From NCBI GenBank assembly GCA_002269645.1, contig NIVC01001343.1, positions 124,001 through 188,000 of the forward strand: a stretch of 64,000 nucleotides of DNA, written 5' to 3'. The notes beneath the pieces were generated by a model that was given only the letters and a program-made list of their open reading frames with translations, was not told the DNA's origin and did no database searches. The position numbers were made by a program, and so were the translations under genes. The stretch comes from Macrostomum lignano (taxonomy: Eukaryota). Shown here piece by piece: positions 1 through 64,000 of this stretch. Positions within the stretch are counted from its first letter, which is position 1; each line of letters opens with the position of its first letter.

Positions 1-588
1 ACTTTTGACATAATTTTAGGTGTCACAGCAAACATTTTAATAATAATAATATTAATTTAATAATAATAATGTTTTAGATAGGCCTAAGAAAACTAGAAAG
101 TGGCTTTTATTAGCTATGATCTATATGAGAGTAATTGAAATCTAGCCTCTGGGACTAGGCCTAATGTCTAATGCCATTGGGATTATGGATCTAATTTTTT
201 CTATTAGGAGGCCTATAATACCTAGATATTGCTTATAATATTTAAATATATTATAAGACTACACTGAGACTTTCACAGTTCTAAAAGCAGTGTCATTGTC
301 ATAAGTCTAAAAAGAAATCATCAAAACAAGGAAAAAACAGGCCTAGATGGTAAAATTCGTCAGCTGAAGGGCTACGCCCATTTGGCATTGCTATCCCTCT
401 CTTTTGGATGGGCATTGGCACAGGTTACACTAAATTTATCAACATCTATAAAATTTTGTTATTTCATTAAGCTTTCTAGATGATAGTAAATGTTGGTGCT
501 GACTAGTTAAAATATAGACTAAAGCTACTATTAAATATAAGATCACAAGTAATCTAATAGAAAAAACTGGAAAAACAAAGTAGCTAAG

Positions 589-812
589 CAATATCTAGCC
601 AGACAATATCTAGCCAGACAATGTCCAGCCAGACAATGTCTAGCCAGATGATATCTAGCCAGACAGAATCTAGCCAGACGATGTCCAGCTAGATGAACAA
701 AGCTGGATGTCCAGATGATGTCCAGCCAGACGGTGAACCAGATTATTTCTAGCCAGACGATGTCCAGCTAGACGGTGAACCAGATTATCTCCAGCTAGAG
801 GATATCTAGCCA
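589..812. repeat. Degenerate ~15-bp tandem repeat (T[AG]TC[CT]AGC[CT]AGA[CT][AG]A), probably subterminal repeats of a MULE-like element
   Basis: Units tatctagccagacaa / tgtccagccagacaa / tgtctagccagatga read directly; lies just upstream of a MULE transposase remnant. Confidence 0.8.
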
Positions 813-929
813 GATGGTGTTCAGCATGAGATAGAACTTGAAGTGATTGAAGTGTAGGTTTAATATTATGAATTTAAGGGTTTTTTAAAGGCTATTGAAT
901 ATTTAAATGCTATTGCAGCATTTGGCTAT

Positions 930-1320
930 TTAATGCAGCAGATGCAGGACCTATGGGTGTGCAAGGTATATGAATATGCAAAAGCCACTTGGCTGGACCA
1001 CTCAATTTGGTGTTGATGACATTCACAAGCGGAGCACGTGAAGAAACAATGAGGTTGAAGGCTGGCACTGTCATTTGAAGACCCGCGCCTACGGCCTACA
1101 GAGGCCAGTTACAGCTGTACGTGCTATTTGAACTGCTCCACAAAGAGGCTCTGTTGGCAGACGTACAGGCCCAGCTTGTTCTGCAGGGCAAAAATGGCCA
1201 AGGAGTGAAGCGTGCTAAATATCATCAAATTATAGGCGATTGATTGAAATCACTGTACCACAGGTATGACGATTAGGAGCTGACACCTGTGGAGCTTCTC
1301 TGAAGGTGCAGCATGCTGCA
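930..1320 (+). pseudogene. Decayed Mutator-like (MULE) transposase C-terminal fragment
   Basis: Across frameshifts and stops it reads YAKATWLDHSIW ... RNNEVEGWHCHLKTRA ... QLYVLFELLHKEA, matching the MULE transposase tail pattern YF..TW ... TNN.VEGWH..LN ... LI.LL.KE. Confidence 0.6.
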
Positions 1321-1584
1321 TTGAATTTTAGTTTTTTACTTCTTTACTCTTATTGTTTCTAAAATATAATCTTGTTTCTAAGAACTCTTTTTGTTTTGTT
1401 TTAACTGCAATTTTAACTTTATATTTTTGCATAAACAATGAATACACAAATAACCATGGGTTTGTATAACCATGCATTCGCCTTCGTTTTACTTTCGAAA
1501 TTGGCTTTCATATTTTTTAATTTCATTTCTTCTGTATATTTTTGAGACTGCGTCTGCATGGATATTGGACAGGCCTACTCAGAT

Positions 1585-1666
1585 AACCGAATTCGTCAAC
1601 AGTGCCTAGGTAGCCGAATTCGTCAACAGAGTTGACGAATTAAATTTTGACGAATTCGGTGGCACC
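1585..1666. mobile_element. Tiny foldback/MITE-like remnant built from CCGAATTCGTCAA units
   Basis: ccgaattcgtcaac twice, then inverted ttgacgaatt ... ttgacgaattcgg; motif related to the GTTGACGAA repeats of the 34839-35943 element. Confidence 0.45.
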
Positions 1667-3477
1667 CACTGGCACTACAATACATTGATAAGGCTAAGAT
1701 AAAAATATAGCATATATATAGGCCTAGGCCCTAGCCTACGGCTACAGGTCTCCTCTGCATTTTCGATTAGCTGACACACTTAATAGCCCTAATAAAATAT
1801 AAATAAAAAAACCAGCGACCAGCTCATTGCTAACAATTTCAAGCTGACATCGAATTGGCTACTACCACTTGGCAATGGCAATAGATATCATGGACTGGTC
1901 ATCGCGCCTAATTTTTCTTAACTATTGCCAGTTAAAAAAAATGAATATTTCCTAGAAGAGTGACTTATTAAGAATAAAAACATAAAAAATATTGGTATAT
2001 AATCTACACAATACAAATAATAATAAAAAACGACTATGTTCTATCAACGTCATAAAAATAGACTTTGCTCACATTAAAATCTTATTAAAGACTTTGTTGT
2101 GTTGTACTCAGGCGCGAAAACTAAAATTCAAGAATTCAATTCAGAATGACTAGTGAAAATCATCTTCGGGGATTTACTATCGTAAATATATAAATTGAAT
2201 TTTTTTAATTTATTTGCTTTTAGTTTTAGTGTTTTCTGTAGGTTAGTAGAGTTAAAGGCGTTTTTTAATAAAAAATTAATTTCGCTTGGAGGCTGGTTGA
2301 AGCAAATATATATATATATATTTGCCGTAGGCTATATATGTCTAAACATTTGTCTATATATATATATAGCCTATGATGTATATGATGTATACTGTACATG
2401 TATACAGATATTACAGATATTAAATGTACATGCATAGTTTTACAAGTAGTATATGTAATGTATGTGGTGCGCACAAGGATCACTATTCAGTACATTTTTT
2501 TTTATTTTTCAGTGGTCCTTGAGTGGGACCAAATTGTATCTTTAGGTAATAAAATTTTTCGCTTCCGTATCAAGCTTAGCTTCGTGCCATGAGAGATAAT
2601 AATTGTTAAATTTATTGGAAGAGGATTTCGATACTTTAAAAGTTTCACAAAAATACACATGAGCTCTAACCCTTCGACATTTTTATTTATTTATTGCTTT
2701 CGAATTCATCGATCGAAACAAATTTGTCATTTCTATTCAATTCATCTACTGAAGTTAATTATGGCGATTTATAAACGCAATTCCCATGAGCTTTCTTTGT
2801 CGATGGCTTTCCTACAATAATCTCGACGTTGTACTAAGCGCACTGCGGAGGAAAATCATGCTTCTGCCTTGTTCTACTATAGCTGGGAATCCCACAATTA
2901 GATTAAACAATCACGAAAGGAAGTCAAGTAGATTGGAACAATAATAGATGCCTTCCCGTTACCATGGGAACGAATTGATGACAAAAACTAAAATTATCAG
3001 CAACCAAGCGTGCGCACAAGAGACGAACAATGGGAAGAATGGGCAGCAGAAGTCCGTTACTAATTTAATTTGCATCGCAGGAAATTCATTAATTAGAATT
3101 TCGGAACCATCCAGCTTTGCTAATTGCTATAATGGCCCGTCGGCCACTCACAAAAATTAATATTTTATACTCTTCGAAAACAATAAATGTAGATCAAAGA
3201 ATGTGGCTTCTATGAAAAATATGAGACATAATCGGCCATTTATCAAGTGCCAGCTTCGTATGCTTTGCCATGATCAAACTGAGTGAGGGAATGAATGATG
3301 CAATGTATACTTCTTCCATCTAATCCTTCGAAATTAACTGCTTTCAGTTCATAGCTTTCTAACGTTTGACACACCTTATGGTGCATAAATATAGCTGTAA
3401 ACTTCCCTAATACCCTTTCGTTAAATGTTTCCGTATTAGAAGGATTGTATGAAAGGTTTGAAATTCAAGTCTAAGCA

Positions 3478-4742
3478 TGTCTTTGTGTCTGCCTAAACAT
3501 CCGACTTTGTGTCTTTCTAAACAGCCTTCTTTTTGTCTAAATAGCTGTCTAAATAGCTGTCTTTGTGTCTGCCTAAACACCCGACTTTGTGTCTTTCTAA
3601 ACAGCCTTCTTTTTGTCTAAATAGCTGTCTAAATAGCTGTCTTTGTGTCTGCCTAAACACCCGACTTTGTGTCTTTCTAAACAGCCTTCTTTGTGTCTAA
3701 ATAGCTGTCATTGTGTCTGTCTAAACATCTGTCACTGTGTCTGTCTAAATAGCGGTCTTTGTGTCTTTCTAAACACCCGTCTTTGTGTCTGCCTAAACAT
3801 CCGTCTTTGTGACTGTCTAAACATCTGTCTTTGTGTCTGTCTAAACATCTGTCTTTGTGTCTGTCTAAACATCTGTCTTTGTGTCTGTCTAAACATCTGT
3901 CTTTGTGTCTGTCTAAATATCTGTCTTTGTGTCTGCCTAAACATCTATCTTTGTGTCTGTCTAAACATCTGTCTTTGTGTCTGTCTAAATATCCGTCTTT
4001 GTGTCTGTCTAAACACCCGTCTTTGTGTCCGTCTAAACATCTGTCTTTGTGTCTGTCTAAACATCTGTCTTTGTGTCTGTCTAAATATCTGTCTTTGTGT
4101 CTGCCTAAACATCTATCTTTGTGTCTGTCTAAATATCCGTCTTTGTGTCTGTCTAAACACCCGTCTTTGTGTCTGCCTAAACATCTGTCTTTGTGTCTGT
4201 CTAAACATCTGTCTTTGTGTCTGTCTAAACATCTGTCTTTGTGTCTGTCTAAACATCTGTCTTTGTGTCTGTCTAAACATCTGTCTTTGTGTCTGTCTAA
4301 ACATCTGTCTTTGTGTCTGCCTAAACATCTGTCTTTGTGTCTGTCTAAACATCTGTCATTGTGTCTGTCTAAACATCTGTCTTTGTGTCTGTCTAAATAG
4401 CCGTCTTTGTGTCTGCCTAAACATCTGTCTTTGTGTCTGCCTAAACATCTGTCTTTGTGTCTGCCTAAACATCTGTCTTTGTGTCTGCCTAAACATCTGT
4501 CTTTGTGTCTGCCTAAACATCTGTCTTTGTGTCTGCCTAAACATCTGTCTTTGTGTCTGTCTAGACATCCGTCTTTGTGTCTGTCTAAACAGCTGTCTTT
4601 GTGTCTGTCCAAATATCTGTCTTTGTGGCTGTCTAAACGTCTGTTTTTGTGTCTGCTTAAACATCTGTCTTTGTGTCGATCTAGACTCCCGCCTTTGTGT
4701 CTGCCTAAACATCTGTCTTTGTGTCTGTCCAAATGTCTTTTT
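3478..4742. repeat. 24-bp minisatellite (TGTCTTTGTGTCTGTCTAAACATC), ~50 copies
   Basis: Direct tandem units; explains the CLCVCLNI / DRHKDRCL pseudo-ORFs. Confidence 0.97.
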
Positions 4743-5274
4743 ATCTCTCTAACGCCCATCCGTGTTAAATGTCACTTGCATTGTTGCATCTCGGCATTAA
4801 TTCATTTACTTTACGGTACTTTAATACCGACTTGCCATTATAAATAAGTGACGCGACCATGTGACTACTGCTATTGTCTGTTCAGACTACTGGCATACTC
4901 CACACTACTCATTCAGTAAATAGGTGCAGGACTACTGCAAACAGATGAACGTCCAGGACAGGCTTCGTTAATTCTCGATAATTGACTGACAGTGCAAATT
5001 TTCACCTGGGTAGGGGGTGACGTAGTTGGTCAGAGTTTTGATTCTAGAGGACTTCAGTGTGCTAAGCCAATAAGAGGCCGCCTGACATTGTGGTAAGTTT
5101 CCACCTAAGTATATATAACTGCCATTGGGATTTGTTTTCACACCCCATGCCCGACATTTTTGTTTTAGTTTTGTTATTTTAAACTAATCAAAAACCATTT
5201 TGATTAATTGTTTAGGCAAATCTGACTTCAAACAAGAGGAAAAATAGTCCCCTGAAAAAATTCAAAGAGTACAA

Positions 5275-14757
<9,483 letters not shown>

Positions 14758-14834
14758 GTGAGTCACTTTTGTCACTGGCAATTGTCAGGTGTTGTTAGTA
14801 ATTTGTATAATTTATGCGGTTCCTATTACCTCTC

Positions 14835-15460
14835 GAAACCGGTAAAGACTCTTTCCAAACCGGTAAAAACTCTTTCCAAATCAGTAAACACTCTTTCCAA
14901 ACCGGCAAACACTCTTTCCAAACCGGCAAACACTCTTTCCAAACAGGTAACCACTCTTTCCAAACCGGCAAACACTCTTTCCAAACAGGTAACCCACTCT
15001 TTCCAAACCGGCAAACACTCTTTCCAAACCGGCAAACACTCTTTCCAAACCGGCAAACACTCTTTCCAAACAGGTAACCACTCTTTCCAAACCGGCAAAC
15101 ACTCTTTCCAAATCAGTAACCACTCTTTCCAAACAGGTAACCACTCTTTCCAAACCGGCAAACACTCTTTCCAAACAGGTAACCACTCTTTCCAAACCGG
15201 CAAACACTCTTTCCAAACAGGTAACCCACTCTTTCCAAACCGGCAAACACTCTTTCCAAACCGGCAAACACTCTTTCCAAACCGGCAAACACTCTTTCCA
15301 AACAGGTAACCACTCTTTCCAAACCGGCAAACACTCTTTCCAAATCAGTAAACACTCTTTCCAAACAGGTAACCCACTCTTTCCAAACCTGCAAACACTC
15401 TTTCCAAACCGGTAAACACTCTTTCCAAACCGGTAAACACTCCAAACCGGTAACACCCTT
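14835..15460. repeat. 21/22-bp minisatellite (TTTCCAAACCGGCAAACACTC)
   Basis: Direct tandem units. Confidence 0.97.
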
Positions 15461-16177
15461 TCAAACCACCGGGGACAACGATGGGACAAAAGTGTTTAAA
15501 AGGAAGTAACAATGTGTAAAAGGTAAGCTAAGGTAAGTTTACGTATAAAACTCTTTCCATACGTTTTCATTTTTATCGTATTAACTAACGAAGTGGACTT
15601 CACATTAATAATTAACTTTTGTGTAACTTGTAAAGAGTTTTATTTATTTTTGATATACGCTGTAAAATTAATGTTATTGCATTGTCAAATAGTCTTCCGA
15701 TATTATGTACAGATAAAATATATCGCTTGTCTAAGAATGCCCATTAAAATAATATTTGGACATAAACTAATATGACTTTATCGGATTCATTTTCCATGAA
15801 TCGGTTTGATGCTGGTTCAACACGGAAATAACTACGAGCGTCATGAGCTCTAAAAACAACCTACTCAAGAAAGAAAATGAAAAATGAATGAATGCACAGC
15901 TGCCTTTCGTAATGCACTACTAAAAGTAAAAACACGCGCAAACACTACAATTGCAGGCGCAATGTGTTCTCCGAGCCTATATGCCTTATATTTAGCTGGG
16001 GAAGTGTACCTCATCTTCTCAATCAGCAAAAACAATGAATTTTACGTTGCCGACGCGTTTCGTCGTCACACAGACGTCAACAGGGGTCAATTCATCTAAG
16101 ATTTTTTTATTAGAGGCAGGGGGGTTGTGTGCACCCTGGCGCACTTTAAGCGACATTGGCACACAACCGGCGAGAGG

Positions 16178-18372
16178 CATTGCCCAAAATTTCTCCTCAT
16201 GGCAATGACCCATGGCAATGGCCGGCCATTGCCTAGAATTCCAATTCCAATGCAACCAATTAATTCAAGCCAGTTTTTATCCAGCATCTTGCAAAGCATA
16301 TCTTGCATCAGTCAATTCAAAACGTTTATTTTAAGATGTAAATAATTAAACTGGCACAGGAATTGCAAAATCGACAGTACAAAAAGCACAGTGTCAGTAT
16401 ATCATGTAAATTTTTGTCGGTGATGAACATCATACTGGTCGAGCAAAGTACTAAAAGTCATTAAATAAAAAATATTAAACTAGACTGTCGTTCTTATTCT
16501 TTCAGTAATTCTACGAGTACAATTTGCTGATTCCTGTAGAAGTAAAGATTGCATGCCTAATTAAAGGAACATCCGTGAAAGGTGCAATTGTAAGGCAAAC
16601 TTCGTACCAACAGAATAGGCAGCTTCAGTGCTAACACTAACCTCCGTCGATACTGCAGTCTCACCGACGATCTCAACAGCATCAGCATGTTCGGGTGGCC
16701 CAGCATCTTGCTCTAGATCATGACGATTCAATGCCACCTGAACAGACTCACTCGTCTTTTGAAGCGACCGGTCGCGACGCTTGGCTAGGTACCTCCTAGT
16801 CGTTCGCTCGCTCAGCTGTCCAGTAATGCTCATTATATCGCTCATGCTGTGCCCTGCCGCCTCGAGATCGCATATTCGCGTGACCCTGTTTTAGAGTGCA
16901 AATTTATATAGTTGGATTCATGAGTAATTGGTAACATAACATGTATCATAACATAATTAAAGTTACTATTATTAATTTATCAGTCTTACCGAATGCAATG
17001 ATTCGTGTAGGTCTTCGCAAGTCCCGCCTTCGTACTCAAGTTTCTCATGAAGCCACTCAGATAATTCTCTCCACGGTTCTGCTTCGAGGAGAAAACAGGG
17101 CCTCCATCGTTGCGGCTGGCCAAAGGACGAGGAAACAGATTGTTGTCCTTCGTTGTAACTGGAAGCAGCTTGAGGTATTTCTCCACCTTTTCCACGTCGT
17201 AAATTCTGGCCTGCTTGTTGTCCGGCTGCTTCTTGGCCTTCTCTGGATCTGCTGACTTATTTTTTTAGGGCAACGGAGGCAGACAGTAGTACGGCTTTCC
17301 ATCAGAGTCGACGTGCAATTGAAGTGAGCTTCTATCCTTCAAGAACTTGAGGTGCTCCTGGCCTCGCTCGCCAAAGCTGTATATGATGTAGAATAAGAAT
17401 TTGTCCTGCTCAACTTCAGCTGTGCTGCCTTGGAAGTAGATCATCAGCTTCCTCATGTCCTCCTCCTCGATTGGCTCAAACTGCTGCGTCCTCCCACCAC
17501 TCTGGTGAAAGTCTCGAACCTTCACACGCAGCATGCTATTTGCAGAAGAAAAGTCTTCTCCATTGATGATGTCAACGGTTAGCTTCTCGATCATCCGCAA
17601 ATAGCGCTGCAGTCCAGCCCTGATGCACACCAGCGATGCAGGCGAGTAGGGTTCGCCGTCAATCTTCTTCAGTTTAAAGTAGAAGTAGCGAATGTATTGG
17701 TTGAGCACCGAATTCGGAATTGTTTGCAAATTGCGCTGAAGATTTTCCTCTTTGAGGAATGTCTTGAACCGCTTTCCATGGCTGATCATCTGCTTCCTGC
17801 TGTCTGCTGGTAGGCTGTCAATCTCGGCGATGTCCATGGCGCTGATATCTACGCCGCCTTCCTGCAGGAGCGGCAGATGCTCATCGGGCTCGGGCTCCTT
17901 TTGAATGAATTCGAGAAATCTAGCGAACTCGTCGTCCCTTCTGTCATTGTAAGAAGCCTCCGAAACAAAATTCAATTCGTCCTTAGTCACGTTGCCCAGC
18001 TCACTGCAGGGCAAATGCTTCCAATTAATGAGCGGTGCCTCCATCTCTGCAGCCGTCCGCTTTTCTCTATCTGAGATTTGACCTCTAGACACGCAAATAT
18101 TTATATTTGTAATTAATTTAGGGGTGGGTGCAGAGTAAGGGGTGGGTGACTTCAGGTGCGCGACTTAAAGGTGAGACATAGGCGAGGTGGAGGTAACCTT
18201 ATCTCAAACCCCCTTAGCAGCATCGACTGATAAGAATTCACGATAGTGTACATAAAGTGCGTAGATTACGTAAGAGTTTTGAAATTTTAAGCAATGATGC
18301 TCATCGGAAGTCAGAGTTTAAGGCAATGGCCTTTGACACGAGCGGCGGTAGCCGCTTGGTCATGAATCCATT
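16178..18372 (-). mobile_element. Crypton-type DNA transposon (~2.2 kb) encoding a tyrosine recombinase
   Basis: Insertion in the SINE at gaggCATT|actgccc with CATT at both ends (16178-16181, 18369-18372); no TIRs; contains the YR gene. Confidence 0.82.
16561..18044 (-). pseudogene. Crypton/DUF3504-like tyrosine recombinase, ~459 codons, one intron, one in-frame nonsense codon
   Basis: Exons 18044-16990 and 16885-16561; GT-AG intron 16989-16886 splits the HCIR motif. Motifs GEPYSPASL..IRAGLQRYL, FGERGQE, KNKS, LFPRP, RGENYLSGFMRNLS..AGL, TNHCIR, ITGQLS, RRY. TAA at 17267-17265; the same frame continues after it. A further upstream exon is possible (acceptor near 18086). Confidence 0.85.
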
Positions 18373-19071
18373 ACTGCCCATTCCGCCGACTCCCCTGAGT
18401 AGGCATACAAGCGCGCGGATACGTACGCAGGCACACACTCACACAGGAGTGTACAGCGGCCCTAACTTTATATTATCGTTTTTAGGCCTGTACACTTCAC
18501 TGTGCCTTGGGGGTTGGCCCTCAAGGCCGTTAATTGCACGAGCAGAGCCAAGCCGAGATTCCAATTCAGTCCCAAATTAAGGTGACTGCACTTGGAATCG
18601 AGCCTGGGTCGCTGGCACACCAGAGCAGCTGCGCTACCGCTGGGCTACGGCCCCCCTATTCATCTAAGTTACATGTAGCCCAACAAGCAATATAGTTATC
18701 CCGCGTAATTATAAATTTATCAAGAACAGTAAGTGAAATAGTACGAGAGTAAGTCAGGAAAGAGAACAATCGATCAGGGGAATGTAAAGTCACGATCATA
18801 AAAAGCCCAAAGTCTGGTCTGATTCAGTCCGGTAAAGATTCCTACGTTCAGAAGGAATACGAGGAAGGCAGATCGAGAGGGAGAGAGATAGACGCTAGGT
18901 CCAGCTCACAGTACTCTGAGCTCACGTTCCACCCCATTGCTAACATTGTTGTACGAGTACATTCAAGTTCGGTTTGTGCATTCTAATGAGCCTGAAACTA
19001 TATTAAGCACTTGGTCATGAATCGATCTAACACTTTGAACGGCTGAATCCGCTTTACAACACGCTTTACAC

Positions 19072-20135
19072 CAAGGGTCGGCAAACTCCGACCCGCAAAG
19101 CCTCTCTATCCGGCCCTCGGGTCTTTTGAAACTTCTCAGTTCTTCTCAGTGCCTCTTCTCAGCTCTCTTCTCTCCTCTCTCCCTTGTTATCTCTCCTCTC
19201 TTCTCTCTCCTCTCCTCTACCCTCCTCTCCTCTCCTCTCCTCTCCCTCTCCTCTCCCTCTCCTCTCCCTCTCCTCTCCTCTCCTCTCCTCTCCTCTCCTC
19301 TTATCTCCTCTCCTCTCCTCTCCTCTCCTCTCCTCTCCTCTCCTCTCCTCTCCTCTCCTCTCCTCTACCCTCCTCTCCTCTCCTCTCCTCTCCTCTCCCT
19401 CTCCTCTCCCTCTCCTCTCCCTCTCCTCTCCTCTCCTCTCCTCTCCTCTCCTCTTATCTCCTCTCCTCTCCTCTCCTCTCCTCTCCTCTCCTCTCCTCTC
19501 CTCTCCTCTCCTCTCCTCTCCTCTCCTCTCCTCTCCTCTCCTCTCCTCTCCTCTCCTCTCCTCTCCTCTCCTCTCCTCTCCTCTCCTCTCCTCTCCTCTC
19601 CTCTCCTCTTATCTCCTCTCCTCTCCTCTCCTCTCCTCTCCTCTCCTCTCCTCTTATCTCCTCTCCTCTCCTCTCCTCTCCTCTCCTCTCCTCTCCTCTC
19701 CTCTCCTCTCCTCTCCTCTCCTCTTATCTCCTCTCCTCTCCTCTCCTCTCCTCTCCTCTCCTCTCCTCTCCTCTCCTCTCCTCTCCTCTCCTCTCCTCTC
19801 CTCTCCTCTCCTCTCCTCTCCTCTCCTCTCCTCTCCTCTCCTCTCCTCTCCTCTCCTCTCCTCTCCTCTCCTCTCCTCTCCTCTCCTCTCCTCTCCTCTC
19901 CTCTCCTCTTATCTCCTCTCCTCTCCTCTCCTCTCCTCTCCTCTCCTCTTATCTCCTCTCCTCTCCTCTCCTCTCCTCTCCTCTCCTCTCCTCTCCTCTC
20001 CTCTCCTCTTATCTCCTCTCCTCTCCTCTCCTCTCCTCTCCTCTCCTCTCCTCTCCTCTCACTCCTTCTCTGGCCCGCAGTCATGCGCTGGGTTCTCTAT
20101 CTGGCCCTTGGAGGTAAAAATTTTGCCGACCCCTG
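19072..20135. mobile_element. hAT-type MITE carrying a (CTCCT)n microsatellite
   Basis: TIRs CAAGGGTCGGCAAA / TTTGCCGACCCCTG; degenerate 8-bp TSD ctttacac / ctgtgcac (6/8). Confidence 0.7.
19140..20060. repeat. (CTCCT)n pentanucleotide microsatellite
   Basis: Direct reading; source of the SPLLS / GEERR pseudo-ORFs. Confidence 0.98.
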
Positions 20136-20596
20136 CTGTGCACCCACAAGCAGATAGGCATAATTACTACCTTCTATCCCATCCTAGCTCGCAGTTGGCA
20201 ATGGGGTGGAGCCGAGAGTGAGCTCAGAGTACTGTGAGCTGGACCTGCTGTCCTATAGCCTGTCCTGCGTTGCTTTGCAGGCAAGCGGCTGCGTTCAAGA
20301 TTGGGTAGTGTAGTTGAGAGTCTATCCTCATTGGTTGTCCGTTTGCTATGGACAGCTTATTTAATATATCGACGTTTCGGGAAGCTAATCCACTCACTAC
20401 ATGCAAAACGACTCCTCTAACTACTCGTGCTATAAGCCTAAAGAATTCCACTTTAACACAAATGGCGATTGTAGATCAGTGTCAAACTGTGTTATTCTCG
20501 TCTCAAACAAAGCAGTGTGGCACAAATTGAAAGACATTGACTCTGACAGGTTTTATCCCCTGATCATAACAAATTCCCAGAATATTGCCAATGAAT

Positions 20597-21909
20597 CTGC
20601 TTAATAAGTTCGCGGAAAACCAAACTTATCTTCAAGCGAATCAAACGAAATTTTATGAACTTTTTCCTTAGGATATTGGCACCTTTCACACAAATTTTCA
20701 GCCAGTTTGGCCAAAATGTTGCGACGCAGTGGCCGAAGAAGTGATAAAACCCCCGCTCCAGTGCTGCGCCTGACTGAGCGCGACAGGCGAGTCGCAATTC
20801 TGGTCCAATTCCGGCTTGGCCTGTCTGCCTCCGAATACTTGCAGACGCTTCAAAAGGCCCTTGAGAGTGAAGCCCCATCCCAGACGATGGTGTACAAGTG
20901 GTTCGGTCGATTCCGCTCCGGCTGTCTGGAGCTGGACGATGATGAACGTGAAGGCCGTCCAAATTCGTCCATCTCGGACACGACTGTGGCCAGTGTCCGA
21001 AAGCTGCTCGATGCAGACCGCCGAGTGACGATTCGGGAAATCGAAAAACATGTCGGGATTTCGGATTCAAGCGTCATTACTATCTTGCCCGATCACCTCG
21101 GCATGAGGAAGGTGTCAGCTCGCTGGGTCCCTCATCAACTGAAGCCGGCTCAGATGCAGGCCCGCGTGGATTTTGCGAACTTCATGCTCGACAAGTTCGA
21201 CGCAGGCGCCTCAAATTTCGTGGACGGCATCCTCACAGGGGATGAAACGTGGGTGTACTTTTATGATCCCGAGACAAAAGTACAAAGCAAGCAGTGGGTC
21301 GCCTTTGAGGAGGATTCGCCCTTGAAATTTCGTCGCGAGCGAAGCGTCGGCAAAGTGATGGCTGCGGTGTTTTTCCGTCGGTGCGGAATTCTGCCGCCCG
21401 TTCTGCTCGAGGAGGGAGCCACAGTGACTGGCAGCTGGTACTCCAGTGTCTGCCTGCCGCAGGTGCTGGAATTCCTGCGTCGAGAGCGGCCAAAGACCAG
21501 AGATCGCGGCATTTTCCTGCACCACGACAACGTGCCCGCTCACAGAGCCAGTGTCACGCAGCAGTTCTTGGCATCAACTGAGCTGACTCTGCTGCCGCAT
21601 CCGGCCTACTCGCCCGACCTCGCGCCTGCAGATTTCTTTCTCTTTCCGAAGATCAAGAAAAATCTGAAGGGGAAGCGCTTCGACACTCGTGAGGAGCTGG
21701 AACAGGCGTTGAATGCGGAGCTGGAAGCCGTCACAAAGGCGGAATTGAGGGACTGCTTTGCGGCATGGTTTCATCGGATGAAGAAATGCGTTGATCTGGC
21801 TGGGGACTATGTTGAGAAGTGCCATTAGGTTGGGCTAAGTGTGTGTAAAATTTCACGACTGTGCGATAACTATAAGTATGTTTTTCCGCGACTTATTAAG
21901 CAGCCCTCG
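20597..21909 (+). mobile_element. Mariner (Tc1/mariner, DD34D) transposon
   Basis: Right TIR reverse-complements to CGAGGGCTGCTTAATAAGTCGCGGAAAA and is followed by TA (21910-21911). Left TIR CTGCTTAATAAGTTCGCGGAAAA lacks the outer CGAGGG and the TA. Confidence 0.95.
20716..21828 (+). CDS. Mariner transposase, uninterrupted 370-aa ORF
   Basis: HTH region (VYKWFGRFRSG, EREGRP), WVPHQL, ILTGDETWVYFYDPE, HHDNVPAH, YSPDLAPADF; 34 residues between the 2nd and 3rd catalytic Asp. Confidence 0.96.
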   Translation: MLRRSGRRSDKTPAPVLRLTERDRRVAILVQFRLGLSASEYLQTLQKALESEAPSQTMVYKWFGRFRSGCLELDDDEREGRPNSSISDTTVASVRKLLDADRRVTIREIEKHVGISDSSVITILPDHLGMRKVSARWVPHQLKPAQMQARVDFANFMLDKFDAGASNFVDGILTGDETWVYFYDPETKVQSKQWVAFEEDSPLKFRRERSVGKVMAAVFFRRCGILPPVLLEEGATVTGSWYSSVCLPQVLEFLRRERPKTRDRGIFLHHDNVPAHRASVTQQFLASTELTLLPHPAYSPDLAPADFFLFPKIKKNLKGKRFDTREELEQALNAELEAVTKAELRDCFAAWFHRMKKCVDLAGDYVEKCH

Positions 21910-22693
21910 TAAGAATCAAACGCATAAAAGGATAATTAAAATCACAGCAACGAGCCAGGACTTCAGCGAGGATCATCCAACAGTTCGAGATGTTCTGCAA
22001 CACTGGCTGCACCTGCGGTCGTTGGGAAGGCCCAGTAACCAACGAAAGGAGGACCAGCTTTTCTTCAATTTGAAGGACAGGTTTAATAATGACATTTTTA
22101 CACAATCCAAAGTAGCTTATCGGTTTGAATCAAACCCACATTCCCCCAGTGTTTTGTCCACAATTTGTGATGGTAGAAAGCCATTGGCTAAAGAGGATAT
22201 TGTTAAGTGCTTGCAAGTATATCGCTATGCTTATTACTTTTCAAACAGTAGTACTGGCGATGTAGGTCCACTTGTAATTGTTGATGGGCCCAACCTTTGC
22301 GCTAGCAATGCTTTTTCAACTGTTGTGGATCAAATTCGCACAGAGTTACCGAATTCTCACATTTTAACGGTGTTTAAAAATTCTCAAATTAAATACCACG
22401 ACAACTTAAAAATTATTGAATCCAAAGGCTTTTTCCCGAGTTTTGGACATCAAAACTTATCTGAATCTGGAGATGATGATGACGACATGGAAGCCCTCCG
22501 CTTGACCAGACAGTTTGATGCTGCCTTTATTTCCAATGATAAATTTTCTCAGAAGAAATATAGACAGATTAAAGATGCCGTAAAGAATTACATTTATGAG
22601 TACCTGGTTTATGAAGACAAAGCTTTTCTTATTCCACCCCGAGTTCCCTCCGAGTTCCTCCCAGGGGGTCACCATAATAAACCTGAAAGATAG
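21878..22693 (+). CDS. Intronless stand-alone NYN/PIN ribonuclease domain ORF, Regnase-1 (ZC3H12)/N4BP1 type; flanked and possibly truncated by TEs
   Basis: PLVIVDGPNL (cf. RPVVIDGSNV), GDDDDDMEALRLTRQFDAAFISNDKFSQ (cf. [25 protein letters not shown]), YIYEYLVYEDKAFLIPP (cf. LLMYSFVNDKFMPP). No CCCH finger. AT-rich relative to host exons. Confidence 0.75.
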   Translation: MFFRDLLSSPRKNQTHKRIIKITATSQDFSEDHPTVRDVLQHWLHLRSLGRPSNQRKEDQLFFNLKDRFNNDIFTQSKVAYRFESNPHSPSVLSTICDGRKPLAKEDIVKCLQVYRYAYYFSNSSTGDVGPLVIVDGPNLCASNAFSTVVDQIRTELPNSHILTVFKNSQIKYHDNLKIIESKGFFPSFGHQNLSESGDDDDDMEALRLTRQFDAAFISNDKFSQKKYRQIKDAVKNYIYEYLVYEDKAFLIPPRVPSEFLPGGHHNKPER

Positions 22694-23187
22694 CAACTCC
22701 AAAAGCACTTCCCATCATAAACCCGAAATATCTCAATCCGAAATACCACAACTCTGAAAACCAACATAGTGTTGGACATTGCTAGCATTTTCGCAGGTTG
22801 TGCTTTTTTGGGTTTGTGATGCCCCCCCCCCGATCCCCCGAGGGGTCGCTTCACAACCTCGAAAAGCACTTCCTTTCACAAACCCGAAACTGGCTGGCAG
22901 CTGGCTTCACAAGCTCGAAATTTCACAACCTCGATAACCATTCTAGCAGCCCACTTTCACAAACGGTTTTCGAGGTTGTGAAATTTCGAGCTTGTGAAAT
23001 TTCGAGCTAGTGAAGTCGCTTGCTAAAATTTTCGACGATTTGAAATGTCGAGCTTATGAAGTTTCGGGTTTGTGAAAGTGGCTGCTAAAATGGTTTTCGA
23101 GCTTATGAAATTTCGAGCTTAATAAGTAGCTGGTTTCGAGGTTGTGAAATTTCGAGCCTGTGAAAGCAAACCCCCCCCCCCGAGTTC
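22647..23187. mobile_element. Composite MULE/foldback-like non-autonomous element with 15-bp subterminal repeats
   Basis: TTCACAACCTCGAAA-type repeats face inverted TTTCGAGCTTGTGAA-type repeats; G/C-run termini; CCCCGAGTTC occurs at 22637-22646 and 23178-23187 (putative TSD). Confidence 0.65.
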
Positions 23188-24288
23188 ATTTGTTTATATG
23201 CAGGTGTTAGGTACATGCAAAATGCTGAGGGCCTTGATTTTGTAAGTAGATATTTTCGTGGTTAGACCATATGGCTTACAAAAGGCAGAGTTGCAGAAAA
23301 GAATGGTAGCTCGTAGGTGGCAAAGCTCAAACTGGTCTGTGTGAGCGGCTATATAAATTACGTTTTCTGTTTTTGTTAATTACCAGCTAATTTGCCAATT
23401 GGTTCCAATTGTGCTTTTGCACGTTTTGTTGAGTTAATGCATGGGGTTCCAATCAATATAATTTTCCTTCGGTGTTGAAAATTTAATTCTTTTTGGCTTG
23501 CTAAAACGGATAGGTTTAGTGGCATATACTAATTAATGAAAAATATGGTTTGGAGTAGCGCTAAGATTTTCAAGTGTACGATGTCAAGATTTTTAGAATG
23601 AGCAATTATTTTTTCTTGGCAAAATATATGGAGTTTGTGCCGTCAAGCAGTGAATGGTGTGAGATACAAACGCCGTTTTTTGAGTCGGAGTATACTTACG
23701 ATCATGGGTTTACGTTTTTGTTTGTGAGTCCCTAGTTTTTATTACTTTGATTACTGACAGTCTGGACCTTTCAGATAAGAGCATAAAACTACGAAATCGA
23801 GTCCTCTTAAAGTATAGCTAGTCTGTGCTGATCGTGTACTCTGTGTACTCTGTACATTGCTTAGTATAAAAAATGAGCATTTACATACATGGTTAAAAAA
23901 ATTTTCGAGTGAGATGACAAGATAGCGGTACCTAGGCCTGTAGTATAGAGTATACTTTACATTGCAGTCAATACGACGTAAACAACACTGCAACTACATG
24001 TACTGGTACCATCAGGTCGCGATCATTTTTAGCCAATTCTGGACCTACGAGGGCAAATAAATACTTTTCTCTATTACTGCAGCTGTACCGCTATATGGTT
24101 TTTACATGTGTCATACATGTACATGCAGCTCTCGAAACAAATCTCTAAGATCGTGTAGGCTATGCATGGGTACTGTACATTGTACTTACATGTACTGCTC
24201 ACTTCAAATGATTATTATCGTAATATGTGGTTGCATCCACATTGCACGCTATATCGTCGATACCATGATAAGTGATTTTTAGCAGCGA

Positions 24289-24705
24289 CTCGGCAGCTGG
24301 ACTCGGCGCACTCAGGCTGCTCAATGCAGCCTTTCGAGCTGACGAGAGCGTCGGGACCGAGGCCCTGTACGATCGAGCCAAGCTGCAGCATCCGTCCATC
24401 ATCCTGCGCCGGCGGCGACTTCAACTGGCGGGCCACGTGATCCGGGCCGAGGGCTACTGCCCCCAACCTGTTCAGGACGTCCTGCTGCTCACCTTGCAGG
24501 GCCCGTTCAGGCGTGGTCAGGCCCGAACCCGTCGATGCGTGGACTGCCTGCTGTGCGACGCTGGGGTGCGGCCGACACTGCCAACGGAGCGGACTTTGTC
24601 CGCTCCCATGCAGGCTTTGTGGCGCGCCATCTGACGCGCCCTGCTCTAACTGGTACCTTACAAAGTACATGCGGGGCCGCGTATTTTGTTTTTGTTGTTG
24701 TTGCA
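24289..24705 (+). mobile_element. 5'-truncated RTE-clade LINE (3' end)
   Basis: TEALYDRAKLQHPSIILRRRRLQLAGHVIRAE..RRGQARTRR; closely similar to 29250-29610; (GTT)n tail. Confidence 0.9.
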
Positions 24706-25110
24706 AATAAAAATAAGCTGGATATTTAAATAACAAAAACACCCATGTTTGCTCCAATTTGATTTCTACGCGTGGCTGAGATGTTTGCAGCTGGCTGGAG
24801 AAATGTGATGTTAATTTTGCTAGAGTTAAAAAATACACGAGTTAAAAAATTCTATGATATTATTATAACAATACGTCCTTGCTCGCAAATGAACTGGGTA
24901 GTACCGCAAGTAGTGGAACGAAAATCCGCGGAAATTCCACGGATTTGCCTGGGCAAACCAATATGGAACTAAATTTTATGGGAATTGTCTCGTAAATATT
25001 GAAATGAATTATTACTTGGGAATAAACTCAGAACTTTCTAGATATAGAATCAGGATGACATTCAGTGCCTTTTCCATGATTTCTAATTAGATTCAACCTC
25101 GGCCATTGCC

Positions 25111-27173
<2,063 letters not shown>

Positions 27174-28657
27174 ATCTATATATTTATCTAAGTGGCCTTT
27201 CAAAACTTTTTCACTGAAACGCACGCGTGAGAGCCGCGTTCTGTATATATTGCTTTAGTTGTCCTTGAGGCAAGCAAAATAGTGAGACTATAGGCATGTA
27301 GATAAAAATGTAAAGCTAAAGGTATAGTGAGAGATATGCGGTAGTTAACTGTGGGACAAGGAGGGGAGTCAAACAAACGTTAGCTTTGGGTAAGGATATG
27401 GCAGCATGTAGTCAATAAGGCATAAGCGTACAAAGAGTAAAAGCTGTAAAACACACAATAAAACGTGTCTCGTCTTCCTTGAATACAGGGCGTTTGCTAT
27501 TGACGCGTACTTGATTTCTACGAAAACGCTCGTTTTAAATGCGCGCATCTATCTATCTATCTTTAAATGCGTACGGACGCATCAAGGTACGTACATGACC
27601 AGATTTTTAGTTCCACGAAAATAAATAAACAAAAAATCAAATGCATACTACAGTAAGGAAAATCTTTTCAAAATTAAACTAAAAGCATTTTTGCAATATA
27701 ACATCTGAGTAGACCTTACACAAAAGATATCTTTTCAATTGAACATCTGTGAGCTTCGTGGCACACCTCGAATGCTGAAATGGAGAGATTTCTTCCTGCT
27801 TTTTTATCTGTTGTGGAGACGCATCGTTCGCCACAGCGGCAAAAAACACCTGAGCTTGTTTGGCAACGCTGGCGACCTCAGCCTCTTTTTCTCGTCTGTT
27901 GAAAGCACAGAAAGAGGTGGGTTCAAGCGTTGACAGCATATTGAAGACCGAGATGCTGACTGTGTCTGCTGACGTATCAGCGGACCTGACATGCCACGAC
28001 GCAGACGCACGCTGCCAGCAGTGGTTCATCACATCAGCGGTCTGGTGCTCCGTGGAGAAAAAAACCTTTCATATGAAGAGCCAGGCCCGAACCCATTGAT
28101 CAATCCAAACTAGATGTACACGTATAGCTGTTCTACGTGTTCTCTATACACTACATGTACTTTTTGCAATCTGAACCGTATGTCATCACAGCCTTAAAAG
28201 ATCCCCTGATAAAAATCCGTCTGTATGATCCCGGAGTTCTCGATTTGTGCCCAAGCAGATTCCTATTAGCTATTCGGCTGCATGCTGCTCGCCGCTAGCT
28301 CCAACCCTTTGATACCCATCCCAGGCGGGGCTCCGGCCTCGCCAGGTCTGGTCATACCGTAGATCCAGGTTTGCCAGGTCACAGAGTGGTGGCAGCCAGT
28401 GGGTCATGCAATAACCCAATGATCAATATTTGCACCTTAGCTATCGATGGGGCACATTTGGGTCCTTACCGCGTCTCTAATATAGCACTACCAAAAAGTT
28501 ATCAATATGCATGGGCGGGACAACCTGAAGGGCGATCTGTCGGTCATAGTCTGGTCATAGACGGCTGGCAGCCATCCATATAGTCATACGATCTGATCCT
28601 TCCCCATGAGAAGACGGTTCACTATAGGGCGATTACATACATGTAAATCATCATCAG

Positions 28658-29650
28658 TTCGACACTTCATCAGGAGTTCTGCATGGCGACACTTTGGCGC
28701 CGTTTCTCTTCGTGCTGCTGCCACTGGGTGCTTCGGACCGCAGTCTCCTCGGCTAACGACGGCTTCCTGCGCTGCGCAGACGCATCGGTCGCCGCCACGG
28801 CGAAAAGCGCTTTATTATTATTTGCTTGGCTACGCCGACGAACTCGCCCTCCTGTCCTCGTCCGTTCAAGGTGGCATCCCGCCAGATCGACAGGTTGGTC
28901 AAGGTGGCATTGAGCGTCGGACTGGTTGTCAACACGCTAAAGACCTAGGTGCTGACTGTGCCGGCCGACATCCCAGCGCTAGCGGACCTGACATTTCGCC
29001 TCGCAGACGGGCAGATGACCACGCTCGCGCGCACGCTACCAGCGGGATCACCTACTCGGCGGTCTGGTGCCTCACGTGGACGAAGACCTCGATCCGGCGG
29101 CGCCGAGGACTTGCCTGGGCGGCCTTCCGTTCGATCCGGGCCGACGTCCAGTCCGAAGCGCTGCCCGTCCGCTAGAGGGCTCGTCGGCTGTGGCAGGCGG
29201 TGTGCTCTACAACGCCAAGACGTGGACACTGACGGCTACGCTTAAGAGCGGCAGCTGGACTCGGCGCATTCAGGGCTGCTCCGTGCGACCTTTCGAGCTG
29301 ATGAGAGCGTCGGGACTGAGGCCCTGTACGATCGGGCCAAGCTGCAGCGCCCGTCCACCATCCTGCGCCGGCGGCGACTTCAACTGGCGGGCCACGTACG
29401 TGATCCGGGCCGAGGGCTACTGCCCCCAACCTGTTCAGGACGTCCTGTTGCTCACTCTGCAGGGTCCGCTCAGGCGGGGTCAGGCCCAAACCCGTCGATA
29501 CGTGGACTGCCTCCTACGTACGCGACGCCAGGGCGCCCGACACTGCCAACGGGGCGGACTTCGTCCGCTCTCAGGCTCTGCGGCGCGCCATCTGAAGCAC
29601 CCTGCTCTGTGACTTTGATTGCTAGCTGCATAATTTGTTGTTGTTGTTGC
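28658..29650 (+). mobile_element. 5'-truncated, frameshifted RTE-clade LINE (reverse transcriptase C-terminal half)
   Basis: SGVLHGDTLAPFLF, LLGYADELALL, GLVVNTLKT, RRRRGLAWAAF, YNAKTWTLT, RRRRLQLAGH; (GTT)n tail. Confidence 0.92.
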
Positions 29651-30254
29651 TTTTATGAGCTAACTTTTACAGTGTATATATTTTTTATTCATTTAAGTAA
29701 AACAATTAGTTGAAACAAGTTATACTTCATATAGTCCCAGGTAATTTTTTTTCTAGTCTTGTAACTAAAAACTAAAACAAAGTTCATCTACGCGTAAATA
29801 TTTAATACCATCATTATAGAGTGACAGTTTTGCTCAGCAAAAGACATGTGAGCATCACTTTTAATGCTTATATTTTATTTTTATGAGGTTAAATTTTCAA
29901 AGAAAGTGCAGATAAATTAAATATCTTTTTTATAATTATAATTATAATTATAATATGTAATTAATATTATAATTTTATATTGAAATATAATATAATTATA
30001 AATTTATATTGAAGAGAGGGTGTGTAAGGAAACTTTCGTTCAGTAGTGCAACCAGAAATTTTATGAGGGGGGCGGATTCTGGAGGGTAAAGTCCTGGGAG
30101 GTGGGGCGGACGGGGTGGCTCTGTTTTGGCGAAAATTCGCTTGGTCCCCCTTTGATTCTTTGATTTTTTGGGTCTCCGCGCCTATAAGAGTAGGAATATC
30201 GCAATTAAAGCTATACCTCGTAATTTGTACTCATTTTTGTATTAATACTAGCAA

Positions 30255-31340
30255 TCTACGCCCCCCGTTGGGGAGCCAAGGAAATGCAATACACGTTTTT
30301 TTAATAAGCTACATGTATCCTTGAAATCTTAAAAAATCTCCTGTCAAACCTTGTAAGCCTTGACATGTCAGTAATTCCCCCCCACAAGCTTTAACATATC
30401 AACTTCCCCCCTTGACATCTCAGCAATGCCCCCAATAAGCCTTGGAAATCTAAAAATATCTGTCAACCTTCTAACCCTAACCCTAGCCTAACCCTAACCC
30501 TAACCCTAACCCTAACCCTAACCCTAACCCTAACCCTAACCTAACCCTAAAGCATTGAAATTCCAGTAATTCTCTCTAAGAGTCATAATAGCACTACTAC
30601 AGCATTATAGCGATTCCCTGCAAGCCTCGACATCGTAGGGATTCCCAAATGAATCTCTTAACTTCGACATGAAGCTTCTTTTATTTTTTACATTACGCTT
30701 TTTTTATCAGCGATCCCTCCCCTGAGGAGGCATCAAATAATGTAATAAAAAGTTTTCAATAAACTACATGTAGCTTCTGACTTTAGCCTTGAAATCTCAT
30801 TTATACCCCCGTGAGCCTTGACATCTCAGCTATTCCCCCCGTAAGCCTTGACATGTCAGCGATGGCCCCCATAAACCTTGAAATCTAAAAAATCCCCTGT
30901 TAACCTTGAAACCCGATAAAATATAACCCTCAACCCAAACCTGACCTAAACCTAACTTTAACCCAACCTAAAGCCTTGAAATCTCAGCAATTCTTCTCCC
31001 CTAAGCCTTGACATTTTAGTGATTCCTTCTTTAAGAATCACAGCACTATAACGATTTCCACCAAGCTTTGACATCGTAGCGATTCCCAAATGAATCTTTT
31101 AACTTCGACATGACTTTTCTTTTATGTATACGTAGTGCTACTTTTATTTTTTACATGACTCTTCTTCTATCAGCGCCCCCCCCCGTGGCGAGCCAACAAA
31201 GAATGCAATAAAAAAAATTGAGTAAAGTACATGAACTTTGAATTAGCTTCTGACTTTTGCTTTGACATCTCAGAAACCCCCCCGTAATCTCAGTTATTCT
31301 CTGAGAGCCTTTACGTCTCAGTTTTTCTCCCCAGCACAGC
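30255..31340. repeat. ~460-bp tandem units (about 2.3 copies) with AAGCCTTGACAT subrepeats and CCTAA tracts
   Basis: Homologous unit starts near 30258, 30713 and 31172 (gcccccc..gagcc..aatgcaata), each followed by the same block order. Confidence 0.7.
30471..30550. repeat. Interstitial telomere-like (CCCTAA)n, ~13 units
   Basis: Direct reading. Confidence 0.95.
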
Positions 31341-31454
31341 ATTATAGCTGCATTTAATTTTTACATGACACCCTTCATGTCTGACACGACGCTTCTTTTA
31401 TTCTACCATGATGCTTCTTAATTTTTTAAATGACACTTTCATTAGTTTTAAATG

Positions 31455-33775
31455 AGGCTTCTATGATTTTTTCTTGACGCTTCTATGATTTTTACATGAC
31501 GCTTCTATGATTTTTTTACATGACGCTTCTATGATTTTTACATGACGCTTCTATGATTTTTTTACATGACGCTTCTATGATTTTTATATGACGCTTCTAT
31601 GATTGTTTACATGACGCTTCTATGATTGTTTACATGACGCTTCTATGATTGTTTACATGACGCTTCTATGATTGTTTACATGACGTTTCTATGATTGTTT
31701 ACATGACGCTTCTATAATTTTTTACATGACGCTTCTATGATTGTTTACATGACGCTTCTATGATTGTTTACATGACGCTTCTATGACTTTTTAAATGACG
31801 CTTCTGTGATTTTAATATGACGCTTCTATGATTGTTTACATGACGCTTCTATGATTTTTACATGACGCTTCTATGATATTTTATATGACGCTTCTATGAT
31901 TTTTATTTGACGCTTCTATGACTTTTTAAATGACGCTTCTATGATTTTAATATGACGCTTCTATGATTGTTTACATGACGCTTCTATGATTGTTTACATG
32001 ACGCTTCTATGTTTGTTTACATGACGTTTCTATGATTGTTTACATGACGCTTCTATAATTTTTTACATGACGCTTCTATGATTGTTTACATGACGCTTCT
32101 ATGATTGTTTACATGACGCTTCTATGACTTTTTAAATGACGCTTCTGTGATTTTAATATGACGCTTCTATGATTGTTTACATGACGCTTCTATGATTTTT
32201 ACATGACGCTTCTATGATATTTTATATGACGCTTCTATGACTTTTTAAATGACGCTTCTATGATTTTAATATGACGCTTCTATGATTTTTTTAAATAACG
32301 CTTCTATGATTTTTATATGACGCTTCTACGATTTTTTACATGACGCTTCTATGATTGTTTACATGACGCTTCTATGATTGTTTACATGACGCTTCTATGA
32401 TTTTTTTAATTACGCTTCTATGATTTTTAAATGACGTTTCTACGATTTTTTACATGACGTTTCTATGATTGTTTACATGACGCTTCTATGACTTTTTAAA
32501 TGACGCTTCTATGATTTTAATATGACGCTTCTACGATTTTTTACATGACGCTTCTATGATTGTTTACATGACGCTTCTATGGTTTTTTAAATGACGCTTC
32601 TATGATTTTTATATGACGCTTCTACGATTTTTTACATGACGCTTCTATGACTGTTTACATGACGCTTCTATGATTTTTTACATGACGCTTCTATGATTTT
32701 TTACATGACGCTTCTATGATTGTTTACATGACGCTTCTATGATTGTTTACATGACGCTTCTATGATATTTTATATGACGCTTCTATGATTTTTATATGAC
32801 GCTTCTATGATTGTTTACATGACGCTTCTATGATTTTTTACATGACGCTTCTATGATTTTTTTAATGGCGCTTCTATTATTTTTATATGACGCTTCTACG
32901 ATTTTTTACATGACGCTTTTATGATTGTTTACATATTGACGCTTCTATGATTTTTTAAATGACGCTTCTATGATTTTTATTTGACGCTTTTATGATTTTT
33001 TACATGACGCTTCTATGATTGTTTACATGACGCTTCTATGATATTTTATATGACGCTTCTATGATTTTTATATGACGCTTCTATGATTGTTTACATGACG
33101 CTTCTTATGATTTTTTACATGACGCTTCTATGATTTTTTTAATGGCGCTTCTATTATTTTTATATGACGCTTCTACGATTTTTTACATGACGCTTCTATG
33201 ATTGTTTACATATTGACGCTTCTATGATTTTTTAAATGACGCTTCTATGATTTTTATTTGACGCTTTTATGATTTTTTACAAGACGCTTCTATGATTTTT
33301 AAAATGACGCTTCTATGATTTTTATATGACGCTTCTACGATTTTTTACATGACGCTTCTATGATTGTTTACATGACGCTTCTATGATTGTTTACATGACG
33401 CTTCTATGATTGTTTACATGACGCTTCTATGATTGTTTACATGACGCTTCTATGATTGTTTACATGACGCTTCTATGATTGTTTACATGACGCTTCTATG
33501 ATTGTTTACATGACGCTTCTATGATTTTTTACATGACGCTTCTATGATTGTTTACATGACGCTTCTTTGATTGTTTACATGACGCTTCTATGATTTTTTA
33601 CATGACGCTTCTATGATTTTTTACATGACGCTTCTATGATTGTTTACATGACGCTTCCATGATTGTTTACATGACGCTTCTATGATTTTTTACATGACGC
33701 TTCTATGATTGTTTATATGACGCTTCTATGATTTTTTACATGACGCTTCTATGATTTTTACATGACGCTTCTTTT
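31455..33775. repeat. ~23-bp minisatellite (ATGACGCTTCTATGATTGTTTAC), ~100 copies
   Basis: Direct tandem units with a variable T run. Confidence 0.98.
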
Positions 33776-34059
33776 TAAAAAGTCTTTTAGTTTTCCTGAC
33801 GTTGAAAAGCTTTAATTAAAAAAATTATACTCTATGAAAATTCGAACCATCGTCGCTGCTTTAGCAGTTCAGTCTGTTTACCTCTAGGCTAGCTCTCATC
33901 TTTTGATAACATCAAATTTTGCACTTAAATAATTCAACACTTTAAAATCCAAGCATAGAGTAAATCACACGAGGCAGTTATGACATAATCAGTTTCTCAG
34001 TCAGTCAGTATCAGTTAACAATATGGTTACGCAATTTAAATCAAGTCTGGTGCTACGCT

Positions 34060-34375
34060 TCCACACTGCATTTTCAATTCAAGTCGGAGTTACAATTCAG
34101 TTATGACACAATCTATTTCAGAATCAGAACCAACCAGTCAGTTTTTTCTCTAGCATTCTTACAATGCATTTCAAGTCGAAAAGTTTGCTTGACCTTTGCA
34201 AAAAAGCATGTTTTTCGAATATTTAATGCCTTTAGCATCGAGCAATTTCTTAGCCGCGATGCATGTACAGTCACGGGAAAATTTCTGATCGAACAGTGCA
34301 AGTTTGAACAAAATCGGTCCAGCCATTTTTTCTCTAATCGATCACATAGATAGATAGATAGACATATTTATACTC
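34060..34375. mobile_element. Possible DINE-1/Lep1-like non-autonomous Helitron/Helentron fragment
   Basis: CAAGTTTGAACAAAATCGGTCCAGCC followed by a short (GATA)n resembles the conserved core of such elements; ends not identified. Confidence 0.3.
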
Positions 34376-34838
34376 GTTGTTAGTTGTTAGTCGTCACTTT
34401 TCGTCCAAAAATACCGTAAAAATTCTGGCGCGCTTTCAAATACTTTATCTTTTACAATAACTCGGCAAATCGTCTTTATAAACTTCTATTTCGAAAATTT
34501 TTCCAAATACATAGCTCTATAATATATTGGCCAAACAGGCTAATTGCCTGAGCCAAATTCTCTTACTCTTACTACTAACTGAAAATCCGGTCATGGTACG
34601 TACGCCCACGCCCACGCCCATCCATGTGGTGTGGTGTGGCGTTCTTCATCGAGTATTAGATACTTATGTACCTTAGCATTGAGTAATGGAAAGATTATTG
34701 TAACTGATAAATTTTAATGCACAAAATATCATTATACTATATAGACTATAATATAGTATGAATAGGCCTATCAGAATATGATATTATAGGCTATCTTCTC
34801 GAATCGTTCGTTTAATTCCAACCCCACCACCCTTGAAT

Positions 34839-35943
34839 GGGTGCTGGTCATTTCGTCAACTGCTAGTTCGTCAACTGGGTTGACGAATTGACTAACATTT
34901 TAAGGTGGTCTCACTTGCAGTTGACGAAATGACCAAGGTTTTAGATTGGTTCATTAGTCAGTTGACGAAATGACCTGAGAATGTTAGTTATTTCTTCTAC
35001 AGTTTGCAAATGTCATAACATGTACATCAACTAACGCATATCATATCCGCTTATTACCTTTGTTATTATCGGGTATTATTCCAGAAACTCCCAGATTTTC
35101 CGGAACGTTCTCTATTAATTTGTATACATATGCAGCAAGCATGCCGCTACAAAGGCAAGATCGATCTTTTATGCTTTCCACCTTCTTCTTCGACTACTTC
35201 TGAATTCACCACAAAAAGAACCACCGATGAACCAATTCTGACTTCTCTCAATCTATCTTCGCACCCACCCCCAACTGACAACGTGCCCTATCTCTGTAAC
35301 TTGAACCAGGGCCCCTTGCGCTGACACCTGTTCTCTCAATCCATATTCGCACCCATCCCCCAAACTGACAACGTGCCCTGTCTCTGTAACTTGAACCAGC
35401 GCCCCTTGCGTTGACACCTGTTCTCTCAATCCATCTTCGCACCCACTCCCCCCCTCCCAAGCTATCAATGTGCGCCCTAGCTTGTGCGCCCTATCTTGGT
35501 CTTGGTTTCAATCAAAACGTGGGTGGTGTCGGAGGGGAGGGGTAGGCAGGTAGGCAGTTCTTGTAGGTATAGGCAGGACTAGAATCTCACAAGCAGAGTA
35601 CAGGCAGCTTATGCGGCAGGATGTGTTTGAATGGTCGTGTGCCACTTGTCAGACAAGACCAGCACCGTAGTACCGCACTGGTGAGTTGTCAATCCGTGCA
35701 TTCCTGCTCCGGTGCTCGCGCCTCGGCCACGTTCCCCAGTTTTTCCCCAGGGCTGCATGCGGGGCGTGTATTATTGGCAGTTGACGAAGTGACCAAAAGT
35801 TGACATCGTCCCATTGAACAGTTGACGAAATAACCAAGCTTTGAAAGTATCCTATTGGTTGGTTGACGAAACGACCAATATGGGGAACAGGTTGACGATG
35901 TGTCCAGTTGACGAAATGGCAGTTGACGAAATGACTAGGATCC
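34839..35943. mobile_element. 1.1-kb non-autonomous MULE/Phantom-like element with repeat-built TIRs
   Basis: Left end GGGTGCTGGTCATTTCGTCAACTGC; reverse complement of right end GGATCCTAGTCATTTCGTCAACTGC; many GTTGACGAAATG units; TSD CCTTGAAT at 34831-34838 and 35944-35951 (9 bp if the adjacent C is counted); internal ~88-bp tandem repeat at 35245-35450. Confidence 0.88.
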
Positions 35944-36463
35944 CCTTGAATAGAGGGCAAAATAATTCGAGAAGATTGCCATAGTATAATATTTGTAATT
36001 TTGTAGTATAGTATTATACTAGTCTTGAAAGACAAAGTATTTCTGAGGCTAGGCAGTTTAAGCCAGGACTTAGCCTATTGCTAGCAAAACAAATAACAAA
36101 TGATAATATTTAAGCTAGTCATAAAATGATTGAGTTGAGTTATGCCATTGTTTATGATTTTTAGGCATTTAAGTGATATTAGAATTAGATGTACAATTTG
36201 CATAGGAGTTTTTTTTGGAGATCTTTTTGGAATATCTCACTGTAGTTGAGCTATACCCCATATAAGAAAGGCAAGGTATAGGGGCCTAAAATGTTTTTTT
36301 AAATTGTTCCGCTGACACTAAGCCAAGGCAAGGGGGTAGGCCCTATAACAAAGAAAAAATTCACAGGCTTTAGGCACAGTATATATTGCTAAGCCTAAAA
36401 TTGTAAAAATGCAATTTGTGATAGTTATCAAGATCTAAATTGATCTAGCTTACTGATTGATGA

Positions 36464-37055
36464 CCCTATAGGAAAAAGTTGTAAAACCGCGGACGGTGTC
36501 CGGCGCACTTTTGAAATTTTTCTAAAGCGCAGCGCGCGCACAGGCGCGGCGCCTGCGCGCGCTGCCCTTTCTTACTGGCTGCTGCTCTAGCAAATACATA
36601 TACATGGAAATGGGTATAATACCTCTGTTGAAGGGGCTTATACACTCGTAATTTATTAAGCTTAGAGATGTTCCGAAAATACAATTTCAATTTTCCAAAA
36701 TTTGAAATTTTTTAGAGCGAATTTCAATTTCGAAATAAAATTTAGAAGTGAAAATTTTGGTAGTGTCTAAAAAGTCGCTAAAAATAAACTACTTTCTACT
36801 ACATATACATGTATTACTTTTTGCTTAAGCAGTAAATTGAAAGTAAAAAAGTGAGTGTTGATCATACTAAACTTTGTTTTTCTGAATTATGATTTCGGGA
36901 AATTTCAATTTTGATTTTGGAAAGTTAGCGAATTTTGATTTCGACGAAACTGCAGATCTTTTGGAACATCTCTAATAATCCTAAAGCGCGGTAAAATAGT
37001 TTGACTCTTTTCTAAAGCGCGCGTCCGCGGGTTTTTAACATTTATTCCAATAGGG
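36464..37055. mobile_element. Non-autonomous TIR element with perfect 8-bp TSD, superfamily unassigned
   Basis: TIRs CCCTATAGGAAAAAGTTGTAAAACCGCGGAC versus (rc) CCCTATTGGAATAAATGTTAAAAACCCGCGGAC; ATTGATGA at 36456-36463 and 37056-37063. Confidence 0.85.
36663..36974. mobile_element. hAT-like MITE nested in the 36464-37055 element
   Basis: TIRs TAGAGATGTTCC / GGAACATCTCTA; TSD degenerate (5/8). Confidence 0.6.
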
Positions 37056-38010
37056 ATTGATGATATATCCAAATCCAATAGGCCTAGATAGTTATTATAT
37101 TGTGATTGTATATTATATAGGCCTAGGCCCCTATATCACCAAGATGCTTTATAAATGATAGTATATATAATTTCCAATCTTTGTTGAGCAATAATTAGGA
37201 AATTTAAGAATATTTTAATTTTAAAAGATTATAAGGATAGGAGGTTTGAGCTTGTGGCTTCTTAGTGATTATGTAAGAACTTTGAGTTTTAAGCCATTCA
37301 AATTGGTACTAGAAATGTTGCAAGATCTCAACAAAACAAGATTTGAGACAAGATCTTGACATTTTTTCTTATCTCAAGAAATCTCAACTTTTGGAAAATT
37401 TTGAGACAAGATTTTCATTTAAAAAATGAAGAATTTTTTGGATTGCAAAAACTGAAATTTTTGTTTGAATATTTCAGCAAGAAGATTTTGAAATGGATAA
37501 GTTCTGTGATAGGTTAGCGTTGGGTTTGTTGAGCAGTTTTATATCATTGTAATAAATGCAAACATGGCTATAATTTATAAATGCTAACACATAAACTTGT
37601 ATACATTTTTGTTATTGTTTCAGTCCCGCAACAAGGTGATTCAGCAGCAGACTTAAAGGATCTGCTGATCCTATGGTGTATTTGTTATGATGAGATAAAT
37701 TACATTTTTCAAATATATTTTTTAATCTTATCTCGTCTTGTCTCAAAATTTCTTGACTTTAGACTTTTCTTGTCTTGAATCTTGTCTCAGTCCAAATTTT
37801 TATTTCTAATAGCTCTAATCAGTATTGTTCTTAGCAGTTCAAACAAACTTAATCAAGCTGCAGGATGCAAAATAAAGGAAGCTCTAGCTGCTAAGGTCTT
37901 TAGGCTTAGGGGGAGGGTAGCTGTGGTTGTGGTTGAGAAATCTAGTTATTGCTATCTTTCAAAATGCTAAATGCAGAAATATAGCTAATGTCAATATGGA
38001 AAGCTTAAAA

Positions 38011-39264
38011 TAGTGATGGACTGAATGTGGATTTTTGCAAGTTTCCAAACTGAATCCAAATGTACAAAAAAAATCCGAATCTGAATCCAAATGTTTCCGA
38101 ATGTAAGCAAAAAGTGTAAGGTAAACGGCAGGAGTAACTATGACTCTTTTAATTTACGAAAATGTCTCGTCATCTAATTAGTGCGCACATAAATTGACTG
38201 ACAAGATTCCATCTCTCCTGGGCTTATATTCTTACTCGTAATTTTATCTTAGGGGTCGGATGTGATCACAATCGTGAATTCAGGACCATTTTTTCACAAA
38301 AGTGATTTTGTTGAAACCTGTTCCAACAGTTGTGGATTTCTGCTTACGTTTTTATTAGAAATATAACTTTTTTTATAACTTCTTGGCACTGGATAGTAGC
38401 AATAGCAGCAGGTTTATTAGAATTAGAATTAGAACTAGAAAGAAAACCATCTTCAGAGTTTTGCAAACTTTCCATATTCTGACGCTCATTTTCAAGCTCT
38501 GGATGCTGAGACTTGATATGAGCTATCATACCACTATTTGTAGCTTTTGCTACAATAGTGCCTCTTGAGATTACTTTTTTACATGATTTGCATGTTGCAG
38601 AAAGTTGATCCTCGGAGATAGTAAAAAACATGGATGGATGACTTCGTGCGAGAGAGTCGAAAAGCCATAACTAACTCTTATATATCTAGGACCTAGGTCT
38701 AATCTAATCTAAATTCAAAACAAATTCTAATTACAGCTCAAATTCTAATTCTAGTACTACTGACTATAGCTAATGAGTGACATATATATACAGTGCAATT
38801 ATGATAATTTTACCGTACATACGTACGTACAGCCCATGTCCATGCAGTTGCAATTTTGCATTTTGGAAAAACCTGTTATTACACTTAAACAATAATTACT
38901 GAAATATTTCCGTAACTTTAGGTTTATTGTCTTACAGGTCCCTAGGTTTAGTAAATTTACTTATTTAACTTTTTTTAAAGATGTATTGCTGCAAAAATAG
39001 ACAATCGTAGAAAAAAAGAATAACGTGATAGATTTTGCTCTTTGCCTTTTAATTTTCTTTCTTTTTAGTTTTTAGTTTCTTTATTTAATGGGTTGCATGC
39101 TTTGGTTTCTTGATTTGTAATATTTATTTTAGATTTGAATTTTAGAAGCACATTTGGAAATATTTGGAAAAAAAATTTACAAATCTGAAACATTCAGATT
39201 CCTATAAAAGTAAGACTTTTTTTTGGATTCGGATTCTGAATCCAAATATTTGGATCCATCACTA
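38011..39264 (-). mobile_element. hAT deletion derivative retaining a BED zinc-finger fragment
   Basis: TIRs TAGTGATGG / CCATCACTA; perfect 8-bp TSD GCTTAAAA (38003-38010, 39265-39272); minus ORF FFTISEDQLSATCKSCKKVISRG..TNSGMIAHIKSQHP fits the BED Cx2C..H..H pattern. Confidence 0.9.
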
Positions 39265-39899
39265 GCTTAAAATAGACTAAGATTTCTAAGTGTTGTATTA
39301 AAAGTAGTAGTTTGCTAACACCATCGTAATAATATGTGGATATAGAAGCACTAAAGCTTAAATTTACTCAAATCTTCTTTAACTTTAAAAATTAGACCAC
39401 AGAGGGTCAAATGAATGCTTCTGAGGTCACAAAGGCTAAGACACCATTTAACACACAAATTAATTGGCTTATAGATTAGTTAGCAAAATGCTGAATATTA
39501 TTATTGTTACTAAATGATTAACTTCAAGCATCGATTAATTATTATTGATAAAGAGAGTTATTTAGTTGGTGGGTTAAGAGAGGAACTGGTTGGATTGGGG
39601 ATCAACTAGGCTTACACTTAGGGTACCCTTGTATCTTTTTGCAATCTGGGACTGGGCTTCAAATTGAAGTTTGGATGGGGGTCCAAAATGAGAGTCTAGC
39701 CAGGTAAAGGGATGCAGACTCTTAAAAAGGCTCTTATGAACCACTAAGAAAGAAAAAGTTTTTTCCAGATAAGAGAAAGGGTTATAAGTAAAGTAAAAAA
39801 GCAGGTGCACTAGGTGGGTACAACTAATACCAGGTGTCACCCTATTCAAATACAATGACAAAAATATTATAAGAAGTGGAAGCCAAAAAAACACCAAGA

Positions 39900-40260
39900 A
39901 GGAAAGAAGGCATTTCTATGTAGGGAAATGACATCAGTGATTTCATTTGTTGAGCAATCTGAGTAGGGGAAATAGCTCTACAGTTAGTGGGAAACATTTT
40001 TACTTAGTGAGAACTGTGGTGGGGGTAGAGAAAGAAATTATTTGGTAGGGCCTAGTTAGGTGGTTTAGTGAATTTGAATTGCCATTGGCATCAAGTTTGT
40101 ACAAAATAAGCCAGAAAATCATCCAGTCAAATCTCAAATTATTTTCTCCTTGGTATTCCATTGGCCAGGTCCTTAGTTCTAGAAGGTAATTATAATTGTA
40201 GTCAAGTGGTCATTAATAGGCATGGTTATTCAAATTGGTAAATACCAGAGTTTTTAGACA
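39900..40260 (-). mobile_element. Possible highly decayed LTR-retrotransposon integrase remnant
   Basis: Short minus-strand stretches LLELRTWPMEYQGE and NHLTRPYQII weakly resemble integrase-tail motifs (LAYRTTPH, W.GPY.I). Confidence 0.25.
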
Positions 40261-42059
40261 TTCTAAATTGTTTTAAATTGATTTGCTTAGTTGCTTACTA
40301 AAAGTAAAGTTGCATAGGCTGCCATCACCATAATTTATGTATTACATAATATTATTTCCTTAGAGCTTACATAGAGATAAGAACAATTTGGTTGTTTTAA
40401 ACCCCATGGGAAAATGACTCCAGATAATGCTATGGGCTTTTATTGATCAACAAATAAATATTGTCAGCACAGGGTTTATTATTATTAATAAATTGGTTAG
40501 CAAGATATTATTTTACTAAATTGATAACAAAATGGATCTGCCAACACTGAGGCACAAGGCTACATAAATATCTAGTAAACTAACTTAAAAGCAAGTTACT
40601 AGTGGTTTTCTTATTAGAGTGCTATGAAGCAAAAGACAAAATTAGCTAAGTTAAAGAAAAGCCAAATACAGAAAAACAGTTAAAGGGAGAAGTTAAAGGG
40701 AAAAGAGAGAGATGTGTGTGAGAGAGCAAGCATGTGCTTTATTCTGAGCAAGCAAAATTGTTAGGTTATGAGTAAATAGTCTTTAACAGGTGGTCCATAC
40801 AAAGGGGCAAATGTTGGGCACCAGAGTGGGTGCAAATTATACAGAGATAGACAATTACAAAAACACCGGATAAGTAATAAAAAAATTAACAAAAACCAAA
40901 GGAGGGACACAAGGGACAAGTGAATGGAAAATGGAGATCCAATTTAGGGACAAGAAATTAGGCCAAGCATAGGAAAATCTGATGTCAAACTGCCAAGCAA
41001 TGGCCTAGTAAAATTGAAAAAGAATTCATGCCAAATCAAGTCTTCTTAATAGCAACCCGCCTGCCTTAAGAATCTTGGGAGAGCTTGCCTACCACAATTA
41101 TATTTTACTAATTGTTGGATAAAAAGAAGTTACTAGCAGAATGCTAGTACTAATCTTAATTACATTTTCATTGTTTAATAATTTAAGGACTTTACCTTAA
41201 CCAAAGTAGCAAAATGACTATACTACTAATATAAGACATAGAAAACTATGGCAATTAGTAGAATGTATATACAGTGTTCTTTAAATATGAATGTTCATAT
41301 ATTTATGGTTATAATATTTGTTGGAGTTAATTGTACCAGTTACCAATGCAATATTAGAAATTAATAGCTAATGCTAGAGCCAATTCATAATACATTTTTG
41401 TCTTTAGCAAAATAGTACCCTGACTAAAGCAAATTCAAACTTTATCAAATATAGAATTTTTTAAATACCCAATAAAAGAAAAATGTGATTAGCAAATTAT
41501 TAGCCTACATTATGCAATGATTGAATAAGAAACAAGTTAGAAAGCACAATTTTTGTTTGCCTTTCTTTTGGCATGCAGCCATGTTCCTGAACAACTAGTT
41601 CATAGATGTTTGCACTATATTTGTTTTAATGCAAGATAGCAAAAAGGGAATAGTGACAACATTCACATTGGGTGTAGTTAAAAGCTTTAATAGCATATCA
41701 ATGGTCAATTCTAGCAAGCCATAGGTCAATGCAACAAAGATGATTGACATATACATTATTTCCTTTGTTTTAGCTAAGTTAAAACTAAAAAAAGTCTGCA
41801 CTTTGTTGTAGTCTCTTGGCATTAACTTGAGCTCTAGGTTAGATTCCATTAGCGAAGTCCAGTACTGAGTTCAACATGTCTATTATTTATTTTTGACATC
41901 AATTTGTATAAATGTTATTGCACTTTGATTGGCACCTTTTTGCTGTTTTCTTCTTTCATCTATTACAAGGTTTTATATATGACATTTACTATGACATTCT
42001 ATCATAATGACAGAATGGGGTGGCTAAATCTAGAAAATCCTCACAACTTGAACTTAGAA

Positions 42060-42240
42060 GGACTCACAACTGAAAGGTCAGGGGTTTGATTCTTCACTTA
42101 TTCGAACAATTTGTGTCCTTGAGCAAGACACTTAACTCTGCATTGCTTCAGTTCACCCAGCTGTAAAATGGGTGCCAGCATTAGCTGGGGTAATTGAGGG
42201 TGTGTGTGGCCACCCCCCCCCCCCAGTCCTTGGATTGAAC
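42060..42240 (+). mobile_element. CORE-type SINE (family 2)
   Basis: B-box-like GGTTTGATTC, then TGTGTCCTTGAGCAAGACACTTAACTCTGCATTGCTTCAGTTCACCCAGCTGTAAAATGGG, similar to the MIR/CORE domain; second copy at 53310-53410. Confidence 0.75.
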
Positions 42241-42434
42241 AGCCGTATGCAGCCTTGAGCAATTTTAGTAAATGATGCCAATGCCTTCTTTATTACACTA
42301 CTAGTAGTAATATAAGTAATGTGTATTATTTTTATAAGTAGCAACCACAGCTACCAGATTTTTTTCACTATTATAAGTCAATAGTAATTGACATTCATAT
42401 GCATGAAACAGTAGCCAAACAACAACCCAAAGAA

Positions 42435-42788
42435 ATGTCTCTGAGCGTTCGTACGCTAAAGGTTTTCTCTAATCGTCTGCTCTACCGTAAGCAGATGATT
42501 GTCAGCGTTGCTCACGGTGCCTCTGGCAAAAATGTCAGCAAAAGCGATGTAAAAACGAAATTAGCGGAGAAGTTTCGCACCACCCCCGATCTGGTGGTCT
42601 GCTACGGCTTTCGGACCAGCCTTGGCGGTGGTCAGTCGCGAGGCTATGCGCTGGTGTACGACAGTCCTGATTACATGAAGAAGTTCCACCTGGTGAAGCG
42701 AGTCCGCGATGCCAGCAGGAAGCAGCGAAAAGAGCGCAAGAATAAAAAGAAGAGGCAGGGAAACAAGAAAGAGAAGAAGCGGAAGTAG
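42435..42788 (+). CDS. RPS24: 40S ribosomal protein S24 (eS24), divergent intronless copy, 117 aa
   Basis: VRTLKVFSNRLLYRKQM, TTPDLVVCYGFRTSLGGGQSRGYALVYDS, SRKQRKERKN match eS24 family motifs; ORF uninterrupted. Could be a retrocopy or pseudogene. Confidence 0.88.
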   Translation: MSLSVRTLKVFSNRLLYRKQMIVSVAHGASGKNVSKSDVKTKLAEKFRTTPDLVVCYGFRTSLGGGQSRGYALVYDSPDYMKKFHLVKRVRDASRKQRKERKNKKKRQGNKKEKKRK

Positions 42789-42944
42789 TAAGACTGATAA
42801 ATTGACTTGATTGAGGGGGGCTTGGAAATCGTTTATACTGTACGGTCCAGGTGGATATCATCAATCTTCATGCCTGTGGGCCGCTGTTGTCAGTGTGTAT
42901 AAGGAAATGTGCTAACTAAAATTGTAATGACTAATATTATGAGA

Positions 42945-43205
42945 GTAGGAAGGGAAGAGAGATGAAATGAGAAGGGAGGGGTAAGAGATGAGAAGGGAAA
43001 CGGTGAGAGATAAGAAGGGAAAGGGTGAGAGATGAGAAGGGAAAGGTTGAGAGATGAGAAGGGAAGTGGTGAGAGATAAGAAGGGAGGGGATAGAGATGA
43101 GAAGGGAGGAGATAGAGATAAGAAGGGGGGAGAGATGAGAAGGGGGATAGAGATGAGAAGGGGGATAGAGATGAGAAGAAAGAGGATAGAGATTAGAAGG
43201 GAGGG
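42945..43205. repeat. Purine-rich degenerate tandem repeat (GAGATGAGAAGGG-type)
   Basis: Direct reading. Confidence 0.85.
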
Positions 43206-43527
43206 GATATATTATCGATTTGTCACTTACTTGGTTAACCTTATTCTGCACTTCTAAAAATATTTTTTTCAGAGCGTTCATCCGGAGCTGCATTAGTAGA
43301 CTCTACTCGGCAACCATAAGCTCTACGAGTATTATGGATGTATTTCTTGTGAACTGCGGCGAAAATGACTGTTACTATATTGTTCTTGTTAGTGTTAAAT
43401 AAAATTGATTGCAAATTATTTGGGGACCGCAATCTTTACAGATTGTCCCGTGGTAAAAGCAGTTCGTTGAATTAAATGTGAGCTTGGTTTTCATTTTAGT
43501 TTTGTTATAAATTTGAGTGACATTGTC

Positions 43528-43740
43528 CCACAACCGGCGAGAGGCATTACTGCCCCATTCTGCCGACTCCCCTGAGCAGGCACACAAGCGCGCGGATACG
43601 TACGCAGTCATACGCACAGGCACACACACAGGAGTGCACAGCGGCCCTAACTTATTTGATTTAGCCTAAAGATTGATGCGAGAATCGTGAGAGACCACTT
43701 GGAATCGAGTCTGGGTCGCTAGCACATTAGAGCGCCGCAC
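43528..43740 (-). mobile_element. Partial, diverged copy of SINE family 1
   Basis: CACAACCGGCGAGAGGCATTACTGCCCATT...CACTTGGAATCGAGTCTGGGTCGCT matches the 51965-52324 copy, with internal deletion or divergence. Confidence 0.85.
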
Positions 43741-44332
43741 TAGATCACTAATTAATCGTTATTTGTTCCCATTGTCATTAGGAATCCAAGCTGTTTGCAG
43801 TTGTCATGGCAATTTACGGTAGGCTTTCAATAGAGAGAGCAAAATTGAGCGGGTAGAGGTAAGAGGAGAATAGATTTGGGGCAAACAATAGGGTAAGGGT
43901 GAGTACATCCTTATATGTGACTGTTTCTCTGTCTGCATTTTCGGCTATATATTACCGACTGTGAAAGACGCGACGCTGAGGATGCTTGTGAGTTTTTTTT
44001 AAAGCAAAAAACTTGGCCGATCAATACTCATAAACATGCTTGGATCAGTTAGCAAATCGGATTTGAGAAATGCCAGTGGTGTGTTTATCTGTTTTGTTGT
44101 CTTCATCTTGGGTGAGTTTACGCTCGTAACTGCGTATTGTATTGCTGAGTGTGTGTGATAGATGGTAGAGAGATAGTGAGGTGTGATAGTAGTGGTGGGA
44201 TAGTAAAAGTGAGATAGTATGTATACTGGTGAGATTATTAGAGGGTGAGATGCATTACGTATTAGAGATGATAGAAAAATTAGTAGTTTCACATCTTTAA
44301 GAAATGCTAAACTTTGTTAATATTTAACGCAG

Positions 44333-45130
44333 CCCCTTGTCTGGCATTTGAGTGCTTCACGAGTACCTCGGTGTCGTTCATATCTATAAGCCAGAACAAG
44401 GTCGCCTGCGACACGAATGTGACCTCCTGCTACAAGTTTGTCTATTCGGCTCTTGTGAGTAGAGAATTGCAGAAAGCTTTTTATGCATTTTTATTTATTG
44501 TAAAATATAGAATTGTGTAAATCTTTAGTGGTTGTAGAGCGGCTGAGTGGTAATGCGCCTGACTCTCTACCTCTCTCGAAACACGACCCCTGGTTTGATT
44601 CCCATTACTCGTGCATTAATTTGGGACTTGGGGCAGATCGAGGGTTGTCGTGTAATTCACAGCCATGAAGGTCAGCCCCAAGGCACAGAGAGTGACATGC
44701 CTGACGATTAGAAAGTCAGGAGCCTGCTGTACACTCAGCAAGATTCCGTCTGTGTTCGCCACTTTTGAATGGGCTGGCTGAATGGGTTTCAGACGACACG
44801 TGCCCTTACATGTAGCATCCTTGGCGTCACTTTTGTGTGTCAAAGGATGGCGCTAAGTTGTCAAAGAGCTACATGTTATCTAGCAATGAATCATCATAAT
44901 AAAACAATCAATTGTACATGTACATCACATTCCGTCAACTTTGCCAGGCCACTAAGGGCTGCGGCAGCTCCTGCCCCCTGTCGAACATAACTGGCTCCTG
45001 CCACATCTGCTCAGAGACTCTCTGCAACAGCGCCAACGGCTTGTCTCCCGGCGCTTCTCTGCTCGGAGTCGCTCTAGTTGCTATGGCCATCAAACTGATT
45101 GGCCAGTCATTTGAAATCGGCTATAATTAA
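44333..45130 (+). CDS. Ly6/uPAR (three-finger) protein with GPI-anchor-like C-terminus; signal-peptide exon not located
   Basis: Phase-compatible exons 44333-44454 and 44948-45130 give AFECFTS..ACDTNVTSCYK..ATKGCGSSCP..SCHICSETLCN-SANG plus hydrophobic tail ASLLGVALVAMAIKLI. Confidence 0.8.
44528..44612 (+). mobile_element. tRNA-like SINE head fragment in the Ly6 intron
   Basis: GTAGAGCGGCTGAGTGGT (A-box-like) ... GGTTTGATTCCC (B-box-like); no clean cloverleaf. Confidence 0.4.
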
Positions 45131-46344
45131 GCTACATTTAATCGCCACAGAAAGGAGCGTTTTTTGTTATAATCGAAACGTTAATTTGTTGGAATTTAAA
45201 ACAATTTCACGATGACTTATCAGCAGCAGCATTATTAAAACCCTGTCTGATGCAAGCATAGTGATCTTATGTTATGTTATCGTTATCGTTATCTCTATCT
45301 TATCTCTATCTTATCCTTTTCTTTATCTTATCTCTATCTACAATTTATTTAACAGCGAAGTTTCAATTCAATGAAGCGATTTCGTTGTTTCGAAATCGGT
45401 CTCACTGTTTTTGGCTGTTACATGTAAACATCCTTGGTTAGTTAAAATTAATTAGTAGGTGCTTATATCATTCTTTAAATAGCCTCAAAATAAAACGATA
45501 AAAAAGCGTCCCTTTGCTGAGTCCAAACGTTTTTCTTTTATATACCTAAGGTATTTTCCTTGAATGTTAAGAGGTGTACAATCGGGATACAAAACTGGGT
45601 GTACAAGACTGGATGAACAAGACTGTGTACAAGACTGGATGTACAAGACTGGATGTACAAGACTGTGTGTACAATACCGTGTGTACAAGACTGGATGTAC
45701 AAAACTGGGCGTGCAAGAAGAAAAGCGCTTAATACACTTACAGGATTTCATGTGAGACGCTGAAATTTTGTAGCATTGCCTTCTTACTGTCACTGAAACT
45801 CATGTGTGCATTGCAGTGCTGCCTTAATTAGGACGTGAATTTTAAAAAAATACCCATGGATTAACTATATGTATTATTCAGCCTAAGCTCTCTAATGATT
45901 GATGGCTTGTGCGGGGATCTTTTTACAACTTTGAGTCAATCCTCTGTTCTCCTCTCTGTGCCTATCTGAAATCTTGATTAAAAGTTGCACTAAGAACGCA
46001 GTTCACCATGATTTCAATGAATTCCTAGCTTGGTAAACATTGGAGCAGAGGTGCATTTGTTTAATCAATGAATTCAAAATCATTTGACTAAACAGTTAGG
46101 CAGCTCTGAAGAATCAATAAAATTCTTCTTAATTGGAAAAAGGTATCCGTGCTATACATATACCACTGACGCCATCTGGGACAGTAGTATATAGGAGTTT
46201 TCTATTTTTAGGACGACGAAAATATAAGGTCCTCGCGAACGTCAGGCACCAGACTGCCGAGGCAGACAATAGTAGCCTCGATGTCGTCCGGAACGCAGAG
46301 CACAACAGTCTTCTGTGTGTAGACCACCGGGCTGACACATTCTA

Positions 46345-46725
46345 CTATATGTTCTGACACATTTGACTGCAATCCTGACACATTTAACTGCAATCCTGAC
46401 ACATTAGACTGCAATCCTGACACATTTAACTGCAATCCTGACACATTTGACTGTATCTTGACACATTTGACTGTGTCCTGACACATTTGACTGTGTCCTG
46501 ACACATTTGACTGTGTCCTGACACATTTGACTGTGTCCTGACACATTTGAGTGTATCCTGACACTTTTGAGTGTATCCTGACACTTTTGAGGGTATCCTG
46601 AAACATTTGACTGCAATACTGACACATCTGTCTGTATATTGACACATTTGACCTGTCTCCTGACATATTTGTGTGTCCTAACACATTTTACTGTGTTCTG
46701 ACACATTTGAGTATGTTTGTGGTAC
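46345..46725. repeat. 21-bp minisatellite (CTGACACATTTGACTGTGTCC)
   Basis: Direct tandem units. Confidence 0.93.
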
Positions 46726-47135
46726 ATTCGAATGTGTCCTTAATCTTTAACAGTACAGAGCTAACTTTGATTAACTTCACTGCAATGCGTCTTCAGAAAC
46801 GCAGTTTCATTCCAGCGTTATGAATTTACGAATTAAATAAAAACAGAAAAGGATAAATTTACATTTTAAAATACAAACGCTTTCAGTTTTTTTACTTTAT
46901 TAGAAATTCAATAAAATCAGGTCCAGGTTATAAGAAAAGTCATTACTTCTTAAGACACAATGATTTGTGGCAGGAAATTGTTGCTAATTTTTATTGGCTG
47001 CAAACGGACGTCATGCAAGATGGATTTCATTGGTTGATAAGCTTGCAGAAAGAGAATATATAATAATTTGTCCAGAAAACGACCGAGTATCTACAAGATA
47101 CAACTTTATCAAATGTTTGAGAAACAATTATTCAA

Positions 47136-50100
47136 ATGTTGAGGCTTGCATCGGCAGTTGTCATCCTTTCTTTGACAACTATCACCTCAGGCCTGGACTT
47201 CAAGCTGGCAGTTGTGGTCGAGCAGAATGCAGTGAGCAGCTCCCTCGTCGACCTGGCTGTGAGCAGACGGGTGAACTCAAACTGGAGACTGTTGCCAGGC
47301 CACTCAATGTCGCACGCGATCGTTCAGGTGCCCGCGGATGGAGCTCAGCAGGCTGCAAAGTGGGGTGAGTAACTCTGCACTCTGCAGCATTGGGAAACGA
47401 ATCAATAATTTCAGGATTGAGCCCGTTATAAATTGAGGTCAAGTATGTGTAGGGTAAACACATTATTTGAGAGCTCAGGCGCGTCGATACTTCTGACACT
47501 CGATCAAAGTGCAGAGCAGACCTCTTCTTCTGTTCCAGTGTGCTCTCAGTCCAATCTGTCTGCTCTGCTTGCGGTCGGCAGCTGCGGTCTCCTCTCAGAC
47601 CTGAGCTCGCTAGCCAAGTCGCTTCAACTGCCGTTCATCGCCCTGCCAACCGCTCTGTGCAGGCCGGATGAAATTCTCCGTTAGTCTGTTTGTACATGGG
47701 TTGCTTCGGTTTTGACAAGACGAAAGAAACTTTTCAAGTAATATTGTGAATAGAATGATTTTTATATGAAAGCTCCGCGCTCCATTACTTCATCGGATAA
47801 CTTTGGTCACCTAAGTGCAGGTATCAGACAAGGTTTATCAGACTGAAAATCGATACTATTTTAACTAGCTAAAGTGTCGATACGGGTATGTACATGTAGG
47901 TAGTCTGTTATCAAGCTTGGTTTTCGGTAAGAGAACGAGCATCGAGTTGCTTTGTTGAAACTGAAATTGGAGCAAATGGATTGGAGCTAAAGTTACAACA
48001 ACACCCATCAATGCTGCCCAGCCTTTGGAGTCACAGGAAGTCACGACACAGATTCCTTTGTGAATGCCGCCTTCGCCGAAAGCAGCCAAAGAGGTGGCCA
48101 TTCTGTATGACAGAGCTTCAGGTGAGTAGATATCTTATTGATTACGTCGTATAAAAAAGTCCTAAACTTGACAAAGCGAATTTTCACTTGTAATCACATA
48201 GGAGGAGAAATGCTGCAGCTGCTGCAGACGCGACTGTCGAGCATCGGCATCAGCTCCATCATCTTCAACGCCGACCCCACACTCAGCGGAGATCTTCTCT
48301 CCGAGAAGCTCAGACGCCTCATGAAGAAGCGCCTGTTCAACGCCATCGTCATGGCGACGCCTCGCAACGCGCAAAGCATCGCGGCAGCCGCTGCGAACGC
48401 CAGCGTCATGCAGCAGAACTACTTCTGGCTCGTGATTGACAGCGGCGGACTCAGCAAGTCCAACCTGATGAGGGTGTGTCCCAACAACTGCAACCTGGCT
48501 CTGCTCAGAGGAGGCACAACTGGCGTCAATCGGCCATCGGACTGTCCGCCTGCAGTGAGAGACGTCTTTCCGAGCTGCGACACCAACAGCATTCGGGTGA
48601 GCGCCAGCTGCCGTGTCGTGCCCTGCCGTGCCCTGCCCTGCCCTGTCCTGCCCTGCCCTGCCCTGCCCTGCCCTGCCCTGCCCTGCCCTGCCCTGCCCTG
48701 CCCTGCCCTGCCCTGCCCTGCCCTGCCCTGCCCTGCCCTGCCCTGCCCTGCCCTGCCCTGCCCTGCCCTGCCCTGCCCTGCCCTGCCCTGCCCTGCCCTG
48801 CCCTGCCCTGCCCTGCCCTGCCCTGCCCTGCCCTGCCCTGCCATGCATTGCTCAATCACAAACTCACTCAAAGCATCAAAGATTAAGCACTAATTTTCGG
48901 CAAATATGTACCTTACTCACATTAATACTACATTAATACATTAATACACTTACTCACATCGAGCTGAGTCAGCTCGACCATCTCCTATCAACCGAAATCT
49001 TGCACAGACACTGGACATCCGTCTCGTGGATGCGATTGAGGCTCTGGCGAAGGCTCTCACAGACTCGCTGACTCAGCCAGGATTCCTAGAGAGCAACGCG
49101 TCATGCTTTCCTCTGCAGCCGTGGTCGTCTGGCGCTCAAGTGCTCAGCAACGTCATGTCTGTGAGTTCGTGCTCGCAGCATTTGACAGCTCACTTTATTG
49201 CTCATTTCACTGCTCCAGTGCTCCCTCATTAACTGATCTCAGATGTGAGCAGTTGCAGTCGCCGCTGTGTCTCATTTCAGTTATCGAGCTTCAACTCGGG
49301 TCGCGGTGAGATTTCCTACAACTCGACAACAGGATTCTTCAACGCTCATGGCGTTGAGATCGTTGCGTCATTCACTGAGCAGGCGGGAGCGGCAGCTCGG
49401 TTCGAGCTGAGCGGTCGGTTCAGCAGCGGCTCGCTGACGAAATTGTTCCACAAGACAGGCGCTGCATTCGTGTTCCCCAACACCTTCACCGGGTTTAACG
49501 ATGCCAGCATTGTGGCCTGCGCGCCTCCAGTACGTGAGCACTCTTAGTTTTTGGAGTTTCGACCTCAAATTTTTTAAAGATAGTAGCCAAGAAATTAAAC
49601 GCCGCATTTGTAGCTACATCCTGTAACGACAGTGAAAACGGAGCTAGGAAATCGGTCATTCATCGGCACCGGCTACGTACCGGATATTGTTGAATATCTG
49701 TCAAAAAAGTTGAACTTCAGGTGCGATTTTTCAATAAGGTGTTTTGCTATCAAGTGATCTGTCAGTAGTTAAAAATTTTATATGCGTTACTGGTTACTGT
49801 TACTGGAACATTTTTAAGGTACGTCCTGAAGAAACCGGATGATGGTCAGTGGGGCGGCCCTGTGCCCGGATCGCCCTACTTTTCCGGCTGTGTTGGCGAG
49901 GTTCAGCGTGGGGTGAGTCTGGCTACGGGGAGAGTAGATGCACGTTTCTTCTAACTGATGGATGCTGCAATAAGCTGCTATAATTGAGATTGCTCAACTT
50001 AATTTACAATTTGTTTTGACCAGTTTTAAAATTGATTTCAGCAAAAACGGACTGCTTAAGTAGAATGACGTAGTGCATTGCCATTTTTGACCCGTAGCAT

Positions 50101-53100
50101 GTAGCAGGCTATTTTTATTCTGTATTTTGCCAAGAATTCATTGAAACCCGTGGAAGGAAGAAACAATCTTCCAGAAGCGATCTGTCACGTACCTGTTGCT
50201 TAAGATCTACAATGACGAAAGTACGAAAGTATAATAAAACTTTTTCGACTTCAATGTCTCAGAGCTACTTTAAATAAAGATTCATGACGCACAATATTGA
50301 AAAACCTCAGATCGTTCATCTTGGCGCTGGGACTTTCACTAAAACAACACTACGTGACTCCGTGATCGACTTCTCAGCGGATTTGTTTGCTGAGTACAAC
50401 GGTATCCTGGTGCCGAAGCCGAAGCCCTCAACCAAGATGTGGAACGTGTTCTACCCGCTCAGCTGGCAGCTGTGGCTGTGTCTGGCTGCCTCTCTGTTTG
50501 TGGCCGCATTCTGCGTCTGGATCATGGCCTACTACTCCCCGTTCTCAGCCGTCAATCTGCAGTTGGAGTGCGCCATAACTGACGAGGTCAACTATTTGGA
50601 ATATTTGTGGACCGTGACCGGCTGTCTGATGCAGCAAGGCCAGGACTTTTATCCGTTTGCTAGTTCTCCCAGGATTTCGCTGTGCTTTTGGTTCTTCTTT
50701 GTAGTGATCATTGGAGCTTCTTACACAGGTGATTCCGCAAGGGCGTTTTACAAACTCGAAATTTAACATGGTCGAAAAGACTTGCTAGTCGCGGAATCAG
50801 TAGGAGTCCAGCAACTAACTTGATACTTCTAACGTAATTTACAAGAGCAAATCAGTGTACAGACATTACCTCTTACACTTGACAGCCTTCCTCACCTCTA
50901 TGCTGACCGTTGCCGTGACCCAGCCAACAATCAAATCGCTGGAAGACCTGGTGTCCCAGACTGTAATTAAACCTGGCGCCATACCCGGCACGAATATTTA
51001 CCATCTGATGAAGTCACCCTTAAACAGTGTAGGTATCTACGACCAGATTGGAAAGCTGCTTGTTGATGCTCCGAATTGTCCGTTTGAGGTGAGCCAATTG
51101 TGGTTTTTTGAGCAAGATTTTTACATTTACACGAGTGTAGCTATAAGCGTACATCCCTGCATGGACTGTGTCTAAGTTGTCACCGCTAGAACTACCCAGA
51201 TTTTTTAGATTTCGTTCAATGATACACGAAAACCTTGAGATTCCAGAAAGAAATCTATTAAGAAAACTAAGCACTTTTGATGCACCAGAAAGAGTTAATC
51301 AGATGCTTATTTGAATTAAGAGTATAAAATCTCAAAATGCAGTCGCAAGGTGAAAAAATGGCCAGCCGACGGCACAAAACTTAAACGCTGCCATTGTGCA
51401 TCAACACATCAAGAGCTGTGTACAGCATGCAAGTAACAATCTCAATTTGTGCAAAAATCCATCGAATCGTGGTTTAATGCAAGTTTAGACAATTTGTACG
51501 TGCGTACGTTTTTCTAACCTATTTTAATGTATTGGACTAAGGCTTCTTTGTAGTTTAGTCTTACTTAGTAAGCTTTGGCTTACTTCATTCTCAACTATTT
51601 CACATGTATAAGATTTATTATAGAGGATCTAGACATAAATCCCGATCGCCAGGCTAAGGTACGAGCTATGCGTAGTCTATAGTAGTCCTTGATAACTTTA
51701 ACCAGTCGCTATACTTTTATCCCTGTAGCTCTACCACTGCTTGGGGCTGCTAAAAGCTCTATACAGCATTAACTAGTGGTCCTTGGCTGCTGCTCTATCA
51801 CAGTAAGGTGAACTCATGGAAGTGATGGATCACTGTGGCAGTCTTGATCTCTTAACGACGCAGTCAGCCTATAAATCTATAAGTAAAAACTTCAGCCCAA
51901 TCGTGCCTAACGTCGCTTCTATCGGACTTAAAAGGAAAAACTCCTGTCCCTAAGGGCAAGGGGTTTTTTTATTAGAGGCAGGGGGTTGTGTGCACCCTGG
52001 CGCACTTTAAGCGACATTGGCACACAACCGGCGAGAGGCATTACTGCCCATTCCGCCAACTCCCCTGAGCAGGCACACAAGCGCGCGGATACGTACGCAG
52101 GCACACACTCACACAGGAGTGTACAGCGGCCCTAACTTTATATTATCGTTAGGCATGTACACTTCACTGCGCCTTGGGGGGTTGGCTCTCAAGGCCGTTA
52201 ATTGCACGAGCAGAGCCAAACCGAGATTCCAATTCAGCCCCAAATTAATGTGATTGCACTTGGAATCGAGCCTGGGTCGCTGGCACACCAGAGCAGCTGC
52301 GCTACCGCTGGGCTACGGCCCCCCTAGGGCAAGGGGTTAGCAAGCTTTTTTTGCTAGGGCAAGGGGTTAGCAAGCTTTTTTGACTCAAGGTCCAGAGAAA
52401 GAATCCAGTGCATGACTGCAGGACAGAAGAGGGGAAAAAAGAGAAGAGAAGAGAAGAGAAGAGAAGAGAAGAGAAGAGGAGAGGAGAGGAGAGGAGAGGA
52501 GAGGAGAGGAGAGGAGAGGAGAGGAGAGGAGAGGAGAGGAGAGGAGAGGAGAGGAGAGGAGAGGAGAGGAGAGGAGAGAAGAGAAGAGAAGAGGAGAGGA
52601 GAGGAGAGGAGAGGAGAGGAGAGGAGCGGAGAGGAGAGGAGAGGAGAGGAGAGGAGAGGAGAGGAGAGGAGAGGAGAGGAGAGGAGAGGAGAGAAGAGAA
52701 GAGAAGAGGAGAGGAGAGGAGAGGAGAGGAGAGGAGAGGAGCGGAGAGGAGAGGAGAGGAGAGGAGAGGAGAGGAGAGAGGCAACATCGAAGTTCACCAA
52801 AATTCACCCAGGCTTTGGAGAACAGCGAAACCGCATGCTTAGGAGACGTCTCTCGGCTGCAGTACTTTGCCAAGCTCAACTGCACTAAAGTCTACCTGGC
52901 AGAAGTGCAATTCAACGCTGCCACCGTAGCATTTATCTATCCCGAGGATGCAATCTACGGAGAAGCCATCAATTTCTAGTGAGTCCATCGGCTAATGGAG
53001 ACATGCTTAAGTGTGTAATACTACTAGTCAGTTTAATTCAGCCTAGTCCTGAATTATTCGATTTGGAAATCGATGAAAGCTGCTTCGTGTTCTTTTTAGT

Positions 53101-54197
53101 TGACTTTAAAACGTAATAATTCATTTATGAGCATTGCTTAGCTATATTAGATGCTTTTCCCTATAAGGCCTAGATTTTTCGGGCCAATTTCGCGCCAGTA
53201 ATAATGTTAATAATAATGGATTACACCTGCCCTAATGGGCAGATGTGCAACCGACAGAGCTCAGCTGCAGCTATCGCGCGGCGCATCTGAAGGCTGCGTA
53301 CGGCGTACATTTTACAGCTGGGTGAACTGAAGCAATGTAGAGTTGAGTGTCTTGCTCAAGGACACAAATTGTTCCCAGAGGGTGGAGAATCGAACCCCCG
53401 ACCACTGGGCACAACCCCCACAACCCCCAAAACGCCAGGAATACTACTAATGAACTAAAATTCTATTGATGGCCCACTACATTATATACTCGTCGCTAAG
53501 GTTATTGAATGGATCTAACCAGAAACAGCTGGTCACCGAGCAGAAACTGACTGGAATGGATAATGGTTGGACTGCTCGTAAATTCGACCAAAGCGTCCAA
53601 CCAGATATTAGTTCCTGTTGGCTATGGTCCTCGATCTTGCTTACGATTCCATTTTGCAGGCTTTATAAATTGACTTCCTCGTTGAGCTTCATAAGAATTT
53701 CATCCAGAATTTCGCAGGTTCTGAAATTTTGTCTTAATGGCCGAAACCTGACCTTTCATTAGCAAAATCCGGCAGTTATTTCGGGTCAATGTGTCAAAAC
53801 GAGACCATTATAAAAATGAATTATAAATTATGGTTTTGCAGCAAAATAATGACTATAATGTACGAGCGTACTTTTAGTAAGACTAGATTTAGTTACTAAC
53901 TCGTTGCGGCAGACTTAAATAAGAGTTGCTCTAGACACAGGTTGTAATTTCCGGTCAAATTATTACAGCTTAAAACGACTACGAGAAAGCGGACAGATCC
54001 AGGTGCTGATTGACAAGTACTATGCTGCGCCAGACGATGGTTCTCAGTGCAGTGGCGTGAGCAGCAGCTACTCTGGCGCCGAGCCAATCAGCCTGGATAC
54101 CGTGACTGGCTGCTTCATTGTCACCGGCTGTTTCTACTTTTTGGGTTTGCTATTTCTTGTTGCGGAGTTTGCTGTTGCTAAAATCAAATATGGTTGA
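47136..54197 (+). CDS. Ionotropic glutamate receptor-like subunit (signal peptide, ATD, S1, M1-P-M3, S2, M4)
   Basis: Exons 47136-47364, 47479-47679, [48086 or earlier]-48121, 48202-48596, 49008-49160, 49281-49529, 49614-49720, 49819-49912, 50311-50728, 50886-51088, ~52779-52978, 53969-54197, with consistent phases. Motifs VAILYD, NYFWLVID, GYVPDIVEYLSKKLNF, PDDGQWG..GCVGEV, TTLRDSVIDFS, GCLMQQG, WFFFVVIIGASYT, IKSLEDL, LRESGQI, SLDTVTGCF. Starts of exons 3 and 11 are uncertain. Confidence 0.9.
48617..48843. repeat. (CCCTG)n microsatellite in intron 4 of the iGluR-like gene
   Basis: Direct reading; follows donor cgg|gtgagc at 48596/48597. Confidence 0.98.
51965..52324 (-). mobile_element. 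Full-length tRNA-derived SINE (family 1)
   Basis: A and B boxes in the minus-strand head, A-rich tail, 13-bp TSD AGGGCAAGGGGTT (51953-51965, 52326-52338). Confidence 0.92.
52326..52780 (-). mobile_element. One-armed relative of the 19072-20135 hAT MITE with (GAGGA/GAGAA)n
   Basis: Reverse complement GCAGTCATGCACTGGATTCTTTCTCTGGACCTTG aligns with 20078-20112; terminal ~26 bp tandemly duplicated; the opposite arm is absent. Confidence 0.75.
53310..53410 (-). mobile_element. CORE-type SINE (family 2), second copy
   Basis: TTTACAGCTGGGTGAACTGAAGCAATGTAGAGTTGAGTGTCTTGCTCAAGGACACAAATTGTTC is the reverse complement of the 42105-42170 core; B box GGTTCGATTCTCC on the minus strand. Confidence 0.8.
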
Positions 54198-54991
54198 ATC
54201 CATTTTTTGGGCACAACTTTATGGCAGATTAATGAGAAATATATCATATAAACAACTAACGGTGATGGAAAGTGTTGAAAGAGCTTTTTTCAAATTTTAC
54301 AAATTGACGTTTTACGAGGTATCCTTAATACTGCGCCTGTATTACTTTTAGTAGCACTAGTAAATATCAATATTTATTAATTTTATAAAGCGATTACGAA
54401 ACTTTTGTAAATATAATATTTGAGCTAGAAGTGCAGCTAAGCTGGGTTGGAAGACGCTAAGCATGTTGTATATAATTATGAAAACAGCTTGGCAAACTGC
54501 TATTACTGCTAGACTGCAACCAGACCAATAAGTTGTTAAATTTTCTTTGCTAAGAACGGTGCAGACAGACCAATAGCAAGGCTTCTTTCCAAAGGGGTAA
54601 GGAGTTGTGTTTTGCTTTTTTACTTGATGTAGGCAAAAGAGGCAAGAAAGTCTGAGGCCTCAAATGATGGCGTGCTCAAGTGCAGTTATAACTGGTATTT
54701 GCCATTGCTGGTACATTCGACAGCTACCCCCTCTCGCCCCTTCTTCTCAGGTGAAGCCAGAGAAACAGACAGAGAAAGAAGAATAATCTCAAACGGGCTG
54801 TTTTAGGTTATAAAGAGAAGAGTTATTCTCTATTATGCTGTGTTGTTGAACCACAGCGTTTCTTAGCTTATTTCTGTCTTAGACTGTCTTTATTGTGCTC
54901 TATTGATTCAGATAGATTTTTAGTTTTCTTCCAAAGAAATTTAAAAAAGTGGAATAATAAAGAGACAGCTCCTCATAGCGCCGGCGGCACC

Positions 54992-57900
54992 ATGTCGACT
55001 GCTGGTGGTAAGTCATCCGGATGATGCACTCCGTCGACTCTATCTCTGTGCCCTTCTATCTCTCTACTGCCTCTATCGTGCTTAAAATGCTCCATCTAGA
55101 TAGCTACTGAGCCATATACCTTCCTACGCGGCTAGCGGCGAAAATTAATTATTAATCATAGTGCAATCCACCGCTCAGCGCATGATTTTTTACGCGTCTC
55201 TAGGATTGCTTCTGGCCTATGGAGAGGGACGGAGAGAGAGGGCTGAGGGAGTGAAAAAAGTTAGACTTGTGCCGCCAACTATCTCTTTGAATTGGAATTT
55301 ACGATTCATCATTCATCGATCTAAGTTATATAGGCTTTGTAAAGACAAGCAGGCCTGTAGTATTAGCTCTCACTCGTTGCCAAGCGAACCATTTAACATC
55401 TCTCTAACACCCCTCTCTCCACTCGGGGGGTAACTCTGTCTCTGACCATTATTTTACTGAATTTCATCCCCCAGCGATAAGTCAGCAAAGGCAGCTGCGA
55501 GCCTTTCTGACTCAAAGCGCTCATTCGACTGGTGCATCGACGACTAAACGTCCAACAACAGCGACGGCAACTCTGGGTGGATTTGAGTCGCTGTTTGATG
55601 ACACAGAGTCAGCAGAACCAGATATAACCATTCTAAGGACCACTAGCGCACCCGATTCCGCTATGATACGTCTGGCGGCTACTTTGGACGATGCCAGACT
55701 GAAAATGTCGTTGCTGAAGCGACAACAGCTGGCGGAAGCTGAGCAGTTGTCTCGATTGTCCAGAAGAAGCGACGAGTTGAGGAATTACAGTAGAGAACGA
55801 TTTCTGGATAGGATAGAGGTTGACGATGCTGTAAGTCATAGTACATAAATTTTACCCAAATGACTTTTGCACATTTCAATCGAAAGGGAAAATACTTTTT
55901 GATGGGAAACTCTTGGAAAAGGTGCTTCATGTGATAAACTTGTAGGCTCGTAGCTAAATGGAAAAGGTGCTTCATGTGATACACTTGTAGGCTTGTAGCT
56001 AAATGGAAAAGGTGCTTCATGTGATACACTTGTAGGCTTGTAGCTAAATGGAAAAGGTGCTTCATGTGATACACTTGTAGGCTTGTAGCTAAATGGAAAA
56101 GGTGCTTCATGTGATAAACTTGTAGGCTCGTAGCTAAATGGAAAAGGTGCTTCATGTGATACACTTGTAGGCTTGTAGCTAAATGGAAAAGGTGCTTCAT
56201 GTGATACACTTGTAGGCTTGTAGCTAAATGGAAAAGGTGCTTCATGTGATACACTTGTAGGCTTGTAGCTAAATGGAAAAGGTGCTTCATGTGATACACT
56301 TGTAGGCTCGTAGCTACATGGAAAAGGTGCTTCATGTGATACACTTGTAGGCTCATAGCTACATGGAAAAGGTGCTTCATGTGATACACTTGTAGGCTCG
56401 TAGCTAAATGGAAAAGGTGCTTCATGTGATACACTTGTAGGCTCGTAGCTAAATGGAAAAGGTGCTTCATGTGATAAACTTGTAGGCTCGTAGCTAAATG
56501 GAAAAGGTGATTCATGTGATACACTTGTAGGCTCGTACTGGTAGCTACATGTAAATGGAAAATGTGCTTCATGTGATACACTTGTAGGCTCGTAGCTAAA
56601 TGGAAAAGGTGCTTCATGTGATACACTTGTAGGCTCGTAGCTACATGGAAAAGGTGCTTCATGTGATAAACTTGTAGACTCGTAGCTAAATGGAAAAGGT
56701 GCGCTATGACTTTATGTGATCCGCTTGTAATTGTAGGCTCGTAGCTAAATGGAAAGTGCGTTTTACGGATTTGACAGGAAACTATTCAAGAATTGTACAC
56801 TTGTGCTAGTTGTCCATGTTTAGTATATTATTCATTAAAAAAATAGCGTCCACTAGTACTATACTAAGTTACTTACTGGTATTAAAGTTATCATTTCAAA
56901 TATTGCTCTCATCACTTCATGAAATGATTAATCAACCACCCGTCACATTCAGAGTCGTCAACCGCAACCGGTACAACGTTCTCGGCCGACACTCAGTCGA
57001 CCAGCGAGTAGCAAGTGCGCCTTCTCACCCTACGTCACCTTGCCAAAACCCGTTGACGTTGGGGAAGCCTACTGCTGCGAGGCCGCGTCAACACCGGAGG
57101 AGCTTCTCAATGGCAGGTCGCGAGCTCGAGCCCAGCTGATGTCGCAGCTTCGCTTGCGCCAGCCGGTGCAGCCAGTTAAATTCCGACACGATCGAACAGC
57201 GCAGGAGCTGGCTCAGGAGGGCTGCTTGCCAAGTCGCTATCTGTGCGAGCCGTATCCATGGCAACCAGGCTACAAGTACACGCCATATCCGACGCCAAAG
57301 CTGCTAGCCTGGACTAACGATGAATCCGAACGGAGGCTGGAACGACAGAGGCTAGCGGAAGACTTCGATCGGCCCGAGACGCCTTTGGTGGCAGCAACTC
57401 CGCCGACTCCACCGACTTCACCGCCAAATCAGCCGATGCCGCCAGAGCCAGCAGCTCGCGTTGCCGAGCCTGCGTCGCTACTCGCTCCTCCTGCCACTCA
57501 GGAGCAACAGCAGCGTCCGAAATCTGGCAGATCAGCGAAGCCAACTCGACGTGGACACCAGAAGCATCACAAAGAGCAGCAGCTCACACCGGAGCAGCAG
57601 GCGCTGCTGTTGGAGCAGCAGCTCGCTGAGAAGGCGGCCGCGCGGCGACGAAACTTCTCGGTGTCGACCATCGGCGAAGAGGAGCTGGCGCCAGTGCGAC
57701 AGGAGCAGCAGCGACTATTAGACGTGTGCCAGCGTCTTCGCGATCGTCAACTGGCGAGAGAAGCCGCGGCTGCGGCTGCGGCGGCTGAAGCGGCGGCGGT
57801 CGAGGCCGCGTTGAAAGCTGCTGCCGAGGCAGCCAATGCGCCGCCTGAGCCGCCGCCGCCACCACCGCCTCCGCCAACTGACAAGGTGTCGAAAGGAAAG

Positions 57901-58494
57901 AAAAGTAGGAGCAGCTCAGCGAGCAGCGACAAGAAGACGAAAAAGAAGCCAGCAGCCGGTCCGGGAAAGCAGAAGAAAACAGCGCAAACGAGATCGCCAC
58001 GTTCAGCGTCAAGCGGGGGCAGCAACAAAACCGCCGCCTCGGGGGCAAAGAAGCAGCAAAAGAGTAGCAGCAGCGGCGGCACGCCCAGTCGCAGCGGCAG
58101 CGTCAGCGGTGACTCGGCTAAGAACGCTGACGACAGTAAAAAGAAAAAGCCCCAATCGTCGAAGCCGGCGAAAAAGGCGTCGCCAAGGGCGAAGTCACCC
58201 AAGGGTGGCAAGAAGCAACCGGCTGGTAAAAAAGGCAAGGCAACTGCAGAGCAGAAACAGCCGGCGGCACCGCCGCAGCCGGAGGCTACACCGGAGGAGC
58301 CGCCAGGTCCGGACCCAATCGACCTTCTAGCTGACGAAATCGAGGCTGCGGAGGTGTTCCATCGAACCAAGTCGCCGGGCGAGTTGCCCGACTTTCCCTG
58401 TCCGAGCTCGGAGGGCAAGTCGCGTCAGCAGCTAACAAAGATTTGGTGGCAGCGGCAGGGGATGTCCACTGGCGGCGTGTCGGTGATCACGTGA
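54992..58494 (+). CDS. Uncharacterised 637-aa protein, Pro/Ala/Lys/Ser/Gln-rich and probably largely disordered
   Basis: Kozak-like ggcggcaccATG; exons 54992-55007, 55475-55830, 56953-58494 with matching phases (1, 0) and no internal stops; GC-rich exons in AT-rich flanks. Confidence 0.8.
55915..56755. repeat. 45-bp minisatellite (GGAAAAGGTGCTTCATGTGATACACTTGTAGGCTTGTAGCTAAAT), ~18 copies, intronic
   Basis: Direct tandem units. Confidence 0.97.
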
Positions 58495-59481
58495 CGTGAT
58501 ATTTTCAAATTTGTCGTATAATATAAGTTTTTGTTATTAAAATCATTTTGTGTTTTAAATTAATTTAAACAAATCATTACACTGTGTTTGAACAACGTTT
58601 AATATATTTAATTATTTTCAATAAAACTTACCTTTTCTAAAAAATATGTTGACACTTTATTCAAAAAGTCTTTAGCTAAGCAAAGTACATCCGCTAATTT
58701 ATGATGAAAATCAGAGATGCTAAATTGGGTAACTTCGAACCAAAAAAATGTTGGTAGAAATAATGAGCTTTCAGCTTTCTGACTTTTTATATCGTATATA
58801 AATTACTTGAACTACTTCAGAGATGACTTAATTTAACCCTAATTAATCCAAAAGTTGTCAGCATGGTGAGCTAAGATTGTTTGCCTTTTCTTAATATTTT
58901 TATTGTGTACACTTTGTGTAGATTTAGCTAATCAATGTTACAAGCCTGCAGATTGGAAAGAACAAAAAACATACAGATTTTTATAAATTTTGAAAAAAGA
59001 GGTTTGTTTTACTTCAAGCGCATTTTAATGAAACAAATAGTAAAGGATAATTAAAGTAAAAATTCTGGAGAAATTCTGCTTTAAAGAAATTAAAAGGAAA
59101 AGTTCCAATTGCTCATATTGGATAGATACAAAACGTGTTCACGCTAATTAAGTAATATTGACACTGAAAAATATTGCTGATAAAGGCACTAATAAATAGA
59201 AGCACTGGCACAGAAGAGTCATATATAATAAGTACGGCAAAGCGCAAGAGTAAAAAATCAGATTTTCTGACTATTTATAGTTATTGATGTGATACATCTC
59301 TAGATAGGATTAACCAAAATAATTTGTATAATTTTTTTTCTAATATATTGTTCGTTTTCTTTCGAAAAACCTGAAACTTATTTATTACTTATTGTTTTTT
59401 GAAAAAAGATACATTTACTATTGCCTGAGCTGCCAGCAGCAACCTTGCATATAGATTTCGTCTTCCATATTCAATTTAGTG

Positions 59482-61968
59482 TCACTTCACCCGCCAACTG
59501 CATGCGGGATTCACTCGTCGCACAACCGACACCACAGCGTTTGGTTTCAACCGGCGTTCGCAGAGGTTACCACCGACCTCGTACAGGCAGCTGCCATTGC
59601 TATCGCATCCGACTCGTCTAACAACTTCTTCGGCCGTCGTATTCGAAGCTATTAAAACTGATTTTACGATTTCCGACTCGTGTGCCGTTAAAATGACTCG
59701 CACCTGGATTATTGAACTGTTGCTTTGCTGAGCCGTTGGAGACAGGGGCGAGAGAGACGAGGATGTGGCTGAGAACGGAGAGGACGTTGGCGAAGGTTGC
59801 TGTTGCTGCTGGCAATGAAGATGCCCTTTATGCTGATGCTGACGGCCACCGGCGATGCGTCGTAGCAGCCTCACCGCCGCGTGCGGCTGACGCTGCTGGG
59901 CCGCCTCGGCCGGAATTGGCAACGAGGGCGGAGCTTGTCGACGAATCTGTTGCAGAGTGAAGTCTGGAACAATCCAGACGATGCTGCGATACTTGATGAG
60001 CATCTCGACGGCTGTGATGAGGTCCTGACTGTCGGTGAGCAGCTGTTCCGGCGAATGAGCTGGAACCAGACTGGGAGCAATCACCGTTGCCAGAGCTTGC
60101 AGAGTCATCTGATTCTGATCACGGTGAGAAACAACCTGTGTCGAGAATAATTTAAGGTATAACAAATAAATAAATCAAAATAAAAAATCAATCAAAAGTA
60201 CACTCAATGCTTGCTTACTTTAGCTAAAAGCTCCACCAACTCCCGTAGTACACTACTGAACTCGCTTGGCAGTAGTAATACAAACAAATTCAGACCAAAT
60301 AGTCGATCGGTTTCATCACATATCCGAGGTAGGCAGGTGAACCGTCCTGCGTCGCGAGATGAGACAGCCAGCGGACGCGGCAGTTCCCGCAGGCAGGCCT
60401 TCAACAAGGTGGATGCGTCGTGCGGATCAATGGCCGAAGCCGCGGCGGCAGCTTCAACAACTTCCGGTCGAGCTCGACGAAAAGCGCGGACTCGAGCGGC
60501 CGATCCGCAGACGCGAAACAGGCCGCGAGTTTTCAGCGCGTCCTCGCGGCTCAAGCGCTCCGTCAGCACTCGAACAAGTCGCAGAAGTCGGACGGTTTTA
60601 GCCTCGACTGTCCGACTAGATGGTTCCGACGAGTCCAGTTTGTCTTCGTCGGGCACTGAAAGCGTTTGGCTGCGCTGCTGCAAACGAAGGAACCGGCGCT
60701 GGTGCTTGGTAGTGACGGCGCTTCCGTTGGAGGTCGCTACAGATGCCTGGCAACAGCGGTGCTTGTCGAATAAAGCCGTCAACTCCAGGCGGGCCAGACC
60801 GCGGACTCTTCGTCTGTCCAACTCGGCCAGGTCTTCGATGTCCGTGTCGCCCAGGGGATTGTTGTCGGGCAGCACGAAGGTCGGATAGGCTCCCATTCCG
60901 TCATCGTTATTGTCCGGACTTTTGACGTCGTTGCACTGTCCTCCTAACGTCCAATCTGCGGACTTTGGCGCAGATGCGTTGATGCCGTTGCCATTTGTGT
61001 GGCCATTGTTGTTGCTGTCTTCGAAGACGCAGCTGCTGCAGCAGCGGGACGATGCAGCTGAGTTGTGCTGTGGGTTTCGTGTGGAATATTTTAATTAATT
61101 TAAAAAACTATCATACGAACTGAAGTTGTAACTTTTGCTTTAGAATAAAACTCGAATCAAAAGTTAAATCTGCAAAACGGAGACTTTCCACGAACGACGA
61201 AAACTATCGAAGATCCAAGATTTTTCTCTTCTTTTTGAGTGAAATTTGAGTTAGGTAAAAACAAGAAAAAATGTGAACGCTTCACCGCTGAAGGAGTTTA
61301 ATTGCATGAGTGTCCAGCGGAACTTACCATTGAGTCGACGGTTCCATCCGATCCATTGTTACTGTCGACACCATTGCTGTTCTGGTCACAGTCATTCAAC
61401 AAGAGCCTCGTTTCCGGCTGCTCCGGCTGCTGGAAGCTGAACATTCGTCTAACGTCCTGCCTAGGACAGTCGCGCGACGCGATAGCAGTTGCAACCCGTC
61501 GAGTCACCGAGTTTAGCTGTCGGCCACGAGTTGCCCGCCTCAACCAGGGCGGCTCCGCCTCCGATTGGCCGGCCAACTCGCAGGCGTCGCACCGTTGATT
61601 CGGTGCATCGTCGACGTTGACCCATTGACTGGCATCAACGGAGCGTCGCCACTGGCTGGTGTCCAACGTGGCCAACTCCCATTGGCTGACGTCGGCAGAT
61701 CGACGCCAATTGCAGCGAGGAGTGCCGACACCGCCGATGCCGTTGAGGCCGCCGTTCATTGCAGCAACCGGGCGCTGCCGAAGATGCGACATCTCGGAAT
61801 CACTTTGAGGTCGTCGAAACGACAGACCCTGCTGCTGCTGCTGTTGAATGTTGGCCACTTTGCAACTTTTCGATCTGAATTTAGTCGTTTGGGGATAAAA
61901 TTGGTGAACGTCCTCAGCGACACAGTCCCACAACCAGCACTGACAGCAACTCTGCTTATAACTGGCTC
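59482..61968 (-). CDS. ARHGAP18: RhoGAP of the ARHGAP18/28/40 (Drosophila conundrum) family; 5' exon(s) not located
   Basis: Phase-consistent exons 61968-61328, 61067-60219, 60135-59482. LARLELTALFD, GLFRVCG (Arg finger), HDASTLLKACLRELP, NQMTLQALATVIAPSL, MLIKYRSIVWIVP and the family-specific tail LYEVGGNLCERRL..VNPACSWRVK. The symbol is family-level only. Confidence 0.9.
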
Positions 61969-61984
61969 CTGAGCACAATACAAG

Positions 61985-62115
61985 CGCGCCAATACTGAAC
62001 TCAGGCACACGCTCACACACACGCTCACACAGGATGTACAGCGGCCCTGACTCTATATTCGTCCGGCATGTACACTCTCTTGTGCCTTGGGGTTCGGCCT
62101 TCGCGTGGCGTTTAC
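61985..62115 (-). mobile_element. Diverged internal fragment related to SINE family 1
   Basis: CAGGCACAC..CACACAGGATGTACAGCGGCCCTGAC..GGCATGTACACT..GTGCCTTGGGG matches the SINE body. Confidence 0.65.
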
Positions 62116-64000
62116 TACTGAAGCTGCTCTGCTGCTTCTGCATATATTTACCTGTTCAATCGATTGAATTGAAGTTGGTGACGCAAGCACGATCCAGCAA
62201 CACTGGTACGAAACAACATTTTTATATATTTATTTTTATGGATCCAAGCGACTGAATTGCTTGCATGATGCACATGTAAACTGGCAAAATAACAAAATGT
62301 GTACATCGATACTTACTGGGTAAGTCTGTTCTGAATCAGTGACAGTTCTAAGTCGCGCGTTGAGTCGTCCAATCTTTGCTTTTCAGTTGCAAACAAAAAA
62401 CACCTGTTGTCTATCTATACCAAACTAATTCGTTAATTCTAAGTAATTCGGTACCAAAAATTATTTCTAGGTTTAACTGCGTATGGTGAATGGTTCAGAG
62501 AGCAATTTAAATTTCGAACGGAGCTGGCGCTTGCACCAAAAGAATTAATGCGCAGAGTTAAGAAAACGCACACCAACGCAGATTTTGCTATTGGAATTCG
62601 CTGTTATTTTTGCTGTAGCTGGAACACTTCAGATACAAGTTGCGTCAACGCGGTTTGAAACTCGGGGGGTAGGGCGACTCAGGTTGAAGTTTTTATTACA
62701 TATGGGGCTGAAAGGCGAGGCTCTCAACGGTTGGGAAAGAGAATGGGGGAGGCAGGGGGAGAGAAGTCAAGTCTCAGGAGTTGTGCGCCTCTTGCTGGTG
62801 GAAATGCAAGTGCAAATAGCTAGGGCTTGACTGTCTCTCCCGACCCTTCAGCTTTGAGAATTTGCTGTCCCATTTCTGAGACCACGTGTGTGTGCATTGC
62901 TTTTCAATCATGCTACTAGTATAACGTTTAATCCTACTGTATAATATCGCACACACGCGCCTCCTCTCTCTCTCTCTCTCCGTCTCTCAAAGCTCTGGAT
63001 CAACGCGCCGCTCACTATAGACTATGGCTACTTTGCAAGGTCGGGACTGCCACCACTCGATCGTATCTAAAAGTTTTTTTTTCTATTTACTCGTAGCAGC
63101 TCTCTCTGCATGTAGCAATGCCCCACCGTCTATAGGTCCGACGTCACTTATAGCTCTTCAGCGGAAAAAAAAATTAGAATGCAACGAAAGGGAGCTGGAG
63201 ATAGGGCATGACTCTTCAGTTATATTTCATATATCGATTATATTTTTAGCCCCGTGTTACAAACTTCGCATACAGTCTTATAGCTGCTGTTGAATCTGAG
63301 ACAAAGTTGCCACCGGATCGTTAAGCTAGGAGTATAGGAGTCAAGGCTTGCTGTGACGTCAAGGAAATAGCAACCCCGCGCGGTCAGTTTGTCACTTGCC
63401 AGGTTCAAGTTGAAGTCTACATGAGACGGTTCAGAATTAATTAGATTTGATCCTTATAAGCCGCTTGTACTCTAGACAAAATTCAGGTCAATGCTTTCTA
63501 TAGTGCTTACTGAATTATAAACAAGTTTTGTCTTATCTGCAGTTCAAGCAATTAAAACAACCAATTATAATAAATAATTAGATAAGTGCTTTATGGTGTT
63601 TAGCAGTTTAAATTTCAAATTTTAGTTTGCTGTTTTGAATGTAATTATTTTTCAAGCTCTGTGCACACCGCAGGTATAGGAATTTAACGAAAATGAAAAT
63701 TAGCTATCCGAATAAAAATAAATGATTTAAAAAGAACCGGAATGAATATGGAGTTAGAAACAAACGAAAATAACCTTTTAAAACTACACTTTAATACTTG
63801 ATATGTACCACACTATTAGTTCAGTAGTAAGGCTGTAAAAAACTGTATAGAAAATCGAACGAATATTAATAAAACAAATATAGAAATAAGAAACGTTTGA
63901 AATTAGTCTTTTTGAAAAAAAATTGCCACGTTTTTTTTATCGGAAGCATTTGAATTGAAAAAAAACTTTTAAAATTAAAAGCAGTCGCTTTTGTTACTGC

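What the first reader, a model, noticed from the sequence alone, without database searches (positions are those of the whole stretch)
20348..23220. Stand-alone, intronless Regnase/N4BP1-type NYN RNase embedded in TE-rich DNA
Seen: ~245 stop-free codons from 21911 to 22646 with VDGPN, DDDDD and SND motifs. Established: these correspond to Regnase-1 D141/N144, D225/D226 and D244; the D248 position is Gln here. This family degrades mRNAs and viral RNA, normally within multi-exon genes with CCCH, KH or UBA domains. This ORF has none of these, no introns, and lower GC than host exons. Removing the mariner may rejoin an upstream 65-codon frame (20401-20596; in register if 9 bp were lost), and removing the 3' insertion gives the ending ...IPPRVHLFICRC*. 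Inference: a member of a lineage-specific expanded RNase family (antiviral or anti-TE effector) or cargo of an unrecognised mobile or viral element.
Basis: partly seen in the sequence, partly recalled or inferred. Interest (0 to 1): 0.72.

Follow-up and report, generated by a model that had tools for sequence, protein, structure and literature searches.

The report
Transposon-split orphan gene, possible NYN RNase
This is a dead copy, split by a mariner transposon, of a single-exon gene known only from the flatworm Macrostomum lignano; its C-terminal part resembles a Regnase-type RNase domain only weakly, below statistical significance, so the finding is mostly ordinary.

Summary

The window is Macrostomum lignano. 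A collinear duplicated block (GenBank NIVC01001407.1) carries the same gene uninterrupted: 346 codons, no intron, annotated as hypothetical protein BOX15_Mlig013088g1. The window copy is a pseudogene, with one DD34D mariner inserted at a TA and one frameshift.

No other relative was found among 5.8 billion clustered proteins or 1.84 billion representatives. So there is no sign of an expanded family, and nothing suggests mobile or viral cargo.

Standard tests for a Regnase/NYN domain all fail:
- Pfam, NCBIfam, PADLOC and PDB sequence searches find nothing.
- AlphaFold2 confidence is pLDDT 32-36.
- Foldseek finds nothing.

A non-standard search with tandem copies of the domain makes PF11977 (RNase_Zc3h12a) the top Pfam family for the intact copy. 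The DD and SND motifs fall at the expected profile positions. Twelve decoys that keep only the three motifs never recover the family. However, the score is no higher than shuffled decoys get for unrelated families.

The NYN reading is therefore plausible (about 0.5) but unproven. Substitutions between the two copies show no clear purifying selection (dN/dS 0.64).

The parts
20348..22693 (+). Broken copy of a Macrostomum-specific single-exon gene (346 codons in the intact duplicate BOX15_Mlig013088g1). Breaks: 1 transposon insertion and 1 frameshift. There is also 1 in-frame 6-nt indel. No stop codon lies inside the aligned frames.
   Evidence: tblastn of P0001 aligns in three pieces and two frames around the insertion. 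Nucleotide identity to L001 10001-11041 is 96-97%. The database search gives 94% amino-acid identity.
20599..21909 (+). Mariner (Tc1/mariner, DD34D) inserted at a TA inside the gene. Terminal inverted repeats lie at about 20599-20620 and 21880-21909. One end is incomplete at its outer edge.
   Evidence: The element is absent from L001, whose empty site reads GAATC-TA-AGAATC. Inverted repeat pairs I5 and I7. Pfam HTH_48 7.6e-8 and Transposase_1 4.6e-9.
20716..21828 (+). Mariner transposase reading frame, 371 codons, open from ATG to stop (0 stops, 0 frameshifts seen). The catalytic D, D and D have 34 residues between the last two.
22265..22645 (+). Candidate PIN/NYN-like domain (GPLVIVDGPN ... 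DDDDD ... ISND ... IPPRV). Motifs: VDGPN 22280-22294, DDDDD 22472-22486, SND 22532-22540, and Gln at the fifth acidic position 22550-22552.
   Evidence: Coordinates. PF11977 appears only in tandem-copy scans. For the window copy it scores 37.0 bits at rank 6 (x7), and the C-part scores 31.8 bits at rank 2 with PIN_5 at rank 3. For the intact copy it scores 53.0 and 42.5 bits at rank 1. Single-copy scans list nothing.
22646..23177 (.). Block of inverted and direct 16-nt units (TTTCGAGSTTGTGAAA type). It is flanked by CCCCGAGTT at 22637-22645 and 23178-23186. It supplies the last 15 codons and the stop of the ORF as it stands.
   Evidence: It is present at the same place in L001 at 96% identity, so it is older than the duplication.
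19191..20060 (.). (CTCTC)n microsatellite immediately upstream of the gene (a neighbour, not part of it). It has no aligned counterpart of comparable length in the duplicate.
   Evidence: TRF finds period 5 with 173 copies. There is a gap in the collinear alignment between window 19185 and 20033.

Best explanation
Window 20348-22693 is a pseudogene copy of a taxonomically restricted, single-exon gene of Macrostomum lignano.

Shown:
- The genome holds a second, collinear copy of the whole region.
- In that copy the gene is an uninterrupted 346-codon ORF carried by a GenBank gene model.
- In the window a DD34D mariner landed in a TA after codon 84, and one frameshift lies in the 5' part. This copy cannot make the protein.

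Inferred (about even odds): the C-terminal 130-140 residues are a very diverged PIN-like nuclease domain of the Zc3h12a/NYN type.
- A hydrophobic strand ends in Asp (LVIVDGPN).
- An acidic run opens a helix (DDDDD).
- A second hydrophobic strand ends in S-N-D exactly 18 residues later.
- This is the geometry with which ZC3H12A holds one Mg2+ through its site-A aspartates.
- The fifth acidic position is Gln.

If this is right, the intact copy would encode a Mg2+-dependent endoribonuclease. It has no recognisable RNA-binding module of its own, so targeting would depend on the unknown N-terminal 190 residues or on a partner. The window copy would be only its dead duplicate.
For: Duplicate and pseudogene status:
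- The only homologue is P0001, 94% identical, encoded at L001 10001-11041.
- L001 is collinear with window 6007-33336 at 92-98% identity.
- L001 has an empty TA site.
- The P0001 alignment changes frame once in the 5' piece.
- M. lignano is a hidden tetraploid (PMC5704211). Its assembly holds 180 Mb of duplicated blocks at 95% identity or more, and its GenBank models are transcript-based and exclude repeat-overlapping transcripts (PMC5730564).

NYN reading:
- Tandem-copy Pfam scans of the intact copy's domain rank PF11977 first of 24,736 families: 53.0 bits at x10 and 42.5 bits at x7.
- Protein residues 87-136 align to profile positions 88-139 of 154. By spacing, this places the DD and SND motifs at the family's D225/D226 and D244 positions.
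- The Asp spacings of 18 and 4 residues equal those of ZC3H12A.
- The window copy gives PF11977 at 37.0 bits (rank 6). Its C-part gives 31.8 bits (rank 2), with a second PIN-like family, PIN_5, at rank 3.
- Twelve decoys that keep VDGPN, DDDDD and SND in place but shuffle everything else never list PF11977 or any PIN-like family.
Against: - No single-copy search reaches any threshold: Pfam at E<=10, NCBIfam, PADLOC and PDB phmmer at E<=10. I know the PDB to hold ZC3H12A entries such as 3V32 and 3V33. I did not confirm that the tool's copy contains them.
- The amplified PF11977 score corresponds, by my estimate, to roughly 10 bits per single copy, an E-value of order 1. Fully shuffled decoys reach 58-69 bits for unrelated families.
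- With the C-part alone, PF11977 is only third.
- The N-terminal part carrying VDGPN never retrieves PF11977 or any NYN/PIN family.
- One arrangement of the window copy did not list PF11977 at all.
- AlphaFold2 is uninformative (pLDDT 32 and 36), and Foldseek finds nothing at E<=0.001.
- hhalign against YacP-type NYN proteins gives 6% probability.
- The hypothesis was chosen by looking at this same sequence, so the rank-1 result is not an independent test.
- dN/dS between the copies is 0.64, not different from 1 (p=0.24). The coding part is no more conserved than its flanks.
Confidence: 0.5

Rival explanations
1. Same gene history: an orphan single-exon gene, with the window copy killed by a mariner. 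But the protein is not a nuclease. The VDGPN, DDDDD and SND pattern and the weak PF11977 match are chance resemblances in a young, fast-evolving or non-functional ORF.
For: - All standard searches are negative.
- The PF11977 score is at the level of the best chance family in shuffled decoys.
- The N-terminal half gives no support.
- There is no codon bias: GC3 is 0.40 against a window background of 0.43 and 0.57-0.63 for host exons.
- dN/dS is 0.64, not different from 1, and the coding region diverges at least as fast as the flanks.
- No homologue exists outside the species.
- DDDDD is a low-complexity run that offers several registers for a DD match.
Against:
- A second PIN-like family appears for the window C-part.
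- None of 12 motif-keeping decoys recovers either family.
- The Asp spacings equal those of ZC3H12A.
- The alternation of hydrophobic strands and helices, with acidic residues at strand ends, is what a PIN-like fold requires. This rests on reading the sequence and on a low-confidence AlphaFold2 secondary structure.
Confidence: 0.4
2. The ORF is cargo of an unrecognised mobile or viral element, or one member of a dispersed, expanded RNase family.
For: - The ORF is intronless, has lower GC than host exons, and lies among repeats.
- A repeat block with 9-nt flanking direct repeats sits at its 3' end.
- PMC5499597 describes some vertebrate NYN genes (N4BP1, KHNYN, NYNRIN) as probably of retroviral origin.
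Against: - There is only one copy in the window and one in L001.
- Both lie at the same position in a block that is collinear for about 27 kb.
- No terminal repeats bracket the ORF.
- No relative was found among 1.84 billion protein representatives, in the phage records or in the plasmid records.
- The GenBank model set excludes transcripts that overlap annotated repeats.
- I could not search the whole M. lignano genome, so unannotated extra copies are not excluded.
Confidence: 0.05
3. The ORF is the terminal exon of a conventional multi-exon ZC3H12/N4BP1 orthologue whose other exons lie nearby.
For: None found.
Against: - The intact copy starts with ATG and is a complete 346-codon CDS in the GenBank model.
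- Upstream and downstream ORFs are minisatellite translations without KH, UBA or CCCH hits.
- No CCCH pattern lies closer than about 26 kb, and the two matches found are not zinc fingers.
- A conventional orthologue would have hit PF11977 and many animal proteins.
Confidence: 0.02

Closest known systems
RNase_Zc3h12a NYN domain (Pfam PF11977: Regnase-1/ZC3H12A-D, N4BP1, KHNYN, NYNRIN)
   Same: - The order of a hydrophobic strand ending in D-G-x-N, a DD pair opening a helix, and a hydrophobic strand ending in S-N-D.
- The DD-to-D spacing of 18 residues, with the next acidic position 4 residues further on.
- PF11977 is the top Pfam family for the intact copy in tandem-copy scans, aligned at profile positions 88-139.
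   Different: - No significant profile or pairwise match.
- The first Asp is 67 rather than 85 residues before the DD pair.
- The fifth site-A Asp is Gln.
- There is no CCCH finger and no KH or UBA domain. A 190-residue N-terminal part has no recognisable domain.
- The gene has a single exon, and its only known relative is the duplicate in the same genome.
Taxonomically restricted (orphan) genes of flatworms
   Same: - No homologue outside the species in 5.8 billion clustered and 1.84 billion representative proteins.
- No codon bias.
- Weak or absent constraint between duplicates.
- Annotated only as a hypothetical protein.
   Different: The ORF is long (346 codons) and has an alpha/beta-like pattern with catalytic-looking acidic residues. 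A random or de novo ORF need not show that.
Tc1/mariner DD34D transposons (the element that splits the gene)
   Same: TA target, short terminal inverted repeats, about 1.3 kb long, and a single transposase ORF with an HTH_48 N-terminus and a DD34D triad.
   Different: One terminal repeat is incomplete at its outer end. No second copy lies in the window or in L001. I did not determine its family or copy number in the genome.
NYN_YacP-type bacterial NYN domains
   Same: They share the LVIVDGxN strand motif. This is by construction, because that motif was used to fetch them.
   Different: hhalign gives 6% probability. The alignment does not place DD and SND on the YacP acidic motifs.

Membership tests
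RNase_Zc3h12a / Regnase-N4BP1-type NYN (PF11977) | Significant match to the family profile (gathering score 23 bits) | tested here: not met
   Single-copy hmmscan at E<=10 lists no PF11977 for the window ORF, for P0001 or for the domain alone. PF11977 appears only when 7-17 tandem copies are scanned, at 31.8-53 bits for the whole concatenate. Shuffled decoys reach the same level for unrelated families.
RNase_Zc3h12a / Regnase-N4BP1-type NYN (PF11977) | Site-A acidic residues (D141, D225, D226, D244, D248 of human ZC3H12A; PMC5499597) | tested here: inconclusive
   Four of the five positions can be matched: D of VDG, DD, and D of SND. The fifth is Gln. The DD and SND placement is backed by the HMM coordinates (87-136 to 88-139) and by identical spacing. 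The D141 equivalence rests on the motif alone, and the N-part does not retrieve the family. No residue-level alignment to a real family member could be made, because the tools returned no ZC3H12A sequence.
RNase_Zc3h12a / Regnase-N4BP1-type NYN (PF11977) | PIN-like alpha/beta fold | tested here: inconclusive
   AlphaFold2 gives pLDDT 32.2 for the full length and 36.5 for the domain with the 2-sequence alignment. Foldseek against the PDB gives no match at E<=0.001 and no PIN or NYN entry among the 50 best matches listed. There are no homologues from which to build an alignment.
RNase_Zc3h12a / Regnase-N4BP1-type NYN (PF11977) | Sequence similarity to solved family members | tested here: not met
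   phmmer against 177,635 distinct PDB sequences at E<=10 lists only unrelated chance hits, for the whole ORF, for the domain and for the C-part. HMMER's filters mean that only matches with P below about 1e-5 would have been shown.
RNase_Zc3h12a / Regnase-N4BP1-type NYN (PF11977) | Accessory RNA- or ubiquitin-binding modules typical of the animal members (CCCH finger, KH, UBA/CoCUN) | tested here: not met
   There are no Pfam hits in the rest of the protein. No CCCH pattern lies within about 25 kb. These modules are typical of the animal members but do not strictly define the domain.
RNase_Zc3h12a / Regnase-N4BP1-type NYN (PF11977) | Mg2+-dependent endoribonuclease activity | not testable with these tools
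   No biochemical data exist. No paper or supplement searched mentions Mlig013088.
Other NYN/PIN-like families (NYN PF01936, NYN_YacP PF05991, PRORP, PIN_x) | Profile match | tested here: not met
   None is listed in single-copy scans. In tandem scans only PIN_5 appears, once, at 28.9 bits for the window C-part. hhalign against 15 YacP-type sequences gives 6% probability.
Tc1/mariner (DD34D) transposon (the insertion) | TA target site, terminal inverted repeats, and a transposase with an HTH plus a DDD triad with 34-residue spacing | tested here: met
   Empty TA site in L001. Inverted repeat arms at 20597-20620 and 21880-21903. HTH_48 and Transposase_1 hits above their gathering scores. D-to-D spacing of 34.

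The most novel reading that the evidence does not exclude
The intact duplicate encodes a working, stand-alone ribonuclease with a Zc3h12a-type NYN domain so diverged that no sequence method recognises it. It would be restricted to Macrostomum and coupled to a novel 190-residue N-terminal module. That would make it a new, orphan-looking branch of the PIN-like nucleases, possibly acting on transposon or viral RNA in a genome that is more than half repeats.
Probability: 0.12. Interest if true: 0.55.

Novelty: new member of a known kind. Interest (0 to 1): 0.25.

Why it matters
As it stands, the window holds a transposon-killed duplicate of a hypothetical gene. That is an everyday event in a recently duplicated, repeat-rich genome.

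It would matter somewhat if the NYN reading were confirmed. It would then be an example of a catalytic PIN-like domain that has drifted beyond the reach of HMM searches while keeping its acidic geometry. It would also add a stand-alone, accessory-domain-free Regnase-like nuclease to a regenerating flatworm model. Even then the interesting copy is the one on NIVC01001407.1, not the one in this window.

The tandem-copy scan with motif-keeping decoys may be of use for testing other pre-specified weak domain hypotheses.

Tried and rejected
1. Single-copy profile and pairwise searches found no NYN or PIN family. These covered Pfam, NCBIfam and PADLOC at E<=10, and PDB phmmer on the whole ORF, the domain and the C-part.

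2. AlphaFold2 was run on the full protein and on the domain with the only available (2-sequence) alignment. pLDDT was 32 and 36, and Foldseek against the PDB was meaningless.

3. tblastn of the domain against phage and plasmid records returned only chance hits to unrelated genes.

4. I tried to obtain a real ZC3H12A or N4BP1 sequence from the tools for a direct alignment, and failed.
- PMC5499597 has no supplements held.
- The PMC4772114 supplement contains no sequence.
- PDB and UniProt accessions are not accepted by get_proteins.

5. I scanned genome contigs with a pattern back-translated from the window's own LVIVDGxNL. It fetched YacP-type NYN and FEN-type proteins, not Zc3h12a-type ones. 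hhalign against the YacP set gave 6%.

6. I looked for expression data by gene identifier in full texts and in two papers' supplements. Nothing was found.

7. The 'expanded family' and 'mobile cargo' readings were considered and set aside.

8. The 'recent 3' insertion' reading was set aside because the block is shared by both copies.


Full report
**What is there**

The region was read and its ORFs listed. A stop-free frame runs from 21839 to 22693 on the + strand. It contains VDGPN (22280-22294), DDDDD (22472-22486) and SND (22532-22540). A Gln lies four codons after the SND aspartate.

A 1.3-kb element lies between this frame and a short upstream frame (20348/20401 to 20604). It has inverted ends and a 371-codon open frame. 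That frame hits the Mos1-type HTH_48 and Transposase_1 models above their gathering scores, and it has 34 residues between its last two catalytic aspartates. It is a DD34D mariner.

**Origin and the second copy**

A search of 5.8 billion clustered proteins returned one hit. It is a 346-residue 'hypothetical protein BOX15_Mlig013088g1' of Macrostomum lignano, 94% identical over the whole query.

Its locus (L001, NIVC01001407.1) is collinear with window 6007-33336 at 92-98% nucleotide identity. So the window and L001 are two copies of one duplicated block.
- M. lignano is a hidden tetraploid (PMC5704211).
- Its assembly holds 180 Mb of non-repetitive blocks duplicated at 95% identity or more (PMC5730564).

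In L001 the gene is one uninterrupted, intronless 346-codon ORF. The place where the window has the mariner reads GAATC-TA-AGAATC there. This proves three things:
- The upstream frame belongs to the gene.
- The mariner inserted into it at a TA.
- The window copy is the derived, broken one.

Counting breaks in the window copy against L001 gives one transposon insertion, one frameshift, one in-frame 6-nt indel, and no stop inside the aligned frames. One end of the mariner is incomplete at its outer edge. Its transposase frame shows no stop or frameshift.

**The 3' block**

The last 15 codons and the stop come from a 532-nt block (22646-23177) built of inverted 16-nt units. It is flanked by CCCCGAGTT on both sides. 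But the block is present at the same position in L001 at 96% identity. If it is an insertion, it predates the duplication, and the annotated CDS of the intact copy also ends inside it.

**Is it a family or a mobile cargo?**

No.
- HMMER run against 1.84 billion representatives without any word index found only P0001 itself.
- The window and L001 each hold one copy.
- No terminal repeats bracket the ORF.
- Phage and plasmid records give only chance hits.
- The surroundings are mostly micro- and minisatellites. Several long 'ORFs' nearby are simply their translations.

I could not search the full M. lignano genome, so unannotated extra copies are not excluded.

**Is it a conventional ZC3H12/N4BP1 gene?**

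No.
- The CDS is complete on its own.
- Nothing nearby encodes a KH, UBA or CCCH domain.
- The only two CCCH-like patterns in the window are 26 kb or more away and are not zinc fingers.

**Is it an NYN RNase? Standard tests**

Every standard test is negative.
- Pfam at E<=10 on the window ORF, on P0001 and on the domain alone.
- NCBIfam and PADLOC.
- phmmer against all PDB sequences at E<=10, for the whole ORF, the domain and the C-part.
- AlphaFold2, which had only a 2-sequence alignment, gave pLDDT 32 and 36.
- Foldseek found nothing.

However, HMMER's filters hide anything with P above about 1e-5. For one pre-named family a weaker match could still carry weight, so I looked below the filter.

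**Below-threshold test**

I scanned tandem concatenates of the domain exactly as it stands. The aim was to let weak per-copy scores add up and pass the filters. This is non-standard, so it was calibrated with decoys.

Results for the intact copy's 142-residue domain:
- PF11977 (RNase_Zc3h12a) is the first of 24,736 families: 53.0 bits at x10 and 42.5 bits at x7.
- Residues 87-136 align to profile positions 88-139 of 154. This is the stretch from the DD pair through SND to the C-terminal strands.
- By my arithmetic on HMMER's multi-hit length model, this equals roughly 10 bits for one copy, an E-value of order 1. This figure is an inference, not a tool output.

Controls and sub-tests:
- Fully shuffled decoys reach 58-69 bits for unrelated families. 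The size of the score is therefore what chance gives. Only the identity of the family is notable.
- Twelve decoys that keep VDGPN, DDDDD and SND in place and shuffle everything else never list PF11977 or any PIN-like family.
- Shuffling only the N-part lowers the score from 53 to 35 bits.
- The C-part alone ranks PF11977 third.
- The N-part alone, which carries VDGPN, never retrieves it. That test has little power, because each local hit pays a large entry cost.
- The window copy gives 37.0 bits at rank 6. Its C-part gives 31.8 bits at rank 2, followed by PIN_5 at 28.9 bits. Another arrangement of the window copy did not list the family at all. The signal is fragile.

**Geometry**

PMC5499597 gives the site-A residues of human ZC3H12A as D141, D225, D226, D244 and D248. 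Here the last Asp of the run is 18 residues before the Asp of SND, and a Gln lies 4 residues after it. These match the D226-D244-D248 spacings. The Asp of VDG lies 67 rather than 85 residues upstream.

I could not make a residue-level alignment to a real family member. The tools did not yield such a sequence, and I did not write one from memory.

A genome scan seeded with the window's own strand motif fetched YacP-type NYN proteins. hhalign gave these 6% probability.

**Selection and composition**

Between the two copies there are 19.2 non-synonymous and 7.8 synonymous differences, giving dN/dS of 0.64.
- This is not different from 1 (p=0.24).
- An average constraint of 0.2 or stronger is rejected (p=0.004).
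- Coding divergence is 2.6%, no lower than the 0.7-2.0% in the flanks.

One branch is a pseudogene, so moderate constraint on the intact copy remains possible.

GC is 0.40 and GC3 is 0.40. That is close to the window background of 0.43 and far below the host exon-like ORFs, at GC 0.50-0.58 and GC3 0.57-0.63. The frame itself is not a chance product (P = 2.6e-10 for 346 open codons). GenBank gene models for this assembly derive from transcripts and exclude those overlapping annotated repeats, so the intact copy is probably transcribed. I found no expression data for it.

**Verdict**

Firm:
- This is a mariner-split pseudogene of an orphan, single-exon Macrostomum gene whose intact duplicate is already in GenBank as a hypothetical protein.
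- The databases searched show no expanded family.
- Nothing found points to mobile cargo.
- It is not an exon of a conventional Regnase or N4BP1 gene.

Open: whether the C-terminal domain is a very diverged Zc3h12a-type NYN nuclease. I put that at about 0.5. The named family comes out on top, at the right profile positions and with the right spacings, and motif-only decoys do not reproduce this. But no test reaches significance, the N-terminal half is silent, the fold could not be predicted, and the hypothesis was drawn from the same sequence.

Interest is low to moderate. What would settle the question is listed under next steps.

Noticed in passing
window 15981-18741 (ORF 17265-18092, - strand): A stretch of about 2.7 kb is present in the window but absent from the duplicate L001 (gap in collinearity). 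It holds a 275-codon ORF with a sub-threshold QRICH1-domain hit (24.7 bits against a cut-off of 30.8, E 2.6e-5). It may be a fragment of another inserted element.
   Followed up: no
window 25111-27172: A (TAGA)n microsatellite of 515 copies with 100% matches. It gives a spurious 704-codon ORF on the - strand. The matching gap in the collinear alignment is about 1.4 kb in the window and about 0.7 kb in L001.
   Followed up: no
window 10609-11326, 12973-13398, 14836-15467: Minisatellites of 36, 30 and 21 nt translate into long repetitive ORFs, for example [12 protein letters not shown] repeats. They are conserved in position in L001. Whether any of them is coding is unknown.
   Followed up: no
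window 13707-14798 (+): A 363-codon, Cys-rich, non-repetitive ORF with no Pfam hit. It lies in a GC-richer stretch and could be an exon of, or a complete, unannotated gene.
   Followed up: no
window 50284-50766 (+); 59482-60165 and 60204-60896 (-): Host gene exons. One is a ligand-gated ion channel domain (Lig_chan, 3.2e-17). The others are a RhoGAP domain (4.3e-14) and an RHG40-like C-terminal ubiquitin-like domain (1.8e-10). I used them as the GC and GC3 reference for host exons.
   Followed up: partly
window 51964-52329 (-) and L001 5685-6050: A 366-nt segment of L001 matches a distant, inverted place in the window at 96% identity, instead of the collinear position. It is probably a dispersed repeat or a small rearrangement between the duplicates.
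   Followed up: no
window 20599-21909: The mariner's transposase frame is fully open, and its GC (0.56) is far above that of the gene it interrupts (0.40). No second copy lies in the window or in L001. I did not look at its family, copy number or age.
   Followed up: partly
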